64,000 bases of DNA from an uncultured Gemmatimonadales bacterium (lineage in GTDB: Bacteria; Gemmatimonadota; Gemmatimonadetes; Gemmatimonadales; GWC2-71-9): assembly GCA_963825055.1 (NCBI GenBank), contig CAWGSK010000008.1, forward strand, positions 32,001-96,000. The letters run 5' to 3'. A program made the translations under genes and the position numbers. A model generated the notes under the pieces. The model saw only the letters and a list, made by a program, of their open reading frames with translations, was not told where the DNA came from and did no database searches. Positions 1 through 64,000 of this stretch are shown here, one piece after another; the stretch's first letter is position 1, and every line of letters begins with the position of its first letter.

Positions 1-58
1 GACCGCCACGACCGCCCTGTTCACGACCGCCCTCTTTGCGTTTACGTTTCTCCCCTTC

Positions 59-1168
59 ATGGCCAAAGCCCTCTCCCCAAAGCTCCTGCTTCGCGGCTTC
101 GAGGTCTTCCTCCTCATTTCCCTCGTGGGGTACGGGGCGGTCCTGGCCTATGGCAACAACCTGCCGCTGTTCCTCGAGTCCCTGAAGAACATCCACTTCA
201 TATGGCTGGTGGTCGGCCTGGGCCTGGCCTCGATGGACTGGCTGGGCGGGGGGCTGCGGCTCTGGATCGTGGCCCGGCAGATCCACCCGGACCCGCCGCT
301 CAAGGGGATGATCCTGGCGGGGGGCATGAGCGCCTGGGCCGCCTACCTGACGCCGCTCCAGTCCGGCGCCGGGCCGATGATGATCTACACGATGAAGCGC
401 TATGGCGTGAGCGTCCCGGTGGCGATGACCTCCACCCTGATGACCTTCATTGCCACGGTGGCCTTCTTCGCTATCGCCGGCCCGCTGGCGATCATCTTCG
501 GGGCCGGGCGTTCGCTGGGGGAGAAGGGCAACGTCCTCGGGCTGTCCCTGTACGACCTCTTCCTCGGCAGCCTGACCATCTTCGCCGGCCTCGGTGTGCT
601 GCTGGTGATCGTGATCGTGTTCCCCCGGCTGGTGCGGGACCTCCTCACGAAACTGACCGAAAAGATCGGTGGCCGGAGTCGGCGGGTGGCCCGGCGGGTC
701 GAGCGACTCCGGGCCGGGCTGGACGAGGCCCACCACAGCGTCGTCGCCTTCAATACGCCGAAGGGCTGGCTCTCGCTCGTCCTGGCAACGATTCTCTCCG
801 CGCCCTCCCATGCCAACAAGTTGCTGGCCGGATACGTCGCCCTGCGGGCCGTCGGGGTGCACGCCAACTTCGTGGACGTGCTCCTCGTGCAGACCCTGAT
901 CACCTTCCTGCTCTACTTCGCCCCGACGCCGGGCGCCTCCGGCATCGCCGAGCTGCTCTCCGCGACGGTCATGACCGTGTACCTGCCGAGGGCCCTGACA
1001 CCGCTGTACACGATCATCTGGCGGATGATCCTGAGCTACTACACCCTCGCCTTCGGGTTCTTCGTATTCAGCTGGTGGGTCCGCAAGGGCCTCAAGGACC
1101 TGGGCGAGACCACCGCCGGGGTCGGCGAACACCCGATGGCCCTCCCGACAGGGCCCGAAGGCCCGTGA
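59..1168 (+). CDS. Lysylphosphatidylglycerol synthase TM-domain / flippase-like membrane protein (UPF0104-like)
   Basis: 369-aa polytopic membrane ORF with TP..SGAGP and PTPGASGIAE motifs typical of the family. Confidence 0.8.
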   Translation: MAKALSPKLLLRGFEVFLLISLVGYGAVLAYGNNLPLFLESLKNIHFIWLVVGLGLASMDWLGGGLRLWIVARQIHPDPPLKGMILAGGMSAWAAYLTPLQSGAGPMMIYTMKRYGVSVPVAMTSTLMTFIATVAFFAIAGPLAIIFGAGRSLGEKGNVLGLSLYDLFLGSLTIFAGLGVLLVIVIVFPRLVRDLLTKLTEKIGGRSRRVARRVERLRAGLDEAHHSVVAFNTPKGWLSLVLATILSAPSHANKLLAGYVALRAVGVHANFVDVLLVQTLITFLLYFAPTPGASGIAELLSATVMTVYLPRALTPLYTIIWRMILSYYTLAFGFFVFSWWVRKGLKDLGETTAGVGEHPMALPTGPEGP

Positions 1169-2955
1169 CGGCGCCGGGCCATCCGGAAGAGGAGGTCGCC
1201 GGGTACGACGCGGACCTGCTGCGGCGCCTGTTGCGCTACCTTCGCCCCTACCGGCTGAACGTGGCGGTGGCGGTGGTCCTCCTCCTGGCCAGCGCCGGGC
1301 TCACCCTCGTGGGACCGATTCTCACCCAGAAGGCGCTCGACGTGGCCGTGCCGGCCCGTGACGCGGGGCTCCTCACCGTCCTCGCGCTGTTTTTCCTGGG
1401 CTCGCTCGCCCTGGACCTCTTCGTCAGCTATGGCAGCAACCTGCTGACGACGTTCATTGGCCAGCGCGTCATGTACGACCTCCGGCTGGAGGTCTTCGGG
1501 CACCTGCAGCGGCTGAGTATCCCGTACTTTGACCGCAACCCGGTCGGCCGGCTGATGACACGGGTCACCAGTGATATCGAGACCCTGAACGAGCTGTTCA
1601 GCAGCGGGGTGGTCACCGTGTTCGGCGACGTATTTACCCTCGCTGCCATCATGGCGATGATGCTCCTGGCCGAGTGGCGGCTGGCCCTGGTTGCCTTCGC
1701 GGTGATACCACTGGTCGCGCTCTCGGCGGCGATCTTCAGGAAAAAGGTCCGGACCGCCTTCCAGGACATCCGGATCCGGCTCGCCCGGCTCAACAGCTAC
1801 CTGCAGGAGCACCTGGGCGGAGTGCGGGTCGTCCAGCTCTTCAATCGAGAGAAGGCCGCGGCCCGGGACTTCGAGTCGGTCAACCGGAGCTACCTCGAGG
1901 CCCACCTCCGGGGGATCCGGCTCTATGCCGTGTTCTTCCCGGTCATCGAGGTGCTGACGTCGGTTGCGGTCGCCCTGCTCCTCTTCTACGGCGGCCTCAA
2001 GAGCCTGGGGGGAGGGTTGACGGTCGGAATCCTGGCAGCCTTCATCCAGTTGACGCGCCGCTTCTTCCAGCCCCTCCAGGACCTCTCGGAGAAGTACAAC
2101 CTGCTCCAGAGCGCGATGGCCAGCTCCGAGCGGGTCTTCCGGCTGCTGGACACGCCGGTGACGGTGGCCGAGCCCGTCGGGCCGCGTCCCCTGGCCGAGC
2201 CGGTCCGGGGCGAAGTCGTCTTCGAGCACGTCTGGTTCCGCTACAGCCCCGACGGCCCCTGGGTCCTGAAGGACGTATCCTTCACCGCGACGCCCGGGCG
2301 GACTGTCGCACTTGTCGGGCACACCGGGGCGGGGAAGACCACCGTCATCAATCTGCTGCTCCGGTTCTACGACCCGGAGCGGGGCCGTATCCTGGTGGAC
2401 GGGGTGGATCTCCGCGAGATCTCGACCCACGACCTGCGCGGCCTGATCGGCTTCGTGCAGCAGGATCTCTTCCTCTTCACGGGTGACATCCTGCACAACC
2501 TTACGCTTGATGCGCCGGTGACCCGGGATGTTGCCGAGCTGGCCGCGGGCCGGGTGGGAGCGGACCGGTTCATCCGGAGGCTGCCGGCGGGGTATGGACA
2601 TGTGCTGGGGGAGCGGGGGCGGAGCCTGAGCGTCGGGGAGCGCCAGCTCCTGAGCTTTGCCCGCGCGCTGGCGCTCGATCCCCGGATCCTCGTGCTGGAC
2701 GAGGCGACCAGCTCGGTGGACACCGAATCCGAGGCCCAGATCCAGGATGCGATCGGTGAACTGATGCGGGGGCGGACGAACATCGTCGTCGCCCACCGCC
2801 TGAGCACGATCCTCCACGCCGACGAGATCCTCGTCATGCACCACGGGGAGATCCGGGAACGGGGGCCGCACCGCGCCCTGCTGGACCAGGGTGGGCTCTA
2901 CTGGAAACTGTACCAGTTGCAGTTGAGCGGGCCGGAATCGGTGCGGAGCGCGTAA
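1165..2955 (+). CDS. ABC exporter, fused permease/ATPase (MdlB/MsbA-like)
   Basis: GTG start overlapping the upstream TGA; TMD followed by Walker A GHTGAGKT, signature LSVGERQ and Walker B ILVLDEATS. Confidence 0.92.
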   Translation: MTAPGHPEEEVAGYDADLLRRLLRYLRPYRLNVAVAVVLLLASAGLTLVGPILTQKALDVAVPARDAGLLTVLALFFLGSLALDLFVSYGSNLLTTFIGQRVMYDLRLEVFGHLQRLSIPYFDRNPVGRLMTRVTSDIETLNELFSSGVVTVFGDVFTLAAIMAMMLLAEWRLALVAFAVIPLVALSAAIFRKKVRTAFQDIRIRLARLNSYLQEHLGGVRVVQLFNREKAAARDFESVNRSYLEAHLRGIRLYAVFFPVIEVLTSVAVALLLFYGGLKSLGGGLTVGILAAFIQLTRRFFQPLQDLSEKYNLLQSAMASSERVFRLLDTPVTVAEPVGPRPLAEPVRGEVVFEHVWFRYSPDGPWVLKDVSFTATPGRTVALVGHTGAGKTTVINLLLRFYDPERGRILVDGVDLREISTHDLRGLIGFVQQDLFLFTGDILHNLTLDAPVTRDVAELAAGRVGADRFIRRLPAGYGHVLGERGRSLSVGERQLLSFARALALDPRILVLDEATSSVDTESEAQIQDAIGELMRGRTNIVVAHRLSTILHADEILVMHHGEIRERGPHRALLDQGGLYWKLYQLQLSGPESVRSA

Positions 2956-3027
2956 GGTGCGTTCCCTTGTCCGGTTACAGCGCCCCGGGTACGTTATTCC
3001 GTTACACTGGATTCGCGGGATTGAGCC

Positions 3028-4455
3028 ATGATGCAGCTCGAAATCGGCGGAGAACGCCACGTCGTCCCCGACGGCGAGACGACCATCGGGTCAGATCCTG
3101 CCTCGAGCATCATGCTCGAAGGTGGGGATGTCGAGCCGCGCCACGCCGTCGTGGCCAGCCGGCCCGGGGTGGTGGCTATCCGCCGCGCCTCACCCATCGC
3201 CCATGTAACGGTGAACGGGATCCAGCTGGGGCAGGAGCCGACGCCGGTGCTCCACGGCGACCGGATCCGGGTAGGGGGCCATGAGATCCGGGTTGTGGAT
3301 ACCAGCAGGGTCGGCAGTACCCAGTTTGCCCGGGCTGTGACGCCGCGCGGGCCCGACGGTCCGCCCCTGGACGGGACGGACCCCCCGGTGGACGGACTCA
3401 CCGCGGGGCGGCTGGTCTCCCTGACCGACGGCCGCGAATACTCCGTCACCAGGGGCCTGGTTCTGGGCCGTGATGCCGACTGTGACGTGGTCATCGAGCA
3501 TAACCAGGTCTCCCGGCGTCATGCCGAGGTGCGCCGCACCGCCTCCGGATACGAGATCGTTGACCTCAGCACCAACGGGACGTTTGTTAACGATGAACGG
3601 GTGAGCGGCCGCCGGCCGCTGGCCCGGGCGGACCTGATCCGCCTCGGCACCCATGAATTCCGCTTTTACGCCGACGAGAAGGACGAGGCGGACAGGACGG
3701 ACAGGACGGACGAGGCGGCCCAGGCGGAAAAGGCGGACGAGGCGGTCGAGGTGGCCCCTCCGCCCCCACCCCCGCCCCCGCCCGTACATCCGCCGCTCCC
3801 ATCCCCGCCGCCGGGTGCCAGCGAGCGGCTGAACGACACGCTCTTCGGTGCGCCGGTCACGCCGGGGCGGGTGCCCCGGGCGGTCGCCCCCGCCGCGCCC
3901 CAGGCGCCCCCCGTGATCGCCTCGTTTCTCGTGCGGAGCGGCCCCCTCCGGGGGACCCGGCTGGCCGTGCGGGCCCCGGTGGTCAACATCGGCCGGAACG
4001 ACTATAACGACCTCGTCGTGTCGGATGAGAGCGTGAGTGGCAACCACGCCAAACTGCAGCGACGTGAGGGGATCTGGATCCTGACGGACCTCGGCAGCAC
4101 CAATGGGACGTACGTCGACGAGGAGAAGGTGATCGGCGAATACCCGCTCGCGCCGGGGGCCGGCGTCCGCTTCGGCCGGGTACAGACCCTGTTCGAACCG
4201 AGCGATGACGCCCTGGGAGTCGCTCCGGCGGGTGGCGGTACGCGGATCATGCCCCAGATGGCGCAGGGTCAACCGGCCGCGGCGGTCGAGCCCGCTGCCG
4301 CTCCCGTGGATGCCTCCGAGGCCAGACCCGCCCCGGCGCGTAAGGGCCCTGTGGTGGTGACAGGGGGGCCGTCCGCCCCGACGTCCCGCTGGCTGGCCCC
4401 ACTCCTCATCCTGGCGGCCGCGCTGGCCCTCGCCAGTTACTGCTTCCTCATCTAG
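3028..4455 (+). CDS. Multi-FHA-domain protein with Pro-rich linker and C-terminal membrane anchor
   Basis: Three FHA-like modules (GR...SRRHA...STNGTFVN; GR...SGNHA...STNGTYV; a degenerate first copy); hydrophobic C-terminus. Confidence 0.85.
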   Translation: MMQLEIGGERHVVPDGETTIGSDPASSIMLEGGDVEPRHAVVASRPGVVAIRRASPIAHVTVNGIQLGQEPTPVLHGDRIRVGGHEIRVVDTSRVGSTQFARAVTPRGPDGPPLDGTDPPVDGLTAGRLVSLTDGREYSVTRGLVLGRDADCDVVIEHNQVSRRHAEVRRTASGYEIVDLSTNGTFVNDERVSGRRPLARADLIRLGTHEFRFYADEKDEADRTDRTDEAAQAEKADEAVEVAPPPPPPPPPVHPPLPSPPPGASERLNDTLFGAPVTPGRVPRAVAPAAPQAPPVIASFLVRSGPLRGTRLAVRAPVVNIGRNDYNDLVVSDESVSGNHAKLQRREGIWILTDLGSTNGTYVDEEKVIGEYPLAPGAGVRFGRVQTLFEPSDDALGVAPAGGGTRIMPQMAQGQPAAAVEPAAAPVDASEARPAPARKGPVVVTGGPSAPTSRWLAPLLILAAALALASYCFLI

Positions 4456-4468
4456 CGAGCGATTCCAC

Positions 4469-5254
4469 GTGCGTTTCTCCTGTGCGGCCCGCACCGACGT
4501 CGGGATCGTCCGGTCCGGGAATGAGGACAGCTACCTGATGCAGGCAGACCGCGGCCTGTTCATCGTGGCGGATGGCATGGGAGGGCACGCGGCGGGGGAG
4601 GTCGCGAGCGAGATGGCAGTCCAGACGGTTGCGGACACCCTGGGGACGCTCCGGGGGGTGGCGGACGAGGAAATGTCCGAGCGGCTCCGGAATGCGATCC
4701 GCTCCGCCAACGAGGCCATTTTCGGCCGGACGCTCACCGAACAGGACAAGCGGGGAATGGGGACCACGGTCACGGCCCTGGTGCTCCGCCCCAGGCGCTA
4801 CCTCATCGGGCAGGTGGGCGACAGCCGGGCCTACCTGCTTCGTGACGGGAGGATGCTACAGCTCACCAAGGACCATTCCTACGTGCAGGAACAGGTCGAT
4901 GCGGGCCTGCTCACCCAGGAGCAGGCCCGTGTGCATCCGTACAGCAACGTGATCACGCGGTGTGTCGGGGCAGGCGAGGACGTCATCCCCGATGTGTACT
5001 ATGGGTCGCTCCGGAAGGGCGACCTGCTGTTGCTCGCCTCCGATGGACTCACCGGCATGCTGGAGGACGAGCAGCTGACCAAGATCCTGGAGGGTGCCGG
5101 CGAGCCGCAGCAGTGGGTGGACCGGATGATCACCGAGGCCAACCGTCGCGGCGGCCTCGACAACATCACGGCGATCGTCATCCGGATCGACGCCGTGGAC
5201 TCACCGTCCGGCGAGCACCCCGCCGTTCCCGTCGGCGCCCGCCGCGGGGAGTGA
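4469..5254 (+). CDS. PP2C-family Ser/Thr phosphatase (Stp1/PrpC type)
   Basis: Motifs NEDS, VADGMGGH, GDSRAY, SDGLT and GGLDNIT. Confidence 0.93.
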   Translation: MRFSCAARTDVGIVRSGNEDSYLMQADRGLFIVADGMGGHAAGEVASEMAVQTVADTLGTLRGVADEEMSERLRNAIRSANEAIFGRTLTEQDKRGMGTTVTALVLRPRRYLIGQVGDSRAYLLRDGRMLQLTKDHSYVQEQVDAGLLTQEQARVHPYSNVITRCVGAGEDVIPDVYYGSLRKGDLLLLASDGLTGMLEDEQLTKILEGAGEPQQWVDRMITEANRRGGLDNITAIVIRIDAVDSPSGEHPAVPVGARRGE

Positions 5255-6208
5255 ACTCCCGCCGCCGGCCGCCGCCAGCGCGCGGCCGGCCGGCACCAGG
5301 ACCGTCCGCAAGCGCTCCACCTGGTCGAAGAACGCCTCGCGGTCCACCGTCGCGACGGGATCGCCCGCGCCGGTCTCCACCTGTCTCGGATTCCTTGCCA
5401 CGCCGTTGACCCGGATCTCGAAGTGCAGATGCGGTCCGGTGGCGAGGCCCGTCTGCCCGACGAGGCCGATGCGCTGCCCCTGGGTGACGTGGCTTCCCTT
5501 GCGGATGCCCGGCGCGTAGGCACGCAGGTGCGCATACCGCGTGACCATGCCGTTCTCGTGCCGGATCTCGATCATATTGCCATAGCCCCCCGCCCGGCCG
5601 ATCCGCTGGATGACACCGTCGCCTGCCGCCATGACCGGCGTGCCTGAGGCGGCGGCGTAGTCGATGCCCTCATGCCGGCGCATGAGGCCGAGGATCGGGT
5701 GGTAACGGCCGGAACTGAAGGGTGAGCTGACGCGGCGGAACTGGAGCGGGACCCGGAGGAATGCCCGGCGCATGGAGACGCCGTCCTCGTCGTAGTAGGC
5801 CGTCCGGCCCTGCGAGTCGTCGAATTCGTAAGCGACGAAGGTCTTGTTCCCCAGCCGGATTTCGGCCGCGAGGAGGCGGCCATAGCGCACCTCCCCAAAG
5901 GGCAGCAGCAACCGCTCGAACACGATCCGGTAGGTTCCGCCGAGCTGCAGGTCGTGCGTAAAGTCCGTTTCCCACCGGAAGACGTCGGCCAGCTCCCACG
6001 CCATGTATTCGCGTTCCCGGCCGTTCAGGATGCTGTCGGGAATGGCCCGGGCCAGGGTGGCGTAGAGCGTGGGCTCGAACGCGCCCTGGATGCGAAGGGT
6101 CTGCGGGACCCAGTTCGCATCCGAGGCCCGTGCCTGTGGGGCCCACGGCCCCAGCAGGCACGGCAGCAGCACGAGCAACAGGCGGACCGACTTCCATATG
6201 CGGAGCAT
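5201..6208 (-). CDS. M23 family peptidoglycan DD-endopeptidase (MepM-like)
   Basis: Signal-peptide-like start MLRIWKS; HEGIDY, YAHL and TGPHLHFE zinc motifs. Confidence 0.88.
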   Translation of the reverse strand: MLRIWKSVRLLLVLLPCLLGPWAPQARASDANWVPQTLRIQGAFEPTLYATLARAIPDSILNGREREYMAWELADVFRWETDFTHDLQLGGTYRIVFERLLLPFGEVRYGRLLAAEIRLGNKTFVAYEFDDSQGRTAYYDEDGVSMRRAFLRVPLQFRRVSSPFSSGRYHPILGLMRRHEGIDYAAASGTPVMAAGDGVIQRIGRAGGYGNMIEIRHENGMVTRYAHLRAYAPGIRKGSHVTQGQRIGLVGQTGLATGPHLHFEIRVNGVARNPRQVETGAGDPVATVDREAFFDQVERLRTVLVPAGRALAAAGGGSSLPAAGADGNGGVLAGR

Positions 6209-6289
6209 GGCGCTTCCCCGGAGACACGTTGGGCGGTCCGGGTGCCGGTACCGGCACCCGAAAACTGCGATTCCGGGTACTATAAGGAG

Positions 6290-6305
6290 GCAGGAGGCGT
6301 GCCAG
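6290..6305 (-). promoter_or_regulatory. Putative sigma54 (-24/-12) promoter for the M23 peptidase
   Basis: Minus strand CTGGCACGCCTCCTGC = GG-N10-GC with the TGGCACG core. Confidence 0.55.
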
Positions 6306-6329
6306 CAGAGACGCAATTCCATGCATAGC

Positions 6330-6362
6330 GCAATAATTTGCACGCATGGTGCAAATTATTGC
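6330..6362. promoter_or_regulatory. Perfect 14-bp inverted repeat, candidate transcription-factor operator
   Basis: GCAATAATTTGCAC-N5-GTGCAAATTATTGC in an AT-rich intergenic patch. Confidence 0.6.
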
Positions 6363-6480
6363 TGCTTAATGAATTACAATTGTTGATGACGTGGTGAAAT
6401 GTGCAAAAGTGGATGTTCTAGTTACAGGCCACTGATGGGCTCATGGAGGGTGCAGGGAACAGGCAATTTCCGGCTATGCC

Positions 6481-6900
6481 TCAGCCTCCGTAGATCCAGC
6501 CGGTGATCCCGCCATAGACCAGGTGGGCCAGCAGACTGCCGGCGAGCAGTTCGACGTTACCGCGGGAGAAGGGGCCTCCGCCCGTCAGGGGAAGGAAAGT
6601 CACCTGGGCGACGACGAACACCATCCCGCCGTAGACCAGTCCGCGCACCAGTGCAGCACCGGGCAGGCGCCGCACAAACCACCGGGCGTAGATCAGGGCC
6701 AGCAGGGCGCCGGTCGTAAAGTGAATGATCCAGCCGGCCGTGGGGCCGACCGGAAGGTGGGCGGAGGCGCTGCCCAGGGAGGTGCTCAGGATCTGCCCGA
6801 TGGCGATGCGGGGGAGCCCGACCGACGGTTCCACCAGCAGCAGGGCGGTCATGGCCGCGGTCCCGATCAGGCCCGCCGCGACGGCGCGGGCGGGGTTCAT
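6481..6900 (-). CDS. Small 4-TM membrane protein (DUF1440/DUF6789-like)
   Basis: Hydrophobic ORF with GWIIHF and AHLVYG His motifs; lies downstream of the cytochrome c gene. Confidence 0.65.
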   Translation of the reverse strand: MNPARAVAAGLIGTAAMTALLLVEPSVGLPRIAIGQILSTSLGSASAHLPVGPTAGWIIHFTTGALLALIYARWFVRRLPGAALVRGLVYGGMVFVVAQVTFLPLTGGGPFSRGNVELLAGSLLAHLVYGGITGWIYGG

Positions 6901-6935
6901 GCCGCTTCCAGCGCGCCCGGGGCCCCGGGGGTCCG

Positions 6936-7334
6936 TCATGGCCTGGCCTGCCCGTGGCTCACCGCGTACACGTACGCGGCGACGATGAAGACCTGCGACT
7001 CATTGATCCCCCCGGGGTGGGCCACCATGATCGTGCCGGGATTGCCGTGATCGATGCGCCCGAGGATGGCGGCGAAGGTGCCGTCGATGTGCTTCCAGTG
7101 CGGGCCGTCCAACCCGGGCGCGACCGGGCCGCCCTGCAGGTTGTTCCCGTGACAGGCGTAACACGTACCCTTGCCATGGAAAAGTTTCCGGCCCGCTTCG
7201 ATGATTGCAGGGGACATGAGCGCTGAATCCGGGGCTTCCCCGCGCCGTGTGGTATCCACGGCCTGGGCCCGGGCCTCGGCGGCACCGGCGGCCATCATAC
7301 CTGCCAGGAGGAACGCGACCCGCACTCCACGCAT
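6936..7334 (-). CDS. Periplasmic monoheme cytochrome c
   Basis: Signal peptide (AEARA-Q), CYACH heme motif and a downstream Met (GTIMVAH). Confidence 0.85.
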   Translation of the reverse strand: MRGVRVAFLLAGMMAAGAAEARAQAVDTTRRGEAPDSALMSPAIIEAGRKLFHGKGTCYACHGNNLQGGPVAPGLDGPHWKHIDGTFAAILGRIDHGNPGTIMVAHPGGINESQVFIVAAYVYAVSHGQARP

Positions 7335-7411
7335 CAGATGCACCATACACAGGGAATGCCAAAGGATACCCTGCCGAACCCGAGCGCACAATCACGGCCC
7401 CTCAGGAATCT

Positions 7412-7438
7412 TTCACACTGCATTCACGCCCGCTTCAC
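7412..7438 (+). promoter_or_regulatory. Three TTCAC direct repeats at 11-bp period (OmpR/PhoB-family-like box)
   Basis: TTCAC at 7412, 7423 and 7434, in the divergent promoter region between the two cytochrome genes. Confidence 0.5.
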
Positions 7439-7482
7439 GTAGCTCGCATATGTAGAAGCATCCCTGACCTCGGAGGCACCCC

Positions 7483-8862
7483 GTGCCCCGGTTCCATCGG
7501 CTGGTTCCCTTCCTCTGCCTGCTGCTCATCGCCCAACCGGCATCGGCCACTGACCGACTGCACGACCTCGCGCGCGCCTATGTCGCCGCCTTCACCGGGA
7601 CGGCTCATGCGGTCCCGAGCTACGCCCGGCAGACGGGGCTCGCCTGCAGTGCCTGCCACTACCAGTTCCTGACCCTGACACCCTTCGGGCGCCAGTTCAA
7701 GCTCGGCGGGTACACGTTCACGAACCAGGTTGTGCTGGGCGAACCGGACTCCACGAACGGGGGGCGCCTGGGCCTCAATCCGTTCTCCATGCTGTCCGCC
7801 ATGGCCACGGCGTCGGTGACGCACACCAGCGATGACCTCCCGGATACGCAGAACGACGCGGCCGAATTGCCCCAGGAACTCAGCGGATTCCTCGCCGGCC
7901 GGATCTCGCCCAAGATCGGGCTGTTCTCCCAGTTTACGTACGCGGGGCCCGACGGCGCCTTCGGCATCGACAATGTCGAGATCCGCTTCGCCGACATGGC
8001 CTCCCTGGGTGGGCGCGAAATGGCCTACGGCTTCACGCTCAACAACAATCCGGGCGTCCAGGACCCCTGGAATACGCTGCCGGCATGGGGCTTCCCCTTC
8101 ATTGGCTCCGAAATCGCCCCCGGTGGTGCGGCCGCCCCGATGATCGACGGCGGGCTTTCCCAGAATGTGCTGGGACTCGGCACCTACGCCCTCCTGGGGA
8201 ACCTGGTCTACGGCGAGGTGACGGTCTATCGCTCAGCCTTCCAGGGCGAAGCCGCCCCGTCATCGGCTACCGGTGCCATCAATGGGGTGGCGCCCTACTG
8301 GCGACTGGCCCTGCAGAAGCAGTGGGACCACAAGTACCTGATGGTCGGCACCGTCGGCCTCCATACCAGTCTCTTCCCGGGGACGCTGAGTGGCCCGCGT
8401 GACACCTACTCCGATGTGGGCGTTGATGCCCAGTTCGAGTCCGGTGTGGGGAGTGGCAATCTGGTGGTGCGGGGAAGCTGGATTCACGAGAACCAGACGC
8501 TCGACGCCACCTTTGCCGACGGTGGGTCGGCCAACCGCAAGAACACGCTGAAGAGCCTGCGGATCAATGCCAGCTACTACCCCCGCCAGTGGCTGGGCCT
8601 GACCGGAGGGTACTTCGACACGCGCGGGTCTGTGGATCCCGGGCTGTACGCGCCGGGGGACGTGGAAGGAAGCGCGAACGGTGATCCCCGGACGAGCGGG
8701 CTGATGGGGGAAGTGGACCTCAACCCGTGGGAAAACACGCGTATCGGCGTGCAGTATACCAGCTACTCCAGGTTCAACGGCGGGAAGAGCGACTATGACG
8801 GATTCGGCCGGAGTGCCTCCGGCAACAACACACTCTACGGATTCGTGTGGCTCGTGTTCTGA
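7483..8862 (+). CDS. Cyc2-like fused cytochrome c / outer-membrane porin
   Basis: Signal peptide, then PSYARQTGLACSACH..LTPFGRQFKLGGY; C-terminal amphipathic beta-strands ending in WLVF. Confidence 0.8.
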   Translation: MPRFHRLVPFLCLLLIAQPASATDRLHDLARAYVAAFTGTAHAVPSYARQTGLACSACHYQFLTLTPFGRQFKLGGYTFTNQVVLGEPDSTNGGRLGLNPFSMLSAMATASVTHTSDDLPDTQNDAAELPQELSGFLAGRISPKIGLFSQFTYAGPDGAFGIDNVEIRFADMASLGGREMAYGFTLNNNPGVQDPWNTLPAWGFPFIGSEIAPGGAAAPMIDGGLSQNVLGLGTYALLGNLVYGEVTVYRSAFQGEAAPSSATGAINGVAPYWRLALQKQWDHKYLMVGTVGLHTSLFPGTLSGPRDTYSDVGVDAQFESGVGSGNLVVRGSWIHENQTLDATFADGGSANRKNTLKSLRINASYYPRQWLGLTGGYFDTRGSVDPGLYAPGDVEGSANGDPRTSGLMGEVDLNPWENTRIGVQYTSYSRFNGGKSDYDGFGRSASGNNTLYGFVWLVF

Positions 8863-8870
8863 CGTCCATC

Positions 8871-8918
8871 GGGTGAGTGGCGGGTCCGGGCGCATCCCGG
8901 ACCCGCCTCCCCTCACCC
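8871..8918. terminator. Hairpin between convergent genes, probably a bidirectional terminator
   Basis: GGCGGGTCCGGG-N5-CCCGGACCCGCC stem, extended by GGGTGAG/CTCACCC. Confidence 0.6.
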
Positions 8919-10169
8919 TCCCAGCGTGGCCCTGACCTCCACCTCCGTCATCAGGCCCCACTCCAGCAACGGCTCCACCGGCCGCTGCGGGGGTCTCGCC
9001 ACGAAGATCCGGAGCCGCCGTGCACTCCGGTACAGCTCGTCGGCGATACGCGGCAGGCCGAGCCGTCCCGCGCGACCTGCCTCGGTCAGGCGCTCGACGG
9101 TGCCGTTCCGGGTGCGGAGCGGGAGGTTGACCGACAGCATGTTGCTCCGCTCGGGATAGTCGATGAGCAGCTCGCCGGGCTCGAGCCCCACAGCCCGGGC
9201 GCAGGCGTCCTCCACCGCTTCCAGCAGGTCCGGGTCACTGGTCACCCAGGGCTGGATCCCCTCGGGCAGGTCGGCGGCGGGCAGGTCCAGCGCCCGTTTG
9301 TAGAGGGCCCGACGGGCAAGGGCATGGGCGAGTCCTGACGGGTCGTCCGACGCGAGCCGCTCGACCAGGCCGCCATCGGTGTATCCTGCGATCGCGCGCG
9401 TGTCCAGCGAGCCCGCCCGCACGGCACTCCGCACCGCCCGCTTGAACATGCAGGTGGCCGACCGTACGGCATGGTGCCAGTACACGTTCCGGTACATCTG
9501 ATACTTGGCGAACAGCAGGGATTCCAGCGCGCTCAATCCCTTCTCGTGAACGCCCACCTCGATCCGCCCGTCCAGCTCCACCAGCGTGAGCGCGGCCAGC
9601 AGCCGGTTCACGTCCACGGTCCCGTAGGGCACGCCGCACATCCTGGCGTCCCGGCTCAGGTATTCGATCTTGTCCAGATCCAGCGAACCGGAGATGAGCC
9701 CGGCCAGCGGGTTGTCACTCGTGCCCTTGATGAGGGTGCCCACCTGCGTCGCCAGCCCTGCAATCCCCGTCGCCTCGAGGGCGGCCGCGAGGTCCGGTTC
9801 GGCCAGCTTGGCCACGCCCAGGCCTTCATGGTTGGGGAACCCGGCCTCCTCCAGCGAGTGGGAGAAGGGGTAGTGCCCGATGTCGTGCAGCAGGGCGGCG
9901 AGCCGGACGGCGGTGCAGTCTTCCCCGCCGACGCGCGCCAGTTCCCCCCGCTCCCCCAGCGCACCGAGGGCGAGCCGGGTCAGGTGGTACGCGCCGAGTG
10001 CATGCTCGAAGCGGGTATGGGTGGCGCCGGGGTAGACCAGGAAGGCGTGGCCGAGCTGGCGGATGTAGCGGAGGCGCTGGACGGTCGGGGTGTCGAGCAC
10101 GCCCATGGCAAGGCGGTCGACGTGAATGTTGTCCCAGAGGGGATCGCGGATGACCTTGAAATCAACCAT
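8913..10169 (-). CDS. HD-domain phosphohydrolase (SAMHD1/dNTPase-like)
   Basis: QRLRYIRQLG, HTRFEHALG, LLHDIGHYPFSH and DLDKIEYL motifs. Confidence 0.9.
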   Translation of the reverse strand: MVDFKVIRDPLWDNIHVDRLAMGVLDTPTVQRLRYIRQLGHAFLVYPGATHTRFEHALGAYHLTRLALGALGERGELARVGGEDCTAVRLAALLHDIGHYPFSHSLEEAGFPNHEGLGVAKLAEPDLAAALEATGIAGLATQVGTLIKGTSDNPLAGLISGSLDLDKIEYLSRDARMCGVPYGTVDVNRLLAALTLVELDGRIEVGVHEKGLSALESLLFAKYQMYRNVYWHHAVRSATCMFKRAVRSAVRAGSLDTRAIAGYTDGGLVERLASDDPSGLAHALARRALYKRALDLPAADLPEGIQPWVTSDPDLLEAVEDACARAVGLEPGELLIDYPERSNMLSVNLPLRTRNGTVERLTEAGRAGRLGLPRIADELYRSARRLRIFVARPPQRPVEPLLEWGLMTEVEVRATLGG

Positions 10170-10171
10170 GA

Positions 10172-10246
10172 CGGTGAACGGTAAGCGGTGAACGGTGAAC
10201 GGTGAACGGGTGGACGGGCCGTTCACCGCTCACCGTTGACGTTCAC
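10172..10246. repeat. Inverted heptamer tandem arrays (CGGTGAA / TTCACCG)
   Basis: About 5 forward units at 10172-10207 and about 3 degenerate reverse units at 10219-10246. Confidence 0.8.
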
Positions 10247-11844
10247 GCTGTCCCGGCTGGCCCGGCCTTCCGCACGCTGTCCGGTACTTCGCCTTCAAAC
10301 TTCTTGAAGTTGTCCCGGAACATGCCCGCCAGCTTCTGCGCCTGGGCATCGTACGCTGCCGGCTCGGCCCACGTGCTGCGTGGGTCAAGCAGTTGCGGGG
10401 GGACACCCGGCACCGCAGTCGGCACTTTCACCCCGAAGATGGGATCGGTGCGGTGTTCCGCGTCCTCCAGCGCGCCGGAGAGGGCCGCGGCGACCATGGC
10501 CCGCGTGAACGGGAGCTTGATCCGGCTCCCGGTGCCGTAGGGACCGCCCGTCCAGCCGGTGTTCACCAGCCAGACGTGGACGCCGTGCTGCTTGATTTTC
10601 TCGCCAAGCATCGTGGCATAGACGCCGGGATTGAGCGGGAGGAACGGCGCGCCGAAGCAGGCGCTGAAGGTTGCGGCCGGTTCGGTAACGCCCCGCTCGG
10701 TGCCGGCCACCTTGGCGGTGTAACCCGAGAGGAAGTGATACATCGCCTGGTCCGGCGTGAGCCGCGCGATTGGCGGCATCACCCCGAAGGCATCGGCGGT
10801 CAGGAACACGATGTTCCTCGGGTGCCCGCCCACGCCGTTCTCGACATGGTTCGGGATGGCATCAATGGGGTAGCTCGCCCGGGTGTTCTCCGTGATGGCC
10901 TGGCTGTCGAAATCCACCGTCCGGCGGGTCTCGTCCAGGTCGATGTTCTCGAGGATGGTCCCGAACTGCTGGGTCGCGGCGTAGATCTGGGGCTCGGTCT
11001 CCGGACTGAGTCTGATGACCTTGGCGTAGCAGCCACCCTCGAAGTTGAACACCCCGTGGTCGCTCCAGCCGTGCTCGTCATCACCGATAAGACGGCGCGT
11101 CGGGTCGGCGGAGAGCGTGGTCTTGCCGGTGCCGGAGAGCCCGAAGAAGACGGCGGTGTCCCCGTCCCCGCCGATGTTCGCGCTGCAGTGCATGGCCAGG
11201 ACGCCGCGCTTCGGGAGCAGGTAGTTGAGGACGGTGAAGATCGCCTTCTTCATCTCGCCGGCATAGCGCGTGCCGCCGATCAGCACCATGCGGCGCCCGA
11301 AGTGCAGCACGATGAACGTGCCGGTCTTCGTCCCGTGCACGGCCGGGTCGGCCTGGCACTCGGGGGCATGCAGCACGGTGAAGCCGGGCGCAAAACCGGG
11401 GAGGTCCTCTGCCGGTGGACGGATGAACATGTTCCGGACGAAGAGGGCCTGCCAGGCATTGGGCGTCACGAAACGCACCGGCAGCCGGTAGTCGGGGTCC
11501 GCGCCCCCGTAGAGATCCTGCAGGAAGACCTCCTGGCCGTCCAGGTGCTCCTGCACGAGCGCGAGGAGGGCGTCGAACTTCTCCTCCGGCAGCGCCGCGT
11601 TCTTCTCCCACCATATGTCCGCCTCGGACGACGCGTCCCGGACGACGAACTTGTCGTTGGGTGAGCGGCCGGTATGCGGCGTGGTCTCGACCGAAAGGGC
11701 GCCGCCCGTCACCAGGCGTCCCTCGTCGCGCCGGAGGGCGTGCTCGTAGAGGCGGGCCGCGTTCAGGTTCGGATGCACCTGGGCCGGCGTGAAGCCGAGT
11801 CCCGTGAGATTCGGGGCCGGCGGGGTGGCCGTGCGAGCGCTCAT
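10243..11844 (-). CDS. pckA: Phosphoenolpyruvate carboxykinase (ATP)
   Basis: [43 protein letters not shown] and ENTRASYP motifs. Confidence 0.97.
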
Positions 11845-14153
11845 GGAGTCCTTCCGGTCGTGGGGCGGGCCGACCGCTCGCTGGGGGCCGCGGGCGCGCG
11901 CCGTGCGCGTTCCTGGGCGTCCACCGCGGCGATCACCGCCATGTTGACGATGTCATCGACGCTCGATCCCCGCTGCAGCACGTGGATCGGCGCGGCCATG
12001 CCGACGAGGATCGGCCCGATGGCCACGGCCCCGCCGAGGTCCCTCAGCAGCTTGTAGCTGATGTTCGCTGCATTGAGGTCGGGAAAGATCAATACGTTGG
12101 GCGCCTCCCGCAACCGCGTGAAGGGGTGGTGCCCCTTGAGGAGGTCCTTCACGACGGCGGTGTCGGCCTGCATTTCGCCATCAACGGACAGCTCGGGATG
12201 CCGCTCGTGCAGGATGCCGACCGCGGTGGAGACCCGGCGCGCGGCGTCGTTGCTGACCGAACCGAAGTTGGAGAAGCTGAGCAGCGCCACCTGCGGGTCC
12301 ACGCCGAGCTTGCGGACGAACGCGGCCGTTGCGCGGGCGATCTCGGCCAGTTCCTCGGCGGTCGGGTCGATATGGACGGTACAGTCCGCGAAGAACAGCG
12401 TGCGATCAGGGAAGATCATCATGTAGATGCCGGCCACCGTGAGGTTCCGGCTGGCGCCGGCGGCCTCGAGGGCCGGCCGGATGGCGTGGGGGTAGTGCTG
12501 TGCCTGTCCCACGACCAGCGCATCGGCATCGCCCCGGACCACCATCATGGCCCCGAAGTAGGCGGCGTCCGCCATGCGCCTCAGCGCTTCGGCGCGGGTG
12601 ACACCCTTCCGCTGGCGGCTGGTCCAGAGCGCCTCCGCGTACTCCGCCCGCAACGGGCTGGTTCGCGGATCAACGATCTCCAGGTCATCGAGCGGGACGT
12701 CCGCCTGCGCCGCCGAGGCCCGGATTCCCTCCACCGGCCCGAGAAGGACCGGCCGTACGATCTTCTCATCCGCGAGGATACGGGCGGCGCGCAGGACGCG
12801 GGCGTCGGCGGCGTCGCCCAGGGCCACGCGCTGGGGCAGGGCCGCGGCCCGGTTGCTCAGGCCGCGCATGATCTCGCGGCCCCGTCCCAGCCGGCTCTCC
12901 AGCGTGGTCCGGTACTCGGTCATGTCCAGCTCGATCCGCGCAACCCCGCTCGAGATGGCGGCCTGCGCCACCGCGGGGGCCACGTAGAGCAGCACGCGGG
13001 AATCGAACGGCTTCGGGATGAGGTAGTCCCGCCCGAAGCGCATGCTCTCGACCCCGTAGGCGTGCAGCACAGAATCGGGCACGTCCTCCCGCGCCAGTTC
13101 GGCGAGGGCGCGGGTGGCGGCCATCTTCATCTCCTCGTTGATCCCGCGGGCCCGTACGTCGAGCGCGCCGCGGAAGATGAACGGGAAGCCGAGGACGTTG
13201 TTGATCTGGTTCGGGTAGTCGCTCCGCCCGGTGGCGATGATGGCATCGGGCCGGACCGCGAGCGCGTCCTCCGGGAGTACCTCGGGGTCCGGATTCGCCA
13301 GGGCGAAGACGAGCGGGTCGCGCGCCATCTTCTTCAGGAGGTCCGCCCCGATGGCCCCGGCGACGGACAGTCCCACGAACACGTCCGCGCCGTCAAACGC
13401 CTCCTCAAGGGTCTTCGGGCCACCCTCGCGGGCGAACCGCGCCTTGAAGGCATCGAGGTCATCGCGGCCCGCGTGGATGGCGCCCTTGCGGTCGCACATG
13501 GTGACGTGTTCCCGCTTCACGCCGAGCCGCACATAGTGCTCGGCGGTGGCGATGGCCGCGGCACCCGCGCCCATGAAGACCACCCGCACCTCGTCCAGCT
13601 TCTTGTCGATCAGTTCGAGTGCATTGAGCAGCGCCGCGCCAGAGATGATGGCCGTCCCGTGCTGGTCGTCATGGAAAACGGGGATCTCCAGCTCCTCCCT
13701 GAGCCGGCGCTCGATCTCGAAGCAGGCAGGGGCGCTGATGTCCTCCAGGTTGATCCCGCCGACTGTCGGCTCCAGCATGCGGCAGAAGCGGATCACGTCC
13801 TCGGGGTCGGCGGCGTTGATCTCGAGGTCGAACACGTCGATGTCGGCGAATTTCTTGAAGAGAAGCCCCTTGCCCTCCATGACCGGCTTCCCCGCCAGCG
13901 GCCCGATGTTGCCGAGGCCGAGGACGGCGGTGCCGTTGCTCACCACGGCGACCAGGTTGCCCCGCGCCGTGTAGCGGTAGGCGAGTTCCGGGTCGTCCCT
14001 GATGGCCAGGCACGGCACGGCCACGCCCGGGCTGTAGGCCAGGGAAAGGTCCCGCTGGTTCTCGGTCGGTTTGGTGGGGACGACCTGGATCTTCCCCGGG
14101 CGCCCCTCCTCGTGGTAGCGCAGCGCCTCGTGGCGTTTGTCGGCGGCGCTCAT
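11841..14153 (-). CDS. maeB: NADP-dependent malic enzyme with C-terminal phosphotransacetylase-like domain
   Basis: [24 protein letters not shown] and [15 protein letters not shown]-like C-terminus ([15 protein letters not shown]). Confidence 0.95.
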
Positions 14154-14824
14154 TATGGCCTGACCGCGACGATGTCGGGGTCGAGATGGTAGATGGCTTC
14201 CGCTGTGCGGATGTCGCGGGCGCTCAGCCGGTCCGTGACCGGGTTGGAGTACATCACGTCCGCGGGATCCCCGGTGTGCTGGATCAGGCCGATGGTGTGC
14301 CCGAGCTCGTGCGTGGCGGTCACGTCGAGGCAGGTGTCGAGGTCGCCCTGGCCGATGAAGCGGGGGCTCAGGTAGACCCGCATCGGCAGGGCGAGCTGGT
14401 TGCGCGTCGCCAGTGTGTCGATATCCGTGGCGCCCTGGCATTCCGGCAGGAGGGCGTGGTAGCGCATCGCGGGCGACGGTTTGACCGGCGGGGTCATGAG
14501 TCGCACGATCACGTCGGCCTGCGTCGAGTCCCCGACCACCGCCCCGTCCCACTCGCCGTAGAGGAAGGCGCCCCGCCAGGTCTCAATGGCGCTCTCCACG
14601 TGCGCCGGCAGGCCGAGCGAGTCCTCCACCCAGTAGCGCACCGGAAGCTGCTCCCGGGTCCAGCGGAAGGTCAGCGAGTCGATCCCGCTCGCCGAGGGGA
14701 TGAAGAGGCGCCACTCGTACGGGTTCACCCGGGACGGGCTGGAGAGCTCGCTGCAGGCGAGCCCCGCACCGGCCGCGAGGACCGCCATCAGGGTCGCTCG
14801 CCGGAAGAAGGTCGTGGCGGTCAT
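14153..14824 (-). CDS. Matrixin-like (metzincin) metalloprotease lipoprotein
   Basis: Lipobox-like [16 protein letters not shown] and Met-turn DVMY. Confidence 0.8.
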
Positions 14825-15408
14825 CGCGCCACCCCCACGCCGATCATCAGGCGGTGCACGTCCTGTGTGCGGGAGAACCCGCGTGCCTCGAGCTGGTCGG
14901 TCGTGAACCGGTGGTAGCTGTACCGGGCCGAGACTGTAAAATCGAGCCCCGCCCGCCACGGGCGGCGATACTCCGCCCCCACGCTGCCGAGCAGTCGGGC
15001 CGGCCCGCCCTGGAGGAACAGCCCCTGCTTTTCCGACGGCCAGTATTTCAGCATGCCGAGGCCGGCTTTCCAGTAGACATTGCGCACCATGGCCGGGCCG
15101 CTGGCGAAGAGCAGGATCTCGCCTGTTCGCAGGCTGCCCAGGTCAGTGTCATTGCCGGTCTCCTTGGCACTCAGGGAACTGCTGGTGAGCGAGCCCTGGA
15201 GCCCGACCCGGATCCGCTCGCCGAAGGGAAGGGAGCCGCTTGCGGTAAGGGTGGGTGCGATGGCCGCCTTGACGTCGATGGGATTGATAATGTCGTCGCT
15301 CACCAGCGTGGAGGACCAGGTGGCCCCGATGCCGCCCGCCAGCCGGACCTGGGCCATCGCGGGGGACGCTGCCAGCGCGAGGGCTGAAAAACAGAGGAGT
15401 AGGCGCAT
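14821..15408 (-). CDS. Secreted / outer-membrane beta-barrel-like hypothetical protein
   Basis: Signal peptide (AMA-Q) and alternating beta-strand pattern; stop overlaps the start of the next gene. Confidence 0.6.
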   Translation of the reverse strand: MRLLLCFSALALAASPAMAQVRLAGGIGATWSSTLVSDDIINPIDVKAAIAPTLTASGSLPFGERIRVGLQGSLTSSSLSAKETGNDTDLGSLRTGEILLFASGPAMVRNVYWKAGLGMLKYWPSEKQGLFLQGGPARLLGSVGAEYRRPWRAGLDFTVSARYSYHRFTTDQLEARGFSRTQDVHRLMIGVGVAR

Positions 15409-15414
15409 CCCCGG

Positions 15415-15443
15415 AAGATGGCCGGGTGCGCCAAGGTGGTCAA
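15415..15443 (-). promoter_or_regulatory. Sigma70-like promoter, probably leaderless
   Basis: TTGACC-17bp-CATCTT, ending 6 nt before the ATG at 15408. Confidence 0.5.
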
Positions 15444-16372
15444 CGCGATGTCCTGGCGCGTCCGAACGCACGGAGGCGACGCAGCATCCTCCGGTCACTG
15501 GTGACCGGGTCGTCCCCCTTGGGGGTTTCGAGGAGCTTCGGGATGGCGGCGAAGGCGGGGTCCCGCATGAGGCGCCGGAAGGGCTCGCGCCCCAGGCTGC
15601 CCTCGCCGATCAGTTCATGCCGGTCCCGGTGGGAGCCGTACGGGGTCCTGCTGTCGTTCAGGTGCATGCACCGGAGCAGGTCCCGTCCGATGATCCGGTC
15701 CCAGGCGGCCCACACGCCGTCCCAGTCGCCCCGCAGGTCGTAGCCGGCGGCGTAGAGGTGGCAGGTATCCGCACAGAACGCGACCCGGTGGCGGACGTCG
15801 TCGCCCACCTGACGGCGCAATTCGGCCAGTTCTTCGAACGTGTGGCCCAGGGCTGTCCCGCACCCCGCCGTCGTCTCCAGGTATACCATGACCGGCCCGG
15901 GCACGGCCCGGAGGCACCGGGTGAGGGCTTCGGCGTTTCTTCCGAGACCCGCGTCCCGGTCGTCAATGTAGTTGCCGGGGTGCGACACCACGGCCTCGAT
16001 TCCGAGGTCGGTACAGCGGTGCAGTTCTGCCTCGAAAGCGCTTACGGAGCGCGCACTTAGCACCCGGTCGGGGGAGGCCAGGTTTATCAGGTACGAATCG
16101 TGCGAAACCACCCCCTGCAGACCGCTGCGTTCATACGCTCTCTGGAAATCTTCACAGAGGGCTGGACTCACTTGAGGCTCACGCCACTGGCTGGGGGTCT
16201 TGGTGAATACCTGGATCGCGGTGGCGCCGATGGCCACCCCCCGCTCCGGAGCGTGGTGCACACCCCCCTGCGTGGAGACGTGCGCGCCGAGTCGTTCCGG
16301 GGCGGGGGGTGGCTGTCGCACGCCCTTGGTGTCTGCTGGTGGAATGAGTAGCTTCTCCCGACTTTTGCCCAT
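15440..16372 (-). CDS. nfo: Endonuclease IV (AP endonuclease)
   Basis: GAHVS, HDSYLINLAS, ETTAG, DTCH, HLNDS, DRHE and LETPK motifs; exact start uncertain. Confidence 0.92.
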   Translation of the reverse strand: MGKSREKLLIPPADTKGVRQPPPAPERLGAHVSTQGGVHHAPERGVAIGATAIQVFTKTPSQWREPQVSPALCEDFQRAYERSGLQGVVSHDSYLINLASPDRVLSARSVSAFEAELHRCTDLGIEAVVSHPGNYIDDRDAGLGRNAEALTRCLRAVPGPVMVYLETTAGCGTALGHTFEELAELRRQVGDDVRHRVAFCADTCHLYAAGYDLRGDWDGVWAAWDRIIGRDLLRCMHLNDSRTPYGSHRDRHELIGEGSLGREPFRRLMRDPAFAAIPKLLETPKGDDPVTSDRRMLRRLRAFGRARTSR

Positions 16373-16381
16373 TGTGAGTCC

Positions 16382-17818
16382 GTGACCGATACCGCGCATC
16401 CCCTCGTGCTGCTGCTCGGCGATCCGTCGGTGCGACCCGACGGTCTCGAGCGCGCACTCGTGCGCGCGGGATTCCAGCTCCTCGAGGCCGACCAGCCACC
16501 CGATCCTTCACATGGCGACCCGGTCCCGGACCTGCTCCTGGTGAGCTGGCCCGACCACGGGGAGGCCCTCCGGGGCTTGCTCGCGTCCCTCCGCACCCCC
16601 GCCCTCGCGGCAGTTCCGAGCCTCGTGCTCCTCGGTACCCCGGAACGCGAGGGCCCGGCCCGCGCCCTCGAGTACGGTGCCAGCGATGCCATGAGCGCCC
16701 CGGTCAACCTTGCCGAAGTCACGTCGCGGCTTCGCGCCCGGCTCGGCGGGGTGGGCCACATGGAGGACATCCGGCAGGCCACCGAGTACCAGGCCATCCT
16801 GCTCGACATCTTCCAGGAGGCTTCGTCGGCGCTGCGCCCGGAGGAGATGGTAAATACGGTGGTCAGGCGGGCAGGGGAAGCGCTGCGGCTCGCGAGCTGC
16901 TCCTTCGTGCTGACGCCGGCGGGCGAGCCGACCGGTCGTGTCATGGCCGTGTACGAGAATCCCACGGTCCGGGACCTGCAGGTCGAGCTGGCGCGGTATC
17001 CGGAGATCCGCGAAGCACTCAGGCGGGACCAGCCGGTGGTTATCGCCGATGTGCGTACCGACCCGCTGTTCGAGGAGGAACGGCGCCACTGGGAGGAACA
17101 CGGGACCGCCGTGGGCTTCCGCGGAGTGGCCGCGTTCCCGGTGCATCTCCAGGGCCGCATCCTCGGCGTGCTGCTGTGCCGGACGGGCCGTGCCGACGCC
17201 CCACTCTCCGAAGCCCAGCTGTCCTTCGCGCGATCACTCGCCACGGCCACCAGCAAGCTGCTGGAGACCGAAGAGCGGCGGGCCGGCATCCAGCGCCGCC
17301 AGGTCGCCGCCGGTGCGACCGACCCACTGACCGGCTGCGGCAGCCTGGACGCGCTCGACCGCCGCATTCGCGAGGAGTTCGCCCGGGCCCGGCGTTACGC
17401 CCTCAGCTTCAGCCTCATCCTGCTGGACGTCGACGAACTGCGGAACTTCAACGAACGGCTTGGTGCGAGCGTGGGGGACCGCGTCCTGACCGAACTCGGG
17501 ACCATCCTCCAGCACGAACTCCGGGCGCCGGACTTCGTCTCGCGCTACGGAGGGGACGAATTTGCCCTCATTCTCCCCGAGACCGACCTCGAAGGCGCCC
17601 GCCGCTCGATCACCCGCGTCCGGCAGAAGATCTCCAGCCATCCATTCCCGGACGTTGCTCCCGAAGACCGCCCCCGGCTCTCCGCCGGCATTGTCGCCTT
17701 CCCCCATCCCGCAGCCATGCAGGCAGAGGATCTGTTCGCGCTGGTCGAGGCGGCGCTGCTTCGGGGCAAGTCGCAGTCGGAGGAACGGATCGGGACGGCG
17801 GAGTCGGTGGCGGCGTGA
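16382..17818 (+). CDS. Diguanylate cyclase (degenerate REC-GAF-GGDEF)
   Basis: DPLTG, RAPD I-site and SRYGGDEF; GAF-like middle region. Confidence 0.88.
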   Translation: MTDTAHPLVLLLGDPSVRPDGLERALVRAGFQLLEADQPPDPSHGDPVPDLLLVSWPDHGEALRGLLASLRTPALAAVPSLVLLGTPEREGPARALEYGASDAMSAPVNLAEVTSRLRARLGGVGHMEDIRQATEYQAILLDIFQEASSALRPEEMVNTVVRRAGEALRLASCSFVLTPAGEPTGRVMAVYENPTVRDLQVELARYPEIREALRRDQPVVIADVRTDPLFEEERRHWEEHGTAVGFRGVAAFPVHLQGRILGVLLCRTGRADAPLSEAQLSFARSLATATSKLLETEERRAGIQRRQVAAGATDPLTGCGSLDALDRRIREEFARARRYALSFSLILLDVDELRNFNERLGASVGDRVLTELGTILQHELRAPDFVSRYGGDEFALILPETDLEGARRSITRVRQKISSHPFPDVAPEDRPRLSAGIVAFPHPAAMQAEDLFALVEAALLRGKSQSEERIGTAESVAA

Positions 17819-17824
17819 GGGGGC

Positions 17825-17900
17825 GTTGAGCCGCCTAGTCGTTGAGTCGTTGAGTCGTTACTTCAGGCTACTCAACCACTCAACTACCCAACTACTCAAC
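17825..17900. repeat. Inverted octamer arrays (GTTGAGTC / ACTCAAC(C/T))
   Basis: Forward units near 17840-17859 and reverse units near 17869-17900, between convergent genes. Confidence 0.7.
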
Positions 17901-19110
17901 GCCGTTTCCGGAGCCACTCCGCCGGATCCAGTGCGATCGAAATATCGCCCTGCGTCCCGCGGATCTCGAAGTGCAGGTGGGGGCCCTCGTCGGAATTCAC
18001 GCCGCCCACCGTCCCGATGACCTGGCCGCGGGTGACCTTGTCACCCACCTTCACGGCTGCCGCCGATAGCTGCATGTAGAGTGAGCGGTACCCGTTGCCG
18101 TGCAGCACGAAGACGCTCAGGCCGTACGTGCCCAGGACCTGCACCACTTCCACCGTCCCGCCTTCCACCGCGCGCACCGGGGTGCCCGCCGGCGCGCCGA
18201 TGCCGATGCCGTTGTGGCGGATGACGGCGCCGCTCGCCAGCGTCTCGCGCCCGAAGTTGTAGAGGATGGCCCCTTCCACGGGCCAGTCGAGCCTGCCGAT
18301 GTCCGCCGTGGTGATGGTGGCGGCCTCGGCGGCGCCGCCCGTCCGGGCGTTCCGCGCCGCTTCGGCGCGGGCCGCCCGGGCGAGGGACTCGAGCAGGTCG
18401 TTGACGCGGGCCTCGTCGCGATCGAGCTGGGTGAGTTTCTGGTCGGTCGTGCGGGCGCTCCGCCGGACGGCCTGGAGGCGCTTGCTCCGTTCTTCGGTGA
18501 GCACGCCGTAGCGGCGGAGCTCATCGTCGCGTTCGTCCCGCCGGCGGTTGAATTCCGAGCGCACCATCAGGATTTCGTCACGCTGGCGCTGCACGCGGTT
18601 CCGGAGGTCTTCCACCTCGCGCTCGAGTGCGCGGTCCTGCCGGCTGGTCAGGAAGAGGTACTTGTACCGGCTCAGGAGGTCACCGAAAGATTCCGCCGTC
18701 AGCAGCACTTCCACCGCGTGCAGCGGGCCGCGCTTGTAGATATCCACCAGCCGGCGCTGCAGCACGGCGCGCTTTTCAGCAAGGTTGTCCTGTGCCAGGA
18801 GCAGGTTCATGCTGGCCGAGTCGATCTGCGTATTGAGCGTCCCGATCTGGCCGTCCAGTTCCCGGACGATCCGGGCCGTGGTTTCCTTCTGGCGTTCGAG
18901 GTTGGTGACTTCTTCGTCCAGCGTATGCGCCTGCCCGCGAAGCCGCTCCTGTTCCGACTGCAGGCGTGCCCGCTCCTGGCGGATTTCGTCCAGGCGCCGG
19001 CGGCTCTCGTTCATCTGTCGGGTGATGTTGCCCTGCGCCGCGGCGGGAAGCGCGTTGAGGGTGAGCAGCGCCGCGACGACGATGGCCGGGAAGAAACGCC
19101 GCACGGTCAC
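17896..19110 (-). CDS. envC: EnvC-like murein hydrolase activator (coiled coil + M23 domain)
   Basis: Signal peptide, long coiled coil, then WPVEG...NGIGI...PHLHFEIR; directly follows ftsEX. Confidence 0.85.
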   Translation of the reverse strand: MTVRRFFPAIVVAALLTLNALPAAAQGNITRQMNESRRRLDEIRQERARLQSEQERLRGQAHTLDEEVTNLERQKETTARIVRELDGQIGTLNTQIDSASMNLLLAQDNLAEKRAVLQRRLVDIYKRGPLHAVEVLLTAESFGDLLSRYKYLFLTSRQDRALEREVEDLRNRVQRQRDEILMVRSEFNRRRDERDDELRRYGVLTEERSKRLQAVRRSARTTDQKLTQLDRDEARVNDLLESLARAARAEAARNARTGGAAEAATITTADIGRLDWPVEGAILYNFGRETLASGAVIRHNGIGIGAPAGTPVRAVEGGTVEVVQVLGTYGLSVFVLHGNGYRSLYMQLSAAAVKVGDKVTRGQVIGTVGGVNSDEGPHLHFEIRGTQGDISIALDPAEWLRKRR

Positions 19111-19976
19111 ACCCTCCGGAGGTGCCGCCCGACGCTCACCAGGCTCCCGCCAAGGCCCATCACCACCCCGAAGAGGACCAGCAGGGCGAGCTGGGGCGCA
19201 CTGAAGAACACCAGGCCCGTGAGACCGCCCACGTCCTGACCCTGGAACAGGACGAACCCCAGCCAGCACAGCAGTACCGAGAGCAGCCCGCCGAGCAGCC
19301 CCTTGAGGGCTCCCTCCAGGAGGAAGGGGCCGCGGATGAACCAGTCGCTCGCGCCGACCAGGCGCATGATGCCGATCTCGCCGGCGCGCTGGAGCACGGT
19401 CATGCGGATGGTCGTCCCGATGATCACGATGGCGACACCGGCGAAGGCGAGCCCGATCATGAGCACCACGATCCCCGCCACGTTCCTGAGCCGGTCCAGA
19501 CGCTCGATCCAGTCCCGGCCGAAGCGGACGTCCTCCACGAAATCGAACGACTTGACCCGGTCCGCGACCGCCTGGGCGTGCACCGCGTCCCGGTATCCCT
19601 GGCGCAGCCGGATTTCCAGCGACGGCGGCAGCGGATTCACCTCCAGGTCCCGGTAGGCATCGCGGAACTCCACCAGCTCCGTGCGGGCCCGTTCCAGCGC
19701 TTCCTCGGAGGAGACATAGGACACGCTCAGGACCTCAGGAAAGGCGCCGATGTCCTGCGACGCCCCCGCGATCGTCTCCGGCGGGGTTCCCCGAAGCATG
19801 AACGCGACCACCTCCACCCGCTCCTCCACCCCGCGGAGCGCCTGCCGGAGGTTCAGGGCCACCAGGCCGAAGAGGCCGACCACGAACAGGCTGAAGGCAA
19901 TGGTGGTCACCGAGAGCAGCGACAGGAGCGGCGCGCGCCGGAAGGAGAGCAGGGCCTCGCGGGCAACGAGCCTCAT
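19107..19976 (-). CDS. ftsX: Cell division permease FtsX
   Basis: NPLPPSLEI, EIGIMRLVGAS and PFLLEG motifs. Confidence 0.92.
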   Translation of the reverse strand: MRLVAREALLSFRRAPLLSLLSVTTIAFSLFVVGLFGLVALNLRQALRGVEERVEVVAFMLRGTPPETIAGASQDIGAFPEVLSVSYVSSEEALERARTELVEFRDAYRDLEVNPLPPSLEIRLRQGYRDAVHAQAVADRVKSFDFVEDVRFGRDWIERLDRLRNVAGIVVLMIGLAFAGVAIVIIGTTIRMTVLQRAGEIGIMRLVGASDWFIRGPFLLEGALKGLLGGLLSVLLCWLGFVLFQGQDVGGLTGLVFFSAPQLALLVLFGVVMGLGGSLVSVGRHLRRV

Positions 19977-20662
19977 GGCAGGTCTTCCGCCGGCTGGTCC
20001 ATCTTGCTGTCGAACACGATGGCGCCGTCCCGGAGCTCGATGGTACGGTAGTTCGTCTGGCGGATGACCTCGAGGTCGTGCGTGGCCATGACCACGCACG
20101 TGCCCCCCGTGTTGATGTCCCGCAGCAGCTGAGTGATCCCCCGGGTGGCCCGCAGGTCCAGGTTGCCGGTCGGCTCATCGGCAATCAGGATGGGCGGGTC
20201 ATTCACCAGCGCGCGCGCGATGGCGACCCGCTGCTGCTCGCCCCCGGAGAGCTCGTGCGGATAGGCCTGGGCCTTGGCCGCGAGCCCGACCTGGGTGAGT
20301 ACCCGGCCGACACGGGCCGGGATGGTGCTCGCCCGGGCGCCAGTCACCTCGAGCGCGAAGGCCACGTTCTCCCTCGCCGTCCGGTCCGGCAACAGGCGGA
20401 AGTCCTGGAACACCACCCCGAGGCGCCGTCGAAGCCGTGCCACCTCACGGGAACGGAGGTCATTGACCGGGAATCCGGACACTTTCACTTCCCCGCTGGT
20501 CGGCCGCTGGTCGGCGTAGATCATCTTGAGCACGGTGCTCTTGCCCGCGCCCGAGTGGCCGGTCAGGAAGACGAATTCGCCTTTGGGGATGTGGAGGGTG
20601 ACGTCCTTCAGGGCGAAGCCGCCCTTGGGATACGACTTGAAGACACTGCTGAAGCGGATCAC
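19973..20662 (-). CDS. ftsE: Cell division ATP-binding protein FtsE
   Basis: [31 protein letters not shown] and ADEPTGNLD. Confidence 0.95.
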
Positions 20663-20666
20663 GGAC

Positions 20667-21824
20667 TCAACTGCCTCCCAGCGCCTGCGCGAGGTCGGCG
20701 ATGAGGTCGTCCGCGTCCTCCAGGCCGCAACTCAGGCGGACGAACCCGTCGGGGAACCCCAGTCGGGCGCGTTCGGCGGGCGTGTATGCGGCGTGCGAGG
20801 TCAGGCGGGGCTCGGAGATGAGGCTCTCCACCCCGCCGAGGCTGGTTGCGTGCGTGATCACGCGCAGGCGCCGCAGGAATCGCTCGGCACCCGCCGCACC
20901 GCCACGGATCTGGAGTCCCATCATGCCCCCGAAGCCGTCCAGGCACTCGGCAGCGACGGCGTGGTCCTGGTGATCCGGGAGGCCGGGATAATGCACGGCC
21001 TCGATCTCCGTCTGTGTTGCCGCCCAGGTGGCCACGGCCATGCCGTTGGCGTTGTGCCGCTCCATCCGGACCGGGAGCGTGCGGAGCCCCCGGTCGATCA
21101 GCCATGCGCTGTGCGGATCGAGGGACTGCCCCCAGAGCCGCATGAGGCGCGTCACCTCTTCGATGAACGTGCCCTCGCCGGCCACGGCGCCCGCGATCAC
21201 GTCGCTGTGGCCGTTCAGGTATTTCGTGGCGCTGGTGATGACCACGTCAGCCCCGTGCTCCAGTGGCCTGAAGTTGATCGGGCTTGCGAACGTGCTGTCC
21301 ACCAGGAGAGCCAGCCCCGTCTCCTTCGCCACCTGCGCCACCTTGGCCAGGTCCAGGACGCGGACCAGCGGATTGTTGGGCGTCTCCACGAAAATCGCCC
21401 GGGTGGACTTCCGGAGCGCCTTTCGCCACTGGCGCGGCTCGTCGGGGCTGCAGTAGGTGATATCGATGCCCCAGCGGCTGAGTTCGTCGTCGAAAAGCCG
21501 TCGGGTTCCGCCGTAAATCCAGCTGCTGCTGATCAGGTGGTCGCCGGGACGGAGCACCGCCAGGTGGGCGAGGGCCGTCGCGCCCATGCCGCTCGAGAGG
21601 AAGATCGCGCTCTCGGCGCCCTCGAGCAGCGCATACCGTTCGGCGATCCTGACCTGGTTCGGATTGTTCCCATACCGGGTATAGAGAACTTCCTCGCTGC
21701 TGCCGACGGGGTTGGTGAACGTGCTGCTCTGCACCAGCGCGGGCACCACCGGGCTCCAGTCGGGCTTCCGGTGCGGGGTGCCGTGGATGGCGGTGGTGGA
21801 GAGTCCGTGGGTCCGTCGGCTCAT
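20667..21824 (-). CDS. PLP-dependent trans-sulfuration enzyme (cystathionine gamma-synthase/lyase or Met gamma-lyase family)
   Basis: YTRYGNNP, SSGMGA, ETPNNP, DSTFASP, SATKYLNGHSD and SLGGVESL. Confidence 0.92.
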   Translation of the reverse strand: MSRRTHGLSTTAIHGTPHRKPDWSPVVPALVQSSTFTNPVGSSEEVLYTRYGNNPNQVRIAERYALLEGAESAIFLSSGMGATALAHLAVLRPGDHLISSSWIYGGTRRLFDDELSRWGIDITYCSPDEPRQWRKALRKSTRAIFVETPNNPLVRVLDLAKVAQVAKETGLALLVDSTFASPINFRPLEHGADVVITSATKYLNGHSDVIAGAVAGEGTFIEEVTRLMRLWGQSLDPHSAWLIDRGLRTLPVRMERHNANGMAVATWAATQTEIEAVHYPGLPDHQDHAVAAECLDGFGGMMGLQIRGGAAGAERFLRRLRVITHATSLGGVESLISEPRLTSHAAYTPAERARLGFPDGFVRLSCGLEDADDLIADLAQALGGS

Positions 21825-22363
21825 TGGACCGGGAGAGGGTGGTACACGCCGCTCCGCTCGCGCACGAGGCGGCGGGCCGAGAGGTCCTGGAGGGCGCCTG
21901 CCGCCGTCTCGAACGGCCAGGCCTTGGATCCCGCCAGGCTGCTCAGGGTACAGGGGCCATCGCGGTGAATGTGCTGGAAGGCTTCCCGGGGCTCCCCGGC
22001 GATCGCCCCGAGGAGAAACGGCGGCTCGTCGGGCTCCGCCAGCGCCGCCATCACCAGGTTGTGGTTCCGGAGCACGTGGTCGATTGCCTCGCGATGGTCT
22101 TCGGACAGTCCTATCAGGAGGACGTAATGCTCGCGCTCCGGCGCCCAGTCCAGCAGGAGCTTGGCGACGATTTCGTCGGCGCAGCTGAAGTCGAGAAGGC
22201 CCACCGCGGAGAAGTCGAGCAGGGCGGTGAGGCACCGCGCGCGATCCATCGCGTTCTGTACTCCGTTACGAACCGCCACACCCGTCGGCCGGGTCACGAG
22301 GTCCCGGTACGGAGTGGCAACGGCGTCCTGCAGAATCCGGTCAAGCCGGATGGTGTGGATCAT
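21821..22363 (-). CDS. STAS-like domain protein with possible C-terminal winged helix
   Basis: LLDFSAVGLLDFSCADE resembles the STAS D-S loop; helix-turn-like C-terminus. Confidence 0.6.
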   Translation of the reverse strand: MIHTIRLDRILQDAVATPYRDLVTRPTGVAVRNGVQNAMDRARCLTALLDFSAVGLLDFSCADEIVAKLLLDWAPEREHYVLLIGLSEDHREAIDHVLRNHNLVMAALAEPDEPPFLLGAIAGEPREAFQHIHRDGPCTLSSLAGSKAWPFETAAGALQDLSARRLVRERSGVYHPLPVQ

Positions 22364-22445
22364 CGCGTGATGGAACCCTGGCGCGGGGGGTGGACGGAAC
22401 GGGGACGATTGAAGATAGGGAGAGGAGCGGACGGAGTCGAGGGTG

Positions 22446-22586
22446 GGGTGTCGGGTATGGGGTATCGGGGATCGGGGATCGGGGATCGTTGGTTGTTGAA
22501 TGGTTGAGTCGTTGAGTTGGCAGTCGGCAATCGGCAGTCGGCAATCGTCCGTCCCGACCGCCTTGACCGTCCTGACCGCCCTGTCC
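22446..22586. repeat. Mosaic of short tandem repeats (GGGGATC, GTTGAGT, GGCAGTC/GGCAATC, CTGACCGYC)
   Basis: Consecutive 7-9-mer tandem runs fill the intergenic space. Confidence 0.8.
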
Positions 22587-23482
22587 TATTCCTCCTGCGC
22601 CGGTATCACAATCTGCAGCTGCGAGCCCGGGAAGAAAGGCAGGTGCTCCGACAGCGGCACGTCGTCGTCCCAGGAGGGCACGATCGACAGGCGCGCGGTG
22701 CCGCTTCGGATGGAGATCTTGCCGTCCCACCGGGCGAGGTATCGCTTGATGCCGGCCAGGCCCTGGCCGCGGCCGGGATCGCGGAAGCGGCTGATGCCCT
22801 GGATGAGGGCGCTCTCGAGCGCCGCGCCATCGCCCCAGCGGTCGCCATAGCGCCGGGCCTGGACGCCCTCGAGCGAACGGCGGAATCCGATGCCGGCGTC
22901 GCTCACGGCGATCACCACCACCCGCCGGCCGAGCTTCCGGCGAAATGTGTACGCATGGACGGACACCCAGCCGCTCGTCCCGGCGTGCTCGACGATGTTC
23001 TGGCAGGCCTCGGAGAGGGCCATGGCGAAGCCCATGGTCGCCTTGGCCTCCAGGCGGAGCTCGCCGGCCAGGATCCGCGCCGCACCCTCCTGGATCTTTC
23101 CCACCACGTGATGCACGTCTTCCGCGGCGCGCACCGGCGTCACGTCCAGCAGGACGTCGGACTGTTCCTGGGGGGCCATCTTCGGCACGCGTCCGTGGAT
23201 CTCACAGAGTTCGGCGGCATACCGGAAAAAGCCGGCCTTGGCCCAGTAGCGCCGGACGTCCTCGCTTTTCGGCACGGTGAACAGGGGTTTTTCACCCTGG
23301 TGCTCACCCAGCCACTGCGCGGCGGAGAGCATGCCGATCATGCCATAGGGCGATGCCCACTGGGCGGCGTGCGCGTCAATGAGGACGCGTCCTCCCGCCT
23401 CCACCGCCTTCGAGAAGGACTGGGCGAACGTGTCGAAGCTGCGGTCATCAAAGCTGGAGGGTACCTCCACGACGCGGGTCAT
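22586..23482 (-). CDS. STAS-like + GHKL (HATPase) ATP-binding protein, anti-sigma/kinase-like
   Basis: SEACQNIVEHA (N box), SDAGIG (G1) and GRGQGL (G2). Confidence 0.8.
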   Translation of the reverse strand: MTRVVEVPSSFDDRSFDTFAQSFSKAVEAGGRVLIDAHAAQWASPYGMIGMLSAAQWLGEHQGEKPLFTVPKSEDVRRYWAKAGFFRYAAELCEIHGRVPKMAPQEQSDVLLDVTPVRAAEDVHHVVGKIQEGAARILAGELRLEAKATMGFAMALSEACQNIVEHAGTSGWVSVHAYTFRRKLGRRVVVIAVSDAGIGFRRSLEGVQARRYGDRWGDGAALESALIQGISRFRDPGRGQGLAGIKRYLARWDGKISIRSGTARLSIVPSWDDDVPLSEHLPFFPGSQLQIVIPAQEE

Positions 23483-24426
23483 GCGGTCACCAGTTCGCCG
23501 CGGAGATGCCGGTTGAGCCCGGTTGCGCCGCGGTAGGCGGCGTTCCTGGCCCCGAAAGCATTGGCGTGACGCACGGCGGTCTCGACCGGGTCCCCCGCCA
23601 GCAGCCGGCCGAACAGGGCGGCGCCGAAGACATCGCCGCAACCGGTGGGATCCAGGGCCTCGGCAACCGGCGCCTCGATCCGCGCGGTGCGCACCGGGTC
23701 GCCGCTCCGGCGCACTCGGTCAGCGAGGGTATCGAACCCCGGCGCGGCCACGTAGGCCGTCCCCCGCGGGCCCAGGGTGACCGCGAGCAGGGAGACTCCG
23801 GCGCCCAGCGCCTCCGCGCTCAGTGCCAGCGGGTCGGGCGACAGCTGATGCATCTCGTCCTCGTTCACCTGGACCACGTCGAAGCAGCCGAACCAGTCGG
23901 CCGCGCGAGGGAGGGGTTGCAACCGCCGGATGCCGTCACCCTGCATGGCCAGGAGCAGGCTGTGCAGGTCGGCGTAGATCGGGCCGGCAAAGCCGTGACG
24001 CAGCGCCTGCGCCGTCCCGAGGCACATCTCGAAACCGGAAATGAAGTTCACGTACACCGCGTCGAGGCCCTGGACCATCGGGCCGAGTTCAGCCCAGTTC
24101 CAGCCGGGGACACCGCCTTCCATCCGTTCGCACCGGCGTTCGGTGCGGTCATAGCGGAGCGTGACGCGGTTGTTGGGCACCGGCACCTCGACGCAACGGG
24201 CTCCCGGCGCCAGTCGGCGGAGGCCGCCCAGGAACTCACGGGCACGGTCGGCCAGGTCGCGTCCAACCTTGATGAGGGGGACGATGTTCCAGTCCGGCGG
24301 CAGGGCGGCATCCATCCCCGACAGGGCATAGGCGATGCCCCCCCATTCTTCCACCGGGGGAGTGGCAGGGTCGCGGCCGTAGATGCGATCCCAGACCAGC
24401 GACCCGACGATACCGACCTCAGGCAT
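23479..24426 (-). CDS. PfkB/ribokinase-family carbohydrate kinase
   Basis: QVNEDE, VTLGPRG and DPTGCGDVFG. Confidence 0.85.
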   Translation of the reverse strand: MPEVGIVGSLVWDRIYGRDPATPPVEEWGGIAYALSGMDAALPPDWNIVPLIKVGRDLADRAREFLGGLRRLAPGARCVEVPVPNNRVTLRYDRTERRCERMEGGVPGWNWAELGPMVQGLDAVYVNFISGFEMCLGTAQALRHGFAGPIYADLHSLLLAMQGDGIRRLQPLPRAADWFGCFDVVQVNEDEMHQLSPDPLALSAEALGAGVSLLAVTLGPRGTAYVAAPGFDTLADRVRRSGDPVRTARIEAPVAEALDPTGCGDVFGAALFGRLLAGDPVETAVRHANAFGARNAAYRGATGLNRHLRGELVTA

Positions 24427-25414
24427 GCAGGGCCTCGCGCCCGACGGCGGCACGGTGGTTCAGGAAGGCCCGCGCGGCGCCATAGACCCCGGCCGACTCG
24501 ACCAGCTCGCCCGGCACGACCCGACAGACCTCGACGGCTGGCTTGAAGGCGCGCCGGGAGATCTCGCGGCGCAGTGGCACGAAGAGTCGATCGCCCGCCT
24601 GGGTGACGCCGCCGCAGATCACGACGACCTCTGGATTGAGCACGTTCATAAGGTTTGCCAGCCCGGCGCCGAGGAACTTGGCGGTGTCGCTTACCACCTC
24701 CTGGGCCAGTTCGTCGCCGTCGTTGGCGGCGGCGTACACTGTCTGGGCGGTGATGCGCGAGAGGTTGCCGTCCACGTAGGAAGGAATGGCTGTCTCGTAG
24801 CCGGACTCGATGGCCTCCACCGCGCGCTGCGCGATCGCCGGGCCGCTCGCGTACGCCTCGAGGCAGCCGTAGTTGCCGCACTTGCACAGGCGGCCGGTGG
24901 GGTCGATGGTCGTGTGCCCGATTTCCCCGGCGCAATCGGACGCGCCGTGGAAGAGCCGGCCGTCGATGACGATCCCGCCACCGATGCCAGTACCAATGGT
25001 GATTCCGACGACGATCTGCGCATCGCGCGCGGCGCCGAGCCAGCACTCGCCGAGGACGGCGCAGTTCGCGTCATTGTCAAGCCGGGCCGGCAGCTGGAGG
25101 CCGGCCCGGATACGGTCGCGGAGCGGCATGTTGACCCAGCCGAGGTTCGGGGTCAGCAGGACCACTCCGGTCTTCGTGTCGAGAGGCCCCGGCGCCCCGA
25201 TGCCGACACCGAGGAAGGTGGCTTCCGGGTCCTCGAAGGCGGCCTGCTCCATGGCGCCCCGCGCGAGCGTGATCAGCCGGTGAATGACCGCGTCCGCCCC
25301 CTCCTCCGGGCGGGTGGGTTCGCTCCGCAGGCCGAGCAGCGCCGAGCCGTCCTCGGCGACGCAGCCGACGACCAGGTTCGTGCCTCCGATATCCATTCCG
25401 ACGACGTAGCGCAC
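24419..25414 (-). CDS. ROK-family sugar kinase (glucokinase-like)
   Basis: DIGGT, NDANCA, GTGIGGG, GEIGH and CKCGNYGCLE; AGGAGG RBS before the GTG. Confidence 0.92.
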   Translation of the reverse strand: MRYVVGMDIGGTNLVVGCVAEDGSALLGLRSEPTRPEEGADAVIHRLITLARGAMEQAAFEDPEATFLGVGIGAPGPLDTKTGVVLLTPNLGWVNMPLRDRIRAGLQLPARLDNDANCAVLGECWLGAARDAQIVVGITIGTGIGGGIVIDGRLFHGASDCAGEIGHTTIDPTGRLCKCGNYGCLEAYASGPAIAQRAVEAIESGYETAIPSYVDGNLSRITAQTVYAAANDGDELAQEVVSDTAKFLGAGLANLMNVLNPEVVVICGGVTQAGDRLFVPLRREISRRAFKPAVEVCRVVPGELVESAGVYGAARAFLNHRAAVGREALHA

Positions 25415-25427
25415 GACGGCAAACCTC

Positions 25428-26423
25428 CTATGGTCCCGTGACCTGCTGCTCGAGCGCATCGCGTATTGCGGCGGCCACCGTGGTGGCGTCGAGATCCCGC
25501 ATGCAGCGATGATGGCCGAGCGGGCACACCTCCGGGCCGTGCCGGGAGCAGGGGCGGCAGGACAGCGTGTCAATGCCGAGCATCTGGTCGCCGGGTCCGC
25601 GGGGTCCGAAGCCGAAGGCCGGAACCGTGGGGCCGAACAGCGCCACCACCGGCGTGCCAGCGGCCGTTGCCAGGTGCAGCGGTGCCGAATCGTTGGTGAC
25701 CAGCAGCGCGGCCCGGCCGATCAGCGCCGTCGACGCCCGGAGCGACAGGGCGCCGGCGGCGTTGTGAATGTGGTCCGGTGCCCGGGCAGCGACCCGTTCG
25801 CCCAGGTCCCGGTCGGCCGGCCCCCCGACAACGACGATGTCCCGTTCGAGTGTTGCGGCCAGTCCTTCATAATAGGGCCATCGCTTGGTTCCCCAAATGG
25901 AGCCGGGGGCGATCGCGACGAACCCCGGGGAGACGCCATGCTGGCGGAGCCAGGTATCCGCGGCCTCCCTGTCCTGGTCGGTGGTCACGATGGTGACCGG
26001 CGGGGCCGGGTCGTCGTGCCCTGCGAGGGCGAGCAGGCGTTCCACCTCGTGGCCGGCCTTCGGGCGGGGGATGCTCCGGGTGTACAGCGCCCGGGCGCCG
26101 TCGGCAAAGCCGATGCGCTCCGGGATCCGGGCCAGGAGCGCGACTCCTCCCGTACGCCAGGAGCGGTGGGGAAGCCAGGCCCGCTCGTAGCGGGCGTCCC
26201 GGAGCCGGGCGGCGAGACGGTGGAACCCCCTCCACCCGCGGTCCTCCCCCTGCTTGTCCCACGGGATCACCTGCCGGACGGCAGGATGTGTCTCGAGGAG
26301 CGGCGCCGCGGCCGGCGTCGTGACGACGTCGAGCGGTCCCTCACGCTCCGCCAGCACCGTGAGCAGCGGCGTGGTGAGGACCACGTCGCCGAGGAAGGCC
26401 GTCTGGATGAGGAGGGAGGACAT
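25428..26423 (-). CDS. waaF: LPS heptosyltransferase II (GT9)
   Basis: FLGDVVL, PGSIWGTKRWP, NDSAPLHLA, LFGPT and CRPC...C...CM. Confidence 0.8.
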   Translation of the reverse strand: MSSLLIQTAFLGDVVLTTPLLTVLAEREGPLDVVTTPAAAPLLETHPAVRQVIPWDKQGEDRGWRGFHRLAARLRDARYERAWLPHRSWRTGGVALLARIPERIGFADGARALYTRSIPRPKAGHEVERLLALAGHDDPAPPVTIVTTDQDREAADTWLRQHGVSPGFVAIAPGSIWGTKRWPYYEGLAATLERDIVVVGGPADRDLGERVAARAPDHIHNAAGALSLRASTALIGRAALLVTNDSAPLHLATAAGTPVVALFGPTVPAFGFGPRGPGDQMLGIDTLSCRPCSRHGPEVCPLGHHRCMRDLDATTVAAAIRDALEQQVTGP

Positions 26424-26429
26424 GTGAGA

Positions 26430-26592
26430 GTGACTAGTGACTAGTGACTGGTGACTGGTGACTGGTGACTGGTGATTGGTGATTGGTGATTGGTGACTGG
26501 TGATTGGTGATTGAAATCGGTTACAGGGGTGGTGGATCGCCGCTGGACTTCGCCCCTCTATCCCTAGTCACTAATCACTAGTCACTAGTCAC
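26430..26592. repeat. Inverted heptamer arrays: 12x GTGAYTR and 4x TARTCAC
   Basis: Counted directly: 12 units at 26430-26513 and 4 units at 26565-26592. Confidence 0.92.
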
Positions 26593-26596
26593 TGTC

Positions 26597-28396
<1,800 letters not shown>

Positions 28397-28448
28397 GGGG
28401 GAGAATATAGTGGGGAGAGGGTGGCGCGGAGGGGGTGGCAGGCGGCTT

Positions 28449-28545
28449 GTGGCAAGTGGCGAGTGGCAAGTGGTAGGCGGCCAGCAACAGGCGCTCCGAT
28501 TTCTTCAGTCCTCCTCCACTTGCCACTTGCTACTTCCCACTTGCC
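28449..28545. repeat. Inverted heptamer arrays (GTGGCRA / CCACTTG)
   Basis: 4 forward units from 28449 and 4 reverse units from 28516. Confidence 0.8.
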
Positions 28546-28552
28546 GCCTCCC

Positions 28553-29647
28553 TCACCCGCACTTCACCTCCCCTTCCTCCCATCCCGGCGGAGTCAGGGC
28601 ACCGACCCCCATGGCGCAGGTCAGCCTGAGGTCCGGGTGGGTGGCGACGGCTACCCAGGAGAAACCGGAGTGGAGGTAGATACCCAGGGTGGCGCCGGAG
28701 GTCGGCGAGAGCGCCAGGCTGTCGGCGGTCGAGGCGTACGCCCCGTGGTTGGAGAAATACATCTCCTGCGCCATGAGGATGCTGCGGAGGTCCGCCGCGA
28801 TCGACTCCACCAGTTCCGGGTGGGCGGCAGCCTCGGCCACCGGGTTGTAGGGCGGTGGCGCAACGGTACGGTCCGGTGCAGCCGGCGTGGGGGTTCCCTG
28901 AAGGGCATAGAGGGCGATCCGCTCGACGTCGTCCCGGTCCCGCTCGAGGCCCAGCACCCAGTCCGGTCCGAAGTCCTGGACCTCGAAGCCGGCCGGCAGC
29001 CGGGCGCTCGCGATCGGGTGGCCGTCCACGTGCACGGTCCAGGCGCTGTCGCCGGGGTTCCTCGTCCACAGGCTTCCGCTCGACGTCCACCGCGCCTCGC
29101 GCACCCGGCCAGCCGGTATGTCATCGTCCAGCGCGTCCAGCGCTGTCCGGACCGTCTCCGCGCTCACCGTCGCGGGAGGAAGAGTGGCCCAGGTCTGGCG
29201 GTAGACGAGCACGTTCCCCGGAAACTCCGTCGCGTTACCCGGGAGGAGTGGGGCCGTCCGGATGCCGTCGTTGCTGCGGTCAATCAGGGTCAGACGGCGG
29301 TTGCCGCTGTCGAGCACCTTGAGGGTGTCCTCGTTGCCGGCCAGGAAGAGCCTTCCGGTGTACTCCCCAGGCCCCTTTCCCTGTCGTCCCATGGTCTTGA
29401 GAAAATGTCCGGCGCTGTCGAACCAGCGGAGTTCGTGTGTTCCGGAGTTGGCGAGAAGGATCGTGCCGTCGTCCAGCCGGACAGACGAGGTCACCTGGTC
29501 CAGCTCGGTTGGGCCAGTACCTTCCGCGCCGCCGATGACAAGGGATGGTTCTGAAGCGGTGGACCAGGTCGGCAGTGGGGGAGCGGAAGCGGGCTCGCTG
29601 CCACAGGCGGAGAGGAGGATGATCACGACAGCAGCGAGGTTGCGCAT
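28553..29647 (-). CDS. Lipoprotein with propeller-like N-terminus and pilin-like C-terminal segment
   Basis: Lipobox LSAC; GRQGKGPGEY blade motif; C-terminal DLRSILMAQEMYFSNHGAY. Confidence 0.55.
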   Translation of the reverse strand: MRNLAAVVIILLSACGSEPASAPPLPTWSTASEPSLVIGGAEGTGPTELDQVTSSVRLDDGTILLANSGTHELRWFDSAGHFLKTMGRQGKGPGEYTGRLFLAGNEDTLKVLDSGNRRLTLIDRSNDGIRTAPLLPGNATEFPGNVLVYRQTWATLPPATVSAETVRTALDALDDDIPAGRVREARWTSSGSLWTRNPGDSAWTVHVDGHPIASARLPAGFEVQDFGPDWVLGLERDRDDVERIALYALQGTPTPAAPDRTVAPPPYNPVAEAAAHPELVESIAADLRSILMAQEMYFSNHGAYASTADSLALSPTSGATLGIYLHSGFSWVAVATHPDLRLTCAMGVGALTPPGWEEGEVKCG

Positions 29648-29768
29648 GTTTGCGAGGCCGAGGGTCGAGAGTCGGATGCGTGAAAGTACCGCACTCCGCG
29701 CATCGGATGGCACTGGATGACTGATAAGTCTATTCATGTCCGGCGGATCGGCCAGGGCGCCACCCGTG

Positions 29769-31316
29769 TCAGTGAACGGCGTACACCACCGCCCGACCCA
29801 GCACTTCCCGCAGCGCCGCGGCAAACTCCGCCAGCGTCGCGGGCTTCTTGAGCGTCTTCACGATGCCGGCTCCCTCCAGTCGCTGTTCCGGCAGCTGGGC
29901 CAGGTGGCCGGTCAGCAGGATGACCGGCGCCGTATTGCCGAGGGCGCGGAGCCGCTCGGCAAGCTCGACGCCGGTGGTGCCGGGCATCGAGTAGTCGGTG
30001 ATGATGGCGGAGAAGCTGTTGGGAGATTCGGTGAACCGGGCGAGGGCCTCGTCCGGTCCGTTCGCCGTGGTGACGAGGTAACCGAGGGTCTCCACCCGGC
30101 GGCGCCCGACCCGCACGAGGGAGGGCTCGTCGTCCACGTACAGCAGGCGCTCGCCCTGGCCGGTGGGGAGCGCGTTCGAGAGCGGCGGTGCCTCGTCCTC
30201 GCTGTGCTCCAGCGCGGGGAAGTAGCACCGGACCATGGTGCCTTCCCCCGGTTCACTTTCCACGGACACGGCGCCCTCGTGATCCCGCAGGATCCCGTGG
30301 ACCATGGACAGTCCCAGGCCGCTGCCTTCGCCCGGCCCTTTCGTGGTGAAGAAGGGCTCGAAGGCCCGCTGCCGGGTCCGCTCGTCCATGCCGGCGCCGG
30401 TATCCTGGACCGTCATCACCAGGTACGGGCCCTCGTGGAGCGAGGGGTTGGCCCGGACCGCGCTGTCAGTCATGTAAGCCGGCGTGAGGCCGATGGCCAG
30501 GGTTCCGCCGTCCGCCATGGCGTGGGCGGCGTTCGTGGCGAGGTTCATCAGGACCTGCTCGACCGCGGTGGTGTCCGCCATGACCCGGCTGGCCCCTGAG
30601 GCCAGGTTGACCTCGATGCTGATTTCGGCGGGGAGCGTGGCGCGCAGGAGGCCGGCGGTATCCCGCAGGACCGCCGCCAGGTCGGTGGGAAGCTGGCGGC
30701 TGACCTGGCGCCGGCTGAACCGGAGGATCCGGTCTACCAGCGTCCGCCCGCGGGTGGCCGCGTTGAGGACCTGCTGCAGGTCAGAAACGGCCTGCGGGTT
30801 GTCATCCAGACCGCGTACCACGAGTTCGGTGTATCCGATGATGCCCGCGAGGAGGTTGTTGAAGTCGTGCGCGATGCCACCCGCCAGGGTGCCGATGGCC
30901 TCCATCTTCTGGGCCTGCCGCAGCATTTCCTGCAGGCGGTCCCGCTCCTCCTCCGCAGCCTTCCGCGCGCTGATGTCGACGATGGAGCTGAGGACAAAGA
31001 GGCCCTCATCGGTCCTGACCGGCGTGAGCCCGATCTCGATGGGTACCTCGGTGCCGTCCTTGCGGCGACCATGGAGTTCGCGCCCCACCCCGAGCTTGAG
31101 CGGCTGGGGATCCTGGAGGTAGGCCTCCAGCTGACCGGGGTGCTTGCCATGCATGTTGAGGGGAACGAGCAGGTTTACCGGCTGTCCAATCAGCTCTTGA
31201 CGATCGTAACCGAACAGCCGTTCGACTTCCCGGTTGACGAGAACGATGGTCCCGGAGGCGTCCACCATGACGAGGCCGCTGGGTGAGTGCTCAACCGCAG
31301 CCCGAAGGCGTTCCAC
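29769..31316 (-). CDS. PAS hybrid sensor histidine kinase / response regulator
   Basis: PAS, QKMEAIGTLAGGIAHDFNN, NLATNA, DTGAGM, EPFFTTK, GLGL and C-terminal REC (VDDE, TDYSMP, KP). Confidence 0.93.
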   Translation of the reverse strand: MERLRAAVEHSPSGLVMVDASGTIVLVNREVERLFGYDRQELIGQPVNLLVPLNMHGKHPGQLEAYLQDPQPLKLGVGRELHGRRKDGTEVPIEIGLTPVRTDEGLFVLSSIVDISARKAAEEERDRLQEMLRQAQKMEAIGTLAGGIAHDFNNLLAGIIGYTELVVRGLDDNPQAVSDLQQVLNAATRGRTLVDRILRFSRRQVSRQLPTDLAAVLRDTAGLLRATLPAEISIEVNLASGASRVMADTTAVEQVLMNLATNAAHAMADGGTLAIGLTPAYMTDSAVRANPSLHEGPYLVMTVQDTGAGMDERTRQRAFEPFFTTKGPGEGSGLGLSMVHGILRDHEGAVSVESEPGEGTMVRCYFPALEHSEDEAPPLSNALPTGQGERLLYVDDEPSLVRVGRRRVETLGYLVTTANGPDEALARFTESPNSFSAIITDYSMPGTTGVELAERLRALGNTAPVILLTGHLAQLPEQRLEGAGIVKTLKKPATLAEFAAALREVLGRAVVYAVH

Positions 31317-31432
31317 TGTATCAGGGAAGATTCAGGAGTGAGGCGCCCCGGAGCCGGGGCGCAGGGACCGCTGGCATCGGAGAAATGTGGGGCAGGGAAC
31401 GGGTGCGGGATGTGACGGGGGTCACGGGGGGA

Positions 31433-31523
31433 GGGAGTAGGGAGTAGGGAGTAGGGGGACGAGGTCACGGAGGGACGCCTATTCCCTATTCCCTATTCCC
31501 TACTCCCTGCTCCCCGTTCCCTG
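31433..31523. repeat. Inverted heptamer arrays (GGGAGTA / CCTA(T/C)TC)
   Basis: 3 forward units and about 6 reverse units; the reverse arm overlaps the CMD stop codon. Confidence 0.8.
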
Positions 31524-31856
31524 CAGTTCCTCCAGCCGCTCCATCGCCCGCCTCAAATGCGGGACCACGATACTCCCACCCACGATCAGCGACACGCTGA
31601 AGATCTCCATGAGCTGGTCCATGGTGACCCCTTCCTCGTGGCAGCGGATGACGTGGTACGTGATGCAGTCGTCGCAGCGGAGGACCATGCTGGCCGCGAG
31701 GCCCAGCATTTCCTTGGTGCGGGTATCGAGCGCGCCGTTTTCGTAGGTCCGCCCGTCCAGGGCAAAGAAACGGTTCACCGTGAGGTTGCCCGCGGCGAAG
31801 ATGCGCTCGTTCATGCGCTCGCGGAAGGCGTTGAAGTCGGCGATGGACTCGGACAT
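31500..31856 (-). CDS. Carboxymuconolactone decarboxylase / AhpD-like protein
   Basis: GALDTRTKEMLGL..SMVLRCDDCITYH motif. Confidence 0.88.
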   Translation of the reverse strand: MSESIADFNAFRERMNERIFAAGNLTVNRFFALDGRTYENGALDTRTKEMLGLAASMVLRCDDCITYHVIRCHEEGVTMDQLMEIFSVSLIVGGSIVVPHLRRAMERLEELQGTGSRE

Positions 31857-31908
31857 GCGGGGCCCGTGGAGAGGGGGATCTGGAAAGCGTGAAAGGTAAA
31901 AGGTAAAA

Positions 31909-32299
31909 GACCTCACCCCCCAGCCCCCTCTCCAAGTCGTGTGTGGAGAGGGCGAGGGCACTTCAGTCACGGATCTCTGACCGTCCTGACCGCCCTGTCC
32001 GTCCTGACCGCGCTGTTTGACCTCACCCCCCGGCCCCCTCTCCATGAATGGAGAGGGGGGAGGAGAATCTGGCTATTTCTGATCGGCCTCCTCACGTCGC
32101 ATTCCATCCGCGTGCTGACCGCACCCCCCGGCCCCTGACCTCACCCCCCAGCCCCCTCTCCATGAATGGAGAGGGGGAGAGGAGAATCTGGCTATTTCTG
32201 ATCGGCCTCCTCACGTCGCATTCCATCCGCGGTGCTGACCGCACCCCCCGGCCCCTGACCTCACCCCCCAGCCCCCTCTCCATGAATGGAGAGGGGGAG
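31909..32299 (+). repeat. Left REP-like array: 4 copies of GACCTCACCCCCCRGCCCCCTCTCCA-loop-TGGAGAGGGGG
   Basis: Copies start at 31909, 32019, 32137 and 32257; 32019-32136 and 32137-32256 form a ~119-bp tandem duplication. Confidence 0.92.
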
Positions 32300-32409
32300 C
32301 CGCTCTCTGCAGGAGCAGGGCTCGGATTGCGGATTCCTGGTCCTGCAATGCTGGATGGCGATCGTACCTTGGCCGTGTGCGGATCACCGGACATCAACGG
32401 CTCCGAGCG

Positions 32410-32766
32410 ATGAAGGCGGCACTGGCAAAGTGCTTCCGCCGTCAGCAGACGGAGTCAGAGCGAAAGGCGTGGGGGTTGCTCAGGAACCGCCGGATGTTGG
32501 GACTCAAGTTCCGACGGCAGCAGGTAATCGGCGGGTTCGTGGTCGACTTCTATTGCCCGGCCTTGAGGTTGGTACTGGAAATCGACGGCGAGGTTCACGG
32601 CACCATTGAACAGCAGACGTACGACTTGACCAGAACGGAATACCTCCAGTCGCGGGATGTGAAGGTGTTCAGGATTTCGAACTCGGAAGTCACCCATGAA
32701 TTGCTACGACAACGCCTCCTGAGCGAGTTCCCCCTCTCCATTCATGGAGAGGGGGACAGGGGGTGA
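32410..32766 (+). CDS. DUF559 (Vsr-like, PD-(D/E)xK fold) endonuclease-domain protein
   Basis: T.SE..W..LR.R...KFRRQ..IG.FVVDFYC..L.LVLEIDG..H...D..R...L......R..N motif; alternative GTG start at 32377; the C-terminus reads into the first right-hand repeat. Confidence 0.88.
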   Translation: MKAALAKCFRRQQTESERKAWGLLRNRRMLGLKFRRQQVIGGFVVDFYCPALRLVLEIDGEVHGTIEQQTYDLTRTEYLQSRDVKVFRISNSEVTHELLRQRLLSEFPLSIHGEGDRG

Positions 32767-33239
32767 GGTCTGGCGTCTGGTAGTTGCTGCGCGGCGAACT
32801 GGCCTGCGCGTTCCCCCTCTCCATTCATGGAGAGGGGGACAGGGGGTGAGGTCGAGAATGGCGTGTGCGATGAAGCTCCCCTCTCCAGGCATGGAGAGGG
32901 GGACAGGGGGTGAGGTCGCGGCAGGCGGTCAGACGGTCAGGCGGGCAGGCGGTCGGTTTCGGACTTGCAAAGGCGCTCGATCCCGGGTGAGAAGATCCCT
33001 CGCTGGATGCTCGGGATGACACTCGGGACATTGCGTTCCCCCTCTCCAGACATGGAGAGGGGGACAGGGGGTGAGGTCTGGCGTCTGGTAGCTACTGCGC
33101 GGCGAACTAGCCTGTGCGTTCCCCCTCTCCATACATGGAGAGGGGGACAGGGGGTGAGGTCAGGCCAGGGCGGCCAGGGCGGGAGCTCGAGTGACGTTCC
33201 CCCTCTCCAGACATGGAGAGGGGGACAGGGGGTGAGGTC
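32727..33239 (-). repeat. Right REP-like array: 6 copies of TTCCCCCTCTCCA-N4-TGGAGAGGGGGACAGGGGGTGAGGTC, inverted relative to the left array
   Basis: Copies end at 32770, 32853, 32917, 33078, 33161 and 33239. Confidence 0.93.
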
Positions 33240-34789
33240 TATCTTCCTGCCCCCTCCACGATCGTCTTGTAACTCTCCGGATTCCACTTCGGCCGGGCAG
33301 CGGCGTTCGCCACGTCCTGGCCCAGGTAGAACAGCAGCTGCACGATCCGGGATTCCTTCTCCGCGTCGATCTTGTCCGGGCTGTCGCTGACGCGATGGTA
33401 GTCCTCGTGCACCCCGTTGAAGAAGAAGAGGATGGGGATGCCCTTCCGCGCGAAGTTGTAGTGGTCGCTCCGGAAGTAGAATCGCTCCTCGGGCCACTTG
33501 TCGTCGATGGCGGTCATGTGGAGCTCCGGGTGCTGCGCGTTGACCCGGTTCAGGGTCGCGCCCAGGTCCGAGTGCTCCTTGCCGATGGCGACGATGGTGT
33601 CCTTCCAGTTGCGCCCGATCATGTCGAGGTTGATGTCGGCCACGATCTGGCCCACCGGCACGGTCGGGTGCTCGCTGAACCATGAGCTGCCCCAGAGCCC
33701 CTTCTCCTCGCCGCTCACCGTAATGAAGATGAGCGACCGCTTCGGCCGTGCGCCGGGCCGGCTGAAGGCCTCGGCCAACTCGATCACGCCGACCGTACCG
33801 GAGGCGTCATCATCTGCGCCGTTGTTGATGCTGTCCGCCTGGCCGGCAACGCTCCGGATCCCGATGTGATCCATGTGCGCGGAAAAGACGACGTATTCGT
33901 TCCGGAGCCTGGGATCGGTGCCCTCGAGAATGCCGATCGTGTTCGGGGCGGACATCGCCTCCTGCGATTCGCGGATGTCCATCGCGACGGTCACGCCGGG
34001 AAGCGACTTCGCGATGCCGGTGCCCGAGGCACGTACTCCCGCCAGGTCGACCGTGCTCCCAAGGGCGGGGGCCAGGGTGGCGTCATGTACCTCGACTGCC
34101 GGGATCTGCGGGCGGCCGCTCTCCCGGCCAACACGCGAGATGATCGCCGGCGCCGCACTGATCATGTCCTGCCACTCCTTCTGATTCGCGTTCGACGCGG
34201 CCACAACGCCGAGCGGCGTGGCACCGCTCTCCCGCAGGACGGCGAGGGCGCGGTTGTACTGGCCCCGCGCCTGCCGCCCGCCCTCCGAGTAATCCAGCAC
34301 AACGAGGACCACGTGACCTTCGACGTCCTTCGCCCCGACCTGGACCTTCGACAGGTCGCCCGCGAGGAGGAGGATGGGACCCTGGATCCTGCCTTCGGTA
34401 CCAACGGCTCCCATCAACCGGGCATTGCTGCGGAAGGAGAGCCGCGCCGGCTTGGCGCCCTGGATGCTGATGGAGGAGGCCCCGAGATCGATCCGCCGCA
34501 TCTGCAGCGGATAGCGCTGGAACCAGGTGCCGCTCTCTCCGCCCGGCTTGAGGCCGAAGCTCTTGAACTGGTCGGCCACGTACTGCGCGGTCAGGTCGAG
34601 GCCACGGCTCGGCGTGTCCCGCCCACCCATGGAATCATCGGCGATGACACGGATGCGACTGTCGATGTCGGCCGCGGTAATGGTGGCCGCCGCCTCGGCC
34701 AGCGCGCTGGCTTTGGCCGGTGTGGGCGCCTGGGCAGCCAGCCCGGTGGAGACAGTGAACAGCAACAGCAGCGATACGCTGGATTTCAT
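33239..34789 (-). CDS. M28 family aminopeptidase (PA-domain insert)
   Basis: Signal peptide; SAHMDH, NGADDDASG, SGEEKGLWGS, NLDMIG, RSDHYNF and EDYH. Confidence 0.92.
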   Translation of the reverse strand: MKSSVSLLLLFTVSTGLAAQAPTPAKASALAEAAATITAADIDSRIRVIADDSMGGRDTPSRGLDLTAQYVADQFKSFGLKPGGESGTWFQRYPLQMRRIDLGASSISIQGAKPARLSFRSNARLMGAVGTEGRIQGPILLLAGDLSKVQVGAKDVEGHVVLVVLDYSEGGRQARGQYNRALAVLRESGATPLGVVAASNANQKEWQDMISAAPAIISRVGRESGRPQIPAVEVHDATLAPALGSTVDLAGVRASGTGIAKSLPGVTVAMDIRESQEAMSAPNTIGILEGTDPRLRNEYVVFSAHMDHIGIRSVAGQADSINNGADDDASGTVGVIELAEAFSRPGARPKRSLIFITVSGEEKGLWGSSWFSEHPTVPVGQIVADINLDMIGRNWKDTIVAIGKEHSDLGATLNRVNAQHPELHMTAIDDKWPEERFYFRSDHYNFARKGIPILFFFNGVHEDYHRVSDSPDKIDAEKESRIVQLLFYLGQDVANAAARPKWNPESYKTIVEGAGR

Positions 34790-34835
34790 GAAGCGGCGTC
34801 CTGTGGAATGGATGGATGACGAAACTGGAGGGCGA

Positions 34836-34862
34836 TACGGCAGGGAAGGGTGGATCGTTTCA
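34836..34862 (-). promoter_or_regulatory. Putative ECF-sigma promoter for the M28 peptidase
   Basis: Minus strand TGAAAC-N17-CGTA. Confidence 0.45.
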
Positions 34863-34868
34863 AAAGGA

Positions 34869-34996
34869 GTGACTAGTGACTAGTGACTAGTGACTAGTGA
34901 CTAGTGCTTCAAGGTGAATCTCAGCCCGATGCCTGCCGACCGCGCGATGAAACCGTCCCTGAAGCACTACTCACTACTCACTACTCACTACTCACT
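34869..34996. repeat. Inverted heptamer arrays: 5x GTGACTA and 4x CACTACT
   Basis: Arms at 34869-34903 and 34965-34996, complementary with one mismatch per unit. Confidence 0.85.
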
Positions 34997-35001
34997 GCAG
35001 T

Positions 35002-36399
35002 TCATGGCTTCCTCCGCCTCAACTGCGGATCGCCGGTTGCCCGTCCGCTGCTCGGTTCCGCTCGCCTGGGCTCCGCCCGCTGGGGTTCGGCCCGTCGTGG
35101 CTCGGCCCTCTGGGGCTCGGCGCGGCGGGGCTCCGCCCTCTGGGGTTCTGCCCGCCGTGGTTCCGCTCGCTGCGGCTCGGCGCGACGCGGCTCAGCACGT
35201 TGCGGCTCGGCCCGTCGAGGCTCGGCCTGACTGGGGTCGGCGCGCTGGGGCTCGGCACGTCTCGGCTCAGCACTCTGCGGCTCCGCCCGCTGGGGCTCGG
35301 CGCGTCTCGGTTCGGCACTCTGCGGCTCCGCCCGCTGGGGCTCGGCGCGTCTCGGCTCGGCACTCCGGGGCTCCGCCCGCTGGGGTTCGGCCCGGCGCGG
35401 CTCGGCCTGTCCAGGCGCCGCGCGGCGATCCGGCGCGGCCCTGTTGTCTGGCGCCGTGCGCCGGTTACCACCGGCCGCGGCTCCCGGGTTTTCACCCACC
35501 CGACGGCGCACGTCGGTCGGAAGCGGCACGCTGCCCCGTCCGCCGAGGTCCCGGCTGGTGCGTGAGCGGTCACGCTCGGTGATGCGGTCGTCCGCCGGAC
35601 GGTTCTTCACTCGCGAGATGTATGGCGTGTTCTTCCGCTCATAATCCCGGAAGATGTACCGCGGACGGAGCCGGGCAGGCCGGTTCACGACCACGCGGCG
35701 GGGGCCCCAGTACCGGTATGGGTAGTAGTAGTAATCGTCATAGATGACGATCCGGAACTTCGAGCACGAATACCGGTACGGGTCCCAATAGGGGTAGCTC
35801 GCGTACGTGTGGCAGTCGTAGCACAGGAAGCGCGGATAGTCGTAGTGCTTCTCGACGTAGTACGGGACGATGTCGTAGTCGTACTCGCCCGGCCCCACGA
35901 TGCGCGAAGCAAAATCGGTGAGTGCTTCGTAGGGGTCGCCGCGGACCCGGCCGTCGGCGATGAGGCGATAGTCCCAATGGTCGCCCCGGACGAAATCATC
36001 GTATCGGAACGGGTCGGGCGACGTGATGGCGAAGACGTAGCCGACACCGGGGTAGTCGTCGATGCTGAAGGCGCGGTTGTCACGGTCCAGCACCTCGAAG
36101 GTGCGGCCGCCCCGGGCGAAGTTGTCTTCCCAGGGATCGCGGGGGAATACCATGCGGATCCGGCCGTCCGTATCCACCCGCATCACGGTGATGTACCCGT
36201 CTTCCTGCGGCTCGACATACACCCTGGCACGGTCACCGCGCTGGTAGGCATCCGACTCGCGATCGGTCCAGATGGAAACGCGCGGACGCTCCGCAGAACC
36301 CATCCAGGCGGCAATGCTGGATTCCACCGCCGAGGCGGGGATTGCTGGGGGTGTCGAGGGTCCGGCAAGCAGGGCCAGGCCGAGAATGGGAGCGAACAT
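35002..36399 (-). CDS. Secreted DUF4384-like protein with CxxCH, Tyr-rich segment and pentapeptide-repeat tail
   Basis: GGAGGA RBS and signal peptide; YQRGD...DGYITV..VDTDGRIRMVFP (DUF4384-like); CYDCH. Confidence 0.75.
   Translation of the reverse strand: MFAPILGLALLAGPSTPPAIPASAVESSIAAWMGSAERPRVSIWTDRESDAYQRGDRARVYVEPQEDGYITVMRVDTDGRIRMVFPRDPWEDNFARGGRTFEVLDRDNRAFSIDDYPGVGYVFAITSPDPFRYDDFVRGDHWDYRLIADGRVRGDPYEALTDFASRIVGPGEYDYDIVPYYVEKHYDYPRFLCYDCHTYASYPYWDPYRYSCSKFRIVIYDDYYYYPYRYWGPRRVVVNRPARLRPRYIFRDYERKNTPYISRVKNRPADDRITERDRSRTSRDLGGRGSVPLPTDVRRRVGENPGAAAGGNRRTAPDNRAAPDRRAAPGQAEPRRAEPQRAEPRSAEPRRAEPQRAEPQSAEPRRAEPQRAEPQSAEPRRAEPQRADPSQAEPRRAEPQRAEPRRAEPQRAEPRRAEPQRAEPRRAEPQRAEPRRAEPQRAEPRRAEPSSGRATGDPQLRRRKP
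35047..35406 (-). repeat. Coding 15-bp tandem repeat, 24 x AEP(R/Q)(R/S)
   Basis: Counted from the translation; synonymous codon variation between units. Confidence 0.92.
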
Positions 36400-36445
36400 G
36401 GGGAATCCTCCGGGGATGGCCTTCATTAATCGTGCAGAGAGAGGG

Positions 36446-36490
36446 AGCAGGTGATGTGCCATGCCGGGAGATCTATTTAACATGTTGATA
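36446..36490 (-). promoter_or_regulatory. Putative sigma54 promoter with adjacent IHF site
   Basis: Minus strand TGGCACATCACCTGCT (GG-N10-GC) at 36461-36446; TATCAACATGTTA at 36490-36478 matches WATCAANNNNTTR. Confidence 0.62.
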
Positions 36491-36563
36491 CGCAAAGACT
36501 TGAGATTGCAAGCCAGGCCGGTGTCCTCTCTGAAGTGTCCAACGCCGGTGACGGTGACCTTGA

Positions 36564-36670
36564 GGAGGTCAGGAGGACGGAGGCAGGAGTCTGGAGGTCC
36601 GGGGCGCGTCGACTTCCCGACCTCCCTTCCCGGCCTCTCGACCTCTCGACCACTCGACCACTCGACCTCC
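36564..36670. repeat. Octamer arrays (GGAGGTC-like / CTCGACC(A/T))
   Basis: 4 tandem CTCGACCW units near 36637-36668, with a degenerate complementary arm upstream. Confidence 0.65.
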
Positions 36671-36702
36671 ACCCTTCCCGACCTGATTAACTTGCCCCCC
36701 GC

Positions 36703-37629
36703 ATGAGCGTGACCCCCATTTCTGGCTCCCGGCAACGGATCGACCTGCTCGATCCGAAGGACGCCGCACGCCTGGGAGGGCTGGAACTGGTCGCCGAGGG
36801 AGTCGTCGAGGGCTTCCTGACCGGGATACACCGCTCCCCCCGCCGCGGGTTTTCCGTCGAATTCGCCGAACATCGGATGTACCAGCCCGGCGACGAGCTG
36901 CGCTACGTCGACTGGAAGATCCTGGGCCGGAACGACCGGCTCTACGTCAAGCAGTTCGAGGAGGAGACCAACCTCCGCGCCATGCTGGTGCTGGACGCGA
37001 GCCGCTCCATGGCCTGGTCGGGTGATCCGGACCGGCTGCTCACCAAGCTGGAGTACGCCAAGCGGCTGGTCGCGGCGCTTGCCCTCATCCTGATGCGCCA
37101 GCGGGACGCGACCGGACTCATCACGTTTGACGAGGAAGTGCGGTCGGTCATTCCCGCGCGGGCCCGCCTCTCCCACTGGCGCGTGCTTCTCAAGGCCCTG
37201 CACGATCTCGAGCCCGGCCACGGGACGGCAGCCGAGCCCGCGCTTCGACGAGTCACCGACCGGTTGCGCCGTCGCGGGCTGGTGGTCCTGATCTCGGACC
37301 TCCTGCTCGAGCGCGATCTCGCCATGCGGGCGCTCCGCTTTCTCAGGCATCGCGGCCACCAGGTGATGGTGTTCCACCTGATGGATCCCGCGGAACTGCA
37401 CCTGACCGGCCCTGCCGAGGCCCGGTTCGAGGATCCCGAGTCCAACCGTGCCGTCATCCTCCGTCCTCGTGACTGGGCGGAGCGATATGCCGAGACGGTC
37501 GCCGGGGCTGTCGAGTGGTGGTACCGCTCCTGCCGGAGTAACGGCATTCATTACCACCGGTTCACCACCGACATGCCGTTCGGGCTCGCGCTGCGCCAGG
37601 CCCTGACCCGCGCGACAGGCATCACGTGA
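36703..37629 (+). CDS. DUF58 (MoxR-associated vWA-like) protein
   Basis: G.HRSPRRGFSVEFAEHRMYQPGDELRYVDWK, YVKQFEEETN and ISDLL. Confidence 0.92.
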   Translation: MSVTPISGSRQRIDLLDPKDAARLGGLELVAEGVVEGFLTGIHRSPRRGFSVEFAEHRMYQPGDELRYVDWKILGRNDRLYVKQFEEETNLRAMLVLDASRSMAWSGDPDRLLTKLEYAKRLVAALALILMRQRDATGLITFDEEVRSVIPARARLSHWRVLLKALHDLEPGHGTAAEPALRRVTDRLRRRGLVVLISDLLLERDLAMRALRFLRHRGHQVMVFHLMDPAELHLTGPAEARFEDPESNRAVILRPRDWAERYAETVAGAVEWWYRSCRSNGIHYHRFTTDMPFGLALRQALTRATGIT

Positions 37630-39408
37630 TCGGGTTCCTGCATCCCTGGCTGCTGGCCGGCCTGGCCGCCGCCGCCATCCCGATCCTCATTCACCTCATC
37701 GCCCGCCGCGAGCCGCCCACGGTGGTGTTTCCCGCCGTGCGCTACCTGATCGACACCACCCGCGAGCACGAGCGCCGGCTCAAGCTCCGGAACCTGCTGC
37801 TGCTCATCGTCAGGACACTTCTCATCATCCTGCTCGTCCTGGCCGCGGCCGGCCCGACACTTCCCCTGGGCGGGTCGGCGACCCACGCGCCGGCCGCCAT
37901 GGTGATGGTGTTCGACAACAGCCTGAGCAGCGGCATCGTGATCGGCGGGACCCCGCGGATCGAGGTGCTGCGCGACGCGGCCCGGGAGGTTGCGCGCAAC
38001 GCGGGCCCGGAGGATGACCTCTGGCTCATTCCCGCGGACGGGATACCCCGGAAACTCACCTCCGCCGGCCTTGCTGCGTCGGCGGACAGCCTCGAGCCTG
38101 CAGACCGTCGCCTGGACCTCGGGGCTGCGCTCCGGACCGCGGCCGGTGTTCTGGCGGCGCAACAGCGGCCGGGCGAGGTCGTCATGTTGACTGATCTCCA
38201 GGCCAGCGCGGTGTCGGCGGCCGATGTGAATGTTCCGGTGCTGGTGGTCCGTCCCGGGGGGGACGTGCCTGGCAACGCCGGGATCGACAGTGTGCGGATC
38301 GGGGCCCAGCCCTGGGGGCCCGACGGTGGTCAGGTGGTGGTCCATGCGACCACGCCGGACCGCGCCGTCCCGGTAACGATGCGGCTCGGCGGCCGCCCGC
38401 CCCGACAGGCCCTGGTGTCCACCGCGACCCCGGCCACGATGACGCTTGCCGGCGCGCAGCCCGGATGGTGGATCCTCCGGGCCGAACTCGATCCGGATGA
38501 GCTGCTGGCTGACAACACCTGGGTCGAAGCCGTGCGCATCGCGCCTCCGGCGGCCGTAGTCGTGGAGCGGTGAGGACCGGTTCATCGCGACCGCGAGCGA
38601 GGTGCTGCTGGCCAACAACCGGATCAGCCGGGGGCGAGACATCACCGTCGGCACGCTCGCGCCGGGTGCCTCGGTCGTGCAGCCTCCCACCGACCCTGCC
38701 CGGCTTGGCGCGTTGAACCGCGCCCTGGCGGCGCGGAACGTGGGCTGGCAGTACGGCGACCTCATCGAGGCCCCGGCGACGGTCGACAGCGGCGGCCCGG
38801 CCGGCGGCGAGTCCATACGCCGCCGTTACGAACTCCGCCCTGCCGCCAGCGGTCGGACCGGCGTGGTCGCGACCGCTGGCGGCGCACCGTGGGTGGTGCG
38901 TGGCGGGGATGTGGTGCTGCTGGGCAGCAGGCTGGAGCCCGAGTGGACTTCGCTACCGGTCTCAGCGCGCTTCGTGCCCTTCCTTGACGCGCTCGTGAAC
39001 CGGATCGCGCGCGGGCAGGTGGCGCAGGTCAACGGCGCGGTGGGTGACCCGGTGCGACTCCCCGACATCGTCAGCGAGGTGCACTCCGGGGATCGCACCT
39101 GGCGCGTGGAGGGCGGCGCTCCGTTTACCCCGCTCGAGACCGGCATCTACTATCTGACCGATGGGGTCGATACGGTTGGGGTGCTGGCCGCCAACCACGA
39201 TCCCCGGGAAGGCCGGCTCGAGCCGGCGCGCGACCGCGCGGTACGCTCACTCTGGCGCACGGCTTCCGTGGTGGATCCGGCCGACGCCGGCAGGCGGGTG
39301 TTCGCGCTGGGCGCGCGCGCGGACCTTCGGGGGCCTCTGCTGTGGGCGGCGCTGGTGCTGGGGCTGATCGAGGTCGTCCTGGCCAGTGGCAGGCGGAGGG
39401 CGTCATGA
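37626..39408 (+). CDS. BatA/vWA-domain membrane protein, frameshifted near 38562
   Basis: FLHPW...PILIHL..R...FPAVRYL BatA N-terminus; ORFs 37626-38573 and 38602-39408 join (..VVWSGEDRF..) if one base is removed. Confidence 0.75.
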
Positions 39409-42400
39409 GCCTTCGCTCCGTCCTCGAGGCTTTCGACCGGGCGCCGGTAGCCCGCCAGGTCGCCGGGGCGTTGCCGTCCCAGGGTACCTCCCTCCGCCTG
39501 GGAGGGTTGCCCGGTTCGGCGGGAGCGATGGTGGTCGCGTGGCTTGCCATGCGTTTCCCGCAGCGGCTGTTCGCCGTCATCGCGCCGACACCCGCGGAGG
39601 CCGAGCGCTGGCTCAGCGACCTCCAGTCGCTGAGCGACGAGCCGGTGGCCCTCTATCCGCAGCGGGAAAGCCTGGGCGAGGAAGAGCCACACTACGAGAT
39701 CGCAGGCGAGCGCGCCGAGACCCTGGAGGCGTTGCTCACCGGCCGCCTGCGGCTGCTGGTCACCACCGCCCGTGCCACGGCGGAGCGCACCAGGGTGCCG
39801 GGGACGCTGCTCGACCTGCGACTCACCCTGCAACAGGGCTCGCGCCGCCCCCTCTCCGAGGTAGTGACACGCCTCGAGGCGATGGGCTACCACCGGGTGC
39901 CGTCGGTAACCGAGGTGGCCGAGTTCAGCGTGCGCGGCGGTATCGTGGACGTCTACGGCTTCGGCATGGCGGATCCGGCGCGTTGCGAGTGGTGGGGTGA
40001 CGACCTTCACAGCCTCCGCTCCTTCGACCTCACCACCCAGCGCTCCGGCGAGGCGCTGGCCGAGGTCACCATATTGCCCCTTGCCACGCCGGCGGCGGAA
40101 AGCCAGGGCCGGGGTTCCGGCCCGGCGGCAGACCCTTCTCGACCTCCTCCCGGCCGACACGATGGTCGTGGAGGAATCACGCGGGCCGGATGACGACGAA
40201 GTCGGGCGCGCGTGGGATGAGGCGGAGCATCACCTGGAGGTCGCGCGCCGGCTGGGAGAGGACGTGCCGAACCGCGAGGCGCTGTTCCAGCCACCCGCGG
40301 AATGGCGCTCCGCGATGGACCGCTTCGGCCGGCTGCTCATGCAGGAGGGCGCGGGCGACCTCCAGGTCGGGCTCCTGCCGCCGGAGAAGATCGACCGGAA
40401 CCTGAACCGGCTCCGGAGCGTGCTGGCCGGCACGCTGCCGACGATGATTCTCTGCGACAACGAGGGCCAGCGCGAGCGGCTGGACGAACTGCTGCACGAG
40501 GACGCGCGGGTGCCCGTCAATGCCGCGCTCATGGTCGGATCGCTGGACGGCGGGTTCGTCATGCCGACGCTCCGGGTACTCACCGACCACGAGATCTTCC
40601 GCCGGGCGCGGCGGCTCCGCCGTCCGCGCCGGTACCGTCAGGCAGCCCCGTCCTCCGCGACCGGCGCACTCACGCCGGGTGACTACGTCGTGCACCTCGA
40701 CCATGGCATCGGGCTCTATCGCGGGATCGACACCATCACCGTCGGTGGGGGCGCGTTCGAGGTGGCGGTGGTCGAGTACGAAGGCGGCGACCGGCTGAAC
40801 GTGCCGCTCTACCGTCTGGACCAGCTCGAGCGCTATCGCGCGGCCGGCGAGGACGGGGACCAGCTGCCGCCACGCCTGCACCGCCTCGGCGGCACCACCT
40901 GGACGAAGACACGCGAGAAGGTCCGCGCGGCGATCCGCATGATGGCGAGCGAGCTGCTCGACCTCTACGCCCGCCGGACGGTGTCGGCCGGCTTCGCCTT
41001 CCCGCCGGACACGCGCTGGCAGCGCGAACTGGAGTCCAGCTTCCTCTATGAGGACACGGTGGACCAGGTCAAGGCGACGGTCGAGGTGAAGCAGGACATG
41101 GAGCAGCCGAAGCCGATGGACCGCCTCCTGGTGGGCGACGTGGGCTACGGCAAGACGGAGATCGCCGTGCGCGCGGCGTTCAAGGCAGTGCAGGGCGGGA
41201 AACAGGTGGCGGTGCTGGTCCCGACCACGATTCTGGCGGAGCAGCACGGCCGGACGTTCGTCGAGCGGCTCGCCGACTACCCCGTGAAGGTGGAGGTGCT
41301 GAGCCGATTCCGGACCGGGAAGGAACAGAAGGAGGCCATCGGGCGGCTGGTGACGGGCCAGACCGATATCGTCATCGGGACCCACCGGCTCCTGTCGAAA
41401 GACGTCACCTTCCACGACCTGGGGCTGCTCATCGTTGACGAGGAGCACCGGTTCGGGGTGCGACACAAGGAGCGGCTCAAGGCGCTCAAGCTCGCGGTGG
41501 ACGTGCTGACACTGACCGCGACACCGATTCCGCGCACGCTCCACCTCTCCCTGGCCGGCCTGCGCGACCTCACCCTGATCGAGACCGCGCCCCGGGACCG
41601 TTCGCCCATCATCACGTTCGTCGAGCCATGGGATGACGGGCTCCTGGAGGAGGCCTTCGCCAGGGAGCTGGACCGGGGCGGGCAGGTCTTCGTGGTGCAC
41701 AACCGGATCGAGACGATCGCGACGATCGCGGAGCGGGTGCGGAAGCTGGCCCCGCGGGCGCGAATCGGCGTGGCGCACGGACAGATGCCGGCCGACGAGC
41801 TCGAGCGGGTGATGCGCGGGTTCGTGTCGGGGGAGGTCGACATCCTCGTCTCCACCATGATCGTGGAATCCGGACTGGACGTACCCAACGCGAACACGAT
41901 GATCGTGCACGATGCCCACCGCTTCGGCCTGGCGCAGCTCTATCAGCTCCGGGGCCGGGTAGGCCGGAGCCACCGCCGCGCCTACTGCTACCTGCTCGTG
42001 CCCGACGGCGTGACGCCCGAGGGAGAGGATCGGCTCAAGGTGCTCGAGCATCATTCCGAACTCGGGGCCGGGTACCGTATCGCCCTCAAGGACCTGGAGT
42101 TGCGGGGTGCCGGAAACCTCCTGGGGTCGGAGCAGTCGGGGCATGCGCACGCCATCGGGTTCGACCTGTACCTGCGCTGGCTGGAGGAGACCGTCCGGGC
42201 GATGCAGGGGAACGGGGCAGTGGAGAACCCCGCCCCGCCGGACGTGGTTCTGGACCGGCCAGCCCAGCTTCCCGACACCTACGTGCCCGACGATGACGCC
42301 AAGCTCGATCTGTACCGCCGACTGGCGCGGGCCACGTCATCTGGCGAGATTCATGAGTTGCGCGCGGAGATCCGCGAGCGATTCGGGCCTCTCCCCCCGG

Positions 42401-42699
42401 AAGCCGAGACCCTCCTCCACATGACCCGACTGCGGGTCGTCGGTGCGGAACTCGGGCTCCAGCACGTCCTCGTGCGGGGGGACGAGGCTCGCCTGACCTT
42501 CCGGCAGGGGGCGGCTCCCCGGCTGGCCCATCTCACGATGGCCCTGGACGATGTCCAGCTGGCCGCGGAGGTGCGCCGGACGGTGCCGCTGTCGCTCCGG
42601 CTTACCCGGCTGGGTGGCGAGGCCATGCTGCCTGCGCTGGTGCGCGCGCTGTCGGGCGAGGGCGGTCCGGGCGGAGAGAACGAAACACAGGCGGGTTGA
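39405..42699 (+). CDS. mfd: Transcription-repair coupling factor, frameshifted near 40100-40110
   Basis: N-terminal FSVRGGIVDV in one frame; GDYVVH, GDVGYGKTE, DEEHRFG, TATPIPRT, QLRGRVGR and DLELRGAGNLLG in the next frame. Confidence 0.93.
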
Positions 42700-42757
42700 G
42701 TGCGGTGGCCGGGAGTGTCCCGGTGCCGGCGCCCGCGTCCACAGCACAGGAGAAGGC

Positions 42758-44185
42758 ATGCGCCGAGTGTGGTTGCTGGCAGGTCTGGTGTTCCTCGCAG
42801 GGTGTGACAATTCGCTGTTCAAGGCCCACGCAGACGTGGCGGCCGAGGCGGCGGGACAGGACCTCACGAGCGAGCGGCTGGCCGCCATCATGGGCGACAC
42901 GAAGGGAATCCGGATCACCCGGGATGCCGCGGAAATGGTGAGCAATATCTGGATCGACTATACGCTGTTCTCCCAGGCCGTGGCCAGGGGGACGATCCCG
43001 ACCGACTCGGCGTCGATCGCCGAGGCGATGTGGGCCAGGATCGCCGAGATCCGCGGATCCCGCTGGTTCGACACGCTGGTGGCGCGGCAGGCCACGGCCA
43101 GGCCGGCCGATGCCGACCGGTTCTATGCGGCCGACTCGGCGCGCGTGCTGCAGCACATCCTCTTCCGGGTCGAGCCGAGCGCGGAGCCGCCGGCCAAGGC
43201 GAAGGCCAGGCGCGCCGCTGAGGCGACCCTGGCCCGTATCCGGGCGGGTGCCGACTTCGGCTCCCTCGCCACGGAACTTTCCGGCGATCCCGGCAGTGCC
43301 CGTGACAGCGGCTACTACCCGCCGACGCCGCGAGGCACGTTCGTCACCGCGTTCGACAGCGCCGGCTGGGCGCTCGGGCCGGGAGAAGTGAGCGGCGTGG
43401 TGGAAACGCCGTTCGGGTACCACATCATCAAGCGGCCGACGCAGCAGCAGGCACAGGCGCGGATCCTGAACTACCTGCAGACCGCCGCGGGCGCGCAGGT
43501 GGACTCGCTCTACCGGGACAGCCTCGCCAGGGTACGGGACCTCAAGGTGTCGGGTGACGCGCCGGCGCTGATCCGCGGCGCCGTCACCGATCCGCAGGGT
43601 GCCGCGAACTCCTCCAAGACCGTCGCGAGCTGGAAGGGCGGGAAGTTCACCCAGGGCGACCTGATGCGCTGGATCTACGCGCTGCCGCCGCAGGCGGTAT
43701 CACAGGCCAACCAGGCGCCGGATGAGCAGCTGGCCCAGTTCGCCCGGCTGCTGGCCGAGAACGAGTTGCTGCTCCGCGAGGCAGCGGAGCAGGGAATCGG
43801 CCTGACCCCGGATGAATGGCAGACGATGCAGCAGGAGTATCGTGCCGAGGTCGACACGCTGGAGGTCGTGCTCGGCCTGGGCCAGGACGTGACCGACTCC
43901 AGCGTGGCGAAAGATGAGCGCTCGAAGGTTGCCGCGCTCAAGATGGAGCAGTATTTCGACGGCCTGGTGAAGGGTACCAGCCGGGTCCGCCGGCTGCCGG
44001 CGCCGCTCAGCACCATCCTGCGCAAGCAGGGGAAATGGAAAATTAATGAAGCGGGACTGACCCATGCCGTGGAGATCGCCGAGGCCGCCAAGGGCCCGGA
44101 TTCGACCGCCGCGCCGGCGCCGGGCGGGATGCAGCCCGCCCCGGGCGCGCCGCCCCTGGCGCCGGACTCCGGCGCCGGGAAGTAG
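42758..44185 (+). CDS. Parvulin-type peptidyl-prolyl isomerase lipoprotein
   Basis: AGGAG RBS, lipobox LAGC, HILF, S.DPGSA and VETPFGYHIIK. Confidence 0.85.
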   Translation: MRRVWLLAGLVFLAGCDNSLFKAHADVAAEAAGQDLTSERLAAIMGDTKGIRITRDAAEMVSNIWIDYTLFSQAVARGTIPTDSASIAEAMWARIAEIRGSRWFDTLVARQATARPADADRFYAADSARVLQHILFRVEPSAEPPAKAKARRAAEATLARIRAGADFGSLATELSGDPGSARDSGYYPPTPRGTFVTAFDSAGWALGPGEVSGVVETPFGYHIIKRPTQQQAQARILNYLQTAAGAQVDSLYRDSLARVRDLKVSGDAPALIRGAVTDPQGAANSSKTVASWKGGKFTQGDLMRWIYALPPQAVSQANQAPDEQLAQFARLLAENELLLREAAEQGIGLTPDEWQTMQQEYRAEVDTLEVVLGLGQDVTDSSVAKDERSKVAALKMEQYFDGLVKGTSRVRRLPAPLSTILRKQGKWKINEAGLTHAVEIAEAAKGPDSTAAPAPGGMQPAPGAPPLAPDSGAGK

Positions 44186-44210
44186 TCGCAGCAGCGGAGG
44201 AGCAGGAATC

Positions 44211-45530
44211 ATGAACACACGCACACTCGTCCTGGCACTCGCACTGGGCTGGGCGGCCCCCGCGGCCGCCCAGGCCCCGGTGATTCCCGACAGCGCTGCG
44301 GTGGACTACATCGTAGCGGTGGTCGGGAATTCCGCCATCCTGAACTCGCAGGTGGCGGAGGAGATGTTCCAGCAGCAGAGCGGCGGCCGGACCATCCCGA
44401 CGGACCCGGAAGGCCAGGCCGCGGTCCGGCGCGAGATCATCAACGACCTGATCGACGTCGAGCTGGCCGTCCAGCAGGCACAGCGGGACACCACCATTCG
44501 CGTCACGCCCGAAGAAGTGGCGACTGCCGTGGAGCAGCAGGTCCAGAATCTCCGCAAGCGCATCCCATCGGAACTGGACTACCGGAATGAACTCAAGAAG
44601 GCGGGCTTCGCGACGCCGGAGGAATACCGCCGCTGGCTGACGGACCAGCAGCGGCGGGTGCTCCTGCACAACAAGCTGATCGACCATCTGCGCCAGAGCG
44701 GGAAGCTGGAACCGGTCTCGCCCACCGAGCAGGAGATGCGGGACTACTTCGACCAGGCGAAGGGGAACCTCGGCAAGCGCCCCGCCACCATCAGCTTCCG
44801 GCAGATCGTCGTGGCGCCGCAGCCGTCTCCCGCGGCGAAGCAGGCGGCGAAGCAGCTCGCGGATTCCATCGCCACGGCGCTCCGGGAGAATGGCGGCGAC
44901 TTCGCCACCGCGGCACGCCGCTTCAGCGACGATCCCGGCTCACGGGACAAGGGTGGCGACCTCGGCTGGTTCCGCCGCGAGGCCATGATCCCCGAGTTCA
45001 GCCGGGTGGCCTTCCTCCTCAAGCCCGGTGTCATCAGCCAGCCCGTGGAGAGCCCGTTCGGCTATCACATCATCCAGGTGGAGCGGTCGCAGCCGACCGA
45101 AGTGCAGGCCCGGCACATCCTGATCACCCCGAAGGTGACCGATGTCGAGGTGGACAGCGCCAAGGCGCGCGCGGAGCGGATCCTGGCCCAGGTGAAGGCC
45201 GGCGCGTCATTCGACTCACTACAGCGCCTCTACCACGATGGTGCCGAGGAAAAGGGAGTCGATGACGTGCCCGTCGGCCAGTTGCCCGACCCGTACCCGT
45301 CGGTCCTGGCCACCGCCGACAGCGGGGCCGTGGTGCCGCTCGAGTTGGCGGGGCAGGGTGACGCGCACGGCAAGTACGCCGTCATCCAGGTGACCGGGCG
45401 GAAGACCGAGGGTGACGTGCGGTTCGAGGACGTGCGGGACGTCATCCGCCAGCGCCTCAGCCGTGACCTGTCGCTGCGCCGGTATTATGACCGCCTTCGC
45501 GAACACGCCTACATCGACATCCGGATTTGA
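44211..45530 (+). CDS. surA: SurA-like periplasmic chaperone / PPIase
   Basis: IVAVVG N-domain, SDDPGS..KGGDLGWF and ESPFGYHII; synteny with pdxA. Confidence 0.8.
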   Translation: MNTRTLVLALALGWAAPAAAQAPVIPDSAAVDYIVAVVGNSAILNSQVAEEMFQQQSGGRTIPTDPEGQAAVRREIINDLIDVELAVQQAQRDTTIRVTPEEVATAVEQQVQNLRKRIPSELDYRNELKKAGFATPEEYRRWLTDQQRRVLLHNKLIDHLRQSGKLEPVSPTEQEMRDYFDQAKGNLGKRPATISFRQIVVAPQPSPAAKQAAKQLADSIATALRENGGDFATAARRFSDDPGSRDKGGDLGWFRREAMIPEFSRVAFLLKPGVISQPVESPFGYHIIQVERSQPTEVQARHILITPKVTDVEVDSAKARAERILAQVKAGASFDSLQRLYHDGAEEKGVDDVPVGQLPDPYPSVLATADSGAVVPLELAGQGDAHGKYAVIQVTGRKTEGDVRFEDVRDVIRQRLSRDLSLRRYYDRLREHAYIDIRI

Positions 45531-46468
45531 GCCCCAGGATCGCTGTCACGCTGGGCGATCCGCGGGGGATCGGCCCGGAGATCACCGCAAAGGCGCTGGC
45601 CGAGCCGCTGGACGCCGAGGTGACGGTGATCGGCGCGGAAGACCAGGTGGCCGCCGTTCCGGCGGACCATCGCATGGCGGTCGGTGCCTGGGGCCAGGGG
45701 TCGGGTGACGGGCCGCCGGGTCCGCCCCAGCGCCCCCGCGCCATCCGGGCCGGCGCCCTCACCGGCCATGCCATCGAAGCCGCCGCCCGTCTCGCCAACG
45801 AAGGCCGGGCAGACGCCATCGTCACCGCTCCCGCCAACAAGCAGGCACTCCACCTCGCCGGATTCCCCTGGCCGGGCCATACCGAGTGGCTCGCGCACCT
45901 CGCCGGGGACGTCGATGTCGCCATGATGCTCGCGGCCGACCGGCTGCGCGTCGTCCTGGTGACCACGCATGTGGCGCTCCGCGACGTTCCTGCGCTGATT
46001 ACGGTGGACCGCGTGGTCCGCACCGGTACGGTCACGCGCCGCGCCCTGACGGAGTGGTTCGGGATCGCTGACCCCCGGCTGGCCGTGTGCGCGCTCAACC
46101 CGCATGGGGGGGAGGGTGGCCTCTTCGGCGACGAGGACGAGCGGGTGCTGGCGCCCGCCGCAGCCCGGCTGGGTGCGGCGGGCCCGCTGCCGGCCGACAC
46201 GGTGTTCGTGCGGGCCATGCGGGGGGAGTTCGACGCGGTGCTGGCACCGTATCATGACGTCGGCATGACCGCCATCAAGGTCGCGGCGTTCGGGCGGGGC
46301 GTGAACGTGACGCTGGGCCTGCCATGGCCCCGGACGTCTCCGGACCACGGCACGGCGTTCGACATCGCGGGGCAGGGGGTGGCCGATGCCACGAGCATGC
46401 GGCAGGCGCTGGAACTTGCGGTGAAACTCGCGCAGGGACGAGCCGTCGCCGCCCATCGGAACGACTGA
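45527..46468 (+). CDS. pdxA: 4-hydroxythreonine-4-phosphate dehydrogenase
   Basis: GDPRGIGPE, TAPANK, GHTE, LNPHGGE, PADT, YHD and RTSPDHGTAFDIAG. Confidence 0.95.
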   Translation: MSPRIAVTLGDPRGIGPEITAKALAEPLDAEVTVIGAEDQVAAVPADHRMAVGAWGQGSGDGPPGPPQRPRAIRAGALTGHAIEAAARLANEGRADAIVTAPANKQALHLAGFPWPGHTEWLAHLAGDVDVAMMLAADRLRVVLVTTHVALRDVPALITVDRVVRTGTVTRRALTEWFGIADPRLAVCALNPHGGEGGLFGDEDERVLAPAAARLGAAGPLPADTVFVRAMRGEFDAVLAPYHDVGMTAIKVAAFGRGVNVTLGLPWPRTSPDHGTAFDIAGQGVADATSMRQALELAVKLAQGRAVAAHRND

Positions 46469-46505
46469 ACCACTCGTCGCGCGTTTGCGCCTCGTAAACA
46501 ACCTT

Positions 46506-46599
46506 ACCACAAAGGGCACAAAGTACACGAAGGGGGCCGCGTACCGGCCCTCCCGTTTCGTCTTTTTCTGTTTCTTGTGTTCTTAGCGTCCTTTGTGGT
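46506..46599. repeat. Inverted nonamer-based repeat (ACCACAAAG-GGCACAAAG-TACACGAAG ... CTTTGTGGT)
   Basis: Arms at 46506-46532 and ~46574-46599, between convergent genes. Confidence 0.7.
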
Positions 46600-46620
46600 G
46601 AAGCTGTTGCCTGCTGGCGC

Positions 46621-47961
46621 TCAGGCCTGGGGGGTGCCCGCGGCCTGGTCTTCCCGCCGGATCATGCGGACCTTCCTGACGCGCCGGTTGTCCATCCCTG
46701 TAATCTCGAACACCAGTCCATCCGTCCGGACCCGGTCGCCCACGCGGGGAAGCCGGCCGAGGCATCCGAAGAGATAGCCGCCGAGGGTGGTGTAGCTGGT
46801 GTCGTCCAGCTCGGCGTCGTACTCGTTGTTGAAGTCCCCGATGGTCATCGCCCCGTCGATTTCCGCAGTGTCTCCGTCCTCCGGCGTCTCCGAATCCATC
46901 CGGTCGTATTCGTCGTAGATCTCGCCGACGATCTCCTCCAGCAGGTCCTCCATGGTGACGAGCCCCGCCGTTCCGCCGTACTCGTCGAGTACGATGGCCA
47001 GGTGGACCTTGAGCCGCTTCATGTCGGCGAGGACGTCCTCCACTTCGCGCGTGCCCGGCACGAACAGCGGGGGCCGCGCGATCGTCGAGACCCGGGCCTC
47101 CGGATTGGTGCGCAGCGTGATCAGAATGTCCTTCGTGTGGACGACCCCGGTGATTTCGTCGATCGACTCGGTGTAAACCGGATAGCGCGACCGTCTCGCG
47201 GCGGCCACCTCGTCCGCCGCCTCTGCCACCGTGAGACCGCTGGCCAGTGCCACCACCTGGGTGCGGGGCGTCATCACGTCCTCGGCGGTCTTCTCGGTGA
47301 ACTCGAAGACCCCTTCCAGCAGGCGCGCGTCCTCGCCCTCGAGTCGTCCGCTCTCCTCGCTCTGCTCCACCAGCATGCGGATCTCCTCCGGCGAGTGCAC
47401 GCGCTCGTGCTCGCTGGGCGGCTTGATCCGGAAGAGGCGCAGCAGGGCGCTGGCGGTCCCGTTGAGCCCGGCGATCGGAACAGCCATGACCCACGAGAAC
47501 CCGATCAGCGGGAGCGAGACCCATGCGCTCAGCTTCTCCGGGAACAGGAGGGCCAGGGCCTTGGGTACCAGCTCACCGATGATGATGTGCAGTACGGTGA
47601 TAATGCTGAACGCGATAACCGCGGCGACGGTGTGGGTTGCAATGGCAGCGGCCGTGGCCGGCAGCCAGGCGAAGCCGCGCTCGATCAGGTGCGCAAGGGC
47701 GGGTTCGCCGATCCACCCCAGGCCGAGCGACGCGAGAGTGATGCCGAGCTGGGTGGAACTGATGTAGCGGTCGAGGTGTTTGACGGCCCGGGCCGCCGCG
47801 CGCGCGCCGGGCCCCCCCGTCCGGGCCTGTTCGTCGAGCCGGGTATGGCGCGCGCCGACCAGCGAGAACTCGGCGGCCACAAAGAAGGCATTGGCGAGCA
47901 CCAGCAGTACGACGGAGACCAGCCCGAAAACGATGGACCCCGTACTTGAAGGATCGTCCAT
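46621..47961 (-). CDS. Hemolysin/CNNM-CBS-CorC family transporter-associated protein
   Basis: NAFFVAAEFSLV, QLGIT..SLGLGWIGEP, GELVPK, VMTPR, DEYGGTAGLVT.ED. Confidence 0.92.
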   Translation of the reverse strand: MDDPSSTGSIVFGLVSVVLLVLANAFFVAAEFSLVGARHTRLDEQARTGGPGARAAARAVKHLDRYISSTQLGITLASLGLGWIGEPALAHLIERGFAWLPATAAAIATHTVAAVIAFSIITVLHIIIGELVPKALALLFPEKLSAWVSLPLIGFSWVMAVPIAGLNGTASALLRLFRIKPPSEHERVHSPEEIRMLVEQSEESGRLEGEDARLLEGVFEFTEKTAEDVMTPRTQVVALASGLTVAEAADEVAAARRSRYPVYTESIDEITGVVHTKDILITLRTNPEARVSTIARPPLFVPGTREVEDVLADMKRLKVHLAIVLDEYGGTAGLVTMEDLLEEIVGEIYDEYDRMDSETPEDGDTAEIDGAMTIGDFNNEYDAELDDTSYTTLGGYLFGCLGRLPRVGDRVRTDGLVFEITGMDNRRVRKVRMIRREDQAAGTPQA

Positions 47962-48094
47962 GCCCTAACGGTAATACGGTCGGGGCTGCCGGACAGCGCC
48001 GGCGGGCAAACTGCAAGCGGCCAAACGGGTTAGGGACGGCGAGGACGTGACGGTCGTCCTTGATGGCCCGGTCGGGCCTCCTAGATTGCGGGGC

Positions 48095-48988
48095 ATGGCA
48101 GCGATACCGCAGGACTGCGTGACTCCCCCCGTGGCGGGGAATACCCGGCGGCTGTGGCTCGTACTCGGGATCACCGGGCTGGTATTCCTGGTGGAGGCGA
48201 TCGGCGGCTGGCTGGCCGGGTCCCTCGCACTCCTGGCCGACGCGGGTCACATGCTGACCGACCTTGGCGCCATCGCCCTTTCCCTTTTCTCCGTGTACAT
48301 GGCCCGGCGGCCCGCCGACGTCGACAAGACCTACGGGTACCTCCGCTGGGAGATCCTGGCGGCCCTCATCAACGGCGCCGCCCTGTTCGGGATCGCGGTG
48401 TGGGTGGTGGTGGAGGCCATCGGCCGCCTGAGCGAACCGACACCCATCCGGACCGGCCTCTTCCTCATGGTCGCGTCCATCGGCCTGGTCGCCAACCTCG
48501 TCTCCCTGGGGCTCCTGCACCGGCACAGCTCGGGCAGCCTCAACGCCCGCGGGGTCTATCTGCACGTCATGAGTGACGCCCTGGGGTCGGTCTCAGCGCT
48601 GGGGGCGGCCGGGATCATTGCCTTGACCGGGTGGATGGCGGCGGACCCGATCGTCTCCATCCTGCTGTCGCTGCTGATCCTGCGGGGGGCGTGGCGGCTG
48701 GTGAGGGAGAGCACGGACGTCCTCCTGGAGGCCGTCCCGCGGGGGATGGACATGTCCGAGGTCCGGGGGCGGATGCTCGAGGTTCCCGGCGTGTCGGCGG
48801 TGCACGATGTTCATGTATGGACAGTGGGGAGCGGGATGGTCGCCATGAGCGGGCACGCCGTTGTGCCTGACCTGGAGCGTCATCCAGGCGTCCTGGAGGA
48901 GTTGCGGGTGGGGCTGCTCGACCTTGGTATCTGTCATGTCACGGTGCAGGTGGAAGTGACCAATACCTGTGCCGCCGCCGGGGGGTGA
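48095..48988 (+). CDS. Cation diffusion facilitator (CzcD/ZitB-like Zn/Co/Cd exporter)
   Basis: SLALLADAGHMLTD, TYGYLRWE, LHVMSDALGS and HDVHVW. Confidence 0.92.
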   Translation: MAAIPQDCVTPPVAGNTRRLWLVLGITGLVFLVEAIGGWLAGSLALLADAGHMLTDLGAIALSLFSVYMARRPADVDKTYGYLRWEILAALINGAALFGIAVWVVVEAIGRLSEPTPIRTGLFLMVASIGLVANLVSLGLLHRHSSGSLNARGVYLHVMSDALGSVSALGAAGIIALTGWMAADPIVSILLSLLILRGAWRLVRESTDVLLEAVPRGMDMSEVRGRMLEVPGVSAVHDVHVWTVGSGMVAMSGHAVVPDLERHPGVLEELRVGLLDLGICHVTVQVEVTNTCAAAGG

Positions 48989-49111
48989 CCGGGCCGCGGC
49001 CCCGACCACCTTGCCCCCTGCCATACCCCGCACTATATATGGCCGCCGCAGGTGGGCGCCCGGCGGATGCCGGTGCGTCCAGCGGCGAGTTTTCAGGGTA
49101 AGCAGGGCATT

Positions 49112-50953
49112 GTGATCAGGAATCTGGCAATCATCGCGCACGTTGACCACGGCAAGACCACCCTGGTGGATCAAATGCTGCGGCAGGCGGGCGCGTTTCG
49201 CGCAAACCAGCACGTGGAAGAGCGGGTGATGGACTCCAACCCGCTCGAGCGGGAGCGGGGGATCACCATCCTCTCGAAGAACACTGCCATTCGCTGGGGC
49301 GGGCACAAGATCAACATCGTGGATACGCCCGGCCACGCCGATTTCGGCGGTGAGGTCGAGCGGATTCTCCGCATGGTGGACGGGGTCCTGATCCTGGTGG
49401 ATGCCGCCGAAGGCCCGATGCCGCAGACCCGGTTCGTCACGCGGAAGGCGCTGGAACTTGGCCTCCTGCCGATCGTGGCGATCAACAAGATCGACCGGGC
49501 GGACGCCGAGCCCCTCCGGGTGCATGACGAGGTCCTGGACCTCTTCATCGAGCTCGAGGCCAGCCCGGCCCAGCTCGACGCGCCGTTCCTGTACACCTCG
49601 AGCCGGGCGGGCACCGCCACGCACGAGCTGGAGGAACCGGGCACGACACTGGAACCGCTGTTTCAGACCATCCTGGACCACATCCCGGGCCCCTCCGGCG
49701 ACCCGGACGGCCCGTTCCAGATGCTGGTCTCGACGCTCGACTATTCCACCTTCCTGGGCCGGATGGCCATCGGGCGGGTCGAGCGGGGCCGGGTGCACGT
49801 TGGCGACCAGGTGGCCCTGCTCCCGTACGGCGAGCCCGGGCTCGTGACGGACGCCACAGTCCCGAAGGGGCGGATCACCAAGCTTTCGACCTTCGAGGGC
49901 CTGGCCCGGGTGGATATCGAGGAAGCCGTGGCCGGCGACATCGTGGTGGTCTCGGGCATCGCAGAGATCGAGATCGGCAAGACCCTGACCGCCGTGGACA
50001 CACCAGAGCGGCTGGCCGGGATCGCGGTGGAGGAGCCGACCATCTCGGTGGACGTGCTGGTCAACACCAGCCCATTCGCGGGACGCGAGGGGAAGTACGT
50101 CACCAGCCGGCAGGTTCGCGAGCGTCTCTTCAAGGAGCTCGAGCGGAACGTGGCCCTGCGGGTGGAGGAGACCGACTCCCCCGACACGCACACCGTGTCC
50201 GGTCGGGGGGAATTGCACCTCTCGATTCTGATGGAAACGATGCGCCGGGAGGGCTATGAGTTCCAGGTCTCCCGGCCGCGGGTGATCACCCGGACGGGTC
50301 CGGACGGCACGAGGCTGGAACCGTACGAGGAGCTGATGATCGACGTTCCCGAGGACCACGTCGGGACGGTGATCGAGAAGCTCGGCCCCCGCCGCTCGGA
50401 ACTGCTGGAGATGAAGAATCCCGGGCAGAGCATGGTGCGTATGATGTTCCGCATCCCGGCGCGCGGGCTCTTCGGATACCGGTCGGAGTTTCTGACCGAC
50501 ACACGCGGCACCGGGATCATGCATCATCGGTTCCTGGATTACGGGCCGTGGGCCGGGTCCCTGGCGGGGCGCAAGAACGGCGTCCTGGTGGCCGACCGCG
50601 AGGGCTCGGCGGTTGCGTACGCCCTCGGGGGCCTGCAGGAGCGGGCCCAGATGTTCGTGGCCCCGGGGGACCACGTCTACGGGGGCATGATCGCGGGCGA
50701 GAGCAGCCGCCCGGGCGACCTGGACGTGAACGTCACGAAGGAAAAGAAACTGACGAACATGCGCACGACGGCCAGCGACGAAAACGTCATCCTCGAGCCG
50801 CCGCGCCAGATCACCCTGGAGTACGCGCTGGAGTACATCGAGGAGGACGAGCTGATCGAGATTACGCCACAGTCCATCCGCCTGCGCAAGCGGGCGCTGG
50901 ATGTGCATGACCGTAAACGCGCTGCCCGGGCCGCCCGGGCTGATGCATCATGA
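49112..50953 (+). CDS. typA: Translational GTPase TypA/BipA
   Basis: RNLAIIAHVDHGKTTLVD, DTPGHADFGGEVER, GRGELHLSIL.E.MRREG and KKLTNMR. Confidence 0.97.
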   Translation: MIRNLAIIAHVDHGKTTLVDQMLRQAGAFRANQHVEERVMDSNPLERERGITILSKNTAIRWGGHKINIVDTPGHADFGGEVERILRMVDGVLILVDAAEGPMPQTRFVTRKALELGLLPIVAINKIDRADAEPLRVHDEVLDLFIELEASPAQLDAPFLYTSSRAGTATHELEEPGTTLEPLFQTILDHIPGPSGDPDGPFQMLVSTLDYSTFLGRMAIGRVERGRVHVGDQVALLPYGEPGLVTDATVPKGRITKLSTFEGLARVDIEEAVAGDIVVVSGIAEIEIGKTLTAVDTPERLAGIAVEEPTISVDVLVNTSPFAGREGKYVTSRQVRERLFKELERNVALRVEETDSPDTHTVSGRGELHLSILMETMRREGYEFQVSRPRVITRTGPDGTRLEPYEELMIDVPEDHVGTVIEKLGPRRSELLEMKNPGQSMVRMMFRIPARGLFGYRSEFLTDTRGTGIMHHRFLDYGPWAGSLAGRKNGVLVADREGSAVAYALGGLQERAQMFVAPGDHVYGGMIAGESSRPGDLDVNVTKEKKLTNMRTTASDENVILEPPRQITLEYALEYIEEDELIEITPQSIRLRKRALDVHDRKRAARAARADAS

Positions 50954-50969
50954 TGGTGAGGATCCCTGC

Positions 50970-51239
50970 ATGACCGACACAACACTGCTTCTGGAGGAAA
51001 CCATGCCGGCCTGGGATGCGTCGATGGAAGCCCTCGAGCTGCGTCGCAAGTTTGATGACGACGAGGATCTCGAGGAGGACAGCATCGACCTCGAGGACGA
51101 TGAGGAGGACGAAGACCTGGACGACGAGGACGACGACTTCGACGACGACGATGATTTCGATGACGACGAGGAAGAGGACTACAGCCTCGGCGACTACGAC
51201 GATGACGACGACGACGATTCCCCCCGCCGCCGGCACTAG
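50970..51239 (+). CDS. Small, extremely acidic (Asp/Glu-rich) hypothetical protein
   Basis: GAGGA RBS; ORF dominated by GAC/GAG codons and ending in RRRH. Confidence 0.6.
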   Translation: MTDTTLLLEETMPAWDASMEALELRRKFDDDEDLEEDSIDLEDDEEDEDLDDEDDDFDDDDDFDDDEEEDYSLGDYDDDDDDDSPRRRH

Positions 51240-51268
51240 CACGCGGACCAGGCCCTCACCCCCGAGGG

Positions 51269-51297
51269 TTGCGCCCCCGGGGGTGAGGCGGTAAAAT
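51269..51297 (+). promoter_or_regulatory. Sigma70-like promoter of tRNA-Ile
   Basis: TTGCGC-17bp-TAAAAT followed by a GC-rich discriminator. Confidence 0.6.
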
Positions 51298-51313
51298 CCC
51301 GTCCCCGAAGCCC

Positions 51314-51387
<74 letters not shown>

Positions 51388-51396
51388 TGGAACTGC

Positions 51397-51487
51397 AGTG
51401 AGTAGCGAGTAGTGGCACACGAGCAAGCCCCCGGTGACCTGAGGTCTTCCCGGGGGCTTTTCACTGTCCGCTATTCGCTACTCGCTG
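51397..51487. terminator. Terminator-like hairpin embedded in AGCGAGT heptamer arms
   Basis: AAGCCCCCGG...CCGGGGGCTTTT flanked by AG(T/C)GAGT and CGCTAYT units. Confidence 0.7.
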
Positions 51488-51502
51488 CCGAACTGGCTCC
51501 CC

Positions 51503-51991
51503 TCAGTCATCATCCCGCTCTCCCCTTACCATCTCGGCCCCGGCCGTATGCACCGACGCGGCGCCGTAACGATACACCAGTTCGCCGCCGGAGTGGCCGA
51601 CGCTGGCGCCGACTGCGACAAGGCCCAGGGCGCCGACGACGGCCGTCATCCGGACAACCGACCCGATCCTTCCCCTGACCAGCCCGGCACCGGTCAGGAG
51701 CATCAGGCCGGCCGACAGCGTGAGGAACAGCTCCGCCCGTTCTTCATGGCTTTCGACCGGTGCCTCCGCCACGGTTTCTTCCACCGCTTCCCCCTGTGAC
51801 TCACCGGTCTCGACCGCGAGCCAGGCACTTCCCGCGAGCGCGGCGGCCGTGACCAGGGGAATCGCCCACGCACGGAGCGGATCAGCACCACGTCGGATCC
51901 GCCAGAGGGCAAACAGTCCGGCAAGGGGCAGCAGGAACATGAGGACGATCGGAAAATGGACGACGGCCGGGTGCAGCGGATCGGGTAGCAT
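51503..51991 (-). CDS. DUF2231-like membrane protein
   Basis: PLHPAVVHFPI, H in loop (ESHEERA) and GHSGGELVY motifs. Confidence 0.8.
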   Translation of the reverse strand: MLPDPLHPAVVHFPIVLMFLLPLAGLFALWRIRRGADPLRAWAIPLVTAAALAGSAWLAVETGESQGEAVEETVAEAPVESHEERAELFLTLSAGLMLLTGAGLVRGRIGSVVRMTAVVGALGLVAVGASVGHSGGELVYRYGAASVHTAGAEMVRGERDDD

Positions 51992-52120
51992 GTATGGCTC
52001 CGGTAAGGGGTTCGAGCAGAGGATGCCACTTTCCGGCGGGCCATGCTATCCGACATTCGACGCGATTCCGCTGATTTCCGGGTATTTTGGTAGCATATCC
52101 GGCAGATGACGGAGTCATCA

Positions 52121-52696
52121 ATGGCTGAATCCGCTCCAAACCACGTCAGGGTGCCACTGACCGTCCTCCTCCTGGCCATCGCGGCCGGGGGCATGGTCGA
52201 CCTCATCCTGGACCAGCCGGAATCCTGGCTGTCGCTCCACGTGCTCTATGAGGTGGGCCTGGTTCTCGCCGGCCTGGTCACCACCGCATGGCTCTGGCGC
52301 GGGTGGGGAAGGGCGGAGGAGTCGGCAGGCCGGCTCCGCCGGAGCCTGGAGGAACGCCAGGCCGAGCGTGATGCCTGGCGCGTACGGGCGGAGCGGGCCC
52401 TGGAAGGACTCGGCCGCGCGGTCGATGAGCAATTCGAACTCTGGCAGCTCACTCCCGCCGAACGCGGGGTCGCGCTGCTGCTGCTCAAGGGGCACGGCCT
52501 GAAGCAGATCGCGGGGCTCACTCGACGCAGTGAGCGCACCGCGCGCCAGCATGCCGTCGCGGTGTACCAGAAGTCCGGCCTTCAGGGACGGGCGGAGCTG
52601 GCGGCGTTCTTCCTGGAGGGGATACCGGATGTGCACGGGACAGGGAACAGGCAACAGCGAAAGGGAACAGTGGCGCAGATAGCGAGTAGCGAGTAG
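52121..52696 (+). CDS. Membrane-anchored LuxR-type HTH regulator
   Basis: Two N-terminal TM helices, coiled coil, then LTPAERGVALLLLKG...IA...SERT.RQH...VYQK. Confidence 0.85.
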   Translation: MAESAPNHVRVPLTVLLLAIAAGGMVDLILDQPESWLSLHVLYEVGLVLAGLVTTAWLWRGWGRAEESAGRLRRSLEERQAERDAWRVRAERALEGLGRAVDEQFELWQLTPAERGVALLLLKGHGLKQIAGLTRRSERTARQHAVAVYQKSGLQGRAELAAFFLEGIPDVHGTGNRQQRKGTVAQIASSE

Positions 52697-52796
52697 CGAG
52701 TAGTGAGTAGCGAGTAGTGAAAAGCCCCCGGATGACCTGTCTGGTCGCGGGGCTTCCTGCGGCACGATTCGCCACTTGCTAACTCGCTATTCGCTG
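52681..52796. repeat. AGCGAGT heptamer arms around a hairpin; inverted copy of 51397-51487
   Basis: About 5 AG(C/T)GAGT units, then AGTGAAAAGCCCCCGG..GACC..GGTC..GGGGCTT, then reverse units. Confidence 0.8.
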
Positions 52797-52913
52797 TGCG
52801 CCCCTTCCTCCCACGTTCCACATTGTGCCACTCTTCGGCGTCAACCCTCCGTGGCTGCTGTCCATCCAACCCCATATCCGTTCTTCGTCTCCCGCACTCC
52901 CGGAGTTCGCACC

Positions 52914-54628
52914 ATGCCGCGTACGCGCGCCTTCCTCCTGACGGCCCTGGCCCTCGGCCTGCCCTGCAGCTCACGGCGCAGCATGGCGACGGCAGTGCTC
53001 CCCCACCAGCGCGCAATTACTCGACTGCTCCGCTTGCCTCCACCGAGGTTGCGGAATGGCGCGGCGACCTCCAGGCCCTCGTGGCGGGAATCGAGCGCAT
53101 CCATCCGGATCCGTACCACCGGACGGACAAGGCAGCCTTCGACCGGGCCGTCTCGGCGTTCAATGATTCCATTCCCAGCCTCCCGGCTCACCGGATCGTC
53201 GTGGGATTCGCCCGGCTGGTGGCGATGGTCGGTGACGGCCACACCAGCCTCCCCCTCTATTTCAGCCGGGGGGTGGGCTTTCATATCCTCCCCTACAGGC
53301 TCGGTATCTACGAGGACGGGGTCTACGTGGAGGCCGCCGACCGGGAGCTGGCGGACCTGGTGGGGGGGCGCGTGGTGTCGATTGGCGGCGTGCCCACGGC
53401 TGAGGCGATGGCGCGGGTGACTCCGCTCATCTCGCGCGACAATGACAACTGGATTCCCGCCGTCGCTCCGAACCTGCTGAACCGTATCGAGGTACTTCAC
53501 GCGCTGGGGCTCGCGCCCGGCCTGGCGGGCACCCAACTCACCGTGACGAGGGATGGGCGCACGATCCGGCACCTGGTGGAACCGCTCGAACATCCGCAGC
53601 CGTCCGTCTTCGGGTTGCCGTTCCTTGCCCGGCTCACTCCCGACTGGGTGGACGTTCGGGATGCGGCGCCCGCTCCGGTGCCGCTCTATCAGCAGCGATA
53701 CGACGACATCTACTGGTGGACCTACCTGCCCGACCGGGACCTGCTCTACATCAAGTGGGACCAGGTGCAGAACAGGCCGGCCGGTCCCTCCGCGCTCGCG
53801 ACCTTCCGGGAGGCGCTCCAGTTCGCCCGGGAGCACCGGCCCGCGCGCACCGTGATCGATATCCGGAACAACACAGGGGGTAACGGTGGGCTCGTTCCGC
53901 CGGTCGTGCGCGAGATCGTCCGGACGCGCGAGGTGGACGAGCCGGGCCGTCTCTTTCTCATCATCGGACGCCGGACCTTCTCCGCGGGCCAGATGATGAC
54001 CGGGATGCTCCAGCGGTTCACGAACGCCGTACTGGTGGGAGAGCCGTCCTCGGCGTTCTACAACGGCTATGCCGGCCACGAACTCCTGCAGCTCCCGAAC
54101 AGCGGGATCGGGGTCATGGTATCGCCGGACTACTACCAGATGGGAGACTACCCCCGGGATCCCAGGCAGCAGGCAACGCCCGACCTTGCCGCCGTTCCCT
54201 CCTTCGCTGACTACGCGGCGAACCGCGATCCCGCCCTCGAAACGATCCTCGCCTGGAAGCCCGGCGAACTCGGGCGGGACGTGCTCGAGGCCCTGGCCCG
54301 GGGAGACACCACCGCGGCGGCAGCGCTCGTCGACGAGTACGATGCCCGACCGGTGAACCGCTTTCGGGATGCCTCGCCGGAACTGAACGCCGTGGCCTAC
54401 GGGCTGCTGCGCGGGGACCGGGTTTCCGAGGCGGTGTCGGTTTTCGAACTGAACGTGCGGACCCATCCCCGGTATGCCAATGGGTGGGACAGCCTGGGCG
54501 AGGCCTACGTGAAGGCCGGGCGCCGGGAGGACGCGATCCGGGCCTTCCGGCAGGCGCTGGCGATCCAGCCGGGGCTGGCGCCGTCAGTCCAGTGGCTGCA
54601 GCAGCTGGAAGTGCGAAGTGAGAAGTAA
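52914..54628 (+). CDS. S41-like peptidase with C-terminal TPR; signal peptide out of frame (shift near 52960)
   Basis: GGAG RBS + MPRTRAFLLTALALGLP in one frame; body with DGHT, IDIRNNTGGNG, TFSA and TPR NGWDSLGEAY in another. Confidence 0.75.
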
Positions 54629-54636
54629 GAAGGAGG

Positions 54637-55740
54637 CTATGGCGTTCCGGGGAGGGCAGGGGGCGTGTCGGCGGGCTCCGTGAAGAACCGCTGCGCCCAC
54701 AATGAGACGTAGACCAGCCCCACGAGCACCGGGACCTCGATCAGTGGCCCTACGACCGCCGCCAGTGCCTCGCCTGAGGCCAGGCCGAACGTTCCGATAG
54801 CCACCGCGATGGCCAGTTCGAAGTTGTTTCCCGCCGCTGTGAAGGCCACGGAGGCACTGGTCGCGTAGTCAAAGCCCAGTCGCTTCGAGAGCACCAGGGC
54901 CAGCCCGAACATCACCAGGAAATACACGGCCAGCGGCGCGGCAATCCGCAGCACGTCGAGCGGAAGCTCGAGGATCCGGTCGCCCTGCATGGCGAACATC
55001 AGGACGATGGTGTACAGCAGGCCCACCAGCGCCGTAGGCCCGAACTTCGGCATGAACTCCTTCTCATACCACGTCTCTCCCCGCCGCCGCACCAGGAGGC
55101 GCCGGGTGAGGTAGCCCGCCAGGAGGGGCAGGCCGAGGAAAAGCAGGACGCTCCGGGCGATCTCCCACATCGAGACGTCGAGCGTGGCGCCGGAGAAGCC
55201 GAACCAGCCCGGGACGACGGTCAGGAAGAGCCAGCCGAGCAGCGAGTAGGTCAGGATCTGGAAGACGGAGTTGAGCGCCACCAGGACGGCGGCGAGCTCG
55301 TTCGAGCCGCGTGCCAGCGAGTTCCAGATCAGCACCATCGCGATGCAGCGGGCCAGGCCGATGAGGATCACGCCGTTGCGGTAGGCGGGCAGGTCCGGAA
55401 GGAACAGCCACGCGAGCAGGAACATGACCAGCGGCCCGATGATCCAGTTGAGGGCGAGCGAAGTCCCGAGCAGGCGCGTGTTGCGCGCGTGGGCGCCTAC
55501 GCTCTCGTACCGGACCCGGGCAAGCACGGGGTACATCATCCAGAAGAGGCCGATCGCGATGGGTACGGAGACGCCGGCCACCTGGACCCGGTCGAGCAGG
55601 GCGCCGAGGCCGGGCCACAGCCGCCCAAGCCCGAGGCCACCCACCATCGCCAGCAGGATCCAGAGCGGTAGCAGGCGGTCGAGGCGGGAGAGGCGGCCCC
55701 CAGGCCGGGCCGCGATGGCAGCTGTGGTGTTCGGCGTCAT
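54637..55740 (-). CDS. acr3: ACR3 family arsenite efflux transporter
   Basis: LDRLLPLWI, MMYPVL, GLARCIAMV, GNNFELAIAVA and GPLIEVPVL. Confidence 0.95.
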   Translation of the reverse strand: MTPNTTAAIAARPGGRLSRLDRLLPLWILLAMVGGLGLGRLWPGLGALLDRVQVAGVSVPIAIGLFWMMYPVLARVRYESVGAHARNTRLLGTSLALNWIIGPLVMFLLAWLFLPDLPAYRNGVILIGLARCIAMVLIWNSLARGSNELAAVLVALNSVFQILTYSLLGWLFLTVVPGWFGFSGATLDVSMWEIARSVLLFLGLPLLAGYLTRRLLVRRRGETWYEKEFMPKFGPTALVGLLYTIVLMFAMQGDRILELPLDVLRIAAPLAVYFLVMFGLALVLSKRLGFDYATSASVAFTAAGNNFELAIAVAIGTFGLASGEALAAVVGPLIEVPVLVGLVYVSLWAQRFFTEPADTPPALPGTP

Positions 55741-55831
55741 GTCCGGCCGTTTCCTCACGTGGGTTGCCCGGGGCTCCAGCGGAAACAACGGGGTCCGGGT
55801 GTGGTGGCAAACCTGTCCGGAACGTGAGGTC

Positions 55832-55860
55832 TTGACAATAAGTGTTATAACACCTATTTA
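55832..55860 (+). promoter_or_regulatory. marR promoter with overlapping palindromic operator
   Basis: TTGACA at 55832; palindrome GTGTTATAACAC at 55842-55853; weak -10. Confidence 0.65.
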
Positions 55861-55866
55861 TGATCC

Positions 55867-56331
55867 ATGACACCCCTGCAGCAAGAGATCCGACAGGCGA
55901 AGCCGTTCCGGGGCCCGGAGCACGAAGCGGTGCTCAGCGTTGCCCGGACCGCGGCACTGCTCGAGCACAACACCGCGGAGGAGCTCAAGCCGCATGGCCT
56001 GACCCCCACGCAGTACAACGTGCTCCGGATCCTTCGCGGCGCCGAGCCCGAGGGCCTCGGACGCAATGCCGTCCGGGACCGCCTGGTCTCCCCGGTGGCG
56101 GATGCCACGCGCCTGCTGGACCGCCTGGTGGACATGGGCCTTGTCGTGCGGGCCCGGGGCGGGGAGGACCGCCGCGTAGTTCGTTCCCGGATCAATGCGC
56201 GGGGGCTGGCGCTTCTCGCGGAGCTGGATGGCGTCATGGACGCCCTTCACCTCCGTCAGGTCGGCCATCTGGGGGCTGAAAAATTGCGGCAGCTCAGTGC
56301 ACTGCTCGCGGAAGCACGGGAGGCCCTGTGA
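55867..56331 (+). CDS. MarR family transcriptional regulator
   Basis: GLTPTQYNVLRILRG, TRLLDRL...GLV.R and EDRR. Confidence 0.92.
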   Translation: MTPLQQEIRQAKPFRGPEHEAVLSVARTAALLEHNTAEELKPHGLTPTQYNVLRILRGAEPEGLGRNAVRDRLVSPVADATRLLDRLVDMGLVVRARGGEDRRVVRSRINARGLALLAELDGVMDALHLRQVGHLGAEKLRQLSALLAEAREAL

Positions 56332-56473
56332 CTGGCATCATGTCCGGGGCTCGTGACGCAGCACAACGTGAGGTTTCCACCGGGACGACTGACCGTCCCG
56401 TTCACCATAGCAGGAGAGTACCCATGACTGCTTCCACCACGCGCGAACCGCCGCACATCGGCGGCCTGACCTC

Positions 56474-57343
56474 ATGACTACTCAGGGGAGCCACCGCCTG
56501 CCGGATACGACGCATGTCGGCACCGTGCGCCTCCAGGTTTCCGACCTGGAGCGCTCGCTGGCGTACTACGAGCAGGTTCTCGGCCTGGCGGTGGTCTCGC
56601 GCGGGTATGGCGAGGCCGGACTAGCCGGCCAGGGCGGCGTGGAACCAATCGTCGTGCTTCACGAGAAGCCCGGCGTGGCCCCGGCGCCGCGGCGCGGCCG
56701 GCTGGGCCTGTATCACTTTGCCATCCTCGTCCCGGACCGCGCCGCGCTGGGCGGGTTCCTGGCGCACCTCGCCGCTCACGGGATCCATCCCGGCATGGCC
56801 GACCACCTCGTGAGCGAGGCGCTCTATCTGTACGATCCCGACGGCCTTGGCATCGAGGTCTACGCCGACCGCCCCCGCGAGCAGTGGCCGTACCGCGACG
56901 GGCGGCTCATGATGGCGTCGGACCCGCTGGACATCGAGGGCCTGCTCGTGGACGCGACGGCCCCGTGGACAGGCATGCCGGCCGGCACCGGCATGGGTCA
57001 CGTACACCTGTCGGTGGACGACCTCGGGTCGGCCGAGCGCTTCTACCAGCGCGACCTCGGGCTTGCCGTCACGACGCGGGACTATCCGGGGGCGCTGTTC
57101 CTTTCGGCCGGCGGCTACCACCACCACCTGGGCACGAATACATGGTCCCGTGGGGTGCAGGCGGCGGGGCCCGGGGATGCGAGGTTGATGGAATGGGAAC
57201 TCCGGCTGCCGGATTCAGCCGGGGTGGACGCGGCCGCGGCCGTGCTTGCCGCGGCGGGCCATGCTGTGACGGAGCACGATGGCGCGGTGGTCGTCACCGA
57301 CCCCTGGGGCGTGGACGTCAGGCTCAGGAGCCCTGCTGGGTAG
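56474..57343 (+). CDS. VOC family protein (catechol 2,3-dioxygenase CatE-like)
   Basis: GLYHFAILVP, DHLVSEALYL.DPDG.GIEVYADRP, GHVHL and GGYHHHLGTNTW. Confidence 0.9.
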   Translation: MTTQGSHRLPDTTHVGTVRLQVSDLERSLAYYEQVLGLAVVSRGYGEAGLAGQGGVEPIVVLHEKPGVAPAPRRGRLGLYHFAILVPDRAALGGFLAHLAAHGIHPGMADHLVSEALYLYDPDGLGIEVYADRPREQWPYRDGRLMMASDPLDIEGLLVDATAPWTGMPAGTGMGHVHLSVDDLGSAERFYQRDLGLAVTTRDYPGALFLSAGGYHHHLGTNTWSRGVQAAGPGDARLMEWELRLPDSAGVDAAAAVLAAAGHAVTEHDGAVVVTDPWGVDVRLRSPAG

Positions 57344-57367
57344 GTGACGGTGGCCAGCAGGCCTGAT

Positions 57368-57394
57368 GGAACCCGGCAGGAACCGATTCCGTAA
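57368..57394 (+). promoter_or_regulatory. Putative ECF-sigma promoter
   Basis: GGAACC-N16-CGTAA upstream of the secreted protein at 57439. Confidence 0.4.
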
Positions 57395-57438
57395 CGGGGA
57401 GTGTCGGCCTGACTCCTCCCTCTCCTCGTGAGCCTCCC

Positions 57439-58191
57439 ATGCGCCTCCTCAGGACCATCGTCTGTCTTGGCATTCTGCTTCCAGCCCCTCTCCACGCCCA
57501 GGACAGCGTCCGCGTCGCGGCCGGCAGTTCCCTGGTGGACGGCTCGACCCTGCTCGCCGGTGTTGACACGTTTCAACTGCTGGTCCGGCAGCCGGACGGT
57601 GGCGAGCGCTCCATTTCCAGATTGATCCGCTCCGTGGAACGCACCGGGACCGGCCACTGGCGCATCGTACAGCGGTACACCTCGGACGGCGGCGAGAACG
57701 TGGATACGTCCGTGGTCAGGGCCGGTGACCTTGCGCCGGTGTCCTATGTCGCGGTCCTGCAGGATGCCGAACAACGTTTCCAGTTCGATGGAACGGTGGT
57801 GCAGGGGACGGTCTCTCCGAAGGACAGTGCCAGCCGGGACGTCCACTTCACGTTCGACGTCCCCGTATTCAACTCGGTAGTGGACGAGGAAGTGATACGC
57901 GCCCTGCCGCTGACTCCCGGGCTGGTGGCGATCATCGAGGGGTACAATCCGCCGTGGCCTCCCGCGCCGCGGCCGACGGTCATCCGGGTCACCGGCACGA
58001 CAACGGTGCAAACCGCCGCGGGGCTGGTGGACGCCTGGGAAATTTCCTATGCCGGCGGCGGGGCGCCGACCACACTGTGGCTGTCCCGCCGGGATGGCAG
58101 GCTTCTCCGGCTCCGATCGGTACTGCGCCAGGGCGCGGTCTTCTGGAAGATCCCGGTTCGCGATCTCGACGCCTGGCGGGCCGGGCAGTAA
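57439..58191 (+). CDS. Secreted hypothetical protein (DUF3108-like beta-rich fold)
   Basis: Signal peptide (LHA-Q); C-terminal TVQTAAG.VDAW...TTLWLS pattern. Confidence 0.6.
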   Translation: MRLLRTIVCLGILLPAPLHAQDSVRVAAGSSLVDGSTLLAGVDTFQLLVRQPDGGERSISRLIRSVERTGTGHWRIVQRYTSDGGENVDTSVVRAGDLAPVSYVAVLQDAEQRFQFDGTVVQGTVSPKDSASRDVHFTFDVPVFNSVVDEEVIRALPLTPGLVAIIEGYNPPWPPAPRPTVIRVTGTTTVQTAAGLVDAWEISYAGGGAPTTLWLSRRDGRLLRLRSVLRQGAVFWKIPVRDLDAWRAGQ

Positions 58192-58294
58192 GCCATCCGG
58201 CGCTGTCCTTTCCGGCAGGTCGGCAGGCCGTCGCGGAATTGATCACGGGAAGGAAGTCGAACTGGGGAGCGGATGTTGACCCCGCCGGCCGGTG

Positions 58295-58744
58295 TCAGGC
58301 CGGCTCTACCTTGACCGAAATATCGAGTCCCTTCCTGAGACTTCCCGTCACGATGCAGTAGTCCTCGAACACCTCCAGGCACCGGTTGATCCGCTGCCGG
58401 TCTTCCAGCGCGATGTCGGGCGCGAGCCGGACCCGGACGGGTCCGACGCGGAGGCGTCCGGCCTCGTTGCGGACAAGTGTACTCTCCACCCGGATGGTCA
58501 TGCCGGCGACCGGCACGCGCGACTTGGCCAGGCAGAAAAGCAGGCTCGCACCGAGGCAGTGACCGATGGAAGACACGAGGAGGCGTGCGGGATTGGGCCC
58601 GCGCTCCTCGCCGATGGGTGGAAGCTCATCCACCAGGATCGGGGGCAGGTCGGTCGCGGGGTATTCGACCGTGAAGGCGTAGCCCTCGTCGAGAGTGAGC
58701 TCCACGACGAAGGGCTCGGGGGCGTTCGGGGCAGTGGGGGTCAT
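58295..58744 (-). CDS. OsmC/Ohr family protein
   Basis: DE.PPIG..GPNPARLL...GHCL and FEDYCIVTGSLR. Confidence 0.85.
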   Translation of the reverse strand: MTPTAPNAPEPFVVELTLDEGYAFTVEYPATDLPPILVDELPPIGEERGPNPARLLVSSIGHCLGASLLFCLAKSRVPVAGMTIRVESTLVRNEAGRLRVGPVRVRLAPDIALEDRQRINRCLEVFEDYCIVTGSLRKGLDISVKVEPA

Positions 58745-60303
58745 GGCTGTTCTTTCGGAACTGGCCTCAGGTCGAGGTCCTGGAAATCGAAACTGAAGTC
58801 CACCGAGGGTGAGGCGGGAACGATGCGCACGCGGTCTATCGTTCCCTCCGGCGTGAGCGCGAAGGTCACGAAGGCATCCGCGCGGAGTTCGCGGTCATCC
58901 CAGTGGGCGAGGAACGTGTCGTACTGCCAGTGACGGAGGTCTCCGACGAGCGAAGGCGTATGCGCGAAGCGGATCCGGAGTCCGTCGCCTTCCTTCGTCA
59001 CGACCACGTCGCCATACCACGGGTCGCGGTACGTGCCGGCGTAGCCGTCGAGCGGCAGGGCGGGGGTGGACATGCTGTCGCGGGTGGCTGCGGCTTCGGC
59101 GTCACCGGCAGCCGTGGCGGAATCGGCCCGCGCGATCACCGTCCGGAATCCAGTCCTCCAGTCCCACTTCTCGCCGAGATAGTAGTCCAGGATCCGGAGG
59201 TAGACCGGCTCCATGGCCACGGATTCCATGTTCGTGAGCACGGCGATACCGAGCTTCTGCTCCGGCAGCATGGCCACCCGGGAGATGTAGCCCGGCAGGC
59301 CACCCGTATGGGCCACGAGCTTGTGCCCCCGGTAGTCCCGTACCTCGAACCCGAGCGCGTAGCCGCGGAAGTTGGTGGCCAGCGGGGCCAGCTCGGGTGC
59401 GGGCCGCCCGATCGGCTGCGGCGTCACGATGGTCCAGAGCTGGCGGGTGAGGCTCGCGGGGAAGAGGCGCCCGCCTGCCACCCGCCCTGAATCGAGCTGG
59501 ACCATGAGCCACTTCGCCATGTCGGTCGCGCTGGCATTGATGCCGCCGGCCGGATTGGTGTTGTCGCTGTCGAACGGCTTGATCGGCCGGACCGTCCCTT
59601 CCACGCGTGCGTGAGGCGTGGCGATGTTCCCCCCGCCGGCGGCATCACTGTGGCGGACCTTGCTGTCGGTCATCCCCAGAGAGTCCAGGATCCGCTGCTG
59701 AACGAACTGCTCCCACGTCTGTCCGCTGACCGACTCGATGAGTTCCCCCGCAATCAGGTAGAGCACGTTGTCGTAGGCATAGGAGCTCCGGAAACTCGTC
59801 GCGAGCGGGATGTACCGGAGGCGCCGTGCGATCTCCTTCCGGTCATAGGTGGACGACGGCCACCAGAGCAGGTCGCCGGCACCGAGTCCGAGGCCGCTCC
59901 GGTGGACCAGGAGGTCACGGACCGTGAGCTGGCTGGTGACGTAGGGGTCGGACAGGCGGAACCAGGGGAGGTAATCGATGACCGGCTTGTCCCAGGCCAG
60001 CTTGCCTTCGTTGACCAGGAGGCCAAGCGCCGTGGCGGTGAAGGCCTTCGTGTTCGACGCGATCCCGAAGAGCGTGTGGGCGTCGACCGGCTGCGGCTCG
60101 CCCAGGGTGCGGACACCGTATCCCCGCGCCACCACGACCTGGCCGTCCTTGACGACGGTGAGCGCGAGACCGGGCACGTCGTAGTCTGCCATGATCTGCT
60201 GGACGTAGCGGTCGAGATCGGGTGGCGGTGCCGGGCGCTGGGCGACTGCGGTGCCGGCCACGATGGCCAGCAGGGGGAATGCCAGGAGGGCAGAGCGATT
60301 CAC
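58741..60303 (-). CDS. Serine hydrolase (class C beta-lactamase/PBP family) with DUF3471-like C-terminus
   Basis: SxxK (ASNTKAF), YDN and HTGG; YAGTYRDPWYG. Confidence 0.9.
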   Translation of the reverse strand: MNRSALLAFPLLAIVAGTAVAQRPAPPPDLDRYVQQIMADYDVPGLALTVVKDGQVVVARGYGVRTLGEPQPVDAHTLFGIASNTKAFTATALGLLVNEGKLAWDKPVIDYLPWFRLSDPYVTSQLTVRDLLVHRSGLGLGAGDLLWWPSSTYDRKEIARRLRYIPLATSFRSSYAYDNVLYLIAGELIESVSGQTWEQFVQQRILDSLGMTDSKVRHSDAAGGGNIATPHARVEGTVRPIKPFDSDNTNPAGGINASATDMAKWLMVQLDSGRVAGGRLFPASLTRQLWTIVTPQPIGRPAPELAPLATNFRGYALGFEVRDYRGHKLVAHTGGLPGYISRVAMLPEQKLGIAVLTNMESVAMEPVYLRILDYYLGEKWDWRTGFRTVIARADSATAAGDAEAAATRDSMSTPALPLDGYAGTYRDPWYGDVVVTKEGDGLRIRFAHTPSLVGDLRHWQYDTFLAHWDDRELRADAFVTFALTPEGTIDRVRIVPASPSVDFSFDFQDLDLRPVPKEQP

Positions 60304-60410
60304 GTCTAGGCTCCCATGGGGTGAGGAGATCCGGACCCGGAAGCTAGGCGCCACCCGGTCCGGCACAAAGTTCCTCCGCCGTTCTTCGACGCCGGCCAGC
60401 TCCAGGTCAT

Positions 60411-60767
60411 CTAGCCCGCGCGGCCGCTGAGACGCGGCCTCCCGGCGAGTTCCTGCCGCCGTGCTTCCAGTTGGCGTTCCAGCCGGCCGCACACCAGGTC
60501 GCACAGCTGCAGCACATCCTGGTCCGCCAGGCGGTACCAGGCGTGCAGCCCTTCCTTGCGTCGCTCCACGAATCCCATCCCCAGCAGGACACGCAGATGG
60601 CGTGAAAGGTTTGCCTGGGACAACCCGGTCTGCTTCACCAGTGACGTGACCGTCGCCTCGCCCTGCCGCAGGGTCTGCAGGATCTGAAGGCGGCTCGGCT
60701 CGGCCAGGGCCTTGAACCGGTCAGCCACCTGGTGCAGTAGCCTGGGGGTCAGAAGCGTGTGTGCCAT
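60411..60767 (-). CDS. ArsR/SmtB family transcriptional regulator
   Basis: FKALAEPSRLQIL, SQANLSRHL and C-terminal CDLVC. Confidence 0.9.
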   Translation of the reverse strand: MAHTLLTPRLLHQVADRFKALAEPSRLQILQTLRQGEATVTSLVKQTGLSQANLSRHLRVLLGMGFVERRKEGLHAWYRLADQDVLQLCDLVCGRLERQLEARRQELAGRPRLSGRAG

Positions 60768-60815
60768 CGATTTCCTCACAGGAGTGAGCGGTCGCGCGGC
60801 CGCGGGTCTCCGCGC

Positions 60816-60844
60816 TTGCATATATAAGTACTTAATTATATACT
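60816..60844 (+). promoter_or_regulatory. Sigma70 promoter of the TolC-MFP-RND operon with overlapping inverted repeat
   Basis: TTGCAT-17bp-TATACT; TATATAA-N8-TTATATA at 60821-60842. Confidence 0.75.
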
Positions 60845-60879
60845 GATGCGCAACCCGTCTCCCTGGAGCGGATCGGATC

Positions 60880-62238
60880 ATGAACGTTCGGATACTGCTT
60901 TTCCTGCTGTTCACTTCGCTGGTTCCCGGCGCGTTACCGGCGCAGACACTCACCCTGGGCGAGGCGATGGCCAGGGCCGATGACCATGCCTGGGCCAACC
61001 GCATGGCAGCCGGCGAGGTCACCGCCCGCGCGGGGGTGGCCGACGGCGCCTTCCGTGGGATCCTGCCAACCCTGCGGGTCGAGGGTGGATGGATGAAGAC
61101 GACGGATCCCCTCTCCGCGTTCGGGATCCTCCTGCGACAGCGCACCGTCACCCAGGCCGCGTTCGATCCTGCCCGGCTGAACGATCCAGCGGCGATCGCA
61201 AACGTCTCCGGGGCCATCGTGGTCGAACAGCCGCTCTTCAATGCCGATGCGTGGCTGGGCCGGAAGGCAGCCTCAAGGGCCACGGCCGCTGCACGTGCGT
61301 CGGAATCCTGGACCCGCACCGGCACGAGCCTGGACGTGGTACGGGCCTACTACGGGGCAATCCTCGCCGGCGAGCAGGTCGCGGCCCTGGGGGACGGTTA
61401 CCGGGCGGCGGCCGCCCATCAACGTCTCGCGGAAGCAATGCACCGCAATGAGCTCGTCACGCGCGCGGACATGCTGCTGGCCTCCGTCAGGGCCGGGAGT
61501 GTCGAGGCCGACCTCGCGGGTGCCCGGGGCGACCATCGCCTGGCGCGAAGCAGGCTCGCCCTCGTGATGGGCGCGCCTGCTGATACCGCATTCACCCTGC
61601 CGGACGCGCTTCCGGATACCGCAGCCATCCTCCGCCTCGCCGCCCGGACCCTTCCCGGCGAAGACCCAGGTATGCGGGCGGATGTTCAGGCGGCGGCCAG
61701 CGCGCTGGAGGCTGCCCGCTCCGACGTGGCGCGCGCCTGGTCGCTCTACCTCCCGCGAGTGAACGGTTTCGGCCGACTGGAGTGGAATGCGCCCGACAGC
61801 CCGTTTGCGGGCCACGAATCCTGGACCATCGGCGTGATGGTGAGCTGGTCCCCGTTCGCGGGAGGTTCCGAACTGGCCGAACGTCGCATGGCGGAGGGAC
61901 GGCGGGAAAGCGCCCAGGCGGGGTACGAGGCCGCGCAGGCCCAGGCGGATCTCGAGCGACAGCAGACGGCCAGCGACCTGGAGGTTGCCCTGACCCGCAT
62001 GAGCATCGCGGCCCGCTCCGTCGCCCAGGCTGAGGAGGCACACCGGATCGTCACCCGTCGGTACGAGGGCGGCCTTGCGACGGCGGTCGAACTCTTTGAT
62101 GCAGCGGCACAGGAGACCCGGGCCCGGCTGGAATCCGCGGGAGCCCGCTATGCCGCCATCCTCGCGGTGGCCCGGGGGGTCCGGGCGGCCGGCGAGGATC
62201 TTTCACCACTGGCTGCACTCGATGTGTCGGGGGAATAG
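60880..62238 (+). CDS. TolC family outer-membrane efflux protein
   Basis: Signal peptide; two OEP repeats (ILPTL...QPLF; YLPRV...WSPFAG; RYEGGLAT). Confidence 0.9.
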   Translation: MNVRILLFLLFTSLVPGALPAQTLTLGEAMARADDHAWANRMAAGEVTARAGVADGAFRGILPTLRVEGGWMKTTDPLSAFGILLRQRTVTQAAFDPARLNDPAAIANVSGAIVVEQPLFNADAWLGRKAASRATAAARASESWTRTGTSLDVVRAYYGAILAGEQVAALGDGYRAAAAHQRLAEAMHRNELVTRADMLLASVRAGSVEADLAGARGDHRLARSRLALVMGAPADTAFTLPDALPDTAAILRLAARTLPGEDPGMRADVQAAASALEAARSDVARAWSLYLPRVNGFGRLEWNAPDSPFAGHESWTIGVMVSWSPFAGGSELAERRMAEGRRESAQAGYEAAQAQADLERQQTASDLEVALTRMSIAARSVAQAEEAHRIVTRRYEGGLATAVELFDAAAQETRARLESAGARYAAILAVARGVRAAGEDLSPLAALDVSGE

Positions 62239-63267
62239 ATGCGACGCCCGCTCGGTTATCTGGCATTGATCGTCGGCCTGGCAGTCCCGGCCTGCGGAGG
62301 GGATCCTGCCCCGGAGTCGCCGCCTGCCGGCCCGGCAGTCACCGGGGCCCCCTATGTGGTGCGCGATACAGTGCTCACCGCCTCGCTCGAGGCCACGGGA
62401 GTGGCGGAGCCCATGCGGCAGGCGACCCTCAGCACACGCCTGATGGGCAGCGTCGTGTCCGTGGGGGTGCAGGAGGGAGAACAGGTCTCGGCCGGCCAGG
62501 AGCTCGCCCGGATCGATGCCCGCGACCTCGAGGCGAAGCGATTGCAGGTGGAGGCTTCCATTGCCGAAGCCGAGGCCGTGCGGGAGGATGCCCTCAGGCA
62601 GGCACAGCGGTTCCGTGCCCTCTACGCCGACAGTGCCGTGACGAAGTCCCAGCTCGACCAGGTGGAGACCGGGCTGGCGAGGGCAGAGGCCGGTCTCCGC
62701 GCAGCGCGGGCCGGGGCGCAGGAACTGGCGGCGACCACCGCGTACTCTCGTATCACGGCGCCGTTCGCCGGAGTCGTCACCCGCCGTTTCGTCGATCCCG
62801 GGGCATTCGTGGCCCCGGGGGCCCCGCTCCTGACGGTCGAGGACCAGTCCCGTCTCCGGATCCGCGCCACGGCGCCTCCCGAGGCCGCGCGCGGGCTCCA
62901 CGCGGGCTCCACCGTCGAGGCCGCAATCGAGCAGGCCAGGGTACGCGCGACCGTCGAGGGTGTCGTGCCCGCCGGCACGGGGCAGCTCTACACCGTCAAT
63001 GCGATCGTTCAGAACCCCGGACGCGTGTATCCCGCGGGCGCGGCGGCGACGCTCAGCCTCCCGACGGGAGAGCGTACGGCGATCCTCGTACCGGAGGGTG
63101 CCATGGTGCGCGAGGGAGACCTGACGGGCGTCAGGGTGCGCGCCGCAGAGGGGTGGGACCTGCGCTGGGTGAGGACGGGACCGTCCCACGGCGATTTCGT
63201 GGAGGTGCTGAGCGGGCTGGTCGCCGGCGAGACCGTCCTGGTGCCGGGCACCGGCGGGGAGCGCTGA
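62239..63267 (+). CDS. RND efflux periplasmic adaptor (MFP) lipoprotein
   Basis: Lipobox VPAC; V.EGEQVSAGQELARID, ITAPFAGVV and VEVLSGL..GE. Confidence 0.92.
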   Translation: MRRPLGYLALIVGLAVPACGGDPAPESPPAGPAVTGAPYVVRDTVLTASLEATGVAEPMRQATLSTRLMGSVVSVGVQEGEQVSAGQELARIDARDLEAKRLQVEASIAEAEAVREDALRQAQRFRALYADSAVTKSQLDQVETGLARAEAGLRAARAGAQELAATTAYSRITAPFAGVVTRRFVDPGAFVAPGAPLLTVEDQSRLRIRATAPPEAARGLHAGSTVEAAIEQARVRATVEGVVPAGTGQLYTVNAIVQNPGRVYPAGAAATLSLPTGERTAILVPEGAMVREGDLTGVRVRAAEGWDLRWVRTGPSHGDFVEVLSGLVAGETVLVPGTGGER

Positions 63268-63268
63268 G

Positions 63269-64000
63269 ATGGGCATCGCCGGACGCATTGCCAGCCGGTT
63301 CCTGCGTTCGAAGCTGACGCCTCTCGTCACGGGGGCGTCACTGGTCGTGGGGCTCATGGCCATCCTCGCCACGCCACGTGAGGAGGAGCCGCAGATCTCG
63401 GTCCCGATGATCGATGTGATTCTCGCGATGCCCGGGGCGACGCCGGCGGAGACCGAAAACCTGCTGGTGCGCCCCGTCGAGCGGCGGATGTACGAAATCC
63501 CCGGTGTCGAGCACGTGTATTCCATGGCGACGGAGGGCATGGCCATGGTCACGGTGCGTTTCCGGGTAGGAGAGGACCAGGAGCGCAGCGTCGTCAACGT
63601 GCACGCGAAACTCTTCTCCGCCATGGACCAGGTGCCTCCTGGCGCGCTCCCGCCGCTGGTGAAGCCGCACTCCATCGACGACGTTCCCATCCTGACCCTC
63701 ACGCTCAATGCCGATCGCTACGGCTCGAACGCCCTGCGCGAGATGGCGGTGCACCTCGAGGGTGAGATCCGCACCGTGCCGGAGGTGGCCGAGACCTTCG
63801 TCACCGGTGGACAGCCGCGCCAGATCCGGGTCACCCTTGACCCGGCGCGACTTGCCGCGGCGGGGGTAAGTCCCGCCCAGGTTACCGGTGCGCTGAGTCC
63901 CGGGGCAGCACGGGTGGACGCGGGTGCGTTCCCCGCGGGGGACCGGATGTACCTGGTGCGGGCCGAGGCGCCGCTGGCGACGGCGGCGGATGTGGGACTC
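63269..64000 (+). CDS. RND efflux permease (AcrB/CusA family), truncated by the window end
   Basis: MGIAGRIASRFLRSKLTPL...TPREEEPQISVPMIDV...PGA open to the window end. Confidence 0.88.
   Translation, partial: MGIAGRIASRFLRSKLTPLVTGASLVVGLMAILATPREEEPQISVPMIDVILAMPGATPAETENLLVRPVERRMYEIPGVEHVYSMATEGMAMVTVRFRVGEDQERSVVNVHAKLFSAMDQVPPGALPPLVKPHSIDDVPILTLTLNADRYGSNALREMAVHLEGEIRTVPEVAETFVTGGQPRQIRVTLDPARLAAAGVSPAQVTGALSPGAARVDAGAFPAGDRMYLVRAEAPLATAADVGL

Follow-up and report, generated by a model that had tools for sequence, protein, structure and literature searches.

A putative DUF559 nuclease gene and the ten structured repeats around it form a cassette inserted between two host genes in an uncultured Gemmatimonadales bacterium, and the enzyme probably recognizes and nicks these BoxC-type repeats, driving their local duplication and spread. 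The insertion is seen relative to related genomes, the repeats match a family described from Escherichia coli, repeat tail and stem covary as mirror images, the predicted catalytic residues of the enzyme are intact, and DUF559 genes are associated with such repeats in many other bacteria. Coordinates refer to the window, meaning the whole stretch of 64,000 nucleotides that was analysed.

Organization of the locus

The DUF559 gene has a CMD gene to its left and an M28 peptidase gene to its right and is flanked by ten repeat units, four on the left and six on the right, the right set being reversed in orientation and all tails pointing outward, away from the gene. This mirrored arrangement had been described in a sequence-only reading of the same DNA and was recovered here, as were the degenerate leftmost copy with its longer loop and the placement of the final codons and stop of the gene within the tail of the first right repeat. 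For the repeats, the strand given below is that of the G-rich strand, on which the hairpin is followed by the third strand, directed away from the gene.

31500..31856, minus strand: host gene of the CMD family, left neighbour (Pfam)
31866..31878, plus strand: lone purine arm between the start of the CMD gene and left repeat 1, the remnant of a half-copy
31909..31954, minus strand: left triplex-motif repeat 1, a degenerate copy whose loop is 9 nt long
31977..32016, no strand: unrelated 9-mer tandem repeat within the left array; similar tract at 32918-32956
32019..32059, minus strand: left triplex-motif repeat 2
32117..32136, minus strand: 20-nt partial duplicate of tail and linker, immediately outside left repeat 3
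32137..32177, minus strand: left triplex-motif repeat 3, inside a 118-120 bp tandem duplication
32237-32256: second partial duplicate of tail and linker, outside left repeat 4
32257..32297, minus strand: left triplex-motif repeat 4, innermost
32377..32766, plus strand: DUF559 (YcjD/Vsr-like) nuclease gene (Pfam), with TGA 32764-32766 in right repeat 1
32730..32770, plus strand: right triplex-motif repeat 1, which codes for the DUF559 final codons and stop
32813..32853, plus strand: right triplex-motif repeat 2
32877..32917, plus strand: right triplex-motif repeat 3, with a 10-bp stem
32960..33022, no strand: unrelated dispersed hairpin repeat, GTCA-type, within the right array; 10 pattern matches genome-wide
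33038..33078, plus strand: right triplex-motif repeat 4, opening a block duplicated from right repeats 1-2
33121..33161, plus strand: right triplex-motif repeat 5
33199..33239, plus strand: right triplex-motif repeat 6, its final base common to the M28 stop codon
33239..34789, minus strand: host gene for peptidase M28, right neighbour (Pfam)

The 11-bp stem of the earlier description holds in general, with right repeat 3 as the exception. The left linkers are CAG or CGG and the right ones TGT; their side-specificity had been noted correctly for this locus but is not a rule of the family. Near-identical blocks occur on both sides (32018-32179 against 32136-32299 at 98% identity on the left; 127 nt at 32727 against 33035 at 94% on the right), so the ten copies are not independent, and much of the copy number, together with the side-specific linkers, is explained by large tandem duplications from one founder per side. 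A left/right code in the linkers was ruled out: in 29 tails-out pairs, which include a few duplicate rows, either side can carry the same triplets.

The repeat pattern is not a product of chance, since the reversed pattern had 0 matches across all 41 genomes searched and the folding of five strands from window repeats gave z-scores of -2.4 to -4.9. Contigs from public runs span the last left repeat, the gene and the first right repeat (487 nt, 0 differences) and both outer junctions; the best of these runs possibly represents the source sample itself. Joints in the public runs that skip the gene were set aside, as they have foreign letters between and may derive from other organisms. A promoter and terminator scan of the locus found neither, and Rfam gave sub-threshold matches only over 31300-33400, with none at the gathering score. 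Nearby, inverted GGGAGTA-type heptamer arrays (31426-31514; 31 such tracts genome-wide) overlap the CMD stop, and at 35002-35600 a minus-strand gene ends in a long tandem peptide repeat (AEPRR/AEPQR).

Counted genome-wide, the host has 15 repeat units, ten at the DUF559 locus, three on contig C35 and one each on contigs C12 and C13. The single copies at C12:680838 and C13:222 border the same duplicated aldo/keto-reductase-like segment, with differing upstream DNA; this may reflect either genuine duplication or faulty binning, assembly contamination being 6%. At C35:17890-19251, nonamer tracts and the GTCA-type hairpin are interleaved with triplex copies and there is no DUF559 gene. That such composites are shared by the window arrays and the gene-less C35 suggests that the repeats move as mosaics.

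Identity of the repeat

By sequence comparison, the repeat is the known BoxC/PIT/TM-ECO element rather than a new family. Its G-rich strand reads C-rich arm, loop, purine arm, three bases and third tract, and the third tract mirrors the purine arm except that T stands for the first A. The earlier note had likened tail and hairpin to the architecture of REP elements; the tail is not a GTAG-like REP tag, however, but the mirror-image third strand of a predicted purine-motif intrastrand triplex. In the nine intact window copies, 0 mismatches were found across 9-10 triads.

Tail and stem covary across lineages. Circularity was avoided by finding hairpins without the tail and then keeping those with a G-rich tail (371 arms, 159 with a G-rich tail, 129 unique; copies sharing descent do not count as independent). 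In 98/129 the mirror was perfect across 9 bases, against a permuted mean of 53.6 and maximum of 64. The arm AGAA was paired with the tail ATGA in 8/8 cases and the arm AGA with TGA or AGA in 75/87, and of 42 non-consensus arms, 19 had a tail closer to the arm's own mirror than to the consensus, 16 showed no difference and in 7 the consensus was the closer. The T was kept in the third strand in 139/158 copies. Mirror symmetry is useless for duplex pairing, which argues for selection on a triplex. The triplex detector requires a perfect stem and an A, and therefore misses TM-ECO 9 and all-G cyanobacterial variants, making the counts lower bounds.

The E. coli element shares the order of parts (C-rich arm, loop, G-rich arm, 3-nt loop and G-rich third strand, with T opposite A) and likewise occurs as dispersed singles and inverted pairs of patchy abundance and local instability (PMC4666352). 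Its motif forms a triple helix in vitro by CD and NMR, and PIT elements block DNA polymerase in vitro (PMC4666352); in the available text of the same study, Holder et al. 2015 state that the stable presence of the triplex in vivo is not supported. The window stems are longer (10-11 bp, against 9 bp in E. coli) and lack the E. coli mismatch. The window copies also frame a nuclease gene, whereas PMC4666352, in the part available, saw no link of the motif to mobility genes, and the words 'endonuclease' and 'DUF559' were not found in its main text. The CIR elements of Caulobacter were rejected as the identity of the repeat, since a review, as far as available, describes them as ~110-bp GANTC-bearing repeats, and the available portions of the literature examined on Geobacter multicopy families gave no link to the window repeat.

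The DUF559 nuclease

The window gene matched Pfam PF04480 (DUF559) with an E-value of 1.7e-28 and no other Pfam family, and it is the single DUF559 match in the host genome. The DUF559 assignment of the sequence-only reading therefore stands; its length of about 118 aa, from ATG 32410, is probably too short, because homologues share an 'ITG.Q' N-terminal stretch that points to a start at GTG 32377 (129 aa). Membership of the Vsr-like PD-(D/E)xK group was likewise upheld by the Pfam match and by a structure model (pLDDT 83.9) with Foldseek matches to 3hrl, 3r3p and 1vsr. Profile and model matches taken together included 3hrl, the homing endonuclease I-Bth0305I, PvuRts1I and Vsr.

The predicted catalytic residues are intact and the gene is under purifying selection. 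Residues E17, D46, E57, H63 and D72 (numbered from ATG 32410) are present in 144/144 alignment rows, the invariance of D46 being partly built in because it belonged to a search pattern, and dN/dS was 0.06-0.25 in 15 of 18 pairs, the remaining three being saturated. The closest characterized structural match is the EDxHD homing endonuclease I-Bth0305I, in which D196, H213 and D222 align with D46, H63 and D72 and are the residues mutated to inactivate that enzyme (PMC3239194). Unlike I-Bth0305I, the window protein lacks an N-terminal DNA-binding extension, is not associated with an intron or intein, and is encoded by a free-standing gene of 118-129 aa. Vsr and Caulobacter VsrA have the same fold, and VsrA is itself a DUF559 protein (PMC12907096); the window protein has no pairwise sequence similarity to E. 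coli Vsr.

At four other loci (L243, L246, L157 and L045) the DUF559 match lies within an open frame of 869-1694 aa or longer, possibly an in-frame insertion into a host gene. DUF559 genes have also been listed as enriched among predicted inversion targets, with an odds ratio of 14 (PMC9881135, available text).

Association of gene and repeat across genomes

The link between DUF559 and the repeat is strong and specific, and it recurs across many bacterial phyla. Enrichment of the repeat around homologues, as would be expected of a cognate enzyme, was found: the motif lay within 300 bp of the gene at 58 of the best 80 of at least 586 confirmed homologous loci, compared with 10/733 distal 330-bp windows and 0/1600 shuffled flanks. 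When the second loop was allowed up to 25 nt, 63 of these best 80 loci were positive, and 17 lacked even the long-loop motif. Among the 66 of them with full flanks, the motif was on both sides in 32 and tails-out in 24. An even phylum sample of 220 genomes gave the motif at 26/29 loci (retrieved from 42 matches, the window's own locus excluded).

In the family of a Caulobacteraceae genome, DUF559 was present in 50/61 genomes, mostly in several copies, and the motif was near 25/33 loci (30 of ~159 matches plus 3 further loci) versus 1/132 distal windows. The flanking repeats there are of a long-loop kind, in which a small hairpin separates the purine arm from the third strand, and most are tails-in. 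Genomes in this family sample carry up to seven divergent DUF559 paralogues each (L304-L332).

Specificity was assessed in five repeat-rich DUF559-positive genomes, where 5/5 DUF559 loci had the motif (5 of 8 matches scored). In the same genomes it was found at 0/25 four-helix-bundle loci (25 of 39 matches), 0/11 GIY-YIG loci (five frames >600 aa omitted of 16) and 0/6 PDDEXK_3 loci (one of 7 omitted), or 0/42 control small-gene loci pooled. In the host genome, the Y1 transposase matches sit on contigs that do not carry the repeat.

Within the host family (104 genomes) the presence of the repeat tracks that of DUF559, as the sequence-only reading had anticipated. The strict pattern occurred in 16/17 DUF559-positive and 20/87 DUF559-negative genomes, and five or more copies in 12/17 and 9/87 respectively; these are mostly draft assemblies, in which repeat-flanked genes may be unassembled, and p-values overstate the case because genomes and repeats are related by descent. 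The DUF559-positive G094 had no strict-pattern match, but a variant repeat flanks its gene. The persistence of repeats in the 20 gene-less genomes, 9 of them with at least five copies, argues against repeat spread by DUF559. In G169, G181 and G241 there were 27-31 repeats with no DUF559 gene detected. Families f2 (45 genomes) and f3 (3) had neither gene nor repeat, and in family f10 DUF559 was present in 7/9 genomes and adjoined by a different repeat variant. Nine gene-less opposite-strand pairs, chosen by eye among the matches listed, were all tails-out, like the cassette in the window clade.

The genes flanking DUF559 loci appear not to be conserved, 192 flank ORFs falling into 178 clusters by a crude longest-ORF test. 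On viral contigs the motif was near 3/30 DUF559 loci, or 12/30 with the long loop, which is no clear enrichment over distal windows (15/91) for that form. A set of 4-9 kb contigs from the viral collection (L096-L116, L122) shares ~1.3-2 kb upstream of DUF559 at 78-97% identity, and these may be host fragments rather than viruses. One cyanobacterial plasmid gene (L347:1080-1850) is flanked by many all-G repeat variants, unscored by the detector.

Repeat layout and protein phylogeny

A quick tree was built from 144 rows (137 different, 109 columns). The window protein fell in a clade of 43 rows (SH-aLRT 96) with hosts in Gemmatimonadota, Myxococcota, Fibrobacterota and others, where 36 layouts were tails-out, 4 mixed, 3 without the motif and 0 tails-in. 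Other DUF559 clades had inward, direct, doublet or long-loop layouts. The supposition that repeat variation follows protein phylogeny thus held for layout, which is clade-specific (55 changes on the tree against a shuffled mean of 80.3, a clustering inflated by near-copies).

ycjD in Escherichia coli

The E. coli gene ycjD (b1289) was confirmed as a DUF559 gene whose product has 38% identity to the window protein over 104 aa. The window protein scored 66.8 bits against an NCBIfam equivalog cut-off of 218, and is therefore a relative within the family rather than an orthologue. As in the window, the repeat adjoins the gene: ycjD lies 168 nt from TM-ECO 9, its stop codon is inside a BoxC copy and more copies follow downstream; unlike in the window, the repeats are on the 3' side only. 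In K-12 the hairpin containing the stop is degenerate, whereas in strain EC1 the end of ycjD is 12 nt longer, restoring a full tail-plus-hairpin copy. This matches a 12-nt insertion at ycjD that is recorded, in the available text, without explanation (PMC12817139).

The gene was found at one site in 3378/5426 E. coli genomes. In EDL933 the fabI-sapF site has the eef operon instead of ycjD, and this strain has 11 TM-ECO copies versus 23 in K-12, another case of repeats persisting where the gene is absent. BLAST places of the repeat numbered 10-23 in 25 rows with ycjD versus 3-12 in 14 rows without it, a comparison of little weight because it is confounded by phylogroup and counts BLAST places.

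Insertion site and mobility

An insertion between the CMD and M28 genes, proposed from the window alone, is borne out by relatives. Of 29 CMD loci retrieved from relatives, six had a co-oriented M28 gene upstream, and in five of these the M28-CMD gap was 34-148 bp and contained neither gene nor repeat, compared with 1386 bp in the window; the sixth had an unrelated ClpP-like gene in the gap. The relatives are all of other genera, so that the insertion junctions are not definable. The cassette is single-copy in its host genome, and its empty sites are known from other genera only.

Partial duplications lay outside the tail in 19/158 elements and inside in 4, a polarity test that is biased because inner flanks are often coding. 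Outward duplications fit a nick near the third strand, and equally polymerase stalling at the triplex without a nuclease.

A multicopy burst of near-identical copies was found in G061 only, with 17 DUF559 matches, intact cores 95-98% identical and a pN/pS of 1.8. Self-mobilization was rejected as its cause, as the copies lie inside an outer MITE with its own inverted ends and ~10-bp duplications centred on CTAG. The MITE also occurs as gene-less shells of 130-276 bp, and its ends may resemble those of the IS4 family. It has 109 end matches and variable cargo including the DUF559 cassette (loci L158-L182, L213-L242). In G061, six copies of DUF559 have lost their 5' part, one carries its right repeat in inverted orientation and one is fused behind a four-helix-bundle-like gene.

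Proposed mechanism and alternatives

If the enzyme acts on the repeat, the G-rich strand would fold into the hairpin and third strand when single-stranded, at a replication fork or in a repair gap, and DUF559 would cut at or near the third strand, the site of the kept T. Repair synthesis and template switching from the cut end would extend the arrays outward and would also seed gene-less single copies and doublets elsewhere. Movement of the DUF559 gene would be a rare event, brought about by recombination or homing from one repeat pair to another or by transport inside other elements. We infer the cut site, the single-stranded substrate and the homing into empty doublets. PD-(D/E)xK enzymes are not known to have a strand-transfer step, so the spreading of repeats must borrow host repair.

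The pairing may be a REPtron-like partnership in function, with a different enzyme class and DNA structure. Like the RAYT/TnpA-REP system, as far as it is described in the available texts (PMC8266576, PMC5581495, PMC3733652), it combines a low-copy small nuclease gene between inverted structured repeats, further occurrence of the repeats singly, as doublets and within mosaics, purifying selection and concentration of repeats near the gene; the window likewise holds a low-copy gene with inverted copies of a repeat on its two sides, the repeat being one found genome-wide. The distinction from RAYT/REP drawn in the earlier note is confirmed: the window enzyme has the PD-(D/E)xK Vsr fold, with no HUH Y1 domain or catalytic Tyr, and its units carry no GTAG or CGTC tag, their appendage being the mirror third strand.

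The main rival to nicking and spreading is a protective role on the same substrate, in which slippage or other enzymes spread the repeats and DUF559 is a domesticated caretaker, cognate but kept to resolve forks or gaps stalled at the triplex. We consider this unlikely. The association data fit it equally well, and it agrees with the usual 1-4 copies per genome in the host phylum, the strong purifying selection, the single site of ycjD and the polymerase block by PIT elements in vitro (PMC4666352, in part). A protective gene, however, need not sit inside the repeats, its flanking genes are not conserved by the crude ORF test above, and there are genomes rich in repeats in which the gene was not detected (G169, G181, G241).

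It is improbable that DUF559 is a very-short-patch (T:G mismatch) repair nuclease with the repeats as passengers or regulatory sequences. The Vsr fold invites this reading, as does Caulobacter VsrA, which contains DUF559 with similar residue spacing, is required for the SOS response of a cytosine-methyltransferase mutant and is proposed to be a mismatch-repair nuclease (PMC12907096); that paper, in its available text, calls the repair activity unconfirmed. The cytosine methyltransferases speak against it: no C5 methyltransferase was found in the host genome (assembly 87% complete), and one was near 0/142 DUF559 loci by tblastn (positive control 4/4). In the host family there was no significant association, a methyltransferase being present in 5/17 DUF559-positive versus 14/87 negative genomes (p 0.30), two methyltransferase-rich families (24/29 and 9/13) have no DUF559 match, and E. 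coli vsr-dcm is without the triplex motif by this detector.

It is decidedly improbable that the cassette moves whole as an autonomous transposon of the cut-and-paste or rolling-circle type, ending at the outermost repeats and using DUF559 as transposase. The inverted symmetry, the empty sites in relatives, the mixed host phyla within protein clades and the 5'-truncated G061 copies with a constant 3' end would be expected of such an element, but repeat orientation and number vary between clades, the near-identical copies of G061 are explained by the outer MITE with its 10-bp duplications, matches occur in only 25 plasmid-collection and 2 phage records, and at E. coli ycjD just one side bears repeats. 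Passive hitch-hiking, by which gene and repeat meet without functional link in intergenic hotspots of small repeats and genes, could draw on the two other repeat families inside the window arrays, the similar composites on C35 and the capture of a cassette by the G061 MITE, but is hardly probable at all given the 0/42 control loci and an association that spans many phyla with clade-specific repeat variants.

Nicking and spreading by DUF559 remains the preferred reading. A wider version of it, which we hold tentatively as one possibility, is that DUF559/YcjD proteins are triplex-recognizing endonucleases that would form with BoxC a cross-phylum selfish system, in which the triplex is the signal, a Vsr-type nick spreads the repeats and the gene homes into empty doublets.

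Significance

The BoxC repeats of E. coli have been on record since the 1990s. We know of no origin or partner enzyme for them, and of no demonstrated substrate for DUF559/YcjD. The DUF559-BoxC partnership is widespread and apparently unpublished: a search of mostly non-subscription literature, including the main text of PMC4666352 (whose list of flanking genes may name ycjD), gave no paper linking DUF559 to this repeat. Through the pairing, both questions can be put to the test in E. coli K-12, where the gene is present and 23 sites are mapped. If the partnership is true, RAYT would no longer be the sole enzyme class that sustains repeat families in bacteria, selection on a DNA triplex would have a biological explanation, and the DNA damage that Caulobacter VsrA causes could be read in another way.
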